Shown here in pieces: positions 1 through 64,000 of a stretch of 64,000 nucleotides of DNA; the stretch's first letter is position 1, and each line of letters opens with the position of its first letter. A program made the position numbers and the translations under genes. Origin of the DNA: Dehalococcoidia bacterium (lineage in GTDB: Bacteria > Chloroflexota > Dehalococcoidia > Plut-88900); the NCBI GenBank assembly GCA_965197585.1, contig OZ240215.1:64001-128000 (forward strand), read 5' to 3'. Below the pieces are notes generated by a model. The model saw nothing but the letters and a program-made list of their open reading frames with translations. It ran no database searches and was not told the origin of the DNA.

Positions 1-111
1 GCAGAACAATCATACAGGCACGGATTCAATCAGAAACAACCAAAGCCCCCCATGAGACCTTTCGGCAAACCATGCGCCATGAAGTGGGGCAGAGGTGTAT
101 CAAACCCCCTG

Positions 112-120
112 TGCTATAAT
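112..120 (+). promoter_or_regulatory. Extended -10 promoter element (TGcTATAAT)
   Basis: Consensus TGnTATAAT upstream of the first CDS; GGAGG RBS before GTG at 187. Confidence 0.6.
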
Positions 121-186
121 CCTCACGCCTAAAACCACGTTAAATTCCAGGCGCTTTGCCGCCTTCCTCAAGCCTAGGAGGAGCGA

Positions 187-1032
187 GTGTCCAAGTACTT
201 AAACGTTGTCTCTCTGTCCCCCGGAGACGGTAAGTCCTCCCTGATCGCCGCCCTCGCTCACCGATGGCAGGGAATGGGCAAGACGGTCGAATCCGGTTCG
301 GCCCCAGCAGAGACGGATGCCGACATAGTCCTTATTGAAGGAACGACAGGACAATCCGCCGACCCCTCGGTGCTGATCGTCGCCTTCTCCCGAGACTTGG
401 ACCCCGGCTCCGTCAAATCCGCCGCCGAGTCACTGGGCGACTCCCTCGTAGGTGTGATCGTCAACCGGGTTCCGACGCTTGGCAACCGTGTAGCGGAGCG
501 AGAACTGAAGCCCGCCCTCGAAGCGGCTGGCCTCCGGGTCCTGGGCCTCGTTCCCGAAGGCCGAGCCCTGTACGGCATCACCGTCGACGACCTCGTGGCC
601 CGGCTCGAAGGCCGGTACGCCCTCGAGGCAGAGGGTCGGGACCTGCTGGTCGAGCACGTGATGGTCGGGGCAAACCTCCTGGACGCCGAGGACTTCCCCG
701 CAGGCCCCGAATACTTCGGTCAGCGGGACAAGAAGGCGGTTATCGCCAAAGGTGACCGCCCCGACTTCCAGTGGGCCGCCATGAACACACCGACCCAGTG
801 TCTCATCCTGACCGGTGACTTCGAGCCGATTCCCTACGTCCTGGAGCGGGCCAAGGAGCTGCAAGTAACCATCGCCGTCGTCGAGAAGGATACCCTCGAC
901 ACCCTGGACGCCATCGAGGAGATCCTCTCGGGACCCGGGCTGGACGGTGATGCCAAGCTCCAGCAGTTCACCGCTCTCGTCGAAAGCTCCATCGACACCG
1001 CAGCCCTGGACCAGGCTCTGGGCGTCGGATAG
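187..1032 (+). CDS. DRTGG-domain / BioD-like N-terminal phosphotransacetylase-family protein (no PTA catalytic domain)
   Basis: P-loop-like GDGKS, 'LIEG', 'GDRPD' DRTGG-like segment, 'CLILTG'. Confidence 0.75.
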   Translation: MSKYLNVVSLSPGDGKSSLIAALAHRWQGMGKTVESGSAPAETDADIVLIEGTTGQSADPSVLIVAFSRDLDPGSVKSAAESLGDSLVGVIVNRVPTLGNRVAERELKPALEAAGLRVLGLVPEGRALYGITVDDLVARLEGRYALEAEGRDLLVEHVMVGANLLDAEDFPAGPEYFGQRDKKAVIAKGDRPDFQWAAMNTPTQCLILTGDFEPIPYVLERAKELQVTIAVVEKDTLDTLDAIEEILSGPGLDGDAKLQQFTALVESSIDTAALDQALGVG

Positions 1033-1041
1033 CCTCCACGG

Positions 1042-1070
1042 TTGTCAGAACCCGCCGCGATTTATATAAT
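1042..1070 (+). promoter_or_regulatory. Sigma70-type promoter for speD-speE
   Basis: TTGTCA-N17-TATAAT. Confidence 0.7.
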
Positions 1071-1111
1071 TCGTGGTCTGCGCGAGCAAATCCAAAATGG
1101 GGGGCGGGTGA

Positions 1112-1486
1112 TTGAATGTCCTGGGTAACCACTTACTGCTGGAGTTGAAGAATTGTGACAGCGTCCTCCTGGACGATCTGTCTTTCGTAAGAGAAGCCCT
1201 TATGTCCGCGGCGCAGGAGATGGGGGCCCGAATCCTCGGAGAGTCCTTCCACAAGTTCCATCCCCAGGGCGTGACCGGCGTTGTGCCCATCTCCGAGTCC
1301 CACCTTTGCGTTCACACCTGGCCCGAGCACCGATACGCCGCCGTAGATGTTTTCACCTGCGGCCAGAGTTTCGACCCCAACAGGGTCGCCGAGCTTCTGA
1401 TAGAGAAGTTCAGGTGCGAAGACCCGTCCCTGATGGTAGTCAAGAGGGGCATCCTTACCCGCAGCCCCGTATCTGTCGGCTCCTAG
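1112..1486 (+). CDS. speD: S-adenosylmethionine decarboxylase proenzyme (SpeD/SpeH type)
   Basis: HKF.PQGVTG, ISESH self-cleavage site, HTWPE, DVFTCG. Confidence 0.93.
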   Translation: MNVLGNHLLLELKNCDSVLLDDLSFVREALMSAAQEMGARILGESFHKFHPQGVTGVVPISESHLCVHTWPEHRYAAVDVFTCGQSFDPNRVAELLIEKFRCEDPSLMVVKRGILTRSPVSVGS

Positions 1487-1519
1487 CCGCGTTGACTTCA
1501 GGCTAAGGCGGACGTAATC

Positions 1520-2434
1520 ATGACCCGGGACCCCAGCACCTGGTTCAGGGAGTCGGTCTCCGAGAACCTCTACCAGGAATGCAAAATCTCCGGTGTGGTC
1601 TACTCGGGGCAGAGCGGGTACCAGACCATCGAGATAGTCGACACCCTTGCCTTTGGTCGCGTCCTGGTCCTCGACGGCAAGACCCAGTCCGCCGAGTCGG
1701 ACGAGTTCATTTACCACGAGATGCTCGTCCATCCTGCCATAGTCACACACCCGGCCCCCGAGCGTGTGTTCATCGCCGGCGGCGGCGAAGGCGCCACCCT
1801 CAGGGAAGTCCTGTATCACAAGAGCGTTAAGCAAGCCGTAATGGTCGATATCGACCGTGACGTAATTGAAGCATCTCGCCGCTATCTCCCCGCCTGGCAC
1901 GACGGCGCATTCGATGATCCGCGCACTACCCTCCTCCACCAGGACGCAAAGGACTACCTGGAAAATACCGACGACACGTTCGACGTTATCTTCATCGATC
2001 TCTCCGACCCCGTGGAAGGCAACCCGTCCGCTCTTCTCTTCACCGAGCGCTTCTATAAGGTGGTGCGGGACAGACTGGCTCCCGGTGGCATCATGGCAAT
2101 CCAGGCCGAGACCGTAGACTTTCGCCGGAGCGCAGCATTCACGGCCATCTGCCACACATTGTCCGAGGTATTCGACAAGGTGGTGCCCTACCACGCCGTC
2201 GTACCGAGCTTCAGCGGCGATTGGGGCTTCGCCACCGCCAGCTCTGGCCTCGACCCCTCAACTCTCTCAATAGCCGACGTGGACTCTGCTATTGCCACCC
2301 GCATTTCCAAACCCTGCCGCGCCTACGATGGCCTCACGCACCAGGGCCTCTTCCTCCTCCCCCGCCTCCTCCGCGAAGAACTCGCCGCCGAGACTCACAT
2401 CCTCACCGAAGACAACCTATTGGTCGTGCCCTAG
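1520..2434 (+). CDS. speE: Polyamine aminopropyltransferase
   Basis: LDGKTQSAESDEFIYHEMLVHP, GGGEGATLRE, DLSDP. Confidence 0.93.
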   Translation: MTRDPSTWFRESVSENLYQECKISGVVYSGQSGYQTIEIVDTLAFGRVLVLDGKTQSAESDEFIYHEMLVHPAIVTHPAPERVFIAGGGEGATLREVLYHKSVKQAVMVDIDRDVIEASRRYLPAWHDGAFDDPRTTLLHQDAKDYLENTDDTFDVIFIDLSDPVEGNPSALLFTERFYKVVRDRLAPGGIMAIQAETVDFRRSAAFTAICHTLSEVFDKVVPYHAVVPSFSGDWGFATASSGLDPSTLSIADVDSAIATRISKPCRAYDGLTHQGLFLLPRLLREELAAETHILTEDNLLVVP

Positions 2435-2482
2435 CCAAGTCGCCATACAGTCGCTGTCCTAAAGGGGTGGTGGGAGGGTTCA

Positions 2483-2523
2483 GTCCCCTCTTCCTCGATG
2501 GGAGAGGGCTAGGGTGAGGGTGA
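2483..2523. repeat. BoxC-like intergenic palindromic repeat, copy 1
   Basis: CCCCTCT(C/T)CC-N5-GGGAGAGGG-CTAGGGTGAGGGTG; recurs at ~36431, 44972, 46168, 48473, 53105, 58459. Confidence 0.8.
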
Positions 2524-2575
2524 AAGTGATCCCACAATCACGCAGGGAGGATGTCCTGCTCACGGTAGGCTCCCC

Positions 2576-3358
2576 CTAGATCCCCACCCCAAAATACCGC
2601 TCGCTCCTCGCCCGTATGTACCTCTCACTTAAATGATTGAGAGCGCGCCGAGCCAGCGTGAAGTTCTCCGATAGCGTAGCCATCACATCCCCGAGTTCCG
2701 GCACGTCTAACTCCCTGGCGGCGAGACCGTAGAAGGTGCTGCCCTCCCGTTCGTAATCGGCGAGGGTTCGCCGATGGGCGAAGCGCCGACGCCGCGGGCT
2801 TCGGATGGCTTGGTGAGGATATACCCCGGTCATGAACAGCGCTATGTCCGCAATGCGGCGGTAGTAGTCGGGGCGCTCTGCGGGGTCGGCGTGGCGGGCG
2901 GCGTATATCATGTCGTCCATGTCCATGCTGCTGAAGCGGCGTTTTCTCAGCCGACCACGCTCCAGGGAGTAGACCACGGTGGACTGGGTCTTGGAGAAGG
3001 AAGACATCATGTCCGCGAGATAGTCTCGAGGCGGCTCCTCGTCGAGAAGATCGGCCACTTTGGAAGACTCGAATACGGGTATGACCTCGCCCCGATCGCC
3101 TATCTCGTTGATGTAGGGCTGGTTGTCCAGGTCCCGACGCGTCTGGCGTAGCAGTATTGTGAACAACAGCCGGGGCGAAATATGCACGACCGCCTCCTCG
3201 TCGTCCAGCACCCTCTCAACGAGGCGCGCATCCCCGATCATGGCGTCCAGGATGTCGGGCTTATCGCGTACGGATTCAGATACCCTGGCACGGTCTCGCA
3301 TGTCCGGGTAGAGGGTCTCGACGATGAATTTTAGATCGGCGTCTGAGAGTATGAACAT
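2576..3358 (-). CDS. Hypothetical protein
   Basis: 260-aa ORF with natural composition, immediately downstream of tRNA-Gly. Confidence 0.75.
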   Translation of the reverse strand: MFILSDADLKFIVETLYPDMRDRARVSESVRDKPDILDAMIGDARLVERVLDDEEAVVHISPRLLFTILLRQTRRDLDNQPYINEIGDRGEVIPVFESSKVADLLDEEPPRDYLADMMSSFSKTQSTVVYSLERGRLRKRRFSSMDMDDMIYAARHADPAERPDYYRRIADIALFMTGVYPHQAIRSPRRRRFAHRRTLADYEREGSTFYGLAARELDVPELGDVMATLSENFTLARRALNHLSERYIRARSERYFGVGI

Positions 3359-3370
3359 GGGGGTGGGGGG

Positions 3371-3445
3371 TGGAGCGGGCGAAGGGATTCGAACCCTCGA
3401 CCTCCTGCTTGGGAAGCAGACACTCTACCACTGAGTTACGCCCGC
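3371..3445 (-). tRNA. tRNA-Gly (anticodon CCC)
   Basis: Reverse complement GCGGGCGTAACTCAGTGGTAGAGTGTCTGCTTCCCAAGCAGGAGGTCGAGGGTTCGAATCCCTTCGCCCGCTCCA: cloverleaf, TTCGAA T-loop, encoded CCA. Confidence 0.97.
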
Positions 3446-3499
3446 GCCTGACTTAACTTTACGATGATGGGGCGGAAGGCGTCAAATTGGCCTCTGGTA

Positions 3500-4006
3500 C
3501 TACCGCAACCGCCCGATCGCGTAGAACACCCCCACCCCCAGGAACAGCAGCAGATACACGTCCACCGATATCACATACCGAGCAAAAGTCTGCCCCGATA
3601 GGTCATAGAAGAACGCCGCCTGGATAGCCTTACCGACAAAGCTGCTCGCTATCACACTCACTGCGGCGATAACCTGCAGCCCGAGGCCCCGCTTCCTGTT
3701 CGCAACCCTCGAAATCCCCTCCCCTATCGCCAGCCCCACTACTATCGAGGTGATGATGGAGGCAAACGGCACCCCGCGCAGCAGGGCCCACACGACTCCC
3801 CCGGCCAACGCCAACCCGAGCCCCGCGCCCGCGGCCTTAACGTAGAAGAGGGCGCTAACCTCGTAGATAGGGGAACGGCGGACGTTGGCGCACTCCTTGC
3901 ACCGCGCCCCGACAGGCGTGTGGACCAGACACCTGGGGCATATGGGCTTATCGCACTTGCCGCAGGAAAGAAGTGTCTCCGTATTAGGGTGAGTAGCGCA
4001 CTGCAT
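3500..4006 (-). CDS. B-box-like zinc-finger membrane protein
   Basis: CxxH...CxxC...CxxC...CxxC N-terminus plus ~4 TM helices. Confidence 0.75.
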   Translation of the reverse strand: MQCATHPNTETLLSCGKCDKPICPRCLVHTPVGARCKECANVRRSPIYEVSALFYVKAAGAGLGLALAGGVVWALLRGVPFASIITSIVVGLAIGEGISRVANRKRGLGLQVIAAVSVIASSFVGKAIQAAFFYDLSGQTFARYVISVDVYLLLFLGVGVFYAIGRLR

Positions 4007-4038
4007 GTGAGATTAATGAGCAGGGCCAGGTGTCGAGC

Positions 4039-4482
4039 CTACCCCAAATCGCCGAGAGCAAATGTGAGCTCTCCGGCCGCCACAGTCTTCCCGTCTACCT
4101 CGGCCTTCGCCTTCGCCTTGCCCACCGGCCCCCGCATCCGCTCCAGGGACACCTCCATGCGGAGTACGTCACCGGGCTGTACAGGCTTGCGGAACCGAAA
4201 CGAGTCGATCCCTGCGAAATAGCCAACCTTGCCCCGGTTCTCCTCCAAGCTTAGTAGCGCCACGGACCCGACCTGCGCCAGGGCCTCCACGATGAGGACT
4301 CCGGGCATGATGGGGTAACCGGGAAAGTGGCCCTGGAAGAATGGCTCGTTGATGCTGACGTTCTTCAGTCCCACGGCTCGGGACCCTGGTTCCAGCTCTA
4401 TAATCCGGTCGACCATCAGGAAGGGCCACCGGTGAGGCAGAAGTTCCTGGATCTGTTGGGCCGACAGCACCGTTTCGCTCAT
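4039..4482 (-). CDS. fabZ: 3-hydroxyacyl-ACP dehydratase
   Basis: [36 protein letters not shown]; start set at MSETVL. Confidence 0.95.
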
Positions 4483-4483
4483 G

Positions 4484-5317
4484 CTATCCGCCTTTCGAAT
4501 CCCCGATTCCCAAAAGCCTGACAACCGAGGACTCGGGAACGTCCACGTCTCCCAGGTCTACGTCGGGCCCGAGACCCGGCCCGTGGTAGTCGCTGCCACC
4601 GCAGGGGACTAATTCGTGCATGTCGGCTAGGCGTTTGAGTCGTGCGACCTGGTCGGGTGTATACCTGGCGTAGTACACCTCCATCCCGGCGAGCCCGTCG
4701 GCCTTCATGCTAGGTAGCAGGGACTCGACGTTCCGGGTGAAGCTCGGGTGCGCCAGCACCGCCCGCCCCCCGACTGACTGGATCAGCTTGATCGCGTCGG
4801 CGGGAGTTAACTTCACCCTGCCGACGTACGCGGGCCCGTCTCGGCCTATATACATATCAAAGGCTTCTTGCACCGACTTAACGTGACCCCGTTCAACCAT
4901 AGCTTGGGCAACGTGGGGCCTGCCAATCGCTCCGTCTCCCGCGATCTCCTTGACCCTCTCCCAGTCGATCTCCAGCCCAATCTCACTCAGCTTTTTGACC
5001 ATGCTCTCGGCCCGACCCACGCGTCCCTCACGGAATCTCTCCATCTCGCTCTGAAAGGCCGGGGCCTCGTAAGAATCGAGATAGCCCAGTATGTGGACTT
5101 CGCCCTCGGGCACGTCTGCGCTGAGCTCGACGCCCGGGATGATGGTGAGGGATGGGTGCCTCTCAGCGCGTTCGAAGGCGCGGGCGAGGCCGCCAGTTGT
5201 GTCGTGGTCGGTAATGGCCAGGAAGCGGACACCTTTACTAGCGGCGTGGTCGACAAGCTCTTCCGGAGATAGGACGCCGTCGGAGATAGTGGTGTGAGTG
5301 TGGAGGTCTACGTGCAC
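4484..5317 (-). CDS. PHP-domain phosphoesterase (TrpH/YciV-like)
   Basis: DLHTHT..SDG, ITDHD, GRPH, LAHP, GGSDYHG. Confidence 0.9.
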
Positions 5318-5320
5318 GGG

Positions 5321-6088
5321 TCAGTCCAGAAACCTGTCTACGCGTTGTATGGCCGTGGCCTTCCCGGTGGAGGCGTCGATATCGATTAGCGCCGAGCTGA
5401 AGCGCACAGGGCCCTTGGCCACCGACATTCGGTGGTTCATCTGGGTAAGGAAGCGCTCGATAATTGGCTCGGGATCATCGCCGATAATGGACTGCGACGG
5501 GCCGACCATGCCGAGGTCGGTGACGTAGGCCGTTCCCCCGGGTAGTACCATGGTGTCGATGGTGCCGACGTGGGTGTGAGTCCCAACTACGGCGCTGACC
5601 CGGCCGTTCAAGTACCAGCCCATAGCGCCCTTTTCGGAAGTGGCCTCGCCGTGGAAGTCGACCAAAGTGACCCGGGGCCGGTCTCGAGTGCCTTTCAGCA
5701 GACCGTCCATGGCCCTGAATGGACAATCATAGTCCTTCATGAACACGCGCCCGATGATATTGACTACCAGGACGTCCTGGAAAATGAGGTAGCCGCGGCC
5801 CGGCAGGCCGGGTGGGAAGTTGAGGGGCCGCAGGACGGGAGCCTCCGAGTCCAGATACTCAATGATCTCCTGCTGGTCCCAGACGTGGTTCCCGGTGGTG
5901 ATCACGTCCACTCCCGCATCCAGAAGCTCATCCGATGTGCTGGGAGTAAGCCCGAATCCCCCGGCACTGTTCTCGGCGTTGGCGACAACCAGGTCAACCC
6001 CGAACTCGTTTTTGATGCCCGGAAGAAGGGTGCGCACGGCGCGCCTGCCCGGCTTGCCGACTATGTCGCCGATCATCAGTACTCGCAC
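5321..6088 (-). CDS. ymdB: YmdB-like metallophosphoesterase
   Basis: GDIVG, NAEN, TGNH, DFHGEATSEK, GTHTHV; directly downstream of rny. Confidence 0.9.
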   Translation of the reverse strand: MRVLMIGDIVGKPGRRAVRTLLPGIKNEFGVDLVVANAENSAGGFGLTPSTSDELLDAGVDVITTGNHVWDQQEIIEYLDSEAPVLRPLNFPPGLPGRGYLIFQDVLVVNIIGRVFMKDYDCPFRAMDGLLKGTRDRPRVTLVDFHGEATSEKGAMGWYLNGRVSAVVGTHTHVGTIDTMVLPGGTAYVTDLGMVGPSQSIIGDDPEPIIERFLTQMNHRMSVAKGPVRFSSALIDIDASTGKATAIQRVDRFLD

Positions 6089-6192
6089 TTAGGCGCTCCC
6101 ACAATCGTCCGTGACCGAACGTCCGGCAAGGTTATGCGCCCAAGTTTCCGAGCTGGGCCGGGAAGAGAGATGGGTACGTGCGGTAATGGAAA

Positions 6193-7719
6193 TCAGCGCG
6201 CGGTCCCCAGGGCCCTGGTCTCCCGGATGATGGTTACCTTGATCTCGCCGGGATAGACCAGCTCAGCCTCGATCTTCTTCGAGACCTCTCGGGCCAGCCG
6301 GGATGCCCCGATGTCGTCGATAATTTCGGGCTTGACCATGATGCGGATCTCACGGCCTGCCTGAATGGCGAAGGACTTCTGCACACCGTTGAAGCTGTTT
6401 GCCACCTCTTCAAGGGCGCGAAGGCGTTTGATGTAGTGCTCTACGCTATCGCGCCGGGCCCCGGGCCTGGCGCCACTTATGGCGTCGGCTGCAGCGACTA
6501 TGAAAGCCTCGACGTTGACCCGGTCCTCTTCGTGGTGCTCCTCGACGGCCTTAACAACCTCGGCGCGGATGTGGTACTTGCGAGCAATGTCCGCCCCGAT
6601 CTCGGCGTGGCCGCCCTGCACCTCGTGAGTCAGGGCCTTGCCGATGTCATGGAGGAGACCGGCCTTCTTGGCGATGTCCACGTTGGCGCCGATCTCGGCG
6701 GCTATCATACCCGCCAGATGGGCCACTTCCACAGAGTGTTTCAGGATGTTGTGGCCGTAGCTGTACCTGAACTTGAGCTGGCCGACCAGCTTGACGAGAT
6801 CCGGGTGGAAGCCGGTGATGCCCAGCTCGTACAGGGCTTCCTTGCCTGAGGTCCTCATGCCTTCTTCGACCTCTGCCTGGGTCTTCTGGACTATGTCCTC
6901 GATCCGGGCGGGGTGAATTCGGCCGTCGCCGACAAGCTTGGTCACGGCGACCTTTGCAACCTCGCGGCGCACGGGATCGAATGTGGAGACGGTGACGGCC
7001 TCGGGGGTGTCGTCGATTATGAGGTCGACGCCCGTGGCCCTTTCGAGGGCCCTGATGTTGCGGCCCTCACGCCCGATTAGCCTCCCCTTCATGTCATCGC
7101 TGGGGAGAGGTATGACGGCGGATGTAGTCTCGGAAACTACGTCGGAGGTCAGGCGTTGAATGGAAAGTGCGATGGCCTTGCGGGCCTTCATGTCCGCATC
7201 TTCCTTCATCCGAAGCTCAAGCTCGTATGTGCGGCGGTCAATCTCGCCTTGCGCGGCTTCTATGGCCTCACCAATGACCTTGTCGCGGGCCTCCTCTACG
7301 GTGAGGCTGGAGATGGTCTCCAGCTTCTGGAGCTGGAGCTCCTTCAGTTCTTCTGCTTCGGCTACCTTTCGCTCTAACGCCTCCTCTTTGTCACTAAGGT
7401 TCTGGAGCCTGCGGTCAACGGATTCCACCTTGCGGTCGAGAGTTTCCTCTTTTTGGGTTAAGCGTTTTTCCTGACGTCTGACTTCGTTTCTTCTTTCTTT
7501 GTACTCGTTCTCTGCCGACCTGCGAATCTGGAGCACTTCCTCTCTAGCTTCGAGAAGTAGCGCCTTCTGCTTGCCTTCGGCTTCAGTAAGAAGAGCTGCC
7601 GCTTGTGCCTCTGCCTGTCTCTTTTGCTTGGCCAGTATCAAGTGACGAGAGAAGAAACCTATTAACCCACCTAGAAGAATGCCCCCAACGGCGCACAAGA
7701 TGGCTACTAGAATAGCCAT
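6193..7719 (-). CDS. rny: Ribonuclease Y
   Basis: N-terminal TM, coiled coil, KH domain (KGRLIGREGRNIR), HD domain (LLHDIGK). Confidence 0.97.
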   Translation of the reverse strand: MAILVAILCAVGGILLGGLIGFFSRHLILAKQKRQAEAQAAALLTEAEGKQKALLLEAREEVLQIRRSAENEYKERRNEVRRQEKRLTQKEETLDRKVESVDRRLQNLSDKEEALERKVAEAEELKELQLQKLETISSLTVEEARDKVIGEAIEAAQGEIDRRTYELELRMKEDADMKARKAIALSIQRLTSDVVSETTSAVIPLPSDDMKGRLIGREGRNIRALERATGVDLIIDDTPEAVTVSTFDPVRREVAKVAVTKLVGDGRIHPARIEDIVQKTQAEVEEGMRTSGKEALYELGITGFHPDLVKLVGQLKFRYSYGHNILKHSVEVAHLAGMIAAEIGANVDIAKKAGLLHDIGKALTHEVQGGHAEIGADIARKYHIRAEVVKAVEEHHEEDRVNVEAFIVAAADAISGARPGARRDSVEHYIKRLRALEEVANSFNGVQKSFAIQAGREIRIMVKPEIIDDIGASRLAREVSKKIEAELVYPGEIKVTIIRETRALGTAR

Positions 7720-7787
7720 CCGTACCTCACTTTCATTGTGCTTATGTGTTAAGTGCCCTTAAGAAATGGGGGGCCATTTAACAATTT

Positions 7788-7816
7788 ATGATAGGGAGTC
7801 GGCGCGATGGTGTCAA
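7788..7816 (-). promoter_or_regulatory. Sigma70-type promoter for rny operon
   Basis: TTGACA-N17-TATCAT on minus strand. Confidence 0.75.
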
Positions 7817-7926
7817 GAAAAAGCAGGTTCATGGGACGGCACCCCACCCCACCCACTCCCCCACAAGGGCACGGCATCGAGGTGGTATTAAACGGGTGTC
7901 TAAATTCTGTTTTGGGCTCGAAAGCC

Positions 7927-9168
7927 CTACCCGCAGACGTCCAGCGCGATGAGAGCCATCACCTTGGCGCAGGTCTCCATCTCGCTGATGGAGGTCCAGA
8001 AGTTGTCCTCTCCCTCGGCGGAGTTGAACCCGCCTGAAGGACCGTATTCCAGGCAGGGGATCCCAGCTTTCCAAAGCCATGTGACGTCGCCCGCGGAGTA
8101 AGAGAAGGGATATATGGGGCCCACGGCCTGAGGCGGCGTCCCAGTCACGGTCTCGTGGCTCCGGGTCACGATATCGACGATCTCCTGACCGTCGGGCAGG
8201 TCGAAGGGCTCCATCACGAGCCTCCGCCGTCCCTCGAAAGAGGCGGGCGGTGGCACTTCTATCTCGTATCTCAGTTCCGAGTCTTGCGCGGCCAGGGGGT
8301 CGAGGACGTTGCGGATGTCGGCGATTATCGTGTCCAGGGTCTGGCCTGGGACAAAGTGGACGTCGATGAGAATCGTGCAGAGGTCGGGGACGTAGGGGGG
8401 CTCTATCAGGACGTAGCTCTCACCCCGCCCCCCGATAATGCTCCCCACGTTGATGCGGGGCATTGCCGGCAGCTTCGCGCTCGGGGTGTGGGTGAACTTC
8501 ATGCTCTCCAGCACGTTGATGACCTTGGTCATCTTGCTAACTGCGTTAATCGTATGTTCCTGGACGCTTATGTGGCCCGTGACGCCGTAGGTGTGAATGG
8601 CTAGGTGGGCGATGCCCGCGTGTACCGTGGCTATGTTGCCGACCCCCGTCGGCTCCGGGGAAACGGCCACGTCCGTTCTCAGGCCGCTTTCCATAAGAAA
8701 GTTGGTGCCCTCGCCGCCTTGCGTCTCCCCGACCACGCAGGCAAGTACCAGGTCGCCTCTAAGCTCTACGGACGAGAGTCGCACCGCCTCGGCAGCGGCG
8801 ATCATGCTGGCGAGACCGCCCTTCATGTTCTCGACGCCCTGCCCGTATAACCGGTCTCCCTCAACGATGGGGACCGTCGGGTCCCGTTTCGCGCCTCGGC
8901 GCAGGGAGTTGATGTCGGTGTGGCCGTTGAGCATCAGGCTCTTGCCGCCGCCGCTGCCCTTGAGCGTGGCGATGGCCTGGAGCCGACCCGGCTCAACCTC
9001 CTGAAGCTCGACCTCGTAGCCCCTTTCCCGGAAGTAGTCGTCGAGGAAGCGGGCTACGGGAGTTTCGTTGGGCTTGAAGCTGGGTATGCTGATCAGCCGC
9101 TTGGCCAGGTCGAGCATCGCGGCCCGGTCAACGTGAGCGAGGACTTGGTCCTTCTGAGTATCGTCCAC
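7927..9168 (-). CDS. M20/ArgE-DapE family metallo-amidohydrolase homolog (metal ligands partly altered)
   Basis: LNGHTD, RLYGQGVENMKGG, VVGETQGG. Confidence 0.85.
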   Translation of the reverse strand: MDDTQKDQVLAHVDRAAMLDLAKRLISIPSFKPNETPVARFLDDYFRERGYEVELQEVEPGRLQAIATLKGSGGGKSLMLNGHTDINSLRRGAKRDPTVPIVEGDRLYGQGVENMKGGLASMIAAAEAVRLSSVELRGDLVLACVVGETQGGEGTNFLMESGLRTDVAVSPEPTGVGNIATVHAGIAHLAIHTYGVTGHISVQEHTINAVSKMTKVINVLESMKFTHTPSAKLPAMPRINVGSIIGGRGESYVLIEPPYVPDLCTILIDVHFVPGQTLDTIIADIRNVLDPLAAQDSELRYEIEVPPPASFEGRRRLVMEPFDLPDGQEIVDIVTRSHETVTGTPPQAVGPIYPFSYSAGDVTWLWKAGIPCLEYGPSGGFNSAEGEDNFWTSISEMETCAKVMALIALDVCG

Positions 9169-9190
9169 GGGAGAATGCCTCCTCTAAGGC

Positions 9191-9862
9191 CTAGGGCCCC
9201 GTGAGGTGAGGGGCGGCGACGTCGGGGTTGATGGCCCTGTCCATGAAATCGTTCATCTGCGGTTCATAAAGTCCCCAGAGCCGACGCAGTTCCGTAATGG
9301 GCGCATCATGCCAGTCGACCCTGAGGTCGATGATGGGGAACGGGTACCTATCATGTACGACGAGGGCCGCTGAGTGCTCGTTCTTACCCACCTCTCCACC
9401 CGCGGCCTTGCCGGCCTCCAACGCCCTCACCAGCCGTTCCGCCAGGTGGAGGTCCGGATCGGCCTCAAATCCCTGCCCGATGGCAACCGCGACAGCCTCC
9501 GAGAAAAGCAGGTTCCCGACTGCAACCACGCCGTCCCCCAGGTATTCGTTGTTCTCCATATAGACTTGACTTCCCGTGTGAGCCGCCGTGCCCCCGACGA
9601 TGTCCACAACACCGATCTGCCGGTACTGGGGATAGGCTCCAGCCTTGACCAGCTCGTCCACAACGGCTTTGGCCGAGTAGCCTCGGCGGAGCAGGTCCAG
9701 ACCCAGCTTGCCGAGCCGCGGGTCGGTGAGGTTCTGCGAGGCCACCGCCCCAACTCCCGTCTCAACCCAGACACAGCGTGCCCCGACACAGATGCTGCTG
9801 GTGGATACGGCCATCCCGACCATACCGGTCCTCTTGCAGTGTCCAACCAATGAGAAAGTCAT
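9191..9862 (-). CDS. DUF1028 family protein
   Basis: MTFSLVG start, GAVASQ, RQIGVVD, GNLL, AGGE..SAAL, DLRVDWH. Confidence 0.88.
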   Translation of the reverse strand: MTFSLVGHCKRTGMVGMAVSTSSICVGARCVWVETGVGAVASQNLTDPRLGKLGLDLLRRGYSAKAVVDELVKAGAYPQYRQIGVVDIVGGTAAHTGSQVYMENNEYLGDGVVAVGNLLFSEAVAVAIGQGFEADPDLHLAERLVRALEAGKAAGGEVGKNEHSAALVVHDRYPFPIIDLRVDWHDAPITELRRLWGLYEPQMNDFMDRAINPDVAAPHLTGP

Positions 9863-9896
9863 CGTATTCTCCTTTTGTCGCTGTAAGGGTCCGGGC

Positions 9897-11345
9897 CTAC
9901 TTCTCCTTCATTACCTCATGGGAGAGGTCGGCGGCCTTCCTGACCAGGTTTTTCATAGGCGCAGGATCGAAGTTGAAATACAGGGCCAGGAGGTTGGCAT
10001 AGGGAGGGCTCTGCGCGAACAGCTGGAAGGCCAGCTTGTGCCCCGCCATTGAGGAGTCGACCATGTCACGGGTAAAGTGGAGCAGCTTTATGCGGTCCTC
10101 CATGCTCCAGTCCCCGACAGCATAGTATTTTTCGAGGTATTTGCGGATCTCGGGGTTCTTCCATGCGGCGGTGTCGGGGGTGAGCTCTAGCTGACCTCCT
10201 GCCAGCTCCCTTACTATACCCACCATGGCCGGCAGGTTGCTGGATGCGTAGATACGGCCTGCGTAGATGATGGCCTGGTTGGGCATGGTCAGGCCACCGG
10301 GGCTCGGTTCTGCGCAGTGGACGGCAGCGTGAAGGTGGGCGTTGATGGTCTCCCGGTAGCACATCAGTTGCGTCAGCTTCTCCCGAACCTGTGGCACATT
10401 TTGAAGACCGGTCTGCTCGATGTTGAGAAAGGCTGTTCCCAGCAGGTAGTCGGCCCTGAACAGCGTCCTCAGAACGAAGGGAAAAACAACGTACCGGTGT
10501 AACGTGCCCCGGATGTAGGCAGCGGCCTGGGGTTCCCGGCAAAACAGCACGTTCTCCCAGGGCACGAGAACGTTGTCGAAAATTAGCAGCGTGTCGATCT
10601 CGTCGAAGCGGGTTGCTATCGGATAGTCCTTGGGGTCTTTGCCGACCGCGAACCCCGTACGGCATATCAGCTTGAGCCCCGGGCTGTTCATATCCGTGAT
10701 GAAACCGACAGCGTAGTCCTTCAGCCCTTCCCCCCATTGAGCGATGGTCGGCTTTACAAAACCCTGGTTCGCATAACAGGCAGCGGTCTCGTACTTGGCG
10801 CCCCGGACGATTATCCCCTTGTCGGTCTCATCGACGACGTGCAGGAGCATGTCGGGGTCCTGTTCCTGCGGTGGGCGGCTGCGGTCTCCCTTGGGGTCAG
10901 TGTTGCCGCTCACGTGGAACAGGTCCAGTTCCTGGAGCCGGTTAACGTGCCGCTCAACGTTCTCTGCGAACATGGGGTTGAACTTGCGCAGCGTCTCCCG
11001 GGCATCGTACATCGACCAAAGCTCACCCGCAGTGTCGTCCCCGACTCGCTCGACTATCCCGCCAATCTCGGTGAGGACAGTCTCTACGTAGCGTCTCTGG
11101 GCGGCGAGATCGTCGACGGAAGTGGGTGGTTTCAAGGAACGTGCCGCCGGCTCGCCGTTGAAATCAAAAGTGGTGGCGTCCTGGAAGACCGCCTCGTTCT
11201 GCATGTCGTACATGCGGGATCGGACGTCGATGATTGGCTTGAAGGCGGGGTGCGTGGTGATGTCCTTAACCAGCTCACCGTCGTAGTAAACCTCGCGTCC
11301 GTCCCTAATCGATTCCCGGTATTCTTCACCTGTACGTAGTCCCAT
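9897..11345 (-). CDS. 4-hydroxyphenylacetate 3-monooxygenase (HpaB)-family flavin oxygenase component
   Basis: RTGEEYRESIRDGREVY, TDPKGDRS, GIIVRGAK, RFDEIDTLLIFDNVLVPWENV. Confidence 0.9.
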   Translation of the reverse strand: MGLRTGEEYRESIRDGREVYYDGELVKDITTHPAFKPIIDVRSRMYDMQNEAVFQDATTFDFNGEPAARSLKPPTSVDDLAAQRRYVETVLTEIGGIVERVGDDTAGELWSMYDARETLRKFNPMFAENVERHVNRLQELDLFHVSGNTDPKGDRSRPPQEQDPDMLLHVVDETDKGIIVRGAKYETAACYANQGFVKPTIAQWGEGLKDYAVGFITDMNSPGLKLICRTGFAVGKDPKDYPIATRFDEIDTLLIFDNVLVPWENVLFCREPQAAAYIRGTLHRYVVFPFVLRTLFRADYLLGTAFLNIEQTGLQNVPQVREKLTQLMCYRETINAHLHAAVHCAEPSPGGLTMPNQAIIYAGRIYASSNLPAMVGIVRELAGGQLELTPDTAAWKNPEIRKYLEKYYAVGDWSMEDRIKLLHFTRDMVDSSMAGHKLAFQLFAQSPPYANLLALYFNFDPAPMKNLVRKAADLSHEVMKEK

Positions 11346-11508
11346 TTGCTACCTCGGTTGTGTGGGCCGGATACACCGGGCCCAAGAGTGCGCTTCGGAG
11401 CCCGACGAGTCAAAGAGTGGTCGCCTTATCCCCCAAAGGCAATGATTATCCTAACTTAGCGCTTTCACCTTTGGCAACTTGGCGCGGTTGCCCAGTGGAT
11501 TGAGTCGG

Positions 11509-12213
11509 CTAGCAACCGTACCGCCCGTCAATCGACCCTGCGAATGCCACCGATTGGCCGGGCTCCAGACCTAGTTCGGCGGCCTCGCCGGCGTTGATTT
11601 CCAGCACGTATTGCATGTCGTCTTGAGGGCTTATGCGCGCAAGGTCTGAGTCCTCGGTGCCAGGGGGAGGGGGCGGGACGTCTCGGGTGATTTCACCTAT
11701 CGTGCAATCTGCCCCTATCCACACGAAATCCAGCGGGAATTGCATTCGCTTCATCCAGAATTGCAGTGGCATCGGCGATTCGAAGATGAAGAGCATCCCT
11801 GCGCCCGAGGCAAGGGATGGCCTACCCGAGAGCCCCTGCTGACGCTGCTCAGCAGTCACTGCCACTTCAACCGGGAACGCCACGATACCAATGACCACGG
11901 TAGGACTTGTGTAGAGAGGAGTTGGGGTTGGGGCCGGCTGTGTAGGGGTTGGTTCAGGCGTGACAGTCGGGACTTTGGTGGGCATAGGTGGAGGAGTTGG
12001 GTGAGATGTCGCCGTTAGTATGGGTCTGGCCGTGGCGGGCGGAAGTGTGGGCGCTGGCTGGAGTAGTGCGGTTGGCGTAGGGGAGGCGGGAAGATGTGTG
12101 GGCTCAGGAGTTGGGACCGAGGAAGGCGTCAGTGGTGGGGATGAGGTTGATGTGCAGGCCGACACCGAGGCAAGGAAGACCGCTGCTAGTGTCAGGACAA
12201 CTGCTATCTTCAA
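11509..12213 (-). CDS. DUF192-domain lipoprotein with P/T-rich linker
   Basis: Signal peptide ending VSAC, PT linker, GMLFIF..FWMK.M.FPLD, YVLEINAG. Confidence 0.85.
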   Translation of the reverse strand: MKIAVVLTLAAVFLASVSACTSTSSPPLTPSSVPTPEPTHLPASPTPTALLQPAPTLPPATARPILTATSHPTPPPMPTKVPTVTPEPTPTQPAPTPTPLYTSPTVVIGIVAFPVEVAVTAEQRQQGLSGRPSLASGAGMLFIFESPMPLQFWMKRMQFPLDFVWIGADCTIGEITRDVPPPPPGTEDSDLARISPQDDMQYVLEINAGEAAELGLEPGQSVAFAGSIDGRYGC

Positions 12214-12312
12214 GGGTTGCTCCCGTCAAGTCGGGGCAAATAGTATCCCGAGCTCTTTGCTCGACACAACAGGAGAAGGCTCCCGCTGTGGGAACTTTGA
12301 GCTGTTCGGGGG

Positions 12313-13134
12313 CTAACCTGTAACGTGGGCCCGCCACGCCGAGCCTTCAGTCCGTTCCAGAAACTCGGCATGGATTTGAGCGTTGGTGGCGATGATGCTC
12401 GGCTTATGAAATTCTGCATGCCCACCTGATCCCGAGGTTATGACTCCCCCAGCCTCCCGTACCAGGAGCAGGCCGCACATTACGTCCCAGGGGGCCAGGG
12501 AGTGATGAAAGTACAGGTCCACCCTGCCGCAGGCGGCCCAAGCCAGGCCCAGCGCCGCCGACCCCATGATCCGTATGGTCTGCATACCGGGCCAGAGATT
12601 GGCGAGCAATTCCAGGCCTAGGCGGGCCATCTCCTCGTCGTAGCCCATTTCGGTGGCGAGTACTGAGGCGGCTATGGTCTCCTGTTGAGACACCGATATA
12701 GGCGCCCCGTTAAGGAATGCGCCGGCCCCCTTGATGGCGTGAAAAAGCTCCTTACGCAGTGGATCTAACGTGAGGGCGAGGAGCATGTCACCCTCGTAGG
12801 CCAGGCCGAGATTCACGGCAAAGTGTGGGTTCTCCGAGGCGAAGTTACGGCTGCCGTCCAGCGGATCTATTATCCAGGTGTAGCCTGCAGAGCCCTCGAT
12901 AGCGCCCTTTTCTTCGGATAGGATGGAGAAGTCGGGGAACTCCCGATGGAGGTGGTCTATAACGCGGGCCTCGGCGCGGTAGTCGGTGTCGGTTACCACA
13001 TTGCCGCGACCCTTGAAGTAGACCTGCTTCTGTCTTCGGAATCCCCTGACCAGGGTGCGGCCTGCGAGGGCGACCGCTTCTCGAGCTACCTGTTCGGCGG
13101 TCTTGCCGGTTGCGGATAAGGGGACTTCGCTCAC
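12313..13134 (-). CDS. suhB: Inositol monophosphatase family protein (SuhB-like)
   Basis: SEE, WIIDPLDGSRNF, GSAAL, PWD..G.LLVREAGG. Confidence 0.85.
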   Translation of the reverse strand: MSEVPLSATGKTAEQVAREAVALAGRTLVRGFRRQKQVYFKGRGNVVTDTDYRAEARVIDHLHREFPDFSILSEEKGAIEGSAGYTWIIDPLDGSRNFASENPHFAVNLGLAYEGDMLLALTLDPLRKELFHAIKGAGAFLNGAPISVSQQETIAASVLATEMGYDEEMARLGLELLANLWPGMQTIRIMGSAALGLAWAACGRVDLYFHHSLAPWDVMCGLLLVREAGGVITSGSGGHAEFHKPSIIATNAQIHAEFLERTEGSAWRAHVTG

Positions 13135-14129
13135 CAGTCCTTGGCCTTGAGGCCCATCTTCTCCCTGACCTCTTCCAAGGTCTCGCGGGCAATGACGCTC
13201 GCCCTGCGGGCCCCATCGTCGAGGACCTCTCTGAGGTAGGCGGGCTTCTCAGCGAGCTGACGTCTGCGTTCCCGGAACGGCTCCAGGTCATCGTTGATGC
13301 CATCGGACAGCATACGCTTGCAGTCGACACACCCTCGCTGGGCGGTGCGGCACTGCTCGGCGATATCTTCTATTTTGTCGGGGTTGAACTGCTTGTGCAG
13401 AGAGAAGACGTTGCAGACCTCCGGGCGTCCGGGGTCACTGCGCCGCTGGCGCTGAGGGTCTGTTACCGCTCCCATTACTTTTTTCCGCGTTTCATCCGGC
13501 GAGGCTGCTAGTTCGACGTGGTTGTCGAGGCTCTTGCTCATCTTGTGACTACCGTCCAGCCCGACAATGAGGGGGGCCTCGGTGAACTTTGGCTGGGGTT
13601 CCGGGAAGGTGGGCCCAAAGATATTGTTGAACCGCCTCACTATCTCGCGGGCGAGCTCCAGGTGAGCGACCTGGTCCTCCCCGACGGGCACGGTGTCGGC
13701 CTTGTACATCACGATGTCAGCGGTCATCAGGACGGGATAGCCGACAAGCCCGTAGTTAATGTTGTCCGGCTGATTGCGGGCCATCTCCTTGAAGGTAGGG
13801 ACTCGGGTCAGCCACCCGTGGGGCGTGACCATGCTGAGGAGGGTGTGCAGGGTGAGGACTTCTGGGACATGGGACTGGACGAAGAGGATGGACTTGTCGG
13901 GGTCGAGGCCCGCGGCTAGCCAGTCGAGGAGCATCTCCTTGATATTGTCCTGCATCTGGGAGGTGTTCTCCAGGGTGGTCAGGGCATGAATGTCGACGGC
14001 GCAGTAAATACAGTCGTAGTCGTCCTGAAGGGCGACGTAGTTCTGGATTGCGCCGAGGTAGTTGCCGAGGTGCTGCCGGCCCGTGGGCCGTGCCCCGGAG
14101 AACACCCTGCCTTTTTTGCCGCTGGTCAT
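13131..14129 (-). CDS. trpS: Tryptophan--tRNA ligase
   Basis: HLGN, GYPVLMTADI, VPVGEDQ, KMSKS. Confidence 0.97.
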   Translation of the reverse strand: MTSGKKGRVFSGARPTGRQHLGNYLGAIQNYVALQDDYDCIYCAVDIHALTTLENTSQMQDNIKEMLLDWLAAGLDPDKSILFVQSHVPEVLTLHTLLSMVTPHGWLTRVPTFKEMARNQPDNINYGLVGYPVLMTADIVMYKADTVPVGEDQVAHLELAREIVRRFNNIFGPTFPEPQPKFTEAPLIVGLDGSHKMSKSLDNHVELAASPDETRKKVMGAVTDPQRQRRSDPGRPEVCNVFSLHKQFNPDKIEDIAEQCRTAQRGCVDCKRMLSDGINDDLEPFRERRRQLAEKPAYLREVLDDGARRASVIARETLEEVREKMGLKAKDW

Positions 14130-14255
14130 GCGTTTCGTGGGTGGGGTCGGGGGGGTTGGGATCGGTTGCAGTTTAGCATACCTGTGGTAAATTTCACACG
14201 GTCGTCACCTGGCCGCCAACTCATCCCCGTTCCGCATCTTTAGGAGTGAAACAAG

Positions 14256-14759
14256 ATGTCAATCCGCTCATTCGAGGGCAAGACTCCCCGCATCCACCCC
14301 TCCGCCTACGTTGACCAGGATGCGGTGCTCATTGGGGACGTGGAGGTCGGGGAGGAGTGCATGATCCTGCCCGGAGCAGTCATCCGCGCCGACCACGGCA
14401 CAACCAGGATAGGCAACCGCAGCAACGTGCAGGATAACGTGGTCATCCACACCGGGGGAGTCGATATCGGGGAGGACGTAACCATCGGGCACGCGGCAGT
14501 TGTGGAAGCGAGAAAGATCGGCCACCATTCCCTGATAGGCATCAACGCCACCCTTCTCGCCGACTCCGAGATCGGAGAGTTCTGTCTGGTGGCCGCGGGT
14601 GCGGTAGTGAAAGAAGGCGCCCGTGTCCCGCCCTACTCCTTCGTCGCTGGAGTCCCGGCCCAGGTAAGGCCTCTCAAGAAAGAGCTGGCCGACCACCTAA
14701 AAACCGCCAGCGAACTCTACACCTGCATGATCCCAAGATATAAGGTGGGTTTGGGGTAG
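14256..14759 (+). CDS. Gamma carbonic anhydrase family hexapeptide-repeat protein
   Basis: IGDV, IRAD, SNVQDNVVIH, TIGH, GVPA. Confidence 0.9.
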   Translation: MSIRSFEGKTPRIHPSAYVDQDAVLIGDVEVGEECMILPGAVIRADHGTTRIGNRSNVQDNVVIHTGGVDIGEDVTIGHAAVVEARKIGHHSLIGINATLLADSEIGEFCLVAAGAVVKEGARVPPYSFVAGVPAQVRPLKKELADHLKTASELYTCMIPRYKVGLG

Positions 14760-14781
14760 GGGATTACGGAGAATGCCTGGT

Positions 14782-16287
14782 CTAGCTGTCCGACTGCGCG
14801 GTGCCGGCCGAGGCTAGATCAGAGATAGCCTCCTCGAAGCCTTGCTGGTCTCGGTTGGTGCGTAATAACTCCGCTAACCGGTCTACAATGGTCTCCTCCT
14901 CAGGCCCGACGGAATCCATGAACGGCAACCGTAGTATGCGTATCGCCCCCTCCGGATCTCGATAATGGATGTCTTGTAGATCGAAGAAAATCTGTACGTC
15001 CGGGTTGGTGAGATCATCCAACATCCACGGTTTCCTCGTCAGTTCCAGGAGGAAATCAGGGGCGCGATCGGCAAGGGTGAGCATATCCAGGATGATTGAC
15101 CTCTCGAATTCTTCTGGGTCCGGGTTGATGCTTCCAGAGTTTCGCGGGGGAACATAGGTTAAGCCGTCTTGGACCCAGGCCATCGCATTAATGGCAGCGG
15201 CGATGTCGGGCGCGGTCTCTTCCAGATCGAGAATTAGGACGTAGATGGCCTGCTCGTTTGTTATGCCACCCCCGCCAGAGTGATTGTCCAGGATGTAGTT
15301 AAGGGTGTCGGGGTCGTTCTTGGCGAGATCGAGGAACCGGGTCAGAGTCTGGTGGTCGACCCACTCAATTGTATCCATGAAGGGCATGTCGGCAATTAGG
15401 ATCACGGCATCCTCATTAATGGCAGCAATTTCGACGAGCCGCTCAAGAGCCGAGTCGTCCATGTCCGTCTGCGGCGGCAACCAGGCCCGGTCTGAGTCCA
15501 GGAAGTGTCTGAAAGTTCTCTTGGAAACCCTTGCCAGCTTTTGAAGCAGGGTGAGCCCCTCATGTTCGTGAAGGTATAGGCCGTCTTCTACCCAGTCTAA
15601 GGATGACGGTTCCGCAGCCGCGCCCGGGTCAACCGATTGCAGATAGACGAGGGGAATATGCGTTTCTTGATTAACTCCAGTGACTGATTCATGGCCGAGC
15701 AGGGAGGCAAGGCCTTCGGGATCAGACCAGGTTAGATCAACCATGAACTGTACAATGTCCGAGTCCCCCCACTCTATGGCATCCAGAAACGGCAACTGGA
15801 TGGCTTTGTACGCTGCGGCCTTGTCCCGAAAGGCTAAGGTATTCAGAAATCTCAGGACAAGCGGTTCAACGTGATGCGGATCGTTGTCGGGATCCCTTAG
15901 CCAGGGTTTCTTCACTATCTCGCAATAGACCTCTGGATGAAACTCTGCCAGGCTTCTGAGAGCATCCCCCTTGTACGGGTCGGTCATTGAAGCTTCGTCC
16001 ACGGCGCAGGGGAGGGCAAGGGCAGGGTAAGTGGGAGCAGTGGTCGCCGAGGGCGCTATCACGACGGCAGTAGCCTGGGTCGGCGCTTGCGCAATTTCGA
16101 GTTCCGGCGGCACAGTCGGTATCGGGGTGCCGGTGGGTACGGGCGACAGTCCTACATTGGCTGGCGTTGGGTCAGGAATAGGGGTTACTGGTGCCAGCCC
16201 ACAGGCCCAAACCAAGGATAGAGTTGCCACGGACAAAACGGCTAACCTTAGCCGTCTGCCTACTAGTCTCGGCCCCTCGCTCTCCAA
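14782..16287 (-). CDS. Hypothetical repeat lipoprotein (paralog of the N-terminal half of the upstream gene)
   Basis: VWAC lipobox, PT linker, repeated W(V/L).DG(L/I)...E and (L/M)PF(L/M)D modules. Confidence 0.75.
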   Translation of the reverse strand: MESEGPRLVGRRLRLAVLSVATLSLVWACGLAPVTPIPDPTPANVGLSPVPTGTPIPTVPPELEIAQAPTQATAVVIAPSATTAPTYPALALPCAVDEASMTDPYKGDALRSLAEFHPEVYCEIVKKPWLRDPDNDPHHVEPLVLRFLNTLAFRDKAAAYKAIQLPFLDAIEWGDSDIVQFMVDLTWSDPEGLASLLGHESVTGVNQETHIPLVYLQSVDPGAAAEPSSLDWVEDGLYLHEHEGLTLLQKLARVSKRTFRHFLDSDRAWLPPQTDMDDSALERLVEIAAINEDAVILIADMPFMDTIEWVDHQTLTRFLDLAKNDPDTLNYILDNHSGGGGITNEQAIYVLILDLEETAPDIAAAINAMAWVQDGLTYVPPRNSGSINPDPEEFERSIILDMLTLADRAPDFLLELTRKPWMLDDLTNPDVQIFFDLQDIHYRDPEGAIRILRLPFMDSVGPEEETIVDRLAELLRTNRDQQGFEEAISDLASAGTAQSDS

Positions 16288-16408
16288 CGACCAACCTTTC
16301 CGGTAATTGCCTATCGCCTAAGTTTCTATTCAATTCTTCGTAAATGCCAACTAGCCAAAGGTCGCAGAGACGGAGAGAGAACACAAGTGTTTGGGTATGG
16401 GGATGGGG

Positions 16409-19216
16409 TCATTGCGACTCCCCGTAGTACCACCGGTCTATAATCCCTCCGGCGGTATCGGCAAACCCGGGTGAGGCATCCTCAACGAAGGCCTTTCGCG
16501 CATAGCAAAGACCTCTTTCGACTCCGAAGCACTCATCATTGTGTTCTTCATTCCGCATCTTTAGGTACAGCCCGCCGAATCCTCTCCGGAACTCTTCGCC
16601 GCCCAGGCTGTTGTACAAGTCCGCATACAACCCCAGTCCCATCGTGTAACTGCACCGCGACCACCAAACCGTATCTTCATCAAGGCCTGGTCCGTACGTT
16701 AATTGGTCTAGTTCTCCCAGAGTCTTGGCCAGGCTACATCCCGTCTCACTCAGCGAATTCGCTGCTTGGTCAAGCTCGCCAATCACTATTTTAGCCATCA
16801 GCTCGGCTGCACCTTCTCGAATCCATGGAGGATAAAAGTTCCAATAGGTATGGCCAGCCTCATGGGCGATAAGCTCCGTGTCCTCCACGTATTCAGGATG
16901 GACATAGATGATCCCGCTGGGACCTCCCCCTCCCCTCGGCCCCTGCCCTTCTATCGCAACTATGGCTGCCACGTTACTGGGGTAGGCCACTTTCATAAAG
17001 GTCTCGTATTGGCGGACGACATCCTCCAGTATGGCTAGGGTGCGGAAAGTACCGGGCATACTGCGGAGTGTCGCTACCGTCATTTCACCGGCAAGCGGGA
17101 GCGTTATATTGCGTTCTTCCCGGTAAATTTGTTCTGGGTCCAGCAGTGAAGTCAACTTTTCTGGTGCCTTTTCTGCCACCGTAGCCAGTACCGCAATGAC
17201 TAGGGCGTCCTCATCAACAATGCCTTCGCTCAGAGATGGGTGGTTCAATACCTGTTGCAAGTGACCCCCGTCTCCGTCATGGTGCAGACTCGCCAACGCG
17301 GATACTGCTGCTGCATCCAGTGGATCAAACGCATCCAAAAACGGCATAGCCACTATTCTCAAAGTTGTGTCTACGTCCCGCTGGCTCCATGACTGTCCGG
17401 ATATGGATATCAGTCTGGAAATCGCATGTGCTTCTCCTTGGGTAATTCCATCCCATACCCAACGCTTTTCTATTATTGCCATAAAGACGGCATCGGTTTC
17501 TAAGGCCAGTTCAGTCAATGCCCAAACGGCATTGCCCTCAGATGCACCAAGCCCATCCTGGATCCAGGGCAGGGCCTCTATCGCTTTGTATTCTTCAGGT
17601 TGTCGTACCTTTACCTCCAGTAGTTGCACTGCTGAAATATTGTCATTTGAAATTCCTCCCGCCAGTGCCGGATCTGACAAAAATTCACGAAGCGATACTC
17701 CACTGTATTGTTCCAACTCGGCCAGTGTCCAAAGAACTTCTGAGTCATATGGGTCAATCTTGTCCAGGAACGGCATGTTCAGAAGTTGGACAGTCACTTG
17801 CGGATAGCTGCTGGTGAGGTTAAATAATGGGCCCATTGCGCTCAATTCCACGCTGCTCACGCCGTCTCGTACCCAGGACTTGGCTGTTAGTGCCAAAATA
17901 ACCTCCGGGGCCCGAGTGCCCATTTCGATCAAGCTATCCACAATGCTTGTCTCATGTTCTGTCGGGTCTGGATTGGCGCTTCCCCAATCCCTTGGTGGCA
18001 CGTAAGTAATCCCGTCCTGTACCCATGGCAGGCCGCTAATGGCAGTGCCTATCTCAGGGTTGGTCTGCTCAAGCTATAGAAGCGATACCTGGATAACAAG
18101 TTGATCTGTGATCCCATCCGCTAGAGTCGGGTGTGAGAGGACTTTTTGTAAGCTCTCTGGATTGTTTTGGGCCAATTCCTGTAAACGGCGCACGGTCTCC
18201 AGGTCTCCAAATTCAATGGTCTCCATGAATGGCATCGAGACCAAACAAATGACCGTGTTTTCATCGGACTTACTCCAGTCGACCAATCTCTCAAGCGTTG
18301 CGTTGTCGGCCCCTGTCTGCAAAGGTATCCAGGCGAGTTCACTGTCCATTAGGTGCCTGAATAATCCGTTTGAAGCAATGGCTGCTTGTACAAGAAGCCG
18401 CACGGTACCGTGCTCAAACTGATGGAGCCCATCCATGACCCAAGCTTGGGCAGCAATTTCGCTGGCCGCAGCTGGATTATTGAGTTCAAGGTAGATCAGT
18501 GGTATCGGCTTACTGTCTCCGGATTGCACCGAATCGTGAGTGAGGAATTCCACGAAACTCACCGGGTCCGACTGGGATAAGCCCGCCATGAATTGCATAG
18601 CGTCCTGGTCACTCCACTCAATGGTATCCAGGAACGGCAGACTCACCACTTTAATCGCTGCTGCCTCGTCCGGGATAATCATCCGATCCAGGTAAAGCAA
18701 TACTACGGGCTCAATGCCGCCTCGGTCGTCCCCTCCTTCCGTTATCCATGGCCGCTTCACCAGTTCACAATATGCCCAGGGGAACCGATGCCATAGCGTA
18801 GCGAGGACGCCCTCTTTATAGGGATGCGGGTCTGCTATTGCTACCTGTGCCGGGTTGCAAGGTGGGACAGGTGTAGGTATGGCGGTTGGTGTAGGTATTT
18901 GCGTCGGAGTAGCTGTCGGGGCAGGAATAGGTGTTGAAGTAGGAACAGCGGTGCTTGTGGGAATCGGCACAGGCGTAACCTCCGACACCGGAGATGCCTC
19001 AGGTGTCAGGCCGGCTTCCAATGTCGGCGTTGGGTCTTCGGTCGATGGCACTCTCTCAGTAGGTGACGGTGCTGTCGTAGTCGCTGTCGTAGTCGAGTCC
19101 GGGGTTGGAGTGCCTCGCGATGGAGCGCAAGCCCATATCAAAGCCAAGACAAGCAAAACTACCGATCCACTCCACACAATGCGGGGCCAGAATCCCGCCC
19201 TTCCACTCCCCTTCAT
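16409..19216 (-). pseudogene. Repeat lipoprotein with C-terminal HExxH zinc metallopeptidase domain, interrupted by in-frame TAG at 18074-18076
   Basis: ORFs 18074..19216 and 16409..18001 are in the same frame; the gap translates as LEQTNPEIGTAISGLPWVQDGITYV, aligning with paralog LEETAPDIAAAINAMAWVQDGLTYV; AHEAGH...WIREG motif. Confidence 0.7.
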
Positions 19217-19308
19217 CTCGTCTCCCCGGCAATCGCCTGCCTGCCTACGCGTCTATCCAAATCTTGCCACCAATCCCTAACCATCCAAAGCCCCCAACCC
19301 CCCCTGCC

Positions 19309-20970
19309 TTACATCTGCTCGGGCGCCGACATGCCCATCAGCCTCAGGCACCGAGCCAGGACGGTTCGGGAGGCGGAGACCAGCTTGAGCCGAGCCTTGG
19401 AAAGCGGCAGGTCATCGCTGAGGACGCGGCACTTTTCGTAGAAGGAATGGAACAGGGCGGCCAGCTCCTGGGAATAGTGGGGCAGGTGCTGGGGCTCCAG
19501 TGTCTTGGCTATTAACTCCACCGTTTCGGGGAGCTTGAGCATCTGCCTGATTAGCATCATCTCCGACTCTTCGCCCAGCAAAGTGACATCCGCTTCCGAG
19601 AAGTCGATGCCCCGCTCATCGGCAATGCGTAGAATGCTGCACATGCGGGCGTGGGCGTACTGAAGGTAGTAGGCAGGATTATCGAGCGACTGGCTTTTCG
19701 CAAGCTCCAGGTCGAACTCCATCTGGCTGTCGGGGGAGCGTGAGAGGAAGAAGAAGCGGCACGGGTCTGCACCGACCTCCTCCACCACCTCTCGCAGCGT
19801 TACGATTGTCCCCCCGCGCTTGGACACCTTGTCGACTTGGCCGCCCCGTTTGAGGGAGACCATCTGGGATAGGAGGATGTCCAGATGGGAAGGATCGACA
19901 CCCAGGGCCCCGACCGCCGCCTTCATCCGGGAGACGTGACCCTGGTGGTCGGCGCCCCAGATGTTTATCACCCGGTCGAAACCCCTGGTGACGAACTTGT
20001 CGTAGTGATAGGCGATGTCGGAGGCGAAATAGGTCGGGTTGCCGCTTCCCCGGACGAGAACGTTGTCCTTGTCCTCGCCGAGAGCGGTGGAGACGAACCA
20101 CGTTGCGCCATCCTTGTCCCGGGTGTGGCCCTCGGAGGCGAGTCTTGCCATCGTCTCTCCGTACCGGCCTGAGTCGAAGAGGCTCTGCTCGCTGAACCAG
20201 ACGTCGTGGTGTACACCCACCTCTTCAAGATCCGTCCGTATGGAGTCCAGCATCTTTCGCAGGCCCAGGGCTCCCAACTCCCGTAAGGCGTCCTCCTCGA
20301 CCATGTCCCGGAACTTGTCGCCTTCTTCGGAAATCAATTCCTTGGCGAGATCTATGACGTATGCACCCACGTATCCGCCCGAGGGCATTTCGGCTTCTAT
20401 GCCGAACTCCTGGAGGTAGCGGGCATAGAGGGAGCGGTAGAAGAGGGTCATCTGGGTGCCGGCGTCGTTGATGTAGTATTCTTGCTCGACAGAGCTGCCG
20501 GCGGCCTGCAGTATTCGGGCAAGCGCACTTCCGAGCACCGCCCCCCGCCCGTGCCCCACGTGGAGCGGTCCGGTGGGATTGACGCTGACGTACTCCACCT
20601 GCACCCGGGCCCCTCGCCCCGCGTCAATGTTCCCGTATGAGTCCCCAGCTTCGACTATGGCGTTGATCTGGGCCTTTAGCCAGTCTGCTTTCAGCAGAAA
20701 GTTGATGAATCCCGGCCGGGCCAGGGTCACGCTCTCTATCTCCTCCGAGGAATCGAGATTGTCGAGGAGGTGCTGTGCGATAACCAGGGGACTCATGCCC
20801 GCACCCCGTGCCAGCTTCAGTGGAGCGGTGACGGCATAGTCGCCGTGCTCTGGCTTTTGGGGTCTTTCAACGACAGTTTCCGGGAGTGTGATCTGGGGCA
20901 GGACACCCTTGTCCTGGGCCTTCTGGGAGGCCTCTCTGATCATCGCGTCTATTTTGTCTCTGATAGTCAT
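19309..20970 (-). CDS. argS: Arginine--tRNA ligase
   Basis: HGDYA, EYVSVNPTGPLHVGHGR, WGADHQG, YLQYAHAR; start set at MTIRDK. Confidence 0.96.
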   Translation of the reverse strand: MTIRDKIDAMIREASQKAQDKGVLPQITLPETVVERPQKPEHGDYAVTAPLKLARGAGMSPLVIAQHLLDNLDSSEEIESVTLARPGFINFLLKADWLKAQINAIVEAGDSYGNIDAGRGARVQVEYVSVNPTGPLHVGHGRGAVLGSALARILQAAGSSVEQEYYINDAGTQMTLFYRSLYARYLQEFGIEAEMPSGGYVGAYVIDLAKELISEEGDKFRDMVEEDALRELGALGLRKMLDSIRTDLEEVGVHHDVWFSEQSLFDSGRYGETMARLASEGHTRDKDGATWFVSTALGEDKDNVLVRGSGNPTYFASDIAYHYDKFVTRGFDRVINIWGADHQGHVSRMKAAVGALGVDPSHLDILLSQMVSLKRGGQVDKVSKRGGTIVTLREVVEEVGADPCRFFFLSRSPDSQMEFDLELAKSQSLDNPAYYLQYAHARMCSILRIADERGIDFSEADVTLLGEESEMMLIRQMLKLPETVELIAKTLEPQHLPHYSQELAALFHSFYEKCRVLSDDLPLSKARLKLVSASRTVLARCLRLMGMSAPEQM

Positions 20971-21008
20971 TCGAGCCGCCTCTGCTGCTAGGAAACCGAG
21001 ATTATACC

Positions 21009-23444
21009 CTAAGCCTCGGTTCCGCCAATTGCCCACGTGGGCCCGAGCCGCTCCAGTTCGGCCGCCAATGTCTTGTGCTCGGGCAGTTCCAGGTACGGGT
21101 CCCGACCCATAGCCTGCTCGGCTTCCAGCCTCGCCATTTCCAGTAGAGCGGTGTCGCTCAGTCGAGCCATGCGGAGGTCGGGGAGGCCGCTCTGACGCGT
21201 GCCGAAGAACTCGCCGGGGCCCCGCAGCCGAAGGTCCTCCTCGGCAAGCACGAAGCCATCCAGGGTTCGGGTCATAAGATCGAGACGCTCCCGGGCCTCT
21301 TCTGAAGGCTGATCGGACAGGAGCAGGCAATAGCTCTGGTCGGGGCCCCGACCTACGCGGCCCCGGAACTGGTGCAACTGGGACAATCCGAAACGTTCAG
21401 CGCCCTCTATCATCATCACCGAGGCATTCGGCACGTCGATCCCGACCTCTACAACGGCAGTCGAGACAAGTATGTCCAGTTCGCCCCGGCGAAAGGAGTC
21501 CATTACCTCGTCCTTGTCGGCTGGGTTCATGCGGCCGTGAAGCAATCCAAGGCGAAGTTCCCGAAATACGTCCTCGGACAGCCACTCGTACTCCTTGGTA
21601 GCGGCCCGGGTCTGGAGCGCCTCCGACTCCTCGACCAATGGACAAATGACAAACGCCTGCCGTTCCTTCTGCACCTGCTGTCTAACAAAATCGTAAGCTA
21701 GGTTCCTCTGGTGGGGCTTGACCCACTTGGTCTCTATCGGGAGCCTGCCGGGGGGCATCTCGTCTAGGATAGTCAGGTCAAGATCGCCATACAGGGTGAG
21801 AGCGAGTGTACGAGGGATGGGGGTGGCTGTCATGACCAGGAGGTGAGGGCTCGCTCCCTTCTGTCGGAGGGCGGCGCGCTGCATTACGCCGAAGCGGTGC
21901 TGCTCGTCTACGACGATGAGGGCCAGGTCCCTAAACTCGACCCCCTTCTGGATCAGGGCCTGAGTCCCGACCACTATGTCTATGTGGCCCTCCTCTATCA
22001 TCCTGTGCACTTCCCGCTTGGCCCCCTGCCGGATGTCCCCGATGAGAAGCCCAACCCTGATTGGCCTATCGAAAAACGAGTCGAAGGACTGGACCACTTC
22101 GTTTCCCCAGCCGAGACCTGGCTCCTTGCCCAGCAGCCCGCAAATGGTGCGGAAGTGCTGTTCGGCGAGTATCTCCGTGGGGACCATGATCGCACCCTGG
22201 GCCCCGTTAGCAACGGCCTGGAGTAATGCGCCCGTAGCTACAACGGTTTTCCCACTCCCAACATCTCCCTGGAGAAGGCGCGCCATTGGCCGAGGGCCTT
22301 GCATGTCCCCGGTGACCTGCTCCAGGGCGCTTGACTGGGCGTTGGTCAGGGGAAATGGTAAGGAATCGACGAAGCTTTGCGTGAGGGCGGAGTCTATAGG
22401 AATGGGTCTGGCCTCTTGGCCGAGTTGCCAATCTCGCTTTTTTGTGAGTACGCGCAGCTGAATGAGGAAGAGCTCGTCGAAGGCGAGGCGCGTACGCGCT
22501 CTCTCCTTTGACTCTTCGTCGTCCGGGTAGTGGGCCTGGGTGAGCGCCTCTCGGATGCCGAGTAAGTCTCGGCGGCGCATGAGGTCCTCATGCAGGACTT
22601 CGGACACCTTGCTCAGGGATAGATCGAGGGCTCGGCGGACAAGGCTTCGGACGGACCTCTGGTAAAGGCCGTCGGAGAGCGGGTAGATGGGTACCATGCG
22701 GCCCGTATGAGTGCGGTTATTCTCCGAAATTATTTCATGCTCAGGGTTCTCGAAGACCTTCCGGCCTCGGAATACCTTCACCTTGCCCCCGACTGCGATG
22801 CGCTGGTTCGGCTTAAGGGATCGGGCTAACCAGGTGTTGTTGAACCAGACGGCCTTGATGTTGCCGGTGTCGTCCCCGATGATCACCTCGGTTCCCTGCG
22901 CCCGGGGCCCGAGCCTGACCAGAGAAGCCTCCCAAATGAATCCCGTGGCCGTCTGGTCTTCGCCCGGGACCAGGTTGGCAATGGGGCTGGTGGTACGGAA
23001 GTCGAGGTGCCGGTTGGGGAAGTGATAGATAAGGTCCCTCACCGTCGTCACTCCCAGCTTCGCGAACCTCTTGGCGGTCGCGTCCTGGACTCCCTTGAGG
23101 ACGGTTATCGGAGAGCCGAGTTGCGGAGTCTCCTCTTTGGGAGCGGGCTTTGGTTGACTGGACTTCGCTTTGGCTGCAGGAGTTCTAGCCCTAGCCTTGC
23201 TTGGTGGCCGTTCCGGGGACGGTGTGGGCGACCCCGATAATTTTGCCAGGGTGGCCTCAATCCAACGCTTACGCTCCGACTGTTCCAAGCCTTCGTAGCT
23301 GTCGGGTAGAGAGAACTCACACGGACCGTCTCCGCGCCATTTGTCCAGGAAGGCGTCTAGCCCACCGACAACGGCTTTATCGGTGAAGCCGCGTTGGCGC
23401 TCCAATGCCAATACCTTCTTCAGGGTCTCCAGTCCCTGCTGCAT
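21009..23444 (-). CDS. recG: ATP-dependent DNA helicase RecG
   Basis: LQGDVGSGKT, DEQHRFG, MTATPIPRTL, QLHQFRGRVGRG, DLRLRGPGE. Confidence 0.97.
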   Translation of the reverse strand: MQQGLETLKKVLALERQRGFTDKAVVGGLDAFLDKWRGDGPCEFSLPDSYEGLEQSERKRWIEATLAKLSGSPTPSPERPPSKARARTPAAKAKSSQPKPAPKEETPQLGSPITVLKGVQDATAKRFAKLGVTTVRDLIYHFPNRHLDFRTTSPIANLVPGEDQTATGFIWEASLVRLGPRAQGTEVIIGDDTGNIKAVWFNNTWLARSLKPNQRIAVGGKVKVFRGRKVFENPEHEIISENNRTHTGRMVPIYPLSDGLYQRSVRSLVRRALDLSLSKVSEVLHEDLMRRRDLLGIREALTQAHYPDDEESKERARTRLAFDELFLIQLRVLTKKRDWQLGQEARPIPIDSALTQSFVDSLPFPLTNAQSSALEQVTGDMQGPRPMARLLQGDVGSGKTVVATGALLQAVANGAQGAIMVPTEILAEQHFRTICGLLGKEPGLGWGNEVVQSFDSFFDRPIRVGLLIGDIRQGAKREVHRMIEEGHIDIVVGTQALIQKGVEFRDLALIVVDEQHRFGVMQRAALRQKGASPHLLVMTATPIPRTLALTLYGDLDLTILDEMPPGRLPIETKWVKPHQRNLAYDFVRQQVQKERQAFVICPLVEESEALQTRAATKEYEWLSEDVFRELRLGLLHGRMNPADKDEVMDSFRRGELDILVSTAVVEVGIDVPNASVMMIEGAERFGLSQLHQFRGRVGRGPDQSYCLLLSDQPSEEARERLDLMTRTLDGFVLAEEDLRLRGPGEFFGTRQSGLPDLRMARLSDTALLEMARLEAEQAMGRDPYLELPEHKTLAAELERLGPTWAIGGTEA

Positions 23445-23474
23445 GGTCCGGCTATTGCGCCGTCAAGGACCTCT

Positions 23475-24329
23475 CTAGCCCGTGGTGAATACCAGGCCCA
23501 GCGCACCGGGCCCAATGTGAGTGCCGAGGACCGGGCCGAATCGGGAGAGAACGAGGTTGTCGGGGCTTACGAGAGGTCGCAGGCTCTCCAATACGGACTC
23601 GGCTTCCTGGCGGTTGGTGCTGTAGGCAACTCCCGCCATTGTAATGTCGGACGCACTACTGGCTTCAGTGATGAGCCGGTCGAGCCCCTTTTGCCGGGTG
23701 CGGACGCGGGTGAGTGGGTGGACCTCTCCGCCTCTGACCTCTACGATGGGAATGACTTTGAAGATGGCGAGGGGTCGGAGAGAGTTTCCGAGATAAGCCT
23801 GTACCTTGCCGATCCTGCCACCCTTCGCCAAGTACTCTAAAGTCTCAAGAAGGGCGAAGGTACGGGTCTCCGGCATCATCTTGGACACCAGTTGCTGCAG
23901 GTCTTCCATGGAAGCGCCGTCCCTCGCGGCCCGGGCGGCTGCCATGGCTATGCATCCCAGGCCCATGGACACCTGTAGAGAGTCCACAACCTGAATATTG
24001 CAACTCCCATCCATCTCAGACGCAGCCAACCGGGCCGAGTTGTAGGTCTGGCTCAGCTTGCCTGAGATATGGATCGAGAGTATCTCATCGGTGTCTTTCG
24101 CCACTTCCTTGTAGGCCTCGGCGAAAGCGCCTGCGGAGGGCTGGGAAGTAGTTGGCAGCTTGTCTGATGCTATGAGCTTTTTGTAGAACTCGTCAGTGCT
24201 CAGGTCGACTCCGTCCCTGTACCCCGTATCGCCGAAATTAACGGTCAGGGGCACGACGGTGATGTCCAAATCCCGGCAGATCTCAGGCGGGAGGTCGGAG
24301 GTGCTGTCGGTAACGATTCTTACGCTCAT
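23475..24329 (-). CDS. DegV/FakB fatty acid-binding protein
   Basis: VTDSTSDL, PTTSQPS, ISGKLSQTY, GGRIG, GTHIGPG. Confidence 0.92.
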   Translation of the reverse strand: MSVRIVTDSTSDLPPEICRDLDITVVPLTVNFGDTGYRDGVDLSTDEFYKKLIASDKLPTTSQPSAGAFAEAYKEVAKDTDEILSIHISGKLSQTYNSARLAASEMDGSCNIQVVDSLQVSMGLGCIAMAAARAARDGASMEDLQQLVSKMMPETRTFALLETLEYLAKGGRIGKVQAYLGNSLRPLAIFKVIPIVEVRGGEVHPLTRVRTRQKGLDRLITEASSASDITMAGVAYSTNRQEAESVLESLRPLVSPDNLVLSRFGPVLGTHIGPGALGLVFTTG

Positions 24330-24382
24330 TTTCTACCCTGCCCTTGATTTATTGGAACCAAGGGAAAGCCTCGCTTCCCCTG

Positions 24383-26032
24383 CTATTCCAGCGAAACAAT
24401 GAACTGGTAGTGGGGTTGTCCCCCATACATCATGTCCACTTCCAGGAAAGATGCGGCCTCTTCGAAGGCCATTACTAGCCGGGCCTGCTGGTCTTCCGTA
24501 ACGCCTTCACCGCAGTATACGGTGGCCAGGGAGAGGTCCATCGACTCTAACCTCGTCGCAAGCATGCGGACCACGTCTTCCGGCTCGGGGCACGCTACAG
24601 TCAGTTCCCCGTCAAGAATGCCGATTGCGTCTCCCTTGCGGACGGGGATGCCGTCGACGGAGGTGGACCTTACGGCACGGGAAATCTCCAGCGAGTATAC
24701 ACCGTCCAGCGCCTGCTGCATCGACTCCACGTTGTCATCCAAAGGCTCGGTGACGTTAAACGCGAGGACCCCCGCGACCCCCTGAGGGACGTTGGTTGTG
24801 GGTACTACCTCAACTTGCTTGGAAGACACCTCTGCGGCTTTGCGTGCGGTCAGCACTACATTCTTGTTGTTAGGCAGCACTATGACTGACTCCGCATGTA
24901 GAGACTCGACTGCCTCAAGTATCTGCCCGACACTCGGGTTCATCGATTGCCCACCCGGCACAAAGGCCCCAACGCCCAGGCTGGAAAATACTTCCTCAAT
25001 CCCGGGCCCAGGTACTACGGCAACAATTCCAATGTCCGGTGCTATCTCCTTTGAAGGGGCCCGAAGCCAATCGGCGTGCTGCTCGTCCATGTCCTGAACG
25101 CTTACCTGGGACACCTCCCCGAAGGCCATGCACAGCTCTACCACCTCATCTGGGGCGAAGCTGTGTGTGTGGACGCGGACCAGTTCTCGTTCTCCCACCA
25201 CCACGGTCGACTGGCCTACCCTGCCGACCGCCGCCCTGATTTGCGCCGAGTCCAGCCCCTGACCCCGAATAATGAACTGTGTGCAGTTGCCGTAGACCTG
25301 CTCCGTGGGTGCACTGCTCGCCACTACAGACACCCTGGCTATTGCATCCCCATTCAGGGCGGCGGGCGCTTCCCCCAGGGGTTGGTTGGTGAGGCCTTTC
25401 AATGCTCCTTCCAGGATAAGGAACACTCCCTGGCCGCCGGCATCGACGACACCGGCCTCCTTGAGTACGGGAAGTAGGTCGGGGGTGCGCAGAACGGAAG
25501 CCTCGGCCTCCCGGACTGCGTCGCCGAGCACGTCTTCGAGATTGCTGCCCGCGTTGGCAGCGGTCTCCGCTGCCCGCGCCGTATCCTTGATAACCGTCAA
25601 CATAGTCCCCTCGACCGGGCTCTCGACGCCCTTGTACGCGGACTCGGTTGCCAACGCAAGGCTGCGGGCAAGAGTCTGCCCGTCCAGCTCGCCGGCCCCG
25701 TCGATCCCATCGGCGAAGCCTCGGAGAATCTGGGACAATATAACCCCGCTGTTGCCCCGGGCCTCCATAAGGGCGCCCCAGGCGAGGGCGCGGGCCTGGG
25801 GGCCGAGGGTGGGGTCGGGGCACTCCTCGGCGGCCTTGTAGGCTGCCCGAAGGGTAAAGAGCATGTTAGTGCCTGTGTCGCCGTCGGGGACTGGAAAGAC
25901 GTTCAGAGAGTCGACGTAAGGTGCGTTAGCCGCAAGCCAGCGCGTTGCGGCATCAAACATCCTGAGGAGAGGGGATGCGTCGTCCACGCCTGAGTCTCGG
26001 CGGGCGCTTTTGGTCTTATTGGAGGAGGTCAT
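24383..26032 (-). CDS. DAK2-domain fatty acid kinase subunit (FakA/YloV-like)
   Basis: LNVFPVPDGDTGTNM, ARGNSGVILSQ, VVDAGG, GGQSMNPS; start uncertain (26032 or 26074). Confidence 0.92.
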   Translation of the reverse strand: MTSSNKTKSARRDSGVDDASPLLRMFDAATRWLAANAPYVDSLNVFPVPDGDTGTNMLFTLRAAYKAAEECPDPTLGPQARALAWGALMEARGNSGVILSQILRGFADGIDGAGELDGQTLARSLALATESAYKGVESPVEGTMLTVIKDTARAAETAANAGSNLEDVLGDAVREAEASVLRTPDLLPVLKEAGVVDAGGQGVFLILEGALKGLTNQPLGEAPAALNGDAIARVSVVASSAPTEQVYGNCTQFIIRGQGLDSAQIRAAVGRVGQSTVVVGERELVRVHTHSFAPDEVVELCMAFGEVSQVSVQDMDEQHADWLRAPSKEIAPDIGIVAVVPGPGIEEVFSSLGVGAFVPGGQSMNPSVGQILEAVESLHAESVIVLPNNKNVVLTARKAAEVSSKQVEVVPTTNVPQGVAGVLAFNVTEPLDDNVESMQQALDGVYSLEISRAVRSTSVDGIPVRKGDAIGILDGELTVACPEPEDVVRMLATRLESMDLSLATVYCGEGVTEDQQARLVMAFEEAASFLEVDMMYGGQPHYQFIVSLE

Positions 26033-26120
26033 CTGCGCTTGGGCAAGGGCTTTCAGATTGAAAATCTGGGACATTTATGCTAACGTGATGGGTACTGATT
26101 CTACACTAAAGGCGATTAAA

Positions 26121-26306
26121 TTGGCGAAGTGCGAAATATGTAACAAGATTCCCCGCTTCGGCAGGAACGTAAGCCACTCCAAAAGGCACACGCCCCGGAT
26201 GTACAGGCCGAACGTTCACCCCGTGCGGCTGATGATAAATGGCAAGCGGCAGCGGATGAAGGTCTGCACCCGTTGCCTCAGGACCCAGTACAAGCAAGCA
26301 TCTTGA
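26121..26306 (+). CDS. rpmB: 50S ribosomal protein L28 (zinc-binding CxxC/CxxC form)
   Basis: AKCEICNK..FGRNVSHSKRHTPR...PN...VCTRCLR; TTG start; divergent from DAK2 gene as usual. Confidence 0.93.
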   Translation: MAKCEICNKIPRFGRNVSHSKRHTPRMYRPNVHPVRLMINGKRQRMKVCTRCLRTQYKQAS

Positions 26307-27061
26307 CTTTGTCTGCCCTCCTCCGCCGACGCACGGTTGCGCCTGCTGTGGCGTTGTTCTTCTGCGCGCTTGTCGTTGGAGCTGCTTGGGCCTGCGGCGG
26401 ATCAACCGATTCTCCCGACCCCACTGCCACCCAGGCCCCGTCTGCCACCACCGCGCCGGATGCCGACCCTGACCCCACATCCGAGCCCGCTGCCACACCG
26501 ACTGCCTTATCGGTGATCACTCTTGACCCTGATGGCAGGGGATGGAATGTCCTCGGCTCGGCGGACGCGTCAGTCACCGTCCTGGACTATAGTGACTTCC
26601 AATGACCCGGCTGTAGGCGCTGGGCCCTTGGAACGGCCCAGGAGATCAAATCGACCTACGTGGACGACGGCAGGGTCAAGGTGGAATACCGCCATTACGC
26701 CGTCCTGGGTCCCGAATCGCGCCTGATGGCTCAAGGCACCGAGTGTGCGGGTGAGCAGGGTGAATTCTGGAAATATCACGACGCGATATTCCAGGAGCGG
26801 ACCAGGGAGATAGGCGTCCAGGGGCAAATAGCTCGTGCCAATACCATCGGCTTGGACATTCCCAAGTTCACCGCCTGCATGGAAAACGAGACCTATGAGC
26901 ACATTGTCGACGGGGACTTGGCTCAGGCTCGAGAGGATGGCGTAACCACCCAGCCCACCATCTTCATCCTGAGCGGCGACCAGATGACGAAGTTCGTCGG
27001 GGCACGCGCCTTCGACGTGGTTTCCGCAGTCATAGACGAATACCTGGGCTCCGCGTACTAG
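26303..27061 (+). CDS. DsbA/BdbD-like thioredoxin-fold lipoprotein, putative selenoprotein (UPGC; TGA at 26603-26605)
   Basis: AWAC lipobox, PT linker, LGSADASVTVLDYSDFQ-TGA-PGC continues in frame into ECAGEQGEFWKYHDAIF...GVTTQPTIF; downstream hairpin; TTG start overlapping rpmB stop is inferred. Confidence 0.85.
26620..26641 (+). promoter_or_regulatory. Putative SECIS hairpin 1
   Basis: CTGGGCC-CTTGGAAC-GGCCCAG, loop starts 22 nt after TGA. Confidence 0.7.
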
Positions 27062-27099
27062 TGACCCGAGCGCCAATGCTGGGACACGGGTCTTCTCAA

Positions 27100-28629
27100 A
27101 TGTCCATTCTCCCCCGACGCCTGACATTCACCCGACTTGGCATCCTCCTATTTTGTGTAACCGTCCTTGCTATGGTTTCATGGGCCTGCTCGTCGAGCCC
27201 TGAGATAGTTGATCCTACATCTACCGGCGCGCCGGTCCCCACTAACACCCTCGTCCCTCCATCGACTTCAGCTCCCTCCGACGCTCCTCCCACCGACACC
27301 CCTCCACCCGATTCTACGCCGGGCGCACCTCCAACGACCCGGGACTGGAATGTCCTCGGGTCGCCGGACGCCTCCGTGTCCATCGCCGATTTCGGCGACT
27401 TCCTCTGACCCGGTTGCAAGCATTGGGCCCGTGGTGCGGCCCTCGAAGTGAAGAAAGCCTACATCGAGACTGGGTTGGTGAACCTGAACTACTTCCATTT
27501 CCCTCATATCAACGATGATTCTTACTTGGCGGCCCACGCCACCGAGTGTGCGGGAGAACAGGGCTCTTTCTGGCAGTACCATGACACTCTTTACGAAAAA
27601 CAGGGCGAGGGCGGCAGAGGGGTGGAAAGACTCGAAGGGTTCGCCGAAGACCTTGGCCTCGACACGGGACGCTTCTCGGCTTGCATGGAAGCCAGAACCT
27701 ACGACGGCGTTATTCAAAGAGACATAAATCTGGCCCTGCGGAACGAAGTCTCGGTCACCCCCACCATCTTCGTCCTGTCCACCGACCCCAACCAAACTGG
27801 AACAAAATTCGACGGTTCGCCTTCCTTCGAAACCATTTCCGCAGTAATTGATGAGTTGCTGATGACGCAGCAACCGGCCCCTGCCCCAACACCCACCGTA
27901 ACCCTAGTCCCGACATCCACTTCCGCCCCTGCTCCCGTTGCAAGTTCCACGCCTGCTCCGACGCCTACGGCGGCATCTTTGGCGCCATCCCCAACACCAA
28001 TAGTCAGTCCCGTCCCTACACCTGCCCCGACTCCCTCTCCCACCCCCGTCCCAACTGCAGTCCCGACACCCTCTCCAACTCCCAATCCAACCGCCACGTC
28101 TGTGCCGGAACCCGTCGGCAGAGTATGGAATGTTCTAGGTTCCCTGGATGCGCCCGTCACATTGGAGGAATTCAGCGACTTTCAATGAGGCGTTTGCAGG
28201 AATTGGGCCCTTGGACCGGCCCAGGAGATAAAGCGACAATACATAGACCAAGGTCAGGTAAAGCTGGTGCTCCGCCACCGGACCACTTTCGGTCCCGCCT
28301 CGAGAATCATGTCCTTGGGAACGGAGTGCGCCGGTGAGCAAGATAAGTTTTGGGAGTTTCATGACGCCCGAATTCGAAGCGGCTCCGGGAGCGTCCAAGG
28401 CCAGATCAGCTTGGCACAGACTCTGGGTCTGAACGTGCCCCAATTTACCGCTTGCATGGAAGAGCAGAGGTACCAGAAATTCTTGGAAGAAGACCGAGCC
28501 GCCGCTCAAGCCAACGGCATCTTCACTCAGCCCGCCTTCATCATTAGTAGTGGTGGACAGTCAATCAAGCGGATTGGATCGCTGACCGCTGGACAGCTCG
28601 GGCCGATAATCGACGAATTGCTAAACTAG
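27100..28629 (+). CDS. Tandem two-domain DsbA/BdbD-like lipoprotein with two putative selenocysteines (UPGC at 27406-27408, UGVC at 28186-28188)
   Basis: ORFs 27061..27408, 27448..28188 and 28267..28629 share one frame; both TGAs occupy the first Cys position of CxxC; SWAC lipobox; PT linkers; start 27061 or 27100. Confidence 0.85.
27425..27442 (+). promoter_or_regulatory. Putative SECIS hairpin 2
   Basis: GGGCC-CGTGGTGC-GGCCC, loop starts 22 nt after TGA. Confidence 0.65.
28204..28223 (+). promoter_or_regulatory. Putative SECIS hairpin 3
   Basis: TGGGCC-CTTGGACC-GGCCCA, loop starts 22 nt after TGA. Confidence 0.7.
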
Positions 28630-28634
28630 GCAGT

Positions 28635-29312
28635 CTAAGCCTGCCCGAGGCTCTCCCGAATTCTGGCAATTGACCCGGCCACCGTGTCCCGATCGTTAAA
28701 CACCGCCGACCCAGCCACAAGCACCCTCGCCCCGGCCTCCACAGCCTTCGACGCCGTCTCTGCATTGATGCCACCGTCCACCTCCAACTCCGCCCCCGAC
28801 CCCGCCTCATCCAGCATCTGCCGCACCTTTGCTATCTTGCTCGTCACGCTGTGAATGTACTTCTGCCCCCCGAAACCCGGATTCACCGTCATCACCAGTA
28901 CTAGGTCAACATCCCCTATCACTGGCTCGAGCGCGGAAGCAGGAGTCCCGGGGTTGAGCGATATCCCTGCTTTCACGCCCAGGTCCTTGATCTGATAGAT
29001 CACCCTGTGCAGATGGCGGCAAGCCTCCGGGTGGACGGTGAGTATGTTTGCGCCCGCCTTGGCGAAGTCGGGGATCAACCTATCCGGCTCTTCTATCATC
29101 AGGTGAACGTCCAGGGGCAGTTCGGTCCATGGCCGAATCCCCGATACGATGATCGGCCCGATCGTGAGATTGGGCACGAAGTGGCCGTCCATGATGTCGA
29201 CGTGAATGTAGTCGGCCCCCGACTCCGACGCCTCGGCAACCTGCTCGCCTAGGCGCCCAAAGTCTGCAGATAGAATAGAAGGTGAGATTTTTATCTCGGG
29301 GGAATCAGGCAT
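28635..29312 (-). CDS. rpe: Ribulose-phosphate 3-epimerase
   Basis: SPSILSADF, HVDIMDGHFVPN, DVHLM, MTVNPGFGGQ, VDGGI. Confidence 0.97.
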   Translation of the reverse strand: MPDSPEIKISPSILSADFGRLGEQVAEASESGADYIHVDIMDGHFVPNLTIGPIIVSGIRPWTELPLDVHLMIEEPDRLIPDFAKAGANILTVHPEACRHLHRVIYQIKDLGVKAGISLNPGTPASALEPVIGDVDLVLVMTVNPGFGGQKYIHSVTSKIAKVRQMLDEAGSGAELEVDGGINAETASKAVEAGARVLVAGSAVFNDRDTVAGSIARIRESLGQA

Positions 29313-29313
29313 G

Positions 29314-30663
29314 TTAAGACCTCAGTGCCTCGCGGGCCTGCAATAGCGCTTCTTTCACCCTATCGGGTGCCGTGCCACCCTGGCTGGCCCGAGCCGCTAG
29401 GGACGATTCCACGGTAATTGCGAAGGCATCCTCATCGAATAGAGAAGAAAAGCGCCGGTATTCCTCCAGGCTCAGCTCGTTGAGGGCCGTGCTCTTCTCG
29501 GCGGCATAGATGACAAGAGATTTGGTAGCTCCGTGTGCCTCCCGGAAAGGCAGCCCCTTCGCCACGAGGTAGTCCGCGAGGTCCGTGGCTAGTATTCCTG
29601 AATAAACACCGGCCTCCGCAGCCCTCCGCGTCCTCTCTCGGTTGATGGTCATGGTCTCGACCATCCCCGCAAATGCATCCAGTGTCGAGTTCAGGGTGTC
29701 CACGGTGTCGAACAGGCCCTCCTTGTCCTCTTGCATGTCCTTATTGTAGGCGAGTGGCAGGGCCTTTAGGGTAGTGAGCAGGGCCATCAGGTTCCCGTAG
29801 ACCCGACCCGTCTTTCCCCGGCCTAGCTCGGCCACGTCCGGGTTTCGCTTCTGGGGCATTATGCTGCTTCCCGTCGTGTATTCGGGGGTGAGGGAGGCGA
29901 ACCCGAACTCCTCGGAGGTCCAGAGTATCATCTCCTCGGCCAGGCGGGAGAGGTGCATCATGACGATAGCCGCCGCTGCATGGAACTCCACGAGGAAGTC
30001 CCGGTCGGAGACGGCATCCATACTGTTTCGAGCCACGCCATCGAACCCCAGTTCCCTTGCCACGAACTCCCGGTCAATCGGGTAGGTGACGCCCGCCAGC
30101 GCCCCCGCCCCTAGGGGTAATACGTTCACGCGTCGGCGGCAGTCCTTGAATCGTGCAATGTCCCGCTGCGCCATCTCAAAGTAGGCGAGCAGGTGATGTG
30201 CGACAAGAACGGGCTGGGCGCGTTGCAGGTGCGTGTAGCCGGGCATGATCGCGTCGGCGTTGGCCTCGGCTTGCGAGAGAAGAGCGTTCTGAAACGAGCG
30301 AATCCCCGCTATGGCGTCGTCGATGGCTTCCCTCAGGAACAGACGTACATCCAGGGCTACTTGGTCGTTACGGGAACGGGCGGTGTGAAGCCTGCCTGCC
30401 GGTTCCCCGATGAGCTCGGCCAGCCGGGTCTCGACGTTCATGTGAATGTCTTCCAGCTCTTCCCGAAAGGGGAAGAGCCCTGACTCTATCTCGACCTGTA
30501 TCGCATCGAGGCCCTCACAAATAGCCTCGACTTCCGACTCAGGCACAATCCCCTGCCGCCCGAGCATCCGCGCATGCGCCTTTGACCCGGCGATATCGTG
30601 CTTATAAAGCCTCTGATCGAAGGCTATGGATGTGGTGTAGGGGTGGGGGATGGGAGAGGACAT
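29314..30663 (-). CDS. argH: Argininosuccinate lyase
   Basis: EDIH, HTARSRNDQVA, MPGYTHLQRAQP, GSSIMPQKRNPD; start uncertain. Confidence 0.96.
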   Translation of the reverse strand: MSSPIPHPYTTSIAFDQRLYKHDIAGSKAHARMLGRQGIVPESEVEAICEGLDAIQVEIESGLFPFREELEDIHMNVETRLAELIGEPAGRLHTARSRNDQVALDVRLFLREAIDDAIAGIRSFQNALLSQAEANADAIMPGYTHLQRAQPVLVAHHLLAYFEMAQRDIARFKDCRRRVNVLPLGAGALAGVTYPIDREFVARELGFDGVARNSMDAVSDRDFLVEFHAAAAIVMMHLSRLAEEMILWTSEEFGFASLTPEYTTGSSIMPQKRNPDVAELGRGKTGRVYGNLMALLTTLKALPLAYNKDMQEDKEGLFDTVDTLNSTLDAFAGMVETMTINRERTRRAAEAGVYSGILATDLADYLVAKGLPFREAHGATKSLVIYAAEKSTALNELSLEEYRRFSSLFDEDAFAITVESSLAARASQGGTAPDRVKEALLQAREALRS

Positions 30664-30793
30664 GCCTATCTGCAAAGGTTTGGAAGGTATGTCATTTTCG
30701 TTGTCATCCTACAAATTTTGGGTAGTTTATCCAGACTTTAGGGACTTATATATCTGTGAGCACAAGAAAAGTCTCTAGAGCACGAAAGAATGA

Positions 30794-32044
30794 TTACTCA
30801 CAAGGTGCTTCAGCTAGAAGGTCTAGTAACTGAACGGAAGTCATTTCTAAGTTAGTCAAACTCGGAGTCTCTGCTACAGTCTCAGAATCGAACTTCCTAT
30901 ACTCTCTCACATAGTCTTTCGCTTCGATTAGCTGGTCTGTCCATGAGCTTTTATTAGCACAGATAGCACCAGCTTCGATACCGACTATCTGGCCGTCAGC
31001 TAAAAACCCACCAAGTTCTTTGGCAATCCAATCTACGTGTTCCCAATATTCCCATTGCTGTATCCACATTTGATGCTCAATTTCATTTATCGCTGTAGCT
31101 GTTGGTCTAGGTCTTGCTGTAGCTGTAGCTCTTGTGCGTTGTACAGGTCTCGATGTAGCGGTAGCCATAATACGTTGTGTAGGCGTTGATGTTGAGGTTA
31201 CTGTTGGTCGTCGTGTAGGCTTTTCTTCATCATCCACAACAGCCACACAAACACTTACAACAATAAGCAACGGAATGCCGACTATGATGCCTCTTATAAT
31301 CCACTTACACCAATTATTCCCTTGAGGAACAGTAGGTATATTAGATTGTAGTTGTGGCCTGCCTACTTTTCCATATAACTGTGAGTATTGCTCACTTTCC
31401 GCAACTTGCTTTGTCTCACTTGATGAAAAGTCAGTAGGCTCCGATTTGTGCGTTGTCCTTTTACCCCCACCTTTCTTGCTTTCTGGCACAAACTCAAAAG
31501 GTCCTTTTTTGCATACAAGCTGGGGACTAGGTGTACGAGATGGATACCATGCGTGTCCACAATTCTTGCATCGAACGCGATCACTAGCCGAAGGCGGTGA
31601 GCTCATCACTCCTTCAGATCCACATCGTTGGCACTTTAAGGTGTAAGACTCTTCAGGTATTTAGCTGGGTGTTTCAAAACTCTTTCTTAGGTCGTGTCCA
31701 CATCCCGAGCAAAAGGCGGCCCCTTCAGCAACTTTGCGACCACAATGAGAGCAAAACACTATTGACTTATCGCGATAAACTTTCGAGGCCTGACTCTTTT
31801 TGGAATCTGGTAAAGCTCGGTCCCACTCCTGTCCACAACTACTGCATCGAATACGAGTAATGCCTAATCCGAGGAACCCGAACCCAATTTTGCCTTCATG
31901 TCCACAGCGCTTACATTTGTATGTAGCCGGTGGTGGACGCATTAGAGATGGACGCATTAATGGTATGTCCCGTCCACAATCAGAACAAAGTCCGGCCCCT
32001 TCTGCTACGGGTGACCGACAATGCGGACATCTCAATGCTGACAA
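30794..32044 (-). pseudogene. Low-GC multi-zinc-ribbon membrane protein interrupted by in-frame TAA at 31661-31663
   Basis: ORFs 31661..32044 and 30794..31609 are in the same frame; the gap encodes IPEESYTLKCQRCGSEG, the CxxC partner of downstream RVRCKNCGHAW; TM helix and T/P/R linker follow. Confidence 0.65.
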
Positions 32045-32110
32045 ACCCTGGCAGATACCTTTCCGCTATGCGAGATTAATGCTCAACTTAACTTTAACCT
32101 CGTAAGCCCG

Positions 32111-32590
32111 CTATCCCGTCCCGTTACCCCGCTTAGGTATCATCACCCGACGCCGCAGCGTGAGAATAGTCTCATCTCTTTGATTCCACGCCCGGGTCTC
32201 GACGTAGAGGATGCCGCGATCGTTCTTGCTCTTGGACTCGCGCTTCTCCAGGATTTCCGTCTCGGCGTAGATGGTGTCGCCGTGGAAGGTCGGGCTGAGG
32301 TGCTTGATGGTCTCGTATTCCAGGTTGGCGATGGCCTTGCCGCTGATCTCCCTGACCGTCATGCCAACGACCAGGCTGATGACGAATAGTCCGTTCACCA
32401 GCCTCTGCCCGAACTGGCTCCCACTCATGTAGTGCTCGTCGATGTGAAGGGGAGCATGGTTCATGGTGATCATGCTGAAAAGGGTGTCGTCGTACTCGTT
32501 GACGGTGCGGCCGGGCCAGTGCTTGTAGATGTCACCGACCGTGTAGTCGTCGTACCAGCTCCCGAAGGCTTCTCGTCCGTCGTGGTCCAT
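32111..32590 (-). CDS. MaoC-family dehydratase
   Basis: HWPGRTV, TMNHAPLHID, QRLVNG, IANL, PTFHGDT; start set at MDHDGR. Confidence 0.9.
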   Translation of the reverse strand: MDHDGREAFGSWYDDYTVGDIYKHWPGRTVNEYDDTLFSMITMNHAPLHIDEHYMSGSQFGQRLVNGLFVISLVVGMTVREISGKAIANLEYETIKHLSPTFHGDTIYAETEILEKRESKSKNDRGILYVETRAWNQRDETILTLRRRVMIPKRGNGTG

Positions 32591-32621
32591 AATGCGCTCC
32601 TGTTGGTAGGGTCTCGTCCTG

Positions 32622-33779
32622 TTAAATCTGGTGCTTCTTGAGCAGGTTACGGGCAATTACGAGCTTCTGGATTTCGTTCGTGCCCTCGCCGATCATCATG
32701 AGGGGCGCGTCACGGAAGTAGCGCTCGACGGGGAACTCCTCTGTGTAGCCGTAGCCGCCGTGGATGCGCATGGCCTCCATCGTGACCTCGTGGGCGGTCT
32801 CGCTGGCAAACAGCTTGGCCATGCCGGCCTCAAGGTCCGACCTTTCGCCCCGGTCCTTCTTGGCTGCGGCGGACAGGGTCAGGAGCCGGGCTGCCTCTAT
32901 CTTTGTAGCCATATCGGCGAGTTTTAGCTGGATGGCTTGGTGCTCGGCGATGGGCTTCCCAAAAGTCACCCTCTGCTGTGCGTAGGTTATGGCGGCGTCG
33001 AACGCGGCTTGGGAGACACCCACGGCACGGGCCGCGATGTTCACCCTGCCACCCTCCAACCCCGACATGATGTGCTTGAACCCCTGCCCCTCGACCCCCC
33101 CCAAGAGGTTGGTTATCGGCACCCGGAAGTCGTCGAAGGCGAACTCCGTGGTGTCGATGCCCCGGTACCCGAGCTTCTTGATCTTCTTGCCGACGGTGAA
33201 GCCTTCACCGCCTTTTTCGATTATGAATAGACTTATGCCTCGGTAGCCCGGCTTGGCGTTCGGGTCCGTCTTGGTCAAGAGTGCAAAGGTGTTGCCCTGG
33301 ATGCCGTTTGTGACGAACATCTTGGAGCCGTTAATAACGTAGTCGTCGCCATCCTTCACGGCCATGGTCTGGATGGACTGGAGGTCGCTGCCGCCGCCCG
33401 GCTCCGTGAGCCCGATGCCTCCGCGCTTTTCGCCCGTTACGATTTTGGGCAGAAAGCGGTGCTTCTGCTCCTCCGTGCCGAACTTGACGATGGCGTAGGT
33501 CATGATCGAATGGCTGCCGATGGTTCCGCTGAGGCTCATCCAACCCTTGCAAAGCTCTTCGATGATGAGTGCGAAGGTCACGTTGTCGAGCCCCAGGCCC
33601 CCGTACTCCTTCGGGACGACGGCCCCGAACAGGCCCATCTCCTTCATCTTCTCCACCATCTCGTGGGGATATTCGTCGGCGTGCTCAAGCTCTGAGACGT
33701 AGGGCTTCACGTCCCGGTTGACGAACTCCCGGATGGTGGAAACCATCTGCTTCTGCTCTTCCGTCAGGACAATGCTCAT
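32622..33779 (-). CDS. Acyl-CoA dehydrogenase
   Basis: GLTEPGGGSD, INGSKMFVTNG, QRVTFGKPI, IHGGYGY, IGEGTNEIQ; start set at MSIVLT. Confidence 0.93.
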   Translation of the reverse strand: MSIVLTEEQKQMVSTIREFVNRDVKPYVSELEHADEYPHEMVEKMKEMGLFGAVVPKEYGGLGLDNVTFALIIEELCKGWMSLSGTIGSHSIMTYAIVKFGTEEQKHRFLPKIVTGEKRGGIGLTEPGGGSDLQSIQTMAVKDGDDYVINGSKMFVTNGIQGNTFALLTKTDPNAKPGYRGISLFIIEKGGEGFTVGKKIKKLGYRGIDTTEFAFDDFRVPITNLLGGVEGQGFKHIMSGLEGGRVNIAARAVGVSQAAFDAAITYAQQRVTFGKPIAEHQAIQLKLADMATKIEAARLLTLSAAAKKDRGERSDLEAGMAKLFASETAHEVTMEAMRIHGGYGYTEEFPVERYFRDAPLMMIGEGTNEIQKLVIARNLLKKHQI

Positions 33780-33826
33780 CCGGTCCTCCCTAAGGGCTAT
33801 ATAATCGTGGCTTGGATGATCGGCTA

Positions 33827-35062
33827 CTAAGTGGTGGGCCCCGTGATCCCGAGGGCCCCGCCCGGCTGCTCCAGCAGCTGGATTCGGGCCTGGGTCCTGA
33901 CCGGCAGCCCAAAGATGTCTATGAATCCCTTCGACGCACTCTGGTCGAAGGTGTCTCCCTGGTCGTAAGTCGCGAGCTCGAACTGGTAGAGTGCCTGCGG
34001 GGCCTTGCGCCCGACCACCGTGCACTGGCCCTTGTGCAGTTTGACTCGAATTGTGCCGGTGACGTGCCGCTGGGTGCTCTGCACGTAGGAGGCCAGGTCC
34101 TGGTGCAGGGCCGTGAACCAGAGGCCGTTATAGATCAGGTCGGCGTACTCCTGGGCTACCCTATCCTTGAATCGGGCCTGTTCCTTGCTGAGGGTCATGT
34201 CTTCCAGGGCCCGGTGGGCGGTGGTGAGGACAATGCCTGCTGGAGCTTCATATATCTCCCGGGACTTGATCCCGACCAGCCGGTTCTCAACGTGGTCGAT
34301 TCTCCCCACCCCGTGCGCCCCTGCTGCCTTGTTCAGCATGTCGATCAGCTCCACACCGCTGACGTCCCGACCATCCAGCCGAATTGGAATACCCGTCTCG
34401 AATTCGATCTCGTGGTATGCCGGTTCGTCGGGTGCGTTAGCCGAGGATACGGTCCACTGGTAAACGTCCTCCGGAGGCTCGACCCACGGGTCTTCCAGCA
34501 CCCCTGTCTCTATGCTCCGGCCCCATAAGTTCTCATCGATGGAGTAGGGGTTGGCCTTGGTCAGCGGCACGGGGATGCTGTGCTCCTTGGCGTAGTCGAT
34601 CTCCTGCTCCCGGGTCATACCCCACTCGCGGGCCGGGGCGATGATCTCGAGGCTGGGGGCAAGGGCCCCGACGCTCACGTCGAACCGGACCTGGTCGTTC
34701 CCTTTGCCGGTGCAGCCGTGGGCAACGGCATAGGCGCCCGTCTCCAGGGCCACGTCCACGAGGAGTTTGGCCATGAGAGGTCGGGCGAGGGCAGTGGCCA
34801 GGGGGTATTTTCCTTCGTATACGGCGCCCGCTTGCAGGGCGGGCCAAACGAAGAACTTTACGAAGTCTTCACGGGCGTTGAGCACCTCGGCCTGAACGGC
34901 TCCCGTGCCCAGGGCCCGCTGCCGCACCTTTTCCAAGTCTATCTCGCCGCCCACGTCTACGGTAAGAGTCACGATCTCGGCGTTGTAGCGGTCGGAAAGC
35001 CATTTGATGGCTACGGAGGTGTCGAGCCCCCCGCTATATGCAAGGACGATCTTTTGGGTCAC
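33827..35062 (-). CDS. argG: Argininosuccinate synthase
   Basis: LAYSGGLDTS, AHGCTGKGNDQVRF, SIDENLWG, ENRLVGIKSREIYE. Confidence 0.97.
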   Translation of the reverse strand: MTQKIVLAYSGGLDTSVAIKWLSDRYNAEIVTLTVDVGGEIDLEKVRQRALGTGAVQAEVLNAREDFVKFFVWPALQAGAVYEGKYPLATALARPLMAKLLVDVALETGAYAVAHGCTGKGNDQVRFDVSVGALAPSLEIIAPAREWGMTREQEIDYAKEHSIPVPLTKANPYSIDENLWGRSIETGVLEDPWVEPPEDVYQWTVSSANAPDEPAYHEIEFETGIPIRLDGRDVSGVELIDMLNKAAGAHGVGRIDHVENRLVGIKSREIYEAPAGIVLTTAHRALEDMTLSKEQARFKDRVAQEYADLIYNGLWFTALHQDLASYVQSTQRHVTGTIRVKLHKGQCTVVGRKAPQALYQFELATYDQGDTFDQSASKGFIDIFGLPVRTQARIQLLEQPGGALGITGPTT

Positions 35063-35079
35063 GGTATTCCTCTGTAAGT

Positions 35080-36270
35080 CTAGCCTTGGGCCACGGCCCC
35101 GAGGGCCGCATCCAGTATTTCGATTGCCTTGTCCGCCTCATCATCGGAAAGAATCAGGGGTGGGATGAGTCGGAGGGCATTGGGCTTTACGGGGTTTACG
35201 AGCAGGCCGCGCTCGCGGCACTCGTTGACGAGGGCGCCCGAGACATTCTCGCTGAGGGCCAGGGCAAGGAGCAGCCCGACTCCCCGCACTCCCACGGCCA
35301 GGTCGTGCTTGCCGGTCAGCCCTTCAAGGCCGGCCCGTAGCCGCTCCCCGACCCTTCGGGCATTACCAACAACGTCGTTCTCAAGGATGTAGCGCATGTT
35401 GGCTGCGCCGACCGCGGTGCCCAAGGGGTTTCCGCTGAAGGTGGAGCCGTGGTCGCCGGGTTCAAATACGGACGCCGCCTTCTTGGCCATGACTGCGCCT
35501 ATGGGGAACCCCCCACCTAGGGCCTTGGCCAGGGTAATCACGTCGGGCTCCACCCCGAAATGCTGGTAGGCGAACAGGTTGCCCGTCCTCCCGATGCCCG
35601 TCTGGACCTCGTCGAAGATAAGGAGCAGGTTCTGCTGGTCGCACCAGTCCCGGACCTGCTGGAGATACTCGCGGGAGGGGACATTGACGCCGCCCTCGCC
35701 CTGGATGGGTTCCAGCATCACTGCGCAGGTGCTCTCAGATGTGGCTGATATAACGGCTTCGATGTCGTCGAAGGGGACGTTGGTGAAGCCTTGGGGGAGG
35801 GGGGTGAAGGTGGCCTGGTGGTCGGGCTGGCCCGTGGCTGCGACCATTGCGAACGTGCGCCCGTGGAATGAGTTCATCGCCGAGATGACCTCGTAAGCTC
35901 CATTCAGGTTGACCTTGCCGTGCTTTCGGGCGATTTTTATGGCCGCTTCGTTGGCTTCCGCTCCGCTGTTTTGGAAGAACACCTCATCACAGCAGGAGTT
36001 TTCGACCAGGAGCTGGGCCAACTCTACCTGGGGAATCGTGTAGTAAAGATTGGAGACATGCCAGAGAGTCTGGCTCTGTTTCTGTAGCGCCTCGACCAAG
36101 ACAGGGTGGCAGTGCCCCAGCCCCGTGACCGCGATCCCGCCCACGAAGTCCAGGTACTCCTTCCCGTCTTCATCCCAGACCCTGACGCCCTCGCCCCTGA
36201 CCAGGGTCAAGGGCTGGCGGCGGCCCGTCTTCATAAAATACTTGGCTTCCAGCTCCTGCCAATTCACCAT
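35080..36270 (-). CDS. argD: Acetylornithine aminotransferase
   Basis: NSGAEANE, SFHGRT, EPIQGEGG, DEVQTG, AKALGGG, HGSTF; arg cluster context. Confidence 0.93.
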   Translation of the reverse strand: MVNWQELEAKYFMKTGRRQPLTLVRGEGVRVWDEDGKEYLDFVGGIAVTGLGHCHPVLVEALQKQSQTLWHVSNLYYTIPQVELAQLLVENSCCDEVFFQNSGAEANEAAIKIARKHGKVNLNGAYEVISAMNSFHGRTFAMVAATGQPDHQATFTPLPQGFTNVPFDDIEAVISATSESTCAVMLEPIQGEGGVNVPSREYLQQVRDWCDQQNLLLIFDEVQTGIGRTGNLFAYQHFGVEPDVITLAKALGGGFPIGAVMAKKAASVFEPGDHGSTFSGNPLGTAVGAANMRYILENDVVGNARRVGERLRAGLEGLTGKHDLAVGVRGVGLLLALALSENVSGALVNECRERGLLVNPVKPNALRLIPPLILSDDEADKAIEILDAALGAVAQG

Positions 36271-36325
36271 ATCTTTTTCCTTTCTAAAGACCCGATAACA
36301 TTGTCATCTCGATGCCCCATATTTC

Positions 36326-36354
36326 TGTCATCCCGAGGCCCCGCGAGGGATCTA
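36326..36354. repeat. REP-like GTCAT-family repeat
   Basis: TGTCATCCCGAGGCCCCGCGAGGGATCTA, near-identical to 61735-61763 and to the IS481 empty site. Confidence 0.75.
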
Positions 36355-36430
36355 AGGCGCATGCAGGCGGCCCGCTTATGATTCGCTTTCCACGATATTG
36401 CCAATGGGGCCCGTGGGTTGAGGTTTCCAA

Positions 36431-36490
36431 TCCCCTCTCCCATCTAGGGAGAGGGCTAGGGTTGAAGACTCGCTGAGGCGAGTGAGGGTG
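36431..36490. repeat. BoxC-like repeat copy
   Basis: CCCCTCTCC...GGGAGAGGGCTAGGGT...GTGAGGGTG with inserted GACTCGCTGAGGCGAGT (similar insert at ~53284). Confidence 0.7.
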
Positions 36491-36518
36491 TTTCTTTTTC
36501 CTTACTAATGTCAGCTAA

Positions 36519-37310
36519 CTATTCTCCCCCGAACCACGTCCCAGGCCCCTTGCCCTCGACCGCATCCAGCAAGGCGTGCGGCCGACGCCCGTCAGTTATC
36601 ACGGCCCTTACCGACGCCTCTGAGGCTTTTAGGCAAGCCTCGACCTTGGGAATCATACCCGAGTTGATAACTCCGGATTCGATCATGTTCTGCACGTCGT
36701 CTCTCGAAAGGGAGGATGCACAGGTGCCGGTCTCGTCCAAAATCCCTTCCACGTCGGTGAGAAAAACAAGGGTTGAGACATGAATCTCGGAGGCCAGGGC
36801 GCCGGCCACGGTGTCGGCGTTGACGTTCAGGATGCCCCTCCAGTCTGCGCTGCCGTTTCGCCGTTGGGAGGCTATGGGCGACAGGACGGGGAGAAAACCG
36901 CTCTTAACAAGGGCCTCTAAAGGCGTGGGGTCCACCCCCGTGACCCGACCCACATACCCCAGCTCCGAGTCCCGCACCTCCGCCTGGATAATTCCTCCGT
37001 CCACACCGCTCAGACCGACGGCTCGACCCCCGCACCCGGCTATCGAGGCAACCAGTTCCTTATTTACGAGACCTGCCAGGACGGCCGTGGCGACTTCAAG
37101 TGCTGGACCGTCGGTGACTCGCAGCCCGCGGACGAATCGCGCCTCGACCCCGTGACGCCGCTGCCAGTCCGACACAACATTGCCGCCGCCGTGAACGACG
37201 ATAATCTCGACTCCGTCGCGCTGGAGGGCAGCCAGGTCTGAGAATAGGGTGTCGGACGCGCCGAGGGCCCCTCCCCCAATCTTGACTACTGCCTGACGCA
37301 TCCCCTTCAC
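36519..37310 (-). CDS. argB: Acetylglutamate kinase
   Basis: VVKIGG, VHGGG, GLRVTD, NVNADT, LTDVEG, GMIPKV. Confidence 0.95.
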   Translation of the reverse strand: MKGMRQAVVKIGGGALGASDTLFSDLAALQRDGVEIIVVHGGGNVVSDWQRRHGVEARFVRGLRVTDGPALEVATAVLAGLVNKELVASIAGCGGRAVGLSGVDGGIIQAEVRDSELGYVGRVTGVDPTPLEALVKSGFLPVLSPIASQRRNGSADWRGILNVNADTVAGALASEIHVSTLVFLTDVEGILDETGTCASSLSRDDVQNMIESGVINSGMIPKVEACLKASEASVRAVITDGRRPHALLDAVEGKGPGTWFGGE

Positions 37311-37322
37311 CTTGACCCGGGC

Positions 37323-38543
37323 CTAGGTAGTGTACTCGCTGTTGAAGGTGACGTACTCCTCGGAGAGGTCACACGTCCAGGCCGTCGCCGACGCTTCTCC
37401 AACATTCAAGACCAGCTTGATCGAGACCTCTTCCTGGTCCAGTGAACGAGAGACCGCGTCTTCGTAATAGGGGACGGGGGTGCCGTTGTTGAGCATGAAG
37501 ATATCGTTGATGAAGAGGTCGGTCTTCGACTCCTCGATATACGCGCCCGTCCGACCCAACGCAGCCATGAGGCGTCCCCAGTTGGGGTCGTTCCCGTGTA
37601 TCGCGCTCTTGACCAGCATAGAGGTCGATATGATTCGAGCGGCGTTACGGGCCTCATCCAGGGAGAGGGCCTTTTCGATGATGATTTCGATTATCTTGGT
37701 AGCGCCCTCACCGTCCCGTGCTATCTGCTTGGCCAGGAAGGTGCAGACCTGTTTCAGCGCCTCCGTAAAGGTCTCCCCCTCGGCCCCGTCTCCCGAGATC
37801 GGCGCATTCCCTGCCAGCCCGTTGGCCAGCACGGTGACTGTATCGCTGGTACTGGTGTCTCCATCGATGCTGATCATGTTGAAAGAGTCACCCACGGCAT
37901 TCTCAAGAGCAGTCTGTAGAAAAGCAGGATCGACCGCCGCGTCCGTAGCGATAAACGAGAGCATAGTAGCCATGTCCGGGTGTACCATTCCCGCGCCCTT
38001 GGCTATCCCCCCGACCACCGCCTGGGTCCCGCCACCCGTGTCAAAAGAGACCGCGATCTCCTTGGGGTGGGTGTCGGTGGTCATGATGGCCCGTGCCATG
38101 AACGGCCCTCCATCATCAGTGACCTCAATTTCCTCTATCCCCGCCCGTATTCGGGCCATCGGCAGCTCGACGCCTATGACGCCGGTACTGGCGATCAGCA
38201 CGTCCTCTGCCGCAACTCCGAGCTTATTCCCCGCCAACACTGACATCTCTACCGCATCGATCCGCCCCTGCTCCCCGACCGACACGTTGGCGATGCCGCT
38301 GTTTACTACAACGGCTTGAGCATATGGGTCTTTCAGGTAGTCCCTGTTGACCAGAATCGCGGGTGCCGTTACCCGGTTCTTGGTGAAGACGGCTGCAGCA
38401 GCGGCGCGGGCCTCCGAGTAGATAAGCCCGAGGTCCAGTTTGTCGACGCCGTAGGGTTTGACTCCGCAGTAAACACCGCCGGCGCTGAACCCTTTGGGGC
38501 TGGTAACGGTGCCGCCTTCAATCCGTTCTATAGAGCCTTTCAT
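37323..38543 (-). CDS. argJ: Bifunctional ornithine acetyltransferase
   Basis: ASTGVIG, AIMTTDT, AKGAGMVHPDMATML, DGDTSTSD, DGEGATK; start set at MKGSIE. Confidence 0.95.
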   Translation of the reverse strand: MKGSIERIEGGTVTSPKGFSAGGVYCGVKPYGVDKLDLGLIYSEARAAAAAVFTKNRVTAPAILVNRDYLKDPYAQAVVVNSGIANVSVGEQGRIDAVEMSVLAGNKLGVAAEDVLIASTGVIGVELPMARIRAGIEEIEVTDDGGPFMARAIMTTDTHPKEIAVSFDTGGGTQAVVGGIAKGAGMVHPDMATMLSFIATDAAVDPAFLQTALENAVGDSFNMISIDGDTSTSDTVTVLANGLAGNAPISGDGAEGETFTEALKQVCTFLAKQIARDGEGATKIIEIIIEKALSLDEARNAARIISTSMLVKSAIHGNDPNWGRLMAALGRTGAYIEESKTDLFINDIFMLNNGTPVPYYEDAVSRSLDQEEVSIKLVLNVGEASATAWTCDLSEEYVTFNSEYTT

Positions 38544-38638
38544 TGCTGCCTTTCCGTGCCTCGATCCTCCCTGGACAGGCGTCGTGAAGTATATCACTTT
38601 TGGTCTTGGAGGCATGAGACTCGGTGTTCATTGAAACG

Positions 38639-38673
38639 GGAAAAGCCGACGGGAGTATCCCGTCGGCTTTTCC
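38639..38673 (-). terminator. Intrinsic terminator-like hairpin downstream of UGSC gene 1
   Basis: GGAAAAGCCGACGGGA-GTA-TCCCGTCGGCTTTTCC perfect 16-bp inverted repeat. Confidence 0.7.
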
Positions 38674-38715
38674 ACCGAGCCTGGTTTCTTATGAAATCGT
38701 CTAGCTCGGCAGGAG

Positions 38716-39273
38716 TTAGGACATCCTGCCGTTCGTGAGGATGTCCACAATCTGGGGCAGGGCGTCCTTGGCCCGTGCCTTCAGGTCGTCATCCGCTAGG
38801 CTGCCGATGGGGTGCTTGACCACCACAAAGGGGTAGTCAGGGAGGCCGCGGGTGCGGGCGATGGCCTGCACTCCGGGTATGAACTGGTCGCTGATTATGA
38901 CAGCGGTGGGTACGCCCCGGTCTTCGAGGGAGATCGCGTCGTGCATACAGCACGTACTGCAGGAGCCTCAGTCCCCGATCGCAATCAGGGTGGCATCCGC
39001 CTTCTCCGCTAGCTCGTCGAGTAGCTCGGGGGGTGATACGTCGGAGACGTTTGGCCTGGCGACGAACGTGACGTCGGAGATCTCATACTCCGACTTGATG
39101 AGATCGGTGACCATCCAGAGGAGCTTGTCCCCGTTGAGCCTCCGGTCATGCAAGAGCCCGATGCGCTTGCCGTTGAGGCTGTCGATCTTGGGGGCCATAT
39201 CGATGTGCTCTTCGAGCATCTCGTCGCCCCTCGGGTCTAGGGCGATCATAGTTTTCAGCATGTCGCTGACCAT
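38716..39273 (-). CDS. UGSC-motif (seleno)protein, copy 1 (TGA at 38968-38970)
   Basis: IAIGD-TGA-GSCSTCCMHD joins ORFs 38968..39273 and 38716..38946 in frame; hairpin CGTGC-TGTAT-GCACG follows (38940-38954). Confidence 0.88.
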
Positions 39274-39483
39274 GGGTGCCTCCTTTGCTGACGTTAGTGG
39301 AACCAGTATACCACGCAGTGTGTCAATTCAGGCTGTCATTCCAAACGAAACTTCTAGGCGCTTGATTTAGCGTACCTTAAACTAAAGGTTGAGAGTGGTC
39401 TGAGGCATCGATGTTCAGAGTTGGCTTCCAGCCACCTTCCCGGCGACTGCCCCAAGTGTAGGCGAGGAAAGCAGGGTATGTAA

Positions 39484-40206
39484 TTGAGAGCGGTTACATG
39501 GAATGTCGAGTGGGCGACCGCTAGATCACGGCGTACCCCTGAAATACTGAGACGTATTGACGGTCACGCCCCCGAAATCGTCTGTCTCACCGAGACGGAT
39601 GTAAGGTTGCTGTCTCAACGCGGGTACACCATCTGCTCAGAGCCCGACGCCGGTTACGGAATCAAGATGAGCCGGCGTAAGGTCATACTCTGGTCGCGAG
39701 AGCCTTGGGACGAAGTAGATGACGTGGGGCTCGATTCGATGCCACCGGGCCGTTTTGTGGCTGGAGTCACGCAGACTTCCTTGGGCGAAGGCACAGTCGT
39801 TGGAGTCTGCATTCCCTGGTTCGGATCCCGGACCGAGGCTAGGCGCAAGGCGGAACGCAAGGAGCGGTGGGCAGACTATGAGCAGTATCTGGTCGGTCTC
39901 ACTGAAATTCTCGGACGAGCGACTGCGAAGCGTCTGATAGTGATGGGGGACTTCAATCAAGTTATAGGAACAGGTAGCCGAGCACCTGTCGACCTGCGGT
40001 TGGCGCTTAAAGAGGCCTTCCTGCCGAGCATGAAAATCGCTACATCAGATCTTGCCTTCCAGGGCCGCAAAAGCATCGACCACATTGCTCTGAGTAATGA
40101 TTGCGCAATTGGATCCCTGGAAGTAATCAGCAACATCCACGAAGAGAGAAAACTCTCAGACCATTTCGGAATAGTCGCCGACCTGACTGCCCAGCAATTG
40201 CCTTAG
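39484..40206 (+). CDS. Endonuclease/exonuclease/phosphatase family protein
   Basis: VTWNV, CLTE, MGDFN, IDHI, LSDH. Confidence 0.88.
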   Translation: MRAVTWNVEWATARSRRTPEILRRIDGHAPEIVCLTETDVRLLSQRGYTICSEPDAGYGIKMSRRKVILWSREPWDEVDDVGLDSMPPGRFVAGVTQTSLGEGTVVGVCIPWFGSRTEARRKAERKERWADYEQYLVGLTEILGRATAKRLIVMGDFNQVIGTGSRAPVDLRLALKEAFLPSMKIATSDLAFQGRKSIDHIALSNDCAIGSLEVISNIHEERKLSDHFGIVADLTAQQLP

Positions 40207-40294
40207 CATATGGCTGTTCTTGTGAGGGTGGACCACTCGGAAGGAAGCGTGGCTCCACGCAGATCACTTCGTGCTTAGAAGAGGTTGGGCGGGC

Positions 40295-41110
40295 CTACTT
40301 CCAATTCTGCTGCAACAACGGCTGATAAGTAATCCCCGTGGTCACACTCAGACCCGCGTCCACGGGTAGGGTAACTCCCGTGACCCACCGAGCCTCGTCG
40401 CTCGCAAGGAACACCGCCGCCCACCCCACATCCCATCCCGTCCCCTCCGTCCCGAGAGGCGCCGCCGCCATCCGCCTCTCCCGCATCCCCTCTTCCATCC
40501 GGGGCGCGACCATCGGCGTGTAGACCAGGCCCGGCGCTATGGCGTTGACACGTATGTTGTCCGGGCCGTGGTCTGCAGCCATGGAGAACGTCAGACCAAT
40601 AACCGCCGCCTTGGAAGTGGTGTAGGGAGTGCTGTGATGTGCCCTGAGCCCCGCTGTCGAAGCAATATTGATTATCGACCCACCGCCGTCCTCTTTCATC
40701 CGTGGCACGATGTGACGGCTGCACAGCATCATGCTCTTCACGTTGACGGCCATTACCCGGTCCCACTCCTCAGGCGTCACATCCAGCACCGACCCTCGCT
40801 TGGATATGCCCACGTTGTTCACCAGCACGTCGATGCGGCCGTAGCGTTCGATGGCCGTCTCAGCGAGACGGCTGGCGTCCTCTTCGACAGTGACGTCAAC
40901 CTCGATGGTGGATGCCACTCCTCCCTCCGCCTCTATCGTGGCGAGGGTCTCGCGGGCACGGTCCTCGTGCAGGTCCGCAAGCAATACCCTCGCTCCCTCC
41001 TGAGCGAAAAGAATAGCCGTGGCCTTCCCATTCCCCATGCCCGGCCCGCTGGACCCGGCCCCCGTAATTATGGCTGTCTTTCCCGCTAGTCTTCCTTCGG
41101 TGTTGGGCAT
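40295..41110 (-). CDS. Short-chain dehydrogenase/reductase
   Basis: ITGAGS..GNG, NNVG, YTTSK, IRVNAIAPG. Confidence 0.93.
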   Translation of the reverse strand: MPNTEGRLAGKTAIITGAGSSGPGMGNGKATAILFAQEGARVLLADLHEDRARETLATIEAEGGVASTIEVDVTVEEDASRLAETAIERYGRIDVLVNNVGISKRGSVLDVTPEEWDRVMAVNVKSMMLCSRHIVPRMKEDGGGSIINIASTAGLRAHHSTPYTTSKAAVIGLTFSMAADHGPDNIRVNAIAPGLVYTPMVAPRMEEGMRERRMAAAPLGTEGTGWDVGWAAVFLASDEARWVTGVTLPVDAGLSVTTGITYQPLLQQNWK

Positions 41111-41394
41111 TACTACCCCTTCCTATCTGACCCGCTGAAAGCAATCAGTGGGCTGGATTGCCCTTTCCCCTGTGCTTTTCTCAATCTACCTATGTTTGCC
41201 GTCTCGAATAAACGCGACCTTGGGATTCCCAGAATCCCTCCCACCGCCAGCAGGACGAGTCCCCACCGATGAACCCTTCGGTTGCCCTGAAATAGCCTAG
41301 CACCTAATCATAGCTATGATATTTGCAGCTTATCCCTTGAATGTCTGTTAGTCTAATCAGCGCGTATTACAAACATAAGGAGGGAATCTTTAGC

Positions 41395-41709
41395 ATGCCA
41401 ATCCAGAGCGCTCTACCACCAAAACCAGCGATAACTGAAGACAATACACGATACACCCACGAATATTTGCGTGCGTGCGCCATCAAAGAGGAAAGGAGCA
41501 TGTTAGGGATGGGCGCACCCAAAGAGCATGCCAGCAATTACCCCTCCCGGGAGATTCAGGCGCACCTAAACAGGCGAGCCTCAGAAGGCTTGAGGTTGGC
41601 ATTCATGGAGCCACATTGGTACTACGGGCGGGAATATATCAGCGCGGCTATGTCTATCACGAGGCCACTTGCGATCATTGGGTGGTATCTGACTTTTGAG
41701 AGGGCCTAA
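41395..41709 (+). CDS. Small hypothetical protein
   Basis: AAGGAGG RBS before ATG 41395; 104 aa. Confidence 0.55.
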   Translation: MPIQSALPPKPAITEDNTRYTHEYLRACAIKEERSMLGMGAPKEHASNYPSREIQAHLNRRASEGLRLAFMEPHWYYGREYISAAMSITRPLAIIGWYLTFERA

Positions 41710-41722
41710 TGAGGTCTGCTCG

Positions 41723-42730
41723 TTATTCTATTTCGCCGGTCTCGAAGATATGCGGCCCGAGGATTCCCAGCAATCCACTCGCAGCCAAATGCACCGTCCG
41801 ACCCGTCGGGTCTAGAGGCGGGGCCACTTCACAAATGTCTATTGCCTTGATGATGTCGTAGCTGGAAAGGGCTTCCATCATTTCCAGGAACTCCACGCCG
41901 GTGATTCCCGTGAATATCGGTGCCCCCGTCCCTGGTGACTCCGACCCATCCACCACGTCGATGTCTATCGTCACGTAGACAGCGTCCACACTGTGCCCCA
42001 CCACTTCCATCGCACTCCTCACAATTTCCGCCGGTCCCTGCTCCCGGATCATCTTGGCCGTGGTGACCTGCATGCCCCCCGACCTGAATATTCGGTGCTG
42101 CGCCGGATCGATTACCGATCCGTTTAGCCCGACCCACGCCATGTTGGTATAGGAGATGTGGGTGTCCTCGCTGAGCCGCCGGGCCTGCGTCCCGTGAGTG
42201 TACTTCCCCCCGACGCCGTGAACGTCCCGGAAGTCAGGGTGACTGTCGATATGCAGATACCCGAGCCTCGGGGACCCGCCCCGCTCCGACATCCCTTTCG
42301 AGAAGCCTGCAAATCCCGGGTAGGCCACGTAATGGTCGCCGCCAAGGAGTACTGGTACACCCCCTCTCTTCACAACATCGGCGACGCCCTTGATAACGAT
42401 TTCGGTCGTGTCCCGCATGTCCGTGGGGTTGATGTCGAAATCACCAATGTCGATGAGGGGTGGAGAGGCTACGGGCTTTCGCCAGATGCCGGTTTCCACG
42501 TCCATAAGGGTGTTCTCTGCTGAAACCTCGTAAGCCCCCCGATGCTGCATGGAGGCCTCACGGATGCCGCGGGGGCCGTACCGAGCCCCGGGCCGCCCTG
42601 TGACTACCCCCTGGTCTATCGGCACTCCCGCCACGACCAATGTTCCTTCCTCAACGTCCTCCACGCCCGCGATCTTGCCGCTGAAGAAAGAGGGGAAACC
42701 TGTGTATGACGTGTACAGCTTGCCTGCCAT
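41723..42730 (-). CDS. Agmatinase/ureohydrolase family protein
   Basis: RPGARYGPRGIR, GGDH, HIDSHPD, TIDIDVVD..SPGTG, EVAP. Confidence 0.9.
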   Translation of the reverse strand: MAGKLYTSYTGFPSFFSGKIAGVEDVEEGTLVVAGVPIDQGVVTGRPGARYGPRGIREASMQHRGAYEVSAENTLMDVETGIWRKPVASPPLIDIGDFDINPTDMRDTTEIVIKGVADVVKRGGVPVLLGGDHYVAYPGFAGFSKGMSERGGSPRLGYLHIDSHPDFRDVHGVGGKYTHGTQARRLSEDTHISYTNMAWVGLNGSVIDPAQHRIFRSGGMQVTTAKMIREQGPAEIVRSAMEVVGHSVDAVYVTIDIDVVDGSESPGTGAPIFTGITGVEFLEMMEALSSYDIIKAIDICEVAPPLDPTGRTVHLAASGLLGILGPHIFETGEIE

Positions 42731-42782
42731 CGGTTGACCTCCGGGACTGGGTTAGTTTTGGTTGTGGTCTTTCGAATAGGAC

Positions 42783-43823
42783 CTAGGGCTCTACAATCGA
42801 CTCGATAACCGACGTACTCGAATGTCCATGAGAGAATATAGGCACCATCGCCGAGACCGCACCTCCCGTACCCCCCGCCACGTACAGGTGCAATTGCTCG
42901 GGTAACGTGGGAACGGATCGCTCCTCACTGACCGGGTCTTCGAACGGTGTGACGCCGCCCAGCTCATATGCCCGCTCGGCGTCGAATACCAGCCCCGGGC
43001 TCATTTCGTTCACGCGCTCTGCTATATATTCCTTGATCTCGGCCTTTGTCATGCCCGCGGGCGCTATATTGAAAAGATGCTCGCCGCTGATGATTAACAC
43101 CAACTCGCCGTGGCAATTGATGTTCGCGGCTATGGCATGGCTGATCGTGTCCAGGATCGCCTTGGGCGAGTTGTCGGCGTAGTTGAACACCGGGATTGGG
43201 GGCAGAGCGGGGAAAAGGCTTACTGTACTCGTCGATGGATCGAAACCCTTCTCGACATGATACGGTTCCCAGATGCTGCTCTCCTCATCCTCCGCGATGC
43301 AGCAGGTGTAACGCGCCGGGCTCCCGAACGCCGACTTGTCCGTCACGCCCGGTATCTCCCCGCAAACGTTCATCAATATCAGCCGCAGCGTCCGCCCGAT
43401 AGTTGAGTTCGCCCGCCACCCGGGCCCGAACAGGTTCCACCCGGAGTTGATGTCCAGCTTCTTCCGGATGGGCCCATTCACCACGATCATCGGCGCCGAC
43501 ATTCCGGATGTCGTCTCGCTTATGCCTGAGAGGTTGAACTCCGGCTTTAGCATCGCCCTCACAGCGGCCGCAACTACCGGAGCGTACTCAGCCTTGCAGC
43601 CGGCCATTATGGCGTTGACGGCAACCTTCTGAGCGGTGACGATCCAGTTCCGGCTCTCCCGTGTCCCGAGCACCTCATCAGGCGAGAGCCCCCCGGCTTC
43701 GAGGAATGCCTGCACGGCCTCCGCGGTGGGGGGCACGACGGGCAGGCCATCAGTCAAGCCCTGTTCGAAGAAATACTCGATTGCCTGGATAGTATCGGGA
43801 AGCTCTGTGCCCTTGGTCGTCAT
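42783..43823 (-). CDS. Uncharacterised 'TDGLPVVPPT' protein, paralog 1
   Basis: TDGLPVVPPT, NAIMAGC, VNGP, RANSTIGR, CIAEDEE. Confidence 0.85.
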   Translation of the reverse strand: MTTKGTELPDTIQAIEYFFEQGLTDGLPVVPPTAEAVQAFLEAGGLSPDEVLGTRESRNWIVTAQKVAVNAIMAGCKAEYAPVVAAAVRAMLKPEFNLSGISETTSGMSAPMIVVNGPIRKKLDINSGWNLFGPGWRANSTIGRTLRLILMNVCGEIPGVTDKSAFGSPARYTCCIAEDEESSIWEPYHVEKGFDPSTSTVSLFPALPPIPVFNYADNSPKAILDTISHAIAANINCHGELVLIISGEHLFNIAPAGMTKAEIKEYIAERVNEMSPGLVFDAERAYELGGVTPFEDPVSEERSVPTLPEQLHLYVAGGTGGAVSAMVPIFSHGHSSTSVIESIVEP

Positions 43824-43832
43824 GATCTCTTT

Positions 43833-44873
43833 CTAGGCCGCGGATACGGGTTCAAGTACGCTTTTACTCAGAACGCCCTGTCCCCACAACGGAATAATCG
43901 TGGAATGTCCGCCGCCCTCTCCACCTGCGACCAGCAGGGTAATGCCTTCAGGAGTGGTGGAAATGCCCGAGTCGTCCGGGTCATCGGTGCCCGGGTACCA
44001 GGTCCCGCCCAGCGCCCCGATCCGCTCCCGTTCGTAGGCGAACTGAGGCTGAAACTCGTTGGCTCGCTTGGCCAGGTATTCCTTGACGTCCTGCTTGCTC
44101 CATCCCGCCGGCCCGATGTTCTGCGCGTGCTCGGGGCTCATTATGAGCATTACTGGCCCGTGGCAGACCAGGTTGGCGGCGATGGTGTGGCTCAGCGTGT
44201 CGAGAATCTGCTCCGGGATCGGGTCCGACTGGTTGAACACCTCCATTGGATGACAGACAGGGAAAAGGCCCACCGCACTCGACTCAAGCGCCATCCCCCG
44301 CTCGACGTGATACGGCTCCCATGGGCTCGCTTCTTCGTTCTCAGCTATGCAGAAGGTGTACCGCCCCGGGTGCCCGAACGTCGACTTATCTGTCACACCC
44401 GGAATTTCCCTGCATACGTTCATCAGCACGAGCCTGAGAGTACGGCCGATGGTAGCGTTGGCCCGCCACCCGGGCCCGAACAGGTTCCATCCCCCGTTGA
44501 CGTTTAGTTCCTTGCGGATTGGGCCGTTCACTACGATAAGTGGCGCCGAGGTCCCTGCCGTCTCCGCGATGGCGGATGCGTTGAACTCGGGCTTCAGTAG
44601 AGCCCGTATGGACGCAAGCACAACTGGTGCGTATTCGGCCTTGCAGCCCGCCATCACAGCGTTGACCGCCACTTTCTGAGCGGTCACGACCCAGTTACGG
44701 CTCGCCCGAGTCCCTATCACCTCCCCGGGCTCCGTACCCCCAGCCTCCAAAAACGCGCCCACGGTTTCCGCCGTAGGAGGCACGACAGGGAGGCCGTCTG
44801 TCATTCCCTGCTCGTAGAAATACTCAATCGCCTCGACGGTATCCGGTAATTGAATTCCGGCGGATTCGCTCAA
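43833..44873 (-). CDS. Uncharacterised 'TDGLPVVPPT' protein, paralog 2
   Basis: Tandem paralog of 42783..43823, same length and motifs. Confidence 0.85.
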   Translation of the reverse strand: MSESAGIQLPDTVEAIEYFYEQGMTDGLPVVPPTAETVGAFLEAGGTEPGEVIGTRASRNWVVTAQKVAVNAVMAGCKAEYAPVVLASIRALLKPEFNASAIAETAGTSAPLIVVNGPIRKELNVNGGWNLFGPGWRANATIGRTLRLVLMNVCREIPGVTDKSTFGHPGRYTFCIAENEEASPWEPYHVERGMALESSAVGLFPVCHPMEVFNQSDPIPEQILDTLSHTIAANLVCHGPVMLIMSPEHAQNIGPAGWSKQDVKEYLAKRANEFQPQFAYERERIGALGGTWYPGTDDPDDSGISTTPEGITLLVAGGEGGGHSTIIPLWGQGVLSKSVLEPVSAA

Positions 44874-44907
44874 GATGACCTCCCGGTCTCCGTGTGTGTT
44901 GTCCGAT

Positions 44908-45009
44908 CCCCTCTCCCTGGATGAGACCTTTGCGTAACCTCGATGGGAAGGGTAAGGGTCGGTGTCCTATACCCTCTCCCTTGATGGGAGAGGGCTAGGG
45001 TGAGGGTGA
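44908..45009. repeat. Two BoxC-like copies, the first carrying a single MITE-end remnant
   Basis: GAGACCTTTGCGTAACC at 44923-44939 in the loop; intact copy at ~44972-45009. Confidence 0.7.
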
Positions 45010-45067
45010 AAGAACATTCTCCCAGAACAACCTTGCATACGTATTCACGCCTCAGGCGTGGCAACCC

Positions 45068-46102
45068 CTAATTCCGGAAATGAGGCATGATCTCTTCACT
45101 GAACTTACGCATCATGCCTATCTTGTCGAAGATCGTGAAGAGGACGGTGGAGATGGTGGTAACGCCCATGTTGCCCAATTCCTCGATCTGCTGCCTGATC
45201 CCCTCCGACGGACCTGTGAGGTGGTAGGTGTCGATCATCCTTTGGGTGACGAGCTTGGCATGAGGCGCGTCAACGTGTTCATGGAAATACTCGTTGTAGG
45301 CCTTGGCCGCGTTCGCCGAGTCACTCATCAGCTCTTCCACTATCCCCGGCTCCCGATGCTCCATCCGCCTCCGAAGATCATGAATCTCCGGTACGTCCCG
45401 GCTGAAGAACTGGTGCATTTTGATGTACATCGTCGGGTACGACGAAACCTCTTTACGCGCCTCCTCCTTGGTATCGGAAATGTAGGTCATGTTGCGGCAC
45501 CAGATGTCTATCTCCCCCGGGTCCCGACCCGCCTCTTCCGCTCCCTGGTGTATCAACTCCACCCGCCACTTCGCCATCTCCGGATGCACCCCAATGAAAA
45601 TGGCCCCGTCGGCTATCTTTCCCGCCAGCTTGCACAGCTTCGGCCCGTCCACTGCCAGGTAAATGGGAACCTTGGACTTTGACCACTCCGAGTGCATCTT
45701 GGCCCCCTGCCACTCCACCTCTTCCCCGGCCATGTAACCCCGCAGAAAATTAATAGCCTTTTCTACCTCCTTGGTGGTACGGGGCCGCATCGATTTACCG
45801 AACCGCCCCCCCGCCCCCAGCCCCAGAATCGCCCTCCCCCCCGACACTTCGTTCAGGGTGGCATGGCCCGTCGCAGTGACCGACGGGTGGTAGGTTATCG
45901 GGTCCGTGACCGCGGACATCAACCCGATACGTTTAGTGCTCAGCGCCGCTATGGTCAGGCTGGAATACATGTCCCGGGACAGGTTCGGCTGGTCTACCCA
46001 CCCCATCATGGAAAAACCACACTCCTCGGCTGCCCTGGCGTGGGCCGGGATGTCGTAGGCAGGTATATTCCGCCCCATCCCGACAGTGAAATTCATCTTC
46101 AT
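45068..46102 (-). CDS. LLM (luciferase-like) class flavin/F420-dependent oxidoreductase
   Basis: AEECGF, TLNEVSGGRAILGLGAG, PIYLAVDGPK...AGKIADG. Confidence 0.9.
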   Translation of the reverse strand: MKMNFTVGMGRNIPAYDIPAHARAAEECGFSMMGWVDQPNLSRDMYSSLTIAALSTKRIGLMSAVTDPITYHPSVTATGHATLNEVSGGRAILGLGAGGRFGKSMRPRTTKEVEKAINFLRGYMAGEEVEWQGAKMHSEWSKSKVPIYLAVDGPKLCKLAGKIADGAIFIGVHPEMAKWRVELIHQGAEEAGRDPGEIDIWCRNMTYISDTKEEARKEVSSYPTMYIKMHQFFSRDVPEIHDLRRRMEHREPGIVEELMSDSANAAKAYNEYFHEHVDAPHAKLVTQRMIDTYHLTGPSEGIRQQIEELGNMGVTTISTVLFTIFDKIGMMRKFSEEIMPHFRN

Positions 46103-46167
46103 GCTTGGCGTATCTCCTTAATTGATCTCTGCATAATCCCAACAAATCGTGCTGTGGGTGGTGTCCA

Positions 46168-46208
46168 GTCCCCTCTCCCTTGATGAGAGAGGGCTAGGGT
46201 GAGGGTGA
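46168..46208. repeat. BoxC-like repeat copy
   Basis: GTCCCCTCTCCCTTGATGAGAGAGGGCTAGGGTGAGGGTGA. Confidence 0.8.
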
Positions 46209-46289
46209 TTTAAGTATTGCAACACCAGCTACTCAGATGTCTGGTGGGCATTATAGGCTTTGTCGGTTTCGGTCCGTAGACACATTGGC

Positions 46290-46979
46290 CTAGTGCGGCA
46301 TCTTCCTCGCGGCTGCCCGGTACCGGCAGAACTCGCACCTGCGGGCCGAGGGCGGAGGCTCGGGGAGGTCAAGCAAGGTGACAACTTCGCTGAGAAAGGC
46401 ATCGAACGCGGCATCGTCACGGGGCATCTCCTTCCACTCCACATTGCCGCTATAGGATATCCGGCCTTGGGCGTCCCTAACAAGCGCGTCGGGTTCCACG
46501 CAGACGAGACCAAGCCGGGTGATGGGAGAGAGGGCCAAATTGCCGGGCGCGGCGCGCTCCAGCGCATAGGCGTAGGCGTGGAGCTGCCGTGTGTAGAGAG
46601 GCAGGTGACCGCTCTGTGTAGACGTGGTCTTGAAGTCGATAATTCCGTAGCTGCCGTCCTCAAACTCCAGCACCGAGTCAAAACGCCCGCGGATAAAACA
46701 CGTGGACGCCCGGCCTGGCAGTGCAATGGGCCTGGACTCGACCCAACTCTCTCCGTACTTCACCAACCCCGGCGGCAGTGTGTCCGAAATCTCCGCATTC
46801 GGCCTGTCGTTGAAGTATTCGTTCATCAGCCGGTCGATGACGCTGAAGATACCGGGGAAAGGAGTTCGGGGTCGGTAGAAGCCTCGAGCGACCTTAAGAT
46901 AGAAGCAACGCTTGCACTCCTCCCAGAGAAAAGCGAAGTCCGAGGGGCTGAGTTTCCAACTTTTTGTCGAAGTGGTCAT
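46290..46979 (-). CDS. PD-(D/E)XK nuclease family protein (RecB/AddB/Cas4-like, standalone)
   Basis: LSPS, CKRC, GRFD, IIDFKT, QLHAY, CEFC; start set at MTTSTK. Confidence 0.85.
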   Translation of the reverse strand: MTTSTKSWKLSPSDFAFLWEECKRCFYLKVARGFYRPRTPFPGIFSVIDRLMNEYFNDRPNAEISDTLPPGLVKYGESWVESRPIALPGRASTCFIRGRFDSVLEFEDGSYGIIDFKTTSTQSGHLPLYTRQLHAYAYALERAAPGNLALSPITRLGLVCVEPDALVRDAQGRISYSGNVEWKEMPRDDAAFDAFLSEVVTLLDLPEPPPSARRCEFCRYRAAARKMPH

Positions 46980-47344
46980 AAAGTGGGAGTGGCGAACAGG
47001 GGCGCGACACCCCAATGCTCGGCAATCTTGCCCTGCTCCACGCGGATGGTGTGTACTCCGGCCGAGACGGGACTCGGGCCTCCGCCGCACTCCTCCAGAA
47101 TCAAGGCTACAATACCTTCCCGGGCCCGTAACTCCGATATAGCGTAGTCCGATCCGCTCCCAAACAGACGTCGGGAGGCCAGAGACTGCTTCAACACCTC
47201 TCGGTCGGAGGGAAGCCCCGGAGGGCCCGCGTGTTCTCTAAAATCGGCGGACACCAGATCGTCAATGAGAATCATGCAGCTTTGGTTGGCAACTTCCTCC
47301 ACCAACCGCCGCACTACCTCGCAGTCCGCCGAGGCCTTCATCAT
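46976..47344 (-). CDS. SnoaL/NTF2-like protein (possibly degenerate)
   Basis: VVRRLVEEVAN...IDDLVSADFREH...RVEQGKIAEHWG; C-terminal part of ORF 46976..48436. Confidence 0.6.
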   Translation of the reverse strand: MMKASADCEVVRRLVEEVANQSCMILIDDLVSADFREHAGPPGLPSDREVLKQSLASRRLFGSGSDYAISELRAREGIVALILEECGGGPSPVSAGVHTIRVEQGKIAEHWGVAPLFATPTL

Positions 47345-47379
47345 TTCCCTCGACAGAACCCTTTGAAGTATGTCATTCC

Positions 47380-48435
47380 TGTAAGTGTTAGGTAATTCGT
47401 TGACAGATTGGTATAAGAGGCCAACACCAATCTGGAGGCGAGAATGCGAGACAATAGCAAGGACCTCACCCTTGAACGTAACTACATTCAGAAGTGGCGG
47501 TTCCTCATCCATGAGTATCAACTGGTCAAGGCAGGGAAGCATCCCCGTTTCCGCTTCGCCCAGGACTTCTACTCCTTCCACGGCACTAGCCGTCAGACCT
47601 TTGCCAAGTACTACAACCGGTTCCTCCTCTCCCCCTCCGACAACGCCTTCCTCCCCCGTAAGCGGGGTCCCGGGTGGAAGTCCCGCCGCACCCTGCCCTA
47701 CATTGAGCAGAAGGTCATCAACGAGCGCCTTAACGGTACCAACCGTTACGAGATCTATGCCATACTCAAACCCATCCTTAAACACAACACCCCTAAGCCC
47801 TCCACCATCTACGCCATCACCAGACGCCACGGTTTCAATAGGCTCACAAAGCCGATGCAGCAGTCGAAGCGCAAGATCATCAAGACCCGGGCAGGAGAGC
47901 TGGGCCACCTGGACAGCCACTACCTCAGCCGGGATACCATCGTGGGCACCAAGCACCGCTACTACCTGGTGGGCCTCATCGACGCCTACACCCGTCTGGC
48001 CTGGGCCGAAGTGGTCGGAGACATCAAGAGTCTCTCCGTTATGTTTGCTACTCTGAAGTCCATCAATTTCCTTAACGTGGAGTACGGCATCCAATTCGAG
48101 GCCATCCTCACCGACAACGGCCCCGAGATGGCCTCCCCAAGGAACACCGAGGGCCACCCCATGGAACGGATGCTCAATGAGCTGGGCATAAAGCACCGCT
48201 ACACCCGCCCTTATAGGCCCCAGACCAACGGGAAGATAGAGCGGTTCTGGAGAACCTTGAACGAGGACCTGCTGGAGGGGACAACCTTCGAATCGGTCTC
48301 GGAACTGAAGGACGAGCTTCAGCAATACCTGATCTACTACAATACTCAGAGACCCCACCAGGCAATGGACGGAAAGACCCCTTTGGAGACCCTTAAATCC
48401 ACCTAATTCTGTCAACGAATTACCTGACATCCACA
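47380..48435 (+). mobile_element. IS481-family insertion sequence, 1056 bp, apparently intact
   Basis: 28-bp imperfect terminal inverted repeats with TGT ends (24/28 match), 5-bp direct repeat ATTCC at 47375-47379 and 48436-48440. Confidence 0.92.
47444..48406 (+). CDS. IS481-family DDE transposase (integrase core)
   Basis: GELGHLD, LTDNGPE, TRPYRPQTNGKIERFWRTL, YN..RPH. Confidence 0.95.
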   Translation: MRDNSKDLTLERNYIQKWRFLIHEYQLVKAGKHPRFRFAQDFYSFHGTSRQTFAKYYNRFLLSPSDNAFLPRKRGPGWKSRRTLPYIEQKVINERLNGTNRYEIYAILKPILKHNTPKPSTIYAITRRHGFNRLTKPMQQSKRKIIKTRAGELGHLDSHYLSRDTIVGTKHRYYLVGLIDAYTRLAWAEVVGDIKSLSVMFATLKSINFLNVEYGIQFEAILTDNGPEMASPRNTEGHPMERMLNELGIKHRYTRPYRPQTNGKIERFWRTLNEDLLEGTTFESVSELKDELQQYLIYYNTQRPHQAMDGKTPLETLKST

Positions 48436-48472
48436 ATTCCGATGCCCCGCGAGGAACCTGGGGCGGGGTCCT

Positions 48473-48513
48473 GTCCCCTCTCCCTTGACGGGAGAGGGCT
48501 AGGGTGAGGGTGA
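48473..48513. repeat. BoxC-like repeat copy
   Basis: GTCCCCTCTCCCTTGACGGGAGAGGGCTAGGGTGAGGGTGA. Confidence 0.8.
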
Positions 48514-48552
48514 TGTCCCGAAATTCACCCCGACACGGCCACCGCAGACGGC

Positions 48553-49104
48553 TTACCCTTCCACTTCCAGAATCTTTAGAATCTGGGGAACGGCCGCCTG
48601 CGCCCGAGCCTTCAGATCCGTCGGGGTCAGCCGTCCGATCGGGTGATGAATTATGACGAATGGATAATCGGGGATGCCCTGTATCTCGGCGATGGCCTTA
48701 GCCTGGTTTACAAACTCGTCCGTGATGAGCACCGCAGAGGGTACGCCCAGTTTTTCGAGCTCAATTCCGTCGTGCAAACTGCACTGAGAGCAGGAGCCTC
48801 AGTCCCCGATCGCTACTACGGCGAAATCGCTCTCCTTTGCCAGCTCGGCCACCGTGTTAACCGGCGCCGGTCGAGACGCGTCAGCCTTGCTGGAAGCCTT
48901 CACGTTCTTCAACTCGAACTGCTCACCCAGCAGGTCTCCGACCATTTCCAGAAGCTCGGTGGCGTTATGCTTGCTGTTGGATAGCAGCCCGAGAACCTTT
49001 CCTTCAAGCTTGCCGGGCCTCGGGGCCATCTCCGCCTCGGCGTGGAGGGACTGGGCCCTGGGGTCCATCACAGTGATGCCCCCGTTCTTGGTCTCGGTTG
49101 TCAT
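48553..49104 (-). CDS. UGSC-motif (seleno)protein, copy 2 (TGA at 48799-48801)
   Basis: VAIGD-TGA-GSCSQCSLHD joins ORFs 48799..49104 and 48553..48777 in frame; hairpin GTGC-AGTTT-GCAC (48772-48784). Confidence 0.88.
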
Positions 49105-49133
49105 GGCGCGCTCCTTTCCCGTGTGTTGGGACT

Positions 49134-50177
49134 CTACATACCGGGTATTTGCTTGGTTACCGACTTGGTTCCCTTGCCGCCGCCCCAGGGCATAATCGTG
49201 CAGAAAAACCCTCCCGCCGTGCCCCCGGCCACGAGCACCATCAGGTTGTCGGGGCTTTCGACGGCAGCAACGACTTCAGAATCGTCGTGCGATCCTTCCT
49301 CGGGGTCCCAGCCCCGGTCCATGCCGCTCCAGAAGGAATAAGGGCGTTTCGTCGCTTCGAAAAGATAGTTCTTTACGTAGTCCTTGGACAACCCTTCCTC
49401 ACGAATGTGGAGCAGTACCTCAGGGCTGATTACTACCATGAGTTCCCCACCGTTCGGCATCCCGTTGGCCAGGATTCCCCCGGCCAGGGAGTTGAGAATG
49501 CCCTCGGCGGTGTGGCTGCCGTGGTCGCTGCCTTGGATGGGAGCATTCCCCGCGTAGACCGTTACCGCGCTCGATTCCAGCGCCAGCCCGCGCTCCACGT
49601 GGAGCGGAGCCCAGGGGCTGAGCTCTTCGTTTTCGGCGAAGCAGTAGCTGTACTTACCCGGGTGCCCGAACGTCGACTTGTCCAGTATCCCCGGCACCGA
49701 GCCACACACGTTCATAATGATGAGCCGGATCGCCCTGCCTATTGTGGCGTTGGACCTCTTGGTAGGGCCGAACAGGTTGTTGGCGTAGTTGATGTCCAGT
49801 TCCTTCACGATTGGCCCATGTACCAGGACCATGTGGCCCGTGCCCGCCGTGCTCGCCGAGGTTCCGTGAAGGTTGAACTTCTCTTCGCACATCGCCGAGA
49901 TGGCGGTGGCGACGACGGGCATGTATTCGGGTTTGCACCCGGCCATGATGGCGTTGATGGCCACCTTCCCGGCGGTGATCTCCCGCTTGCGGGTCGGTAT
50001 CGTGCCGAGCACGTCCCCAGGAGCCTTGCCGATTGCGTCCAGGAATCGCGTCACCATATCGGGCGTAGGAGGCACGACGGGCAGGCCGTCGGTCAACCCC
50101 TGCTCGAAATAGAACTCGATAGCCTCAACGGTATCCGGTACTTGGAAAGTCTGAGAAACTGACTCGCTTTGCGCCAT
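49134..50177 (-). CDS. Uncharacterised 'TDGLPVVPPT' protein, paralog 3, co-oriented 29 bp upstream of UGSC copy 2
   Basis: Same motifs as paralogs 1 and 2. Confidence 0.85.
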   Translation of the reverse strand: MAQSESVSQTFQVPDTVEAIEFYFEQGLTDGLPVVPPTPDMVTRFLDAIGKAPGDVLGTIPTRKREITAGKVAINAIMAGCKPEYMPVVATAISAMCEEKFNLHGTSASTAGTGHMVLVHGPIVKELDINYANNLFGPTKRSNATIGRAIRLIIMNVCGSVPGILDKSTFGHPGKYSYCFAENEELSPWAPLHVERGLALESSAVTVYAGNAPIQGSDHGSHTAEGILNSLAGGILANGMPNGGELMVVISPEVLLHIREEGLSKDYVKNYLFEATKRPYSFWSGMDRGWDPEEGSHDDSEVVAAVESPDNLMVLVAGGTAGGFFCTIMPWGGGKGTKSVTKQIPGM

Positions 50178-50317
50178 ATGGGAGAACCCCCGAAAAATCA
50201 GATGAGAAGCGATGGAATCTTATCACAACCTCACTCCCTAGGGGGGAGCCTGCCCGCCTTCGGCGAATCATTCCCGCACCCTATCGGGAATCCATCCCAC
50301 TCCCCCCAGTACTGAAT

Positions 50318-50358
50318 TAGAGGCCCATGTGCGTGCCTTGCACGCACATGGGCCTCTA
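50318..50358. repeat. Perfect 19-bp inverted repeat
   Basis: TAGAGGCCCATGTGCGTGC-CTT-GCACGCACATGGGCCTCTA. Confidence 0.85.
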
Positions 50359-50467
50359 TTCTTATCTCCCCCTCTCCCTTAATGGCCCTAAGGGAGAGGG
50401 GGACCAAGGGGGTGAGGGTTCCCCGGTGAGGCCGGGGCGATGTCCCCCTAAAAGTGACACGAACCCC

Positions 50468-50497
50468 TTGACTCGAGCCGTACACATGTACTATATT
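50468..50497 (+). promoter_or_regulatory. Sigma70-type promoter with LexA-like operator in the spacer
   Basis: TTGACT-N18-TATATT with GTAC-ACAT-GTAC at 50480-50491. Confidence 0.5.
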
Positions 50498-50711
50498 CAC
50501 CCCCGATTGGCCCATCACTCACCCTAAACCCAAGGAGGAACCACAACCCAGGGGGGAACCCCAGCCCCGGCCCCGAGGACTCAACGTCCCAGCCCATCCC
50601 AAAGGGCGGCCCACACGCCGCCCCACGGCTCAAGCGAAAGCGGAACGTCCGCCTACGGAGGACCGCCATCTCCTCATACCAAAGGCCCCGGCTCTCCCTT
50701 CCCCCGCAACC

Positions 50712-51111
50712 CAGGCGATGGAAGGTCCCACAGACTTGTTCGGCAGGCCCCGTCCAACGACGCCCCTGCCGATTCAACGCTTACCGTCATTGGAAGCCGT
50801 TTACCCCGGCCCATTGCGTGCCGGTTTCCCCGGCAGGTCAACCGACCCCCGGTTTAGCAAGGCCCTCGTGCCTTGTTTGTCCCGCCGTCCCTGCCACCCG
50901 TCTACCCGGCGGATGGACCGGGACGCCGGTTATGAAAGTCCGCCTCAGGCGGCATCTTCCCCGTCAGCGGTCCGGTCAAGTGCCGCTGACGGTGGGATCG
51001 GCCCCACACAACCCTGACCGCAGCCGACAACATGTGGGGATAATCCAGCCCGGCGCCGACGGCACGGCAACCCCCGGCCTGGTTTCTAGTCACCGGACCC
51101 TCCATCGCCTG
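50712..51111. ncRNA. Candidate large structured non-coding RNA, family unassigned
   Basis: 17-bp closing stem (50712-50728 / 51095-51111) enclosing about nine hairpins and a 6-bp loop-loop complementarity; no credible ORF. Confidence 0.5.
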
Positions 51112-51281
51112 CCCCTCCAAAACACACATAAACCCACAAACCCCACCCACAATCGAAGATGGAACATCCGCCTCTGGAGGATCCGCCTCAGGAGGACTCA
51201 ATGTCCCCGGACGCTGGCAGACATGCCCCCCCGCTTGCGTGATACACTTCTCGTGACCCAGTCCCCCACCCCGAGGCCCTG

Positions 51282-52136
51282 ATGGAAGACTCGCAACCCG
51301 GCGCACCCAAAAGCGCTTTCGCCCAACTGATGGCCCCTCCTCACCGGGACATCGATCTGTCTCGTGCGGCCCTCCTGATTGCCCAGGGGGAATACCCTGA
51401 CCTGGACATACCCTACTATCTGCATATTCTGGAGCGCCTCGGGCGGAGAGTTCGGTCCCGCTCCAAGGATGCATCGCCCAAGGCCGCCATTGAAGCCCTA
51501 AACCGCGTATTGTTTGAAGAGGAGGACTTCCGGGGCAACGAGGAAGAGTACTACGACCCCCGCAACAGCTATCTCAACGAAGTGATCGATAGGCGAATCG
51601 GCATCCCCATCACCCTCTCGGTCGTATATATCGAGGTCGCCCGGCACGCGGGCATCGAGATAAAAGGGGTCGGGTTTCCGGGCCACTTCATCGTCAAGCA
51701 CGAAAGTGAGGACGGCCCGATCTACATCGACCCCTTCTATAAGGGCCTGATACTCGATACGGAACACCTTGCCCAGAGGCTCCGCCTCACGGGTGGCGGA
51801 TTCATGCCCTTCCGGGAGCATCACTTGGCCGCATGTACAGAGGCCCAGCTCGTCACCCGGATGCTGAACAACCTCAAGGGCATACACGCCTCCCGACGCG
51901 ACTACGGAAAAGCCCTCACGGTCATCGAAATGATGATCGATGTATCGCCCTGGGACCTCGACGAGGTTAGAGACCGGGGCAAAGTGCGTCTCCAGCTGAA
52001 GGACTATTCCATGGCCCTAGTAGACCTGGAGACTTACCTCAACTTCCGCCCAGATGCCGAAGACGCCGAGGTCATAGGAAGAAGCGTGCAATATCTAAAG
52101 GGCCTGGCTCCCAGGGGCCCCGCCAAGGAGTTTTGA
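51282..52136 (+). CDS. SirB1/YchA-like transglutaminase-core plus TPR protein
   Basis: FRGN...YYDPRNSYLNEV, GIPITLS, GFPGHF, IDPF, RMLNNLK, RDRG. Confidence 0.9.
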   Translation: MEDSQPGAPKSAFAQLMAPPHRDIDLSRAALLIAQGEYPDLDIPYYLHILERLGRRVRSRSKDASPKAAIEALNRVLFEEEDFRGNEEEYYDPRNSYLNEVIDRRIGIPITLSVVYIEVARHAGIEIKGVGFPGHFIVKHESEDGPIYIDPFYKGLILDTEHLAQRLRLTGGGFMPFREHHLAACTEAQLVTRMLNNLKGIHASRRDYGKALTVIEMMIDVSPWDLDEVRDRGKVRLQLKDYSMALVDLETYLNFRPDAEDAEVIGRSVQYLKGLAPRGPAKEF

Positions 52137-53098
52137 GCGTGACCCTGATCATCCGCGAAGAAGAGGTAATGCAACTCCTGACAATGGAGGAGACCCTTGA
52201 CGCGGTCGAAGGCGCGTTTCGCAGTCAGGGTGAAGGGACGTCCTTAAATCGTGCCCGACGCCGCTTCCACGTTCCCGGCAGGGGCAGCATGCAACTCATG
52301 TCCGGCGTCTGCTACTACCGCAAGGCTATGGGCCTGAAGGTGTATACCTCCTACCGCACCGGCACCCGATTCATGGTCCTCCTCTTCAGCGCCGAGACCG
52401 GAGACCTTCTCGCCATCGTCCAGGCCGACCATCTTGGCAGGATGCGCACGGGAGCGGCTTCCGGTGTCGGCGCCAAATATCTCGCAAAAGAAGGGGCGAA
52501 GGTTGTGGGGATGATCGGCTCCGGGGGCCAGGCCGTAACGCAGCTTGAGGCTGTATGCGCGGTTCGAAATATTGAGACCGCCAAGGTCTACAGCCGCCGC
52601 CCCGAACCCCTCGCCGCGTTCTGTGACAGCATGTCCCAAAAGCTCGGCATCGACGTATCCCCCGCCCCCACCCCCGAGGACGCTATCACCGGAGCGGATG
52701 TGGTAGTGACGATCACCAACGCCCGTGACCCGGTGGTCAAGGGAGAATGGATCGCCGAAGGTGCCCACATCAACGCTGCGGGCAGCAACTCACTGATACG
52801 CAAGGAGATTGACGGTGAAGCCGTCCGTAAATGTGGCCTCATCACCGTCGACTCCCGGGAGCAGGCCCAACTCGAATGCGGCGACCTCCTCGTTCCCGCC
52901 GAGCGCGGCGTGGTTAAATGGGAGACCCTGACAGAACTCGGCGACGTGGTGTCGGGCAAAGCGCCAGGCAGAACATCGGACTCACAAATCACCCTCTTCG
53001 AGTCCCAGGGCCTCGCAATCCAGGACATTGCAACAGCCATGAGAATCTACGAATTGGCCCGCAAGCAAAACCTAGGCCAGGAAATCGACATTTTCTAA
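52133..53098 (+). CDS. Ornithine cyclodeaminase/mu-crystallin family protein
   Basis: GLK, RMRTGAASG, IGSGGQA, HINAAGS, FESQGLAIQD. Confidence 0.92.
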   Translation: MSVTLIIREEEVMQLLTMEETLDAVEGAFRSQGEGTSLNRARRRFHVPGRGSMQLMSGVCYYRKAMGLKVYTSYRTGTRFMVLLFSAETGDLLAIVQADHLGRMRTGAASGVGAKYLAKEGAKVVGMIGSGGQAVTQLEAVCAVRNIETAKVYSRRPEPLAAFCDSMSQKLGIDVSPAPTPEDAITGADVVVTITNARDPVVKGEWIAEGAHINAAGSNSLIRKEIDGEAVRKCGLITVDSREQAQLECGDLLVPAERGVVKWETLTELGDVVSGKAPGRTSDSQITLFESQGLAIQDIATAMRIYELARKQNLGQEIDIF

Positions 53099-53126
53099 AG
53101 AACAGTCCCCTCCCATATCCCTTGAC

Positions 53127-53259
53127 GTGACCTTTGCATAACCCATGTCGGAGGGGCCGGGGCCGCTCGTGCTGAGCCCCGTCGAAGTATGAGCGGTGGG
53201 AGGGGAATGGCGATTAGAATAGCAAAGAATGGCTTGCCTTGCGGTTACACAAAGGTCTC
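53127..53259. mobile_element. 133-bp MITE inserted in the loop of a BoxC-like repeat
   Basis: TIRs GTGACCTTTGCATAACC / GGTTACACAAAGGTCTC; TTGAC duplicated on both flanks. Confidence 0.7.
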
Positions 53260-53366
53260 TTGACGGGAGGGGGCTAGGGTCGGAGACTCGCTGAGGAGAG
53301 TGAGGGTGTTGTCCCGAAATACTGCAAGATTAGTTGTGTAAGACTCAGGATCAATAGGAGGAAATC

Positions 53367-54284
53367 ATGGAATACCAAGTCTGGCTAAACGGCGAGTTCA
53401 TGCCTAGAAGCGAGGCCAAGCTCGGCCTGACCGACAGGGGCCTGAGGCTCGGTGACGTGGTCTTCGATACCTCTCGCACCTTCAATGGCAAGGTCTTTCG
53501 CCTCGAAGACCACATCGACCGCCTCTACCGCTCCCTCACCTACGTCCGCATCGACCCCGGCATGACCAAGGATGAGATGATCGACATCACCCTCGACGTC
53601 GTTCAGCGCAACGAGTCCATCCGCGAGACCGGGGACGACTACATGGTCACCCAGTTCATCACCCGCGGCGAGGGCGGACGCTCTGCCTTGGCTCTGAAGC
53701 CCAACATTGCCATCTGGATAGATCCGTTGGACCACGCCCGAATGGCGCCCCACTACAGCGACGGTGCCCACGTAGTCATTCCCAAGATCAGGAGCTATCC
53801 CTCAGACGCCCTTGACCCGAAGATCAAGCACTACAGCCGGCTCAACTTCGTACTTGCTGAATTGGAGGCCACGGACATCGATCCCGAGGCCTTCCCCGTC
53901 CTCACTGATGCCCGTGGCAACCTCACCGAAAGCATAGGCTCTAACTTCTTCATCGTCACCGACGGCAAGATAAGGACCGCCGGGGACTCGGCCATACTCC
54001 AGGGCGTCACCCGGAAGGTCATCGGCGAGTTGGCGGAGCAGTTGGGCATCCCCTTCATCGAAGAGGAAATCCAGCCCTACGACGCCTACACCGCCGACGA
54101 GGCATTCCTCGCCACCACTCCCTACTGCGTCGTGCCTGTAGGAAGAGTCGACACCCGCACCGTCGGCCAAGAGGTTCCGGGCCCTATCACCCAGCAACTA
54201 ATGGCTGCCTTCTCAGAGCTGGCCGGGTTCGATATCGTCGAGCAGTCCATCAACCGGGCTCGCGCCGTAACTGCTGCCCGTTGA
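53367..54284 (+). CDS. Class IV PLP aminotransferase (IlvE/Dat family)
   Basis: LEDHIDRL, KIKHYSRL, ESIGSNFF, ILQGVTR, ADEAF; AGGAGG RBS. Confidence 0.92.
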   Translation: MEYQVWLNGEFMPRSEAKLGLTDRGLRLGDVVFDTSRTFNGKVFRLEDHIDRLYRSLTYVRIDPGMTKDEMIDITLDVVQRNESIRETGDDYMVTQFITRGEGGRSALALKPNIAIWIDPLDHARMAPHYSDGAHVVIPKIRSYPSDALDPKIKHYSRLNFVLAELEATDIDPEAFPVLTDARGNLTESIGSNFFIVTDGKIRTAGDSAILQGVTRKVIGELAEQLGIPFIEEEIQPYDAYTADEAFLATTPYCVVPVGRVDTRTVGQEVPGPITQQLMAAFSELAGFDIVEQSINRARAVTAAR

Positions 54285-54650
54285 CTCCGCCATTCCTGTC
54301 GAAGGTCCGCCCCTGGCGGGAGGTCCTCAAAGTATGAACGATGGGCGTCTTGTCCCCTTTCCCCGTCAAGGGAGAAGACTGGAGCCAGCCCTGTGCAGAC
54401 TAAAGGTGTGCGGTAGGGCTCTGGATCCCTTGTCCCATTCAAATAACCCCGTATGACCGTCTTTCCTGCGGAGGCAGGCCGAAGGTGCGCCATAGCGTGA
54501 ATCCAGGGGTAATGCGAGGTAGGGGTACTCCCTGTAGGGTTAAATCTCGGTGGCTCCTCTGGGTGGGGTCGCTCGTGCTGAGGCTCTCGAAGTATGAGCG
54601 AGGGGCGGCCCACGGCGGAGCAAACGGCAGGATGGTCCCAGGCTGGACTC

Positions 54651-55859
54651 CTACGCGCGAGTCCTCACCTTGGCCCCGAACAACCCCGGGTCCAGGTCCG
54701 AGTCCCACGTCGCCTCGAGCAGCGTCAGCGCGCCCAGCCTCCCGATCTCGTCCCCCGACTTTGCCGCAAGTCCGTTGCCGCCTGTTGCCACGCCTATGCG
54801 CTCGTCCACCATATCTATGTAGGGCAATTCCGTAGGCGTCTTGCTCACGGCGCACGTGCCCAGGGTCACGCGTTCGTCCGGGAGAGCTTGCAGGTAGGGA
54901 ATCGTGGCCCGGATCTTGGCCCATAGGCGGGCTCGCTCCGCCGGGGTGCCCGACCCCCTGAACCACGCCTTGATCGCCTCCATGCTCCCCAGGCTCCCGT
55001 GCCCTTCTGACCCCCCGATCTTCATCCGGTACTTACCGTCCCTGTACTGCACGGGTGGGACGATGTAGCTGCTATCGTTGGGTCGGCCGGTCATGTAGAT
55101 CATGCTGGGCAGGTCCGACAGGTCTCCCGCCTCCGACTCCGTAAGCTCGATGTAGACCACGTTGACTGCCAGCACGTCTACGTCCAGCGTCCGTGGCACC
55201 AGCCCCGAGTCCCTCGTGAATCCCCCCGCTGCCACCAAAACCCTGTCCGACCGGTATACCCCGCCCCCCGACGTCCTCACCTCAACCCCGCCCGCCCCAC
55301 TCTCCGCCGAGACCGCCTCCTCGCTGATAACGTCGGCGCCGTGCCCCTTGGCCAGGGCCGTCTCCGCCTCCACGATGCCGCGGGCACTTATGTGTCCGGC
55401 ATCGGATGACTGGTACAACCCCGAGCATTGTGACTCGAAACAGAGCTTCGGAAACCGTGACTCTAGGGTCTCCGGCCCCAGTTTCTCAAACCCTTCGTTA
55501 AGGTCGAGCATTACCTGCTCGGAATTGGGCACGTATTCGGAGACTGCCCGGTCAAGCGGCCCCACGGACATCTGCCCGACCTCGTGGTAGAACGGTATGC
55601 CAGATCGAGATTCCATGTCTCGATACCGCCTGATCGACTCCCGGGCCAGCTTTGCCCAAACAAGATGCGGATCTAGAATCCGTGTTATCCGACCCTCGTC
55701 GTAGTGGTCCCCGAACACACCGTCGTGACTTGACGGGTCCCGAGGCTCGTCGGGGCCTATCAGCGCCACCCCTTCCGTCCGCTCCGCCAGGTGCCGCGCC
55801 GCCGCCGACCCGATCATCCCTTTTCCTATGACTATGTATTTGTAGCTAGCGTCTGCCAT
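54651..55859 (-). CDS. FAD-dependent oxidoreductase (monomeric sarcosine oxidase/DAO-like)
   Basis: VIGKGMIGSAAA, RITR, VAAGG, GGNG.AAK. Confidence 0.88.
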   Translation of the reverse strand: MADASYKYIVIGKGMIGSAAARHLAERTEGVALIGPDEPRDPSSHDGVFGDHYDEGRITRILDPHLVWAKLARESIRRYRDMESRSGIPFYHEVGQMSVGPLDRAVSEYVPNSEQVMLDLNEGFEKLGPETLESRFPKLCFESQCSGLYQSSDAGHISARGIVEAETALAKGHGADVISEEAVSAESGAGGVEVRTSGGGVYRSDRVLVAAGGFTRDSGLVPRTLDVDVLAVNVVYIELTESEAGDLSDLPSMIYMTGRPNDSSYIVPPVQYRDGKYRMKIGGSEGHGSLGSMEAIKAWFRGSGTPAERARLWAKIRATIPYLQALPDERVTLGTCAVSKTPTELPYIDMVDERIGVATGGNGLAAKSGDEIGRLGALTLLEATWDSDLDPGLFGAKVRTRA

Positions 55860-56510
55860 TCAACCCAATGCCTCGAATACCCATATCTGAAAATCTACGT
55901 CAGGCTCCCGCAAAGGGATGGCCGCAAAAGGCTCAGTCACCTCCACAAACCGCCATCGTCCCGCCTGCTCTAACTCGGCATGCTTCTGCGGGAAGTCCGA
56001 GCCCCGGTAGTAGTCGGGCCGCAGGGTGTACATTAAATGGCCCCCGGGCCTCGTGACCCGGACCAGTTCGTCCAGGGAGTCGGCTGAGGCGTGGCTAATG
56101 GTCAATGCGCCCACACTGACTACGGCGTCGAACGCCCCATCTTCGAAGGCCAGCGGAGCCCCTAGCTTCATCTTGTAAAGGCCGCTGTAAGCAGACTTGC
56201 CCTTCGCCACTTCCAGCATCCCCGACGACAGGTCTATCCCAACGATGTTCTGAAATCCCGCCCGGCGAAGCGCTGAACCCGTAAGTCCGGTCCCCGCGCC
56301 CGCATCCAGGAGCAGAGAATCACGGGTTGCATAGCGGCTGCAGACATCGGCCATGTGGCCCGGGGCCGGCCATCCGTAATCCCCCGTGATGTCGTTATCG
56401 TAGTCCTCTGCCCACGCGTCGTACTTCCGCCCCACCTCCCCGATGTCCCGAGACGCGTACACGTCATACAGACGCATGTTGGGCTCGTTGCCGCCGCCCT
56501 CGCTACTCAA
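55860..56510 (-). CDS. Class I SAM-dependent methyltransferase
   Basis: YDAWAEDYD, LLDAGAGTG, GIDLS..ML, RVTRPGG; start uncertain (56510 TTG or 56477 ATG). Confidence 0.88.
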   Translation of the reverse strand: MSSEGGGNEPNMRLYDVYASRDIGEVGRKYDAWAEDYDNDITGDYGWPAPGHMADVCSRYATRDSLLLDAGAGTGLTGSALRRAGFQNIVGIDLSSGMLEVAKGKSAYSGLYKMKLGAPLAFEDGAFDAVVSVGALTISHASADSLDELVRVTRPGGHLMYTLRPDYYRGSDFPQKHAELEQAGRWRFVEVTEPFAAIPLREPDVDFQIWVFEALG

Positions 56511-56524
56511 AACGCCACCCGACC

Positions 56525-57727
56525 CTAAATGACCTGCTTGTCCTTCAGGCCGATTACCTCGTCCCACGAGTAGTCCAGTAGCTCCGTCAGCAGCTCCTCG
56601 GTGTGCTGTCCCAGCTCCGGAGCGCCACTCCTCACTTTGCCGGGAGTCTCGCTGAATTGAATGGGCAGACCCAGCATTTTCACCTTGCCGGCGTTCGGGT
56701 GGTCTATCTCCACGACGTATTCATTGGCGATTGCCTGTTCGTCCGAAAGGGCCTCCATGTAGTCCTGTACCGGGGCCCAGAGGACGTCGGTGGCGTCCAG
56801 GATTTCCCGCCACTCTTCCCGGGTCTTCTTGGCGAAGGTCTCTTCCAGTATGCCTATTAACGTATCGCTGTGGGCAAAGACCCTGTCCTGCCCCGATATA
56901 AACCGCGGGTCCTCCATCATCCATTCCAGGTCCAGGGCCCGACACGTGGCTTCCCAGTCCCGCTCCATGTCCAGCACGGAGAGGCACAGCCATTTTTCAT
57001 CCTTCGTCTTGTAGACGTTCCAGAATGGGCTCAGCGCCCGACGTCTGTATTCCCCGGGCACATTCCCTGAGAATAGCGTTCCCTGGGCCATCAATGCCCC
57101 CACTGCCAGCTGCGTCCCGAACAACGACTCCTCTACCTTCTGCCCGATGCCCGTTCGTTCCCGGGTAAGCAGACCCATAGTAGTGCCCAGGCACAGCATG
57201 AATGCCCCGGTCTGGTCTGCCATCCCGCCCCATACCTGCATCGGCGCCGAGGTCTGGATCTGGCTCATGATTCCGCCCCGGGCCTGCGCCGCCAGGTCCG
57301 CCGACGGCCTCGCCGAGTCCGGTCCCTTTGGCCCGAATCCGTACCCCGCCGAGTACACCAGCTTCGGATTGATCGCATGCACCGACTCGTAATCGAATCC
57401 CAACCTCTTTAGAGAGGGCTCTCGGAAGTTGGACACGAATGCATCGGCCTTCTTGATCAGCCGGATCATCACCTCTTTGCCTTCGGGGGTCTTCAGGTCG
57501 ATGGCCAGGCTCTTTTTATTCCGGTTGTTGTTCTCGAAGTAGTAATTCAGATCAGCCCCCGAGTTTTTCCCGAAATTCCAGGTCGACAGATACCGCCCCG
57601 GGTCCCCCGACACCCGCTCCTCCACCTTTATAACCTCGGCACCCATGTCCGCCAGCATCGCCGTGGACACCGGCCCGTGCTGCCATATGGTCATGTCGAT
57701 TATTAGTAGGCCTTCTAATGCCATCAT
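56525..57727 (-). CDS. CoA-transferase family III (CaiB/BaiF)
   Basis: GP....LADMGAEVIKVE, NRNKKS..IDLK, SNFR, APELGQHT. Confidence 0.93.
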   Translation of the reverse strand: MMALEGLLIIDMTIWQHGPVSTAMLADMGAEVIKVEERVSGDPGRYLSTWNFGKNSGADLNYYFENNNRNKKSLAIDLKTPEGKEVMIRLIKKADAFVSNFREPSLKRLGFDYESVHAINPKLVYSAGYGFGPKGPDSARPSADLAAQARGGIMSQIQTSAPMQVWGGMADQTGAFMLCLGTTMGLLTRERTGIGQKVEESLFGTQLAVGALMAQGTLFSGNVPGEYRRRALSPFWNVYKTKDEKWLCLSVLDMERDWEATCRALDLEWMMEDPRFISGQDRVFAHSDTLIGILEETFAKKTREEWREILDATDVLWAPVQDYMEALSDEQAIANEYVVEIDHPNAGKVKMLGLPIQFSETPGKVRSGAPELGQHTEELLTELLDYSWDEVIGLKDKQVI

Positions 57728-57796
57728 GGGCCGTTTACCTCCTGAAAAAGCCGCAGTACAGGAACGCGGCTAACATAGGCTTGCACTTATAGGTTG

Positions 57797-58438
57797 TCAA
57801 GCAGACTCGATCCTACTGAACTCCGCCTCCCTCCCCAACGCCCTTTCGTACTCCTCCGGCGTGTTCATGTCCAGGTAGATGAGCGATGACGACACCTCCA
57901 CGTTCCCCACCCGACCCCCATCCTGCCTCACTACCTGCTTTAGCCCTAACCCTTCCTCCGTGATCGCCAGCATCTCGTCCCTTAAGCTGCCGTCAAAGAC
58001 CGTCGGGTGACCCCTGCACCCCTTGTGGACGGGTATAGTGATCTGTGATCCTCCGAGAAGGTGCACGTTAACTACCTCATCAATTAACCACGAGGGACGA
58101 GGCTGGTCCACGTTCAGTAACAGTAGCGCCTTGGAGTTGATCGCGGCTTCCCTCACCCCAGCCATCACCGACGATGCCCGCCCCTGCTGATAGTCATGGT
58201 TCTCCACAACCTTCACGCCCTTCCTCTCCACCACCCGCGCCCTGATAGCCTCCGCCTCATGCCCGACAACCAGTATCACCCCGGACACTCGGCTCGCCGC
58301 CATCTGCTCCAGCTGATATTCGACTAACGTCGTCCCCATCCAAGGGAGCAGCGCCTTGGGCTGACCCATTCGCGTGGAAAGCCCCGCGGCAAGCAATATC
58401 GCTGAGACACCGGTGCCAGTTGGTGAGTTTGTGGACAT
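57797..58438 (-). CDS. MocA-like molybdenum cofactor nucleotidyltransferase
   Basis: LLAAGLSTRMGQPKALL, DQP, GHP, DMNTPEEY; next to XdhC. Confidence 0.88.
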   Translation of the reverse strand: MSTNSPTGTGVSAILLAAGLSTRMGQPKALLPWMGTTLVEYQLEQMAASRVSGVILVVGHEAEAIRARVVERKGVKVVENHDYQQGRASSVMAGVREAAINSKALLLLNVDQPRPSWLIDEVVNVHLLGGSQITIPVHKGCRGHPTVFDGSLRDEMLAITEEGLGLKQVVRQDGGRVGNVEVSSSLIYLDMNTPEEYERALGREAEFSRIESA

Positions 58439-58475
58439 TAGCCCGTGCCTAGAGACTTGTCCCCTCTCCCTTGAT

Positions 58476-58608
58476 GAGACCTTTGCATAACCAGTGTTGG
58501 AGGGGCGTGGGGCCGCTCGTGCTGAGGCTCTCGAAGTATGAGCGGGGGGCGGAGGTTAAGTGATCTGGATGGTACAAGGGGAATCACCTCTAGTCATGCA
58601 AGGGTCTC
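58476..58608. mobile_element. 133-bp MITE, second copy, in a BoxC-like repeat
   Basis: GAGACCTTTGCATAACC ... AGTCATGCAAGGGTCTC; same length and similar 5' half as 53127-53259. Confidence 0.7.
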
Positions 58609-58752
58609 TCGACAGGTTGCGGATATGCCTCTGACGTTAGAGGGCTAGGGCCTGCCCTCAGATTGTCGAAGAGGTGAGGGTGAAGTTAATCCTGCACGGT
58701 CAGCTACGAAAGAGTCGCGTAAGGCTTGACCTACGCGGCCCCGGCAAGCGGT

Positions 58753-59874
58753 CTAAGCCGGGACTCCGGCCTTCTCCCGCGCCTTGAGCACCAGCTTCTC
58801 CTCCATCTTCATCGAAGAGCCGTCCCCGCCGTGCCTCACCATCTCGATCTCCGCCATGACGCTCAGGGCTATCGACTCCGGCGTCCGCCCCCCGAGGTTC
58901 AGGCCCACGGGAGTTCGGATTTCGCTCACCCTCTCCAGCGGCACGCCGGATGAGAGCAAAGTCGGGAAAATCAGGAGCGCCTTTCGCCTGCTGCCCAGCA
59001 GCCCGATGAACTTGGCCTGAGACCTAGCCGCCTCCAGCAGGGCCATGTCGTCGTACTTGTGCCCCCGAGTCGCCACGACCACGAAGGAGTTGGCCGTTAT
59101 GCCGATGCGTCGAATCCCGGCGTCATAGTCGTCTACGACGAGGGCGTCGGCGTCCGGGAACCGTTCGGGATTGGCGAACTCTTGCCGGTCGTCGACTACT
59201 CGGGTCCGATACCCGAGGAACGTCGCCAGTTTGTAGATGGAGTTGGAGACGTGACCACCCCCGACCAGCACTACGGTGGCAGGGCTGGTGAAAGCTTCCA
59301 CGTATATCTCCGTCCCGTCCTTCGACGAGATGAAGTCCTGCCGGCCGAAGTCCATGGCCTTGTGGCCGACTTCCGACGCTGCATCGTCCAGCGAGGTGTC
59401 TCCCAGGGACCCTACCCTGGCCCCGTCCTCCCGGATGAGCAGCTTCGTCCCCACCGGCCCCGAGAGCGCGCCCTTCTGCGTGACGGTCGCCAGTGCGACC
59501 CCACCCTCGCCCCGATACGCTGCGTTTATCTCACGCGTGTAGGTGTCGAACAAAGGGTTCTTCTGGGGCTGGTCGATCATGATGTACATGGTGCCGCCGC
59601 AGACTAGGCCGTCCTGTGCCGCGAGGTCATCGTTCAGCGTGAAACCCTGAACATCTGCGGGGGTGTTCTCGACAATGGCCAACTTGGATGCGGTGTATGC
59701 GTCCGCCTCTATGCAGCCGCCCCCGAGGGTCCCCGCGAAGGACCCGTCCTCCCGCACCAGCATCTTGGCCCCGGGCTTCTGGGGCGTGGACCCCTTGGTT
59801 CTGACTACCGTGGCCAGCGCAAAGGGCTTGCTCTTCTTAATCAGGCCGCCGACTTCCTCGAATATCTCTCGCAT
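58753..59874 (-). CDS. XdhC/CoxI-family molybdo-hydroxylase maturation factor
   Basis: GSTPQKPGAKM, GTLGGGCIE, GLVCGG, GGGHV, TRGH..D, GSRRK, PVGL.LGG.TP. Confidence 0.92.
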   Translation of the reverse strand: MREIFEEVGGLIKKSKPFALATVVRTKGSTPQKPGAKMLVREDGSFAGTLGGGCIEADAYTASKLAIVENTPADVQGFTLNDDLAAQDGLVCGGTMYIMIDQPQKNPLFDTYTREINAAYRGEGGVALATVTQKGALSGPVGTKLLIREDGARVGSLGDTSLDDAASEVGHKAMDFGRQDFISSKDGTEIYVEAFTSPATVVLVGGGHVSNSIYKLATFLGYRTRVVDDRQEFANPERFPDADALVVDDYDAGIRRIGITANSFVVVATRGHKYDDMALLEAARSQAKFIGLLGSRRKALLIFPTLLSSGVPLERVSEIRTPVGLNLGGRTPESIALSVMAEIEMVRHGGDGSSMKMEEKLVLKAREKAGVPA

Positions 59875-59962
59875 GATAGTGCTCCCTGCCGGCTTCGGCT
59901 GCTTCTCGTGACTAGCCGATTATACATCGAAAGCCCGTGGCTTTACGAGAATCTACCTCCCG

Positions 59963-61477
59963 TTAGGACGTAGGCGAGGCCGACGCCGACGGCGCTGGCG
60001 AAGGCGTAAGCACCCTCGCATGGGGCCTCGTCTTGTGGAATGAGGCGACTACTGCTCCGAAGAAGAGGACGCCCATTACCATGAGGGTGGCGACCCGGAA
60101 GCCGTCGAAATAGTGGGCCTGGGCCTGAGCCTCGGTGAGGTCGTTGACCAGGGCGGGTATGAACATCGACAGGGCAGTCGCAGACGCTGTCGCCCCAAGG
60201 GCGTGGCCGATCTCGCGTGTGGTCTCCAGCAGGCCGGATGCTACACCTCTGTGCTCCAGGGGCAGCGCACTCATAACTGTCGCATTGTTGATCGGGTTGA
60301 ATATGGCTGTGCCCATGGTGATTGGCAGCATGAGGAAGGGCACGATCCACCAGCTGATGTTGGGGGCCAACAGTCCCAATGCAAGGAACCCTAAGGCTAT
60401 GGTTGCCATGGCCGCTGGGCGGAAGAGTCGGGACCCGTGCTTATCGTAGAGCCAGCCGGCGACCATGGGCATGAACAGCCCGACCCCCTGGTTCGGTATG
60501 AGGACGATCATGACGAAGATGGGTGAGAGGCCGAAGCCCTGCTCCATGAGTATCGGGACGAGGGTCATGGCCGCGAGCATCGAGAAGTGGAAAGCAGTGT
60601 TGGAGACCAGGGAAAGTGTGAAATACTTTTGCTGGAAGTGGCGGAAATCAACGATTGGGTTTCTGACCTTGTGCTCGACGAAGGCAAAGATGACAACGAG
60701 ACCCAGGAACAGGAATTGCATGGGGAGGTGGTAGGTGAGAGCCTCGGAGGAAGTGAAGGACTCCTCGCCCCCGTGCAGGTGGTTCGTGGAGAGGATCAGG
60801 ACGGAGGCGCTGGCAACGATAAAGCCCGCGCCTATGAAGTCGATAGGGCCCGTGTCGCGCTTCTCTTTGTCTTCGACTTCGGTCTGGGAACCCCGGATGA
60901 GGCCCAGTGAGGCGATAACGGCCAGGATGCCGATGGGTAGGAAAGTGGCGAAGGCGATGCGCCATGTGGCGAATTGCAGGGAGAGGCCGAAGCTGGCGAG
61001 GCCCAGCAGTGTGCCCAGGCGGGAGCCCATGATTGGCACCGCAAAGGCGCGGCCTCGCTCGTTGATCGGAAAGGCTGAGGCGAGTATGGCATTGGCGTTG
61101 CCGATCATCAGCGCCGCCCCCACGCCCGACACCGCCCTGAACGCCATGACCTCCCAAAGGCTTTGCGCGACGACTATAAGTCCCGCACCAAGGGTCGAGG
61201 AGATGACGCCAAGGACGTAAACGCGACTATGTCCGTACCTGTCACCAAGCCGGGCCCCGAGGAGTGCGCCACTGCCGAGTGCGAGGAGGTAGACGATGAC
61301 AATCCAGGCCGCCTCGTCGATGCCTACGGAGAATTCCTTGGCCAGGGTGCCGACGGAGAGGGCCACGGGAAGGCTGGACATCTGGGTCAGAATGTGGCCG
61401 GCGGCAAGCGCGAGCAACACCTGACGGCGTCGTTTCGTTGCCAGCAGAACGGAGAGGGACGCCGGGAGTCTCACCAT
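59963..61477 (-). CDS. MFS transporter (14-TM DHA2-like)
   Basis: ARLGDRYG motif A, ERGRA, many TM helices. Confidence 0.9.
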   Translation of the reverse strand: MVRLPASLSVLLATKRRRQVLLALAAGHILTQMSSLPVALSVGTLAKEFSVGIDEAAWIVIVYLLALGSGALLGARLGDRYGHSRVYVLGVISSTLGAGLIVVAQSLWEVMAFRAVSGVGAALMIGNANAILASAFPINERGRAFAVPIMGSRLGTLLGLASFGLSLQFATWRIAFATFLPIGILAVIASLGLIRGSQTEVEDKEKRDTGPIDFIGAGFIVASASVLILSTNHLHGGEESFTSSEALTYHLPMQFLFLGLVVIFAFVEHKVRNPIVDFRHFQQKYFTLSLVSNTAFHFSMLAAMTLVPILMEQGFGLSPIFVMIVLIPNQGVGLFMPMVAGWLYDKHGSRLFRPAAMATIALGFLALGLLAPNISWWIVPFLMLPITMGTAIFNPINNATVMSALPLEHRGVASGLLETTREIGHALGATASATALSMFIPALVNDLTEAQAQAHYFDGFRVATLMVMGVLFFGAVVASFHKTRPHARVLTPSPAPSASASPTS

Positions 61478-61572
61478 TCACCTGCTACGGGCGAATGGCG
61501 TCGAGCCTTATGTGCGCGGGTACATATGGTCTCCACCAAGGAACAATATATCACAACCCTTCCCATCCCTTC

Positions 61573-61853
61573 CGTCATTCTCGTGCCCAGACACGGGAAT
61601 CCAGACTCCCAACCCACGGTCCTGCCCCGCTCATCCTGAGCGCCGTCGAAGGGTCGAGCGGATACGCACGCCAGACTCCCACGATTCCTCCGCAGGAGCG
61701 CCTACTGTGCTCGCCCCCCATCCCACCCCTGGCATGTCATCCCGAGGCTCCGCGAGGGATCTAGGATTTGCCCACTCACACTCCATACCCTCGTCATCCC
61801 CAAGCACCCACGCCCCGCCTCGCTCATGCTGAGCTTATCTAAGGGTCGAGCGG
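61573..61853. repeat. Cluster of REP-like repeats
   Basis: GTCAT-family copies (61573, 61735) and GCTCAT(C/G)CTGAGC..GAAGGGTCGAGCGG copies (~61628, ~61821); related copies at ~53165, 54570, 58514, 63967. Confidence 0.75.
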
Positions 61854-62076
61854 ATGCAAACATCTGCCCCTCTCTATGGCACGCATCCTTGTCTTATGAG
61901 AAACGATTAATGAAGAAGCGTCTCCCAAGCACAAGCTCAACCAGAAAATCAAAAGCTAGGGGCAAAGAAGCATGAGTTTCCTCCTACCGTCGGCAAGGCT
62001 AACTTTGCCCCTCACTCATTGGGGGTTGTTTGCTCGTCTGCGCCCGAGCCGGTCAAATGCACCAAGTTTTAGCTCA

Positions 62077-62105
62077 TTGACACTGCCGAGGCCCTTTTGC
62101 ACAAT
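62077..62105 (+). promoter_or_regulatory. Sigma70-type promoter upstream of antiporter
   Basis: TTGACA-N17-CACAAT. Confidence 0.55.
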
Positions 62106-62274
62106 ACCCCTAACACAATCACGTTATGTGCCGACCGCAGAATGAACCCTCGTGCCGCGGGACCTCAAAAACAAGATGCTATTCTTCAGCGGCTTTACCC
62201 TAAGGTTCACTATTCCCATTTTCGCTTTAGCTGCTACCACCAAGAGGAATAGCTACTAGAAAGGGCTCTTCAAT

Positions 62275-63906
62275 TTGGATCTCCAGAATGCCGTCTTGTC
62301 AGTTGGGCTCCTCATTGTAGCTGCCAAGCTGCTCGAGGGCTTATTCAAACGGTTCAACCTGAATTCAATCATCGCCTATGCAACTACTGGAGTTGTCCTT
62401 GGTCCCCTAAGCGGAGTCGTTAAAACCAGCCCAGGCCTCGAAGTTTTTTTGGGCATCGGTATATTTGTCTTCTTTTTCCTAATAGGCTTGGAGGAGCTGG
62501 ACATTAGGGGATTTTTTGCGGCCATTCGTGGCCGTCTCTTCCTTGCCTCCGTATTGTCTGTGACCATATCGCTATTGGTGTCCCTGGCAGTCACCAGCGA
62601 TCACCTTTTTGATCTCCATCTAGGGCTAGACTTTACCGGAGCTTTGGGATTGGCTGGAGTGCTGTCCCTGTCCAGCCTTGGCCTCGTGGCCAGGGTGCTG
62701 ATTGATGAAGGCCGACTGAGAGAGCCTGTGGGAGTCCAAATCTTCACCGCTGCAATAATCGCCGAGCTAATCGCTTTGTTTGTTGTGGGATTCACCATAA
62801 GCGAACACTTTGACCCTGTGGGACGTGGCCACAGCCTGGACTGGATCAGCGTGCTGACCCTGGTGGGGCAAATTCTCGGATTTGCAGTTGCTACATGGTT
62901 CGTCTCCACCAAGTTGCTGCCCAGGGTGATCGTTCTGTTGCATCGATTCTTAAGAGTGCCGCAACTTTCTTTTGGGCTGTTGCTGGGCGGGCTTTTCTTG
63001 GTAGTGGCCTTGGCCGAGCAGGTTGGACTTCACGGGTCCCTTGGTGCTCTGCTTTTTGGTGCCGCTCTCTCCACGTTGCCGTACCAGGTTCGGCGCGACA
63101 TCATGCCGGGTATGAAAGGCACCGCCGAAGGGTTGTTCGTTCCCCTGTTCTTCGCCTCCGCAGGACTACATTTGAGCCTGGAGTTCCTACAGCTGCCCTT
63201 GGAGACTGTACTCGCGCTAACGCTTGTGCCTCTAGCCGGCAAATTCGTTGCAGCGTTTATCAGCGTATACATTACCCGCCTTCATGCTCCCTTCGCCACT
63301 GCCATGGGCCTGATGGCCAAGGGAGTGGCCGAAATCGCCCTTCTTCTCTTGCTCCTACAGACCGGTACCATTGACAAGGGAGTCTTTTCTTTGCTGGTTC
63401 TAGTCATGTTCGGATATATCCTTCTGACCCCCATGGGAATCAGTTTTGCAATTGGAAGACTTAAACATTCCGAAACTGTTATCCCCCGGGGACAAATGCC
63501 TCCCTCGTTGGATCGCTTTGCCCTGGAGGGCATCACGATAAAGGATATCCTGGACCGTTCTCGAAGCTACCCAGAGCAATCACTTACGTTAAAAGCGTTC
63601 GTTGACAGTTGGATTCTGCCGCAACAGAACGACTACGTGGTTGTAGATAAGGGGAAATTCGCTGGCATAGTGTCGTTGAGCATGTTGCGCTACCTTCCGC
63701 GCAGCGAGTGGGGGCACACTCACCTTGGCCGAGTGCTGCGCCGACATACGCCCAATGCTAATTCGGAGGAATTGGTGGAAGATGCTCTCCAGCGAATGAC
63801 TGAAAATTCGCTAACAGTGCTACCGGTACTGGACAAAAATACAGGTGAGTTCATCGGCACTGTTGCAAGCCATGAAATACTGGAATTGGTGATGTTTACG
63901 GTTTGA
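62275..63906 (+). CDS. Cation:proton antiporter (CPA2/Kef-like) with C-terminal CBS pair
   Basis: G.VLGP, FLIGLE, LGALLFG, FVPLFFASAGL, CBS-like C-terminus. Confidence 0.88.
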   Translation: MDLQNAVLSVGLLIVAAKLLEGLFKRFNLNSIIAYATTGVVLGPLSGVVKTSPGLEVFLGIGIFVFFFLIGLEELDIRGFFAAIRGRLFLASVLSVTISLLVSLAVTSDHLFDLHLGLDFTGALGLAGVLSLSSLGLVARVLIDEGRLREPVGVQIFTAAIIAELIALFVVGFTISEHFDPVGRGHSLDWISVLTLVGQILGFAVATWFVSTKLLPRVIVLLHRFLRVPQLSFGLLLGGLFLVVALAEQVGLHGSLGALLFGAALSTLPYQVRRDIMPGMKGTAEGLFVPLFFASAGLHLSLEFLQLPLETVLALTLVPLAGKFVAAFISVYITRLHAPFATAMGLMAKGVAEIALLLLLLQTGTIDKGVFSLLVLVMFGYILLTPMGISFAIGRLKHSETVIPRGQMPPSLDRFALEGITIKDILDRSRSYPEQSLTLKAFVDSWILPQQNDYVVVDKGKFAGIVSLSMLRYLPRSEWGHTHLGRVLRRHTPNANSEELVEDALQRMTENSLTVLPVLDKNTGEFIGTVASHEILELVMFTV

Positions 63907-64000
63907 GGTCACGATAACTGAGGCATCCTGCTTTGACGCTAGATTCTATGACTATCCCCCCACTCCCGCTCATCCTGAGCCCTGTCGAAGAGTCGAGTGG

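What the first reader, a model, noticed from the sequence alone, without database searches (positions are those of the whole stretch)
50712..51111. ~400-nt closed multi-hairpin element: candidate novel large ncRNA
Seen: ends pair over 17 bp (CAGGCGATGGAAGGTCC / GGACCCTCCATCGCCTG, one A-C that is G-U on the minus strand). Inside are consecutive helices: 50740-50772, 50796-50810, 50819-50835, 50858-50875, 50886-50925, 50940-50952, 50961-50992 (10 bp perfect), 51002-51039, 51045-51082. The loop CGGTCA (50973-50978) is complementary to TGACCG (51015-51020), a possible kissing or pseudoknot contact. G-U wobbles and purine-rich loops (GGAAA, GGGUAAA) favour a minus-strand RNA, yet the only clear promoter is on the plus strand. 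It lacks the signatures of RNase P, tmRNA, SRP or 6S RNA and is single-copy in the window, unlike the REP-type repeats.
Basis: partly seen in the sequence, partly recalled or inferred. Interest (0 to 1): 0.8.

Follow-up and report, generated by a model that had tools for sequence, protein, structure and literature searches.

The report
Structured core of promoter-homing transposon
The 400-base hairpin-rich stretch is the non-coding inner part of one old copy of a small mobile DNA element that occurs about fifty times per genome in one genus of sponge-associated Dehalococcoidia, carries its own promoter, and, where its ends are intact, sits exactly five bases in front of host gene promoters.

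Summary
The structure is real: a 17-bp closing stem, a fold far below shuffled controls (z about -6 on both strands) and no Rfam match. It is not a single-copy RNA gene. The stretch 50712-51111 is the variable inner domain of a ~760-nt repeat unit (window ~50441-51201). The unit has a conserved sigma-70 promoter on the + strand, a ~200-nt conserved structured leader, the closed domain and a C/A-rich tail.

This genome holds 54 such units. All 8 other species of the genus have them. None was found in 145 other genomes of the class.

Intact family members (739-885 bp) have imperfect ~27-bp terminal inverted repeats with TG...CA tips and 5-bp target duplications. One orthologous empty site is clean.

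Three features go beyond an ordinary MITE. The internal promoter is kept in 135 of 140 units. Leader and inner domain show compensatory base-pair changes. Insertions lie 5 bp upstream of a host TTGAC -35 box (T24, T23, G24 of 29 ends), pointing at the gene.

The window copy has lost its ends but is orthologous in three sister species. Transcription, the mobilising transposase and the RNA's role remain inferred.

The parts
50268..50440 (.). Hairpin module of a separate repeat family, with two perfect palindromes at 50318-50358 and 50367-50403. It abuts the unit here and in several other copies. It is also present at the orthologous locus of G008, which lacks the unit.
   Evidence: I1 and I3, 100% complementary; query 2769-3225 matches contiguously at other loci.
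50454..50467 (+). GTGACACGAACCCC, the inner remnant of the family's left terminal repeat, directly before the -35 box. The outer part of the repeat (TGATCCCGTTCACATAGAG) is missing in this copy.
   Evidence: (0 matches to the left-end 19-mer in the window at up to 3 mismatches).
50468..50497 (+). Sigma-70-type promoter TTGACT-18 nt-TATATT, conserved across the family.
   Evidence: 10 of 12 matches. TTGACN plus TAnnnT at 16-19 nt spacing in 135 of 140 units from nine genomes.
50504..50711 (+). Conserved C-rich leader. It holds AAGGAGGAACC (50532-50542), nested long-range helices (5' arm 50549-50558 with 3' arm 50696-50705), GAGGACTCAACG (50575-50586), CCCATCCCAA (50593-50602), a covarying hairpin (50604-50623) and CGCCATCTCCTC (50664-50675). 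The start at 50504 is inferred from the -10 box.
   Evidence: 11 of 33 pairs with compensatory change against 6.9 +/- 1.1 in shuffles.
50641..50662 (+). A 22-nt mini-hairpin insertion (CGGAACGTCCGCC...GGAGGA type), present in 2 of 7 aligned copies. Related motifs lie at 50934-50952 and 51162-51195.
   Evidence: (family D1), (the 19-22-nt block is absent from 7 of 28 copies).
50712..51111 (+). The reported element: the variable, closed, multi-hairpin inner domain. Its closing stem is 50712-50728 with 51095-51111.
51112..51201 (+). C/A-rich, G-poor tail (to about 51160) followed by two small hairpin motifs (51161-51201). Similarity to other copies ends here. No right terminal repeat is left in this copy.
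   Evidence: (0 matches to the right-end 16-mer in the window at up to 3 mismatches).
51282..52136 (+). Downstream, co-directional host gene (transglutaminase-like core plus TPR).
   Evidence: (PF13369, 1.2e-49; PF13371, 1.3e-17).

Best explanation
Window 50712-51111 is the variable, highly base-paired inner domain of one old, end-decayed copy of a non-autonomous DNA transposon family. The family is MITE-like but larger: 739-885 bp when intact.

An intact element reads as follows:
- a left terminal repeat, 5'-TGATCCCGTTCACATAGAGGGGTGACA;
- directly after it, a sigma-70 promoter;
- a ~200-nt conserved, structured, C-rich leader;
- a 330-530-nt domain closed by the conserved helix GGCGATGGA/TCCATCGCC, whose interior differs between subfamilies;
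- a C/A-rich tail;
- a right terminal repeat, TGTCAC...CGAACGAGTACA-3'.

Shown: the termini are TG...CA; insertion duplicates 5 bp; insertions sit immediately upstream of a host -35 box (TTGAC, followed by a -10), with the element's promoter pointing at the host gene.

Inferred: a DDE (rve-type) transposase supplied in trans moves it. The resident IS481-like IS is a candidate only. Also inferred: the element is transcribed from its own promoter through leader and domain, and possibly on into the downstream gene, so that host genes acquire a second upstream promoter and a long structured 5' RNA. The 17-bp stem could be a processing site, but this is not tested.

The window copy has been kept at the same locus in at least four species.
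For: Copy number and extent:
- six other full-length copies at 89-93% and one at about 80%.
- similarity runs from about 50441 to about 51201.
- 54 units in G000.
- BLAST matches in 8 of 8 other species of the genus and 0 of 32 genomes outside it.
- the leader covariance model hits 5 of 5 genus genomes and 0 of 145 others in the class.

Transposon hallmarks:
- 18 left and 23 right terminal-repeat hits, giving 11 ordinary complete pairs of 739-885 bp plus one 2,076-bp pair interrupted by an unrelated IS.
- the 5-bp flanks are identical in 5 of 11 complete elements and match 4 of 5 in 3 of 11.
- G001 has TTTCG|764-bp element|TTTCG where G000 has a single TTTCG.
- of 41 flank-mapped rows, 12 are empty-sized in G000 and 23 occupied-sized.

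Target:
- in 29 non-redundant right-end flanks, positions +6 to +10 read T24, T23, G24, A18, C18.
- TTG occurs in 17 of 29 (background 1.3%).
- TAnnnT lies 16-19 nt further on in 25 of 29, against 2.4% of random positions.
- the downstream gene is co-directional in 43 of 54 units and the upstream gene in 21 of 54.

Non-coding:
- ORFs from the stem ATG range from 3 to 173 aa in family copies.
- gap runs in the alignment are mostly 1 or 2 nt.

Promoter and RNA:
- promoter present in 135 of 140 units.
- domain, 98.1% of cells paired; 20 doubly changed cells against 6.7 +/- 1.9 in shuffles (0 of 500 shuffles as high).
- leader, 11 of 33 pairs compensatory (2 of 500 shuffles as high).
- 53 domains fall in 11 sequence clusters. 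All 11 representatives fold below shuffles (z -2.9 to -11.2) and all are closed by the terminal stem.
- contigs of RNA libraries from 3 of the 4 laid runs span about 50664-51050.

Orthology:
- the unit is present at the same locus in G005 (94%), G002 and G001 (82%).
Against: - The window copy itself has neither terminal repeat nor a recognisable target duplication. Its membership rests on homology of promoter, leader, domain and tail.
- Its 400-nt subfamily mostly has a different left junction (GGGG..CCCC..AAAAG hairpin module). How that subfamily spread is unresolved.
- No autonomous element with matching ends was found in G000 or in the loci held.
- The IS481-like IS has only 18 of 28 matching positions in its terminal repeat, and in the window it uses a different target.
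- Only 13 of 53 G000 units keep a left repeat and 23 of 53 a right repeat.
- One species-pair presence/absence (G005 against G000) is not a clean insertion.
- Transcription is not proven. Contigs carry no strand, start or end, and DNA carry-over is possible.
- The element is two to three times longer than classical MITEs.
- Conservation of the promoter and of pairing is more than a purely selfish non-autonomous element needs.
Confidence: 0.8

Rival explanations
1. The RNA is the point and the transposon only its vehicle. In this reading the promoter-driven leader plus closed domain is a functional RNA of a new class. It might help the element find or use sigma-70 promoters, control transposition, or act in trans on the host.
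For: The promoter is kept in 135 of 140 units. Leader sequence is about 70-85% identical across species whose flanking genes are about 77-80% identical. Compensatory changes occur in the leader and the domain. All 11 domain clusters are strongly folded and closed by the same helix although their interiors differ. Non-autonomous elements normally need only their ends.
Against: No known DDE/rve transposon needs an RNA (recalled, not tested). Both strands fold equally well. The covariation controls are imperfect for related copies. No trans target or partner protein was identified. RNA evidence is limited to unstranded contigs.
Confidence: 0.25
2. Host-domesticated promoter and 5' leader cassette. 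Copies persist because they drive or tune the downstream gene, through a second promoter, a long structured 5' UTR, an RNase III processing site or Rho-dependent attenuation in the C-rich tail.
For: The downstream gene is co-directional in 43 of 54 units, at a median of 138 nt. No intrinsic terminator lies at the unit's end. The window unit is retained at the same locus in four species. One locus is occupied in G000 and in two distant species (rows L121 and L133).
Against: The orientation bias is already explained by oriented insertion next to -35 boxes. Downstream genes are functionally diverse in the 20 of 43 scanned: transglutaminase-like, MMPL, MFS, SdhA-like, deformylase, amidohydrolases, arginase, ZnuA, SulP and others. 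Twelve of 41 mapped loci are empty in G000, so turnover is common. No contig bridges the unit and the gene (weak).
Confidence: 0.3
3. The pairing matters at the DNA level, not as RNA. Examples would be hairpins in single-stranded or cruciform DNA used during transposition or replication, or transposase or host-factor binding sites.
For: Fifty-six consensus pairs are shared by both strands, and the minus-strand consensus fold is at least as stable (-145.9 against -111.7 kcal/mol). In the leader, A-C cells (52) outnumber G-U cells (31). G-U pairs therefore give no plus-strand RNA signal.
Against: No Y1/HUH transposase of the kind that acts on single-stranded hairpins is present: PF01797 gives 0 matches in G000 while the control genomes ring. 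The promoter is conserved upstream of the structure. The ends are of the DDE TG...CA type with 5-bp duplications, and such transposases act on duplex ends (recalled).
Confidence: 0.15
4. One reading: a single-copy, novel, large ncRNA gene, probably on the minus strand.
For: Strong fold, no Rfam match, one copy in the window.
Against: There are 54 family units in the genome, with terminal repeats and target duplications in intact members. No conserved minus-strand promoter was seen, whereas the + strand promoter is conserved.
Confidence: 0.03

Closest known systems
QMITE1 of Coxiella burnetii (PMC5896051; abstract and outline seen)
   Same: A non-autonomous element with about 50 copies per genome. 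It carries sigma-70 promoters, is transcriptionally active, is a source of small RNAs, is conserved between strains, and is thought to influence neighbouring genes.
   Different: QMITE1 is 300-400 bp with 2-3-nt direct repeats and often overlaps ORFs. The present family is 739-885 bp with 5-bp duplications and lies in intergenic DNA (1 of 54 units overlaps a called gene). It has a conserved leader plus a variable closed domain, and it inserts 5 bp upstream of -35 boxes. The abstract reports no such target preference for QMITE1.
Neisseria Correia elements (CREE) and REP2 repeats (Delihas 2011, PMC3184786; passages seen)
   Same: Dispersed repeats that carry promoter sequences, often lie 5' of genes, are transcribed and fold into stable RNA structures. 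REP2 also carries a ribosome-binding site, and the leader here holds AAGGAGG.
   Different: Correia elements are much shorter and fold as one long hairpin (size recalled). REP2 has no terminal repeats. Neither is described in the passages read as homing to the -35 box or as having a modular leader with an exchangeable closed domain.
IMU, the integron mobilization unit (Delihas 2011, PMC3184786; passage seen)
   Same: A MITE mobilised in trans by a transposase, with a 5-bp target duplication and terminal repeats resembling those of a resident IS.
   Different: The IMU repeats are almost identical to ISSod9. Here the best candidate IS matches only 18 of 28 positions. IMU carries no promoter or RNA cargo.
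IS481-family insertion sequences
   Same: The resident IS (window 47380-48435) has an rve/rve_3 transposase whose best NCBIfam match is IS481 (184 bits). It has TGT termini and a 5-bp duplication, ATTCC. The element's right end (as reverse complement, TGTAC...) and its 5-bp duplication are of the same style, and both repeats hold a (G/T)TGACA motif about 20 nt inside.
   Different: The element encodes no transposase. The NCBIfam score is below the curated cut-off of 224. Repeat similarity is moderate. In the window the IS sits in a REP-like hairpin, not next to a -35 box.
Large structured bacterial ncRNAs (OLE, GOLLD, ROOL, HEARO/omega RNA; names recalled)
   Same: Several hundred nucleotides, many helices, closed by long-range pairing. 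HEARO/omega RNAs are also multicopy and linked to transposons.
   Different: No Rfam model matches. No TnpB/IscB or Y1 transposase context is present (one search covers Y1 only). The element has DDE-style ends and target duplications.

Membership tests
MITE / non-autonomous DDE transposon | Terminal inverted repeats at the element's ends | tested here: met
   Family level: 11 complete elements with TGATCCCGTTCAC... and ...CGAACGAGTACA ends; 18 of 27 positions are shared between the two ends. The window copy has none (0 matches at up to 3 mismatches).
MITE / non-autonomous DDE transposon | Target-site duplication, and an empty site in a relative | tested here: met
   The 5-bp flanks are identical in 5 of 11 complete elements and match 4 of 5 in 3 of 11. 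The G001 occupied site has TTTCG on both sides where the G000 empty site has one TTTCG. Not testable for the window copy.
MITE / non-autonomous DDE transposon | No transposase gene inside; many dispersed copies | tested here: met
   No conserved ORF. There are 54 units in G000. The one rve ORF found inside an element belongs to an unrelated, separately bounded IS.
MITE / non-autonomous DDE transposon | Small size (generally under 200 bp, some about 400 bp; Delihas 2011 passage) | tested here: not met
   Intact elements are 739-885 bp. I therefore write 'MITE-like', not MITE in the strict sense.
MITE / non-autonomous DDE transposon | An identified autonomous partner with matching ends | tested here: inconclusive
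   None with matching ends in G000 or in the held loci. The IS481-like IS has about 19 near-identical copies but matches only 18 of 28 positions.
Known RNA families (Rfam 15) | Covariance-model match at gathering score | tested here: not met
   only a tRNA in the window; no match at E<=10 inside 50441-51201.
REP / REPIN / BIME with RAYT | Short palindromic units and a Y1 (RAYT/IS200-type) transposase in the genome | tested here: not met
   PF01797 gives 0 matches in G000 (92% complete), while 6 of 14 control genomes ring. The unit is about 760 nt and asymmetric.
Riboswitch-type cis-regulatory leader | A conserved aptamer upstream of functionally related genes | tested here: not met
   The downstream genes scanned (20 of 43 co-directional ones) fall in many unrelated Pfam families. 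Nine are Amidohydro_2-type paralogues by BLAST.
Promoter-bearing, transcribed MITEs (Correia, QMITE1 type) | An internal sigma-70 promoter with transcripts from it | tested here: inconclusive
   Promoter consensus in 135 of 140 units. Contigs of RNA libraries cover leader and domain, but without strand or 5' end.

The most novel reading that the evidence does not exclude
A new kind of bacterial mobile element that homes, in one orientation and at a fixed 5-bp distance, to the -35 box of host sigma-70 promoters. In this reading its conserved, promoter-driven, modular structured RNA (conserved leader plus exchangeable closed domain) is a working part of its life cycle. The RNA could take part in promoter recognition, in control of transposition, or in re-wiring the expression of about 50 host operons per genome.
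Probability: 0.2. Interest if true: 0.85.

Novelty: new variant of a known kind. Interest (0 to 1): 0.6.

Why it matters
The result removes a false lead: this is not a single-copy giant ncRNA. In its place is a concrete, testable object, a genus-wide family taking about 1% of each genome.

The family combines four things that I found together in none of the papers I searched (listings only, apart from the two papers read):
- DDE-style ends;
- an internal strong promoter;
- a conserved structured leader with an exchangeable, closed, highly folded domain;
- precise, oriented insertion next to -35 boxes.

If the targeting is mechanistic, it would be a bacterial counterpart of promoter-directed integration known from eukaryotic elements (recalled). 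It would also be a natural system that places promoters in front of promoters. That is relevant to how uncultured sponge symbionts rewire gene expression.

For annotation, these units should be masked or labelled as repeats before any search for ncRNAs in these MAGs.

Tried and rejected
- Protein coding. The ATG inside the closing stem opens frames of very unequal length in family copies, and close copies differ by frameshifts. Gap runs in the 28-copy alignment are 1 nt (145), 2 nt (24), 3 nt (13), 22, 29 and 57 nt. Rejected.
- The 17-bp stem as terminal repeat of a nested MITE. No target duplication flanks it. Its flanks are conserved and asymmetric. A large subfamily has only the 9-bp core GGCGATGGA/TCCATCGCC. 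Rejected.
- An 'autonomous' pair at G000 146920-149848. This is a chance match around amidase and SDR-like genes.
- G000 659304-661379 (2,076 bp) as the autonomous element. The 423-aa rve ORF belongs to a separately bounded, single-copy IS inserted just behind the left repeat. Rejected.
- A second IS (about 1.26 kb, 2 copies). Its ends are unrelated.
- RAYT/IS200 mobilisation. No PF01797 match.
- Helix GGAGG (leader) with CCTCC (after the closing stem), suggested by the MFE. CCTCC is present within 14 nt in only 49 of 140 units. It is not a family feature.
- Kissing loop: see the observation check.
- Strand from G-U pairs: not informative.
- RNAalifold on a plain MAFFT alignment of 126 leaders gave a poor consensus. 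I used a representative's MFE mapped onto a 47-sequence alignment instead.
- RNA cover. No contig of the four laid runs covers 50206-50473, and none bridges the unit and the downstream gene. Contigs cannot show absence, so I draw nothing from this.
- The G005/G000 presence-absence at G000 1494599-1494889 is not a clean insertion.
- Supplements of papers were not consulted. They may hold lists of repeats that bear on novelty.
- Crude gene calls come from my own codon-usage script, not from a validated gene finder. The orientation counts depend on them.
- The genome search scored at most 13-40 candidates per genome, so its match numbers are not copy numbers.
Full report
THE OBSERVATION. The reported stretch is as described. 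Arms 50712-50728 and 51095-51111 pair over 17 nt with one mismatch. The 400 nt fold far better than dinucleotide shuffles on both strands. On the + strand the MFE is -191.0 against -153.9 +/- 6.1 kcal/mol (z -6.06). On the - strand it is -219.5 against -181.2 +/- 5.8 (z -6.65). In each case 0 of 100 shuffles fold as well. Rfam gives nothing. At gathering score the window holds only a tRNA. At E<=10, all 24 weak matches in 50200-51600 lie in the palindromes at 50200-50421. A good + strand promoter, TTGACT-18-TATATT, lies at 50468-50497.

IT IS NOT SINGLE-COPY, AND THE UNIT IS LONGER. The assembly is one 3.43-Mb contig with 59% G+C. BLAST of the 400 nt against it finds six further full-length copies at 89-93% identity and one at about 80%. 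Aligning copies with their flanks shows that similarity starts at about 50441, just before the promoter, and ends at about 51155-51201.

A much larger set shares four things: the promoter module, a ~200-nt leader, the core of the closing helix (GGCGATGGA ... TCCATCGCC) and a C/A-rich tail. The interiors of 330-530 nt differ. Using leader motifs as anchors I count 54 units in this genome. Their 53 closed domains fall into 11 sequence clusters of 11, 8, 7, 6, 6, 6, 5, 1, 1, 1 and 1 members. Every cluster representative folds below its shuffles (z -2.9 to -11.2, 12 shuffles each), and in every one the MFE is closed by the terminal helix.

DISTRIBUTION. BLAST with the unit hits 8 of 8 other species of the genus. 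It hits 0 of 3 other genera of the family and 0 of 29 other families of the class. A covariance model of the leader hits 5 of 5 genus genomes searched and 0 of 145 other genomes of the class, which span 109 other genera. All 80 listed rows are records titled 'MAG: Dehalococcoidia bacterium' from eight isolates. RNA libraries that hold parts of the unit are sponge metatranscriptomes.

IT IS A TRANSPOSABLE ELEMENT. Comparing a G001 unit with its orthologous G000 site exposed the true ends. G001 reads ...TTTCG|TGATCTCGTTCAG ... CGAACGAGTGCA|TTTCG... around a 764-bp element. G000 has a single TTTCG at the same place.

Scanning G000 for these ends gives 18 left and 23 right hits. They form 11 ordinary complete pairs of 739-885 bp plus one 2,076-bp pair interrupted by an unrelated IS. 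The termini are TG...CA. The two ends are imperfect inverted repeats of about 27 nt, sharing 18 of 27 positions. The 5 bp on either side are identical in 5 of 11 complete elements, match 4 of 5 in 3 of 11, and match less in the remaining 3. The closest pair of complete copies is 96% identical. By contrast, the roughly 19 near-identical copies of the resident IS481-like IS are 98-100% identical, so the family is not very recently active here.

I mapped the flanks of 80 units from other species to G000, which gave 41 rows. One row is G000 itself and one locus appears twice. Twelve rows have an empty-sized gap (under 600 bp), 23 an occupied-sized gap (1,000-1,420 bp) and 6 a larger gap. Units are therefore gained and lost between species.

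The left repeat runs straight into the -35 box (...GGGGTGACA(T/C)CACCCCCTTGAC). The GTGACACGAACCCC in front of the window's promoter (50454-50467) is thus a remnant of that repeat. The window holds no match to the outer left or right end at up to 3 mismatches. In G000 only 13 of 53 units keep a recognisable left repeat and 23 of 53 a right repeat.

The window copy is an old member. The same unit lies between the same genes in G005 (94% identity), G002 and G001 (82%). G008 has only 356 bp there, holding the hairpin module but no unit. G003 has 3.5 kb of other DNA.

TARGET. The flanks of the right end are striking. Thirty-six strictly defined right ends (G000 plus loci of other species) reduce to 29 after removing flanks at least 75% alike. 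In these 29, the bases after the 5-bp duplication read T24, T23, G24, A18, C18. TTG occurs in 17 of 29 against a background of 1.3% per position. TTGAC occurs in 8 of 29 against 0.087%. A TAnnnT lies 16-19 nt further on in 25 of 29, against 2.4% of random genome positions. A looser set of 55 flanks gave the same picture, with no such signal at 11 other offsets.

The empty G000 site shows that TTGACA-N18-TAAGAT belongs to the host. The element therefore inserts exactly 5 bp upstream of a host sigma-70 promoter, with its own promoter pointing the same way.

This accounts for the orientation bias measured with my crude gene calls. The downstream gene is co-directional in 43 of 54 units and the upstream gene in 21 of 54. 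The median distance to the downstream gene is 138 nt, and 1 of 54 units overlaps a called gene.

Downstream genes are diverse. I scanned 20 of the 43 co-directional ones. They include a transglutaminase-like/TPR protein (the window's), MMPL, two MFS transporters, an SdhA-like flavoprotein, peptide deformylase, Amidohydro_1, arginase, a CoA ligase, LutB, FAD synthetase, ZnuA, SulP and five Amidohydro_2 proteins. Nine downstream proteins are paralogues of one another by BLAST.

IS THE INSIDE MORE THAN FILLER? It is not coding. The promoter (TTGACN, 16-19 nt, TAnnnT) is present in 135 of 140 units from nine genomes and ends a median of 33 nt before AAGGAGG.

In a plain MAFFT alignment of 47 diverse leaders I applied the nested helices taken from one representative's MFE. 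They are paired in 87.2% of cells. Eleven of 33 pairs show compensatory change, against 6.9 +/- 1.1 in shuffles (2 of 500 as high). There are 43 doubly changed cells against 22.7 +/- 3.2 (0 of 500). Sliding the partners by 1-3 columns gives at most 5 such pairs.

In 28 copies of the window's own subfamily, from five genomes, the RNAalifold consensus has 101 pairs and 98.1% of cells paired. Five pairs show compensatory change, for example U-A in 15 copies and C-G in 10 at columns 71/83. There are 20 doubly changed cells against 6.7 +/- 1.9 (0 of 500).

These controls overstate significance for related copies, so I rate this as moderate support for selection on pairing. The strand cannot be read from wobble pairs. 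The + strand assignment rests on the promoter.

Contigs of RNA libraries from three of the four laid runs (X1, X2, X7; two studies) span about 50664-51050, and X6 covers only 50666-50728. Most differ from the window by 5-15%, so they come from paralogous copies or relatives. They carry no strand.

WHO MOVES IT? G000 has no Y1 transposase. I found no longer element with the family ends. The 2,076-bp pair at 659304-661379 is an element hit by an unrelated single-copy rve IS.

The abundant IS at window 47380-48435 encodes an rve/rve_3 transposase whose best NCBIfam match is IS481, below the cut-off. It makes a 5-bp duplication (ATTCC) and has TGT tips and a TTGACA motif about 20 nt inside its repeats. 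It matches the element's right repeat at 18 of 28 positions, and several of its copies lie next to units (one search compared). It is a candidate helper and no more.

Both element repeats hold GTGACA at the same inner position. A transposase domain that reads (G/T)TGACA in the ends might also dock on a -35 box. This is my inference.

VERDICT. The finding is a real, strongly folded non-coding region, but it is the inner domain of a decayed copy of a genus-specific, promoter-carrying, promoter-homing, MITE-like transposon.

Known relatives in kind are promoter-bearing, transcribed MITEs: Coxiella QMITE1 (PMC5896051, abstract) and the Correia and REP2 repeats (PMC3184786, passages). The differences are the size, the modular conserved RNA part and the precise -35-directed insertion. 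I found no description of that combination in four literature searches (only titles and abstract starts seen, apart from the two papers named).

The role of the RNA, transcription itself and the transposase remain to be shown.

Noticed in passing
window 47380-48435: A complete IS481-like insertion sequence of 1,056 bp. It has one 320-aa rve/rve_3 transposase, terminal repeats TGTAAGTGTTAGGTAATTCGTTGACAGA, and a 5-bp duplication ATTCC. It is inserted into a REP-like motif, GTCATTCC|GATGCCCCGCGAGGAA. About 19 copies at 98-100% protein identity occur in the genome, and many copies at 83-98% DNA identity in sister species. Several lie next to the units.
   Followed up: partly
window 50268-50440: A separate repeat family (hairpin module) with two perfect palindromes, of 19-bp and 15-bp stems. 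It occurs at many loci in all species checked, often directly upstream of the units. At the orthologous G008 locus it is present without the unit.
   Followed up: partly
window 50641-50662, 50934-50952, 51162-51195: A 19-22-nt mini-hairpin motif (GAA(A/C)(G/A)TCCGCC-NNN-GG(A/C)GG). It is present or absent between otherwise near-identical copies: in the leader of 2 of 7 copies and in the domain of 21 of 28. It looks like a tiny insertion-prone repeat of its own.
   Followed up: no
G000:C1:659338-660633 (outside the window; L204): A single-copy IS of about 1.3 kb with a 423-aa rve transposase. Each end carries two copies of the motif GACCTCA(A/T)AATTG..GGTTACCG. It is inserted just behind the left repeat of a family element.
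   Followed up: partly
G000:C1:2983346-2984137 and 2803582-2804373 (outside the window): Two copies (98% identical) of another IS of about 1.26 kb, with ends TGTA(T/C)AGACCGGGGACAT(A/G)GGTAACA. One copy lies beside a family unit.
   Followed up: partly
G000 genome-wide: About a dozen loci share only the promoter module GTGACACGAACCCCTTGAC-N17-TACTATATT and then continue with unrelated sequence, for example CAGGC soon after the -10 box. The promoter/left-end module therefore also occurs with other cargos.
   Followed up: no
G000 downstream genes: Nine of the genes directly downstream of units are paralogous Amidohydro_2-type proteins of about 360-450 aa. I did not test whether this exceeds the family's share of the genome.
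   Followed up: no
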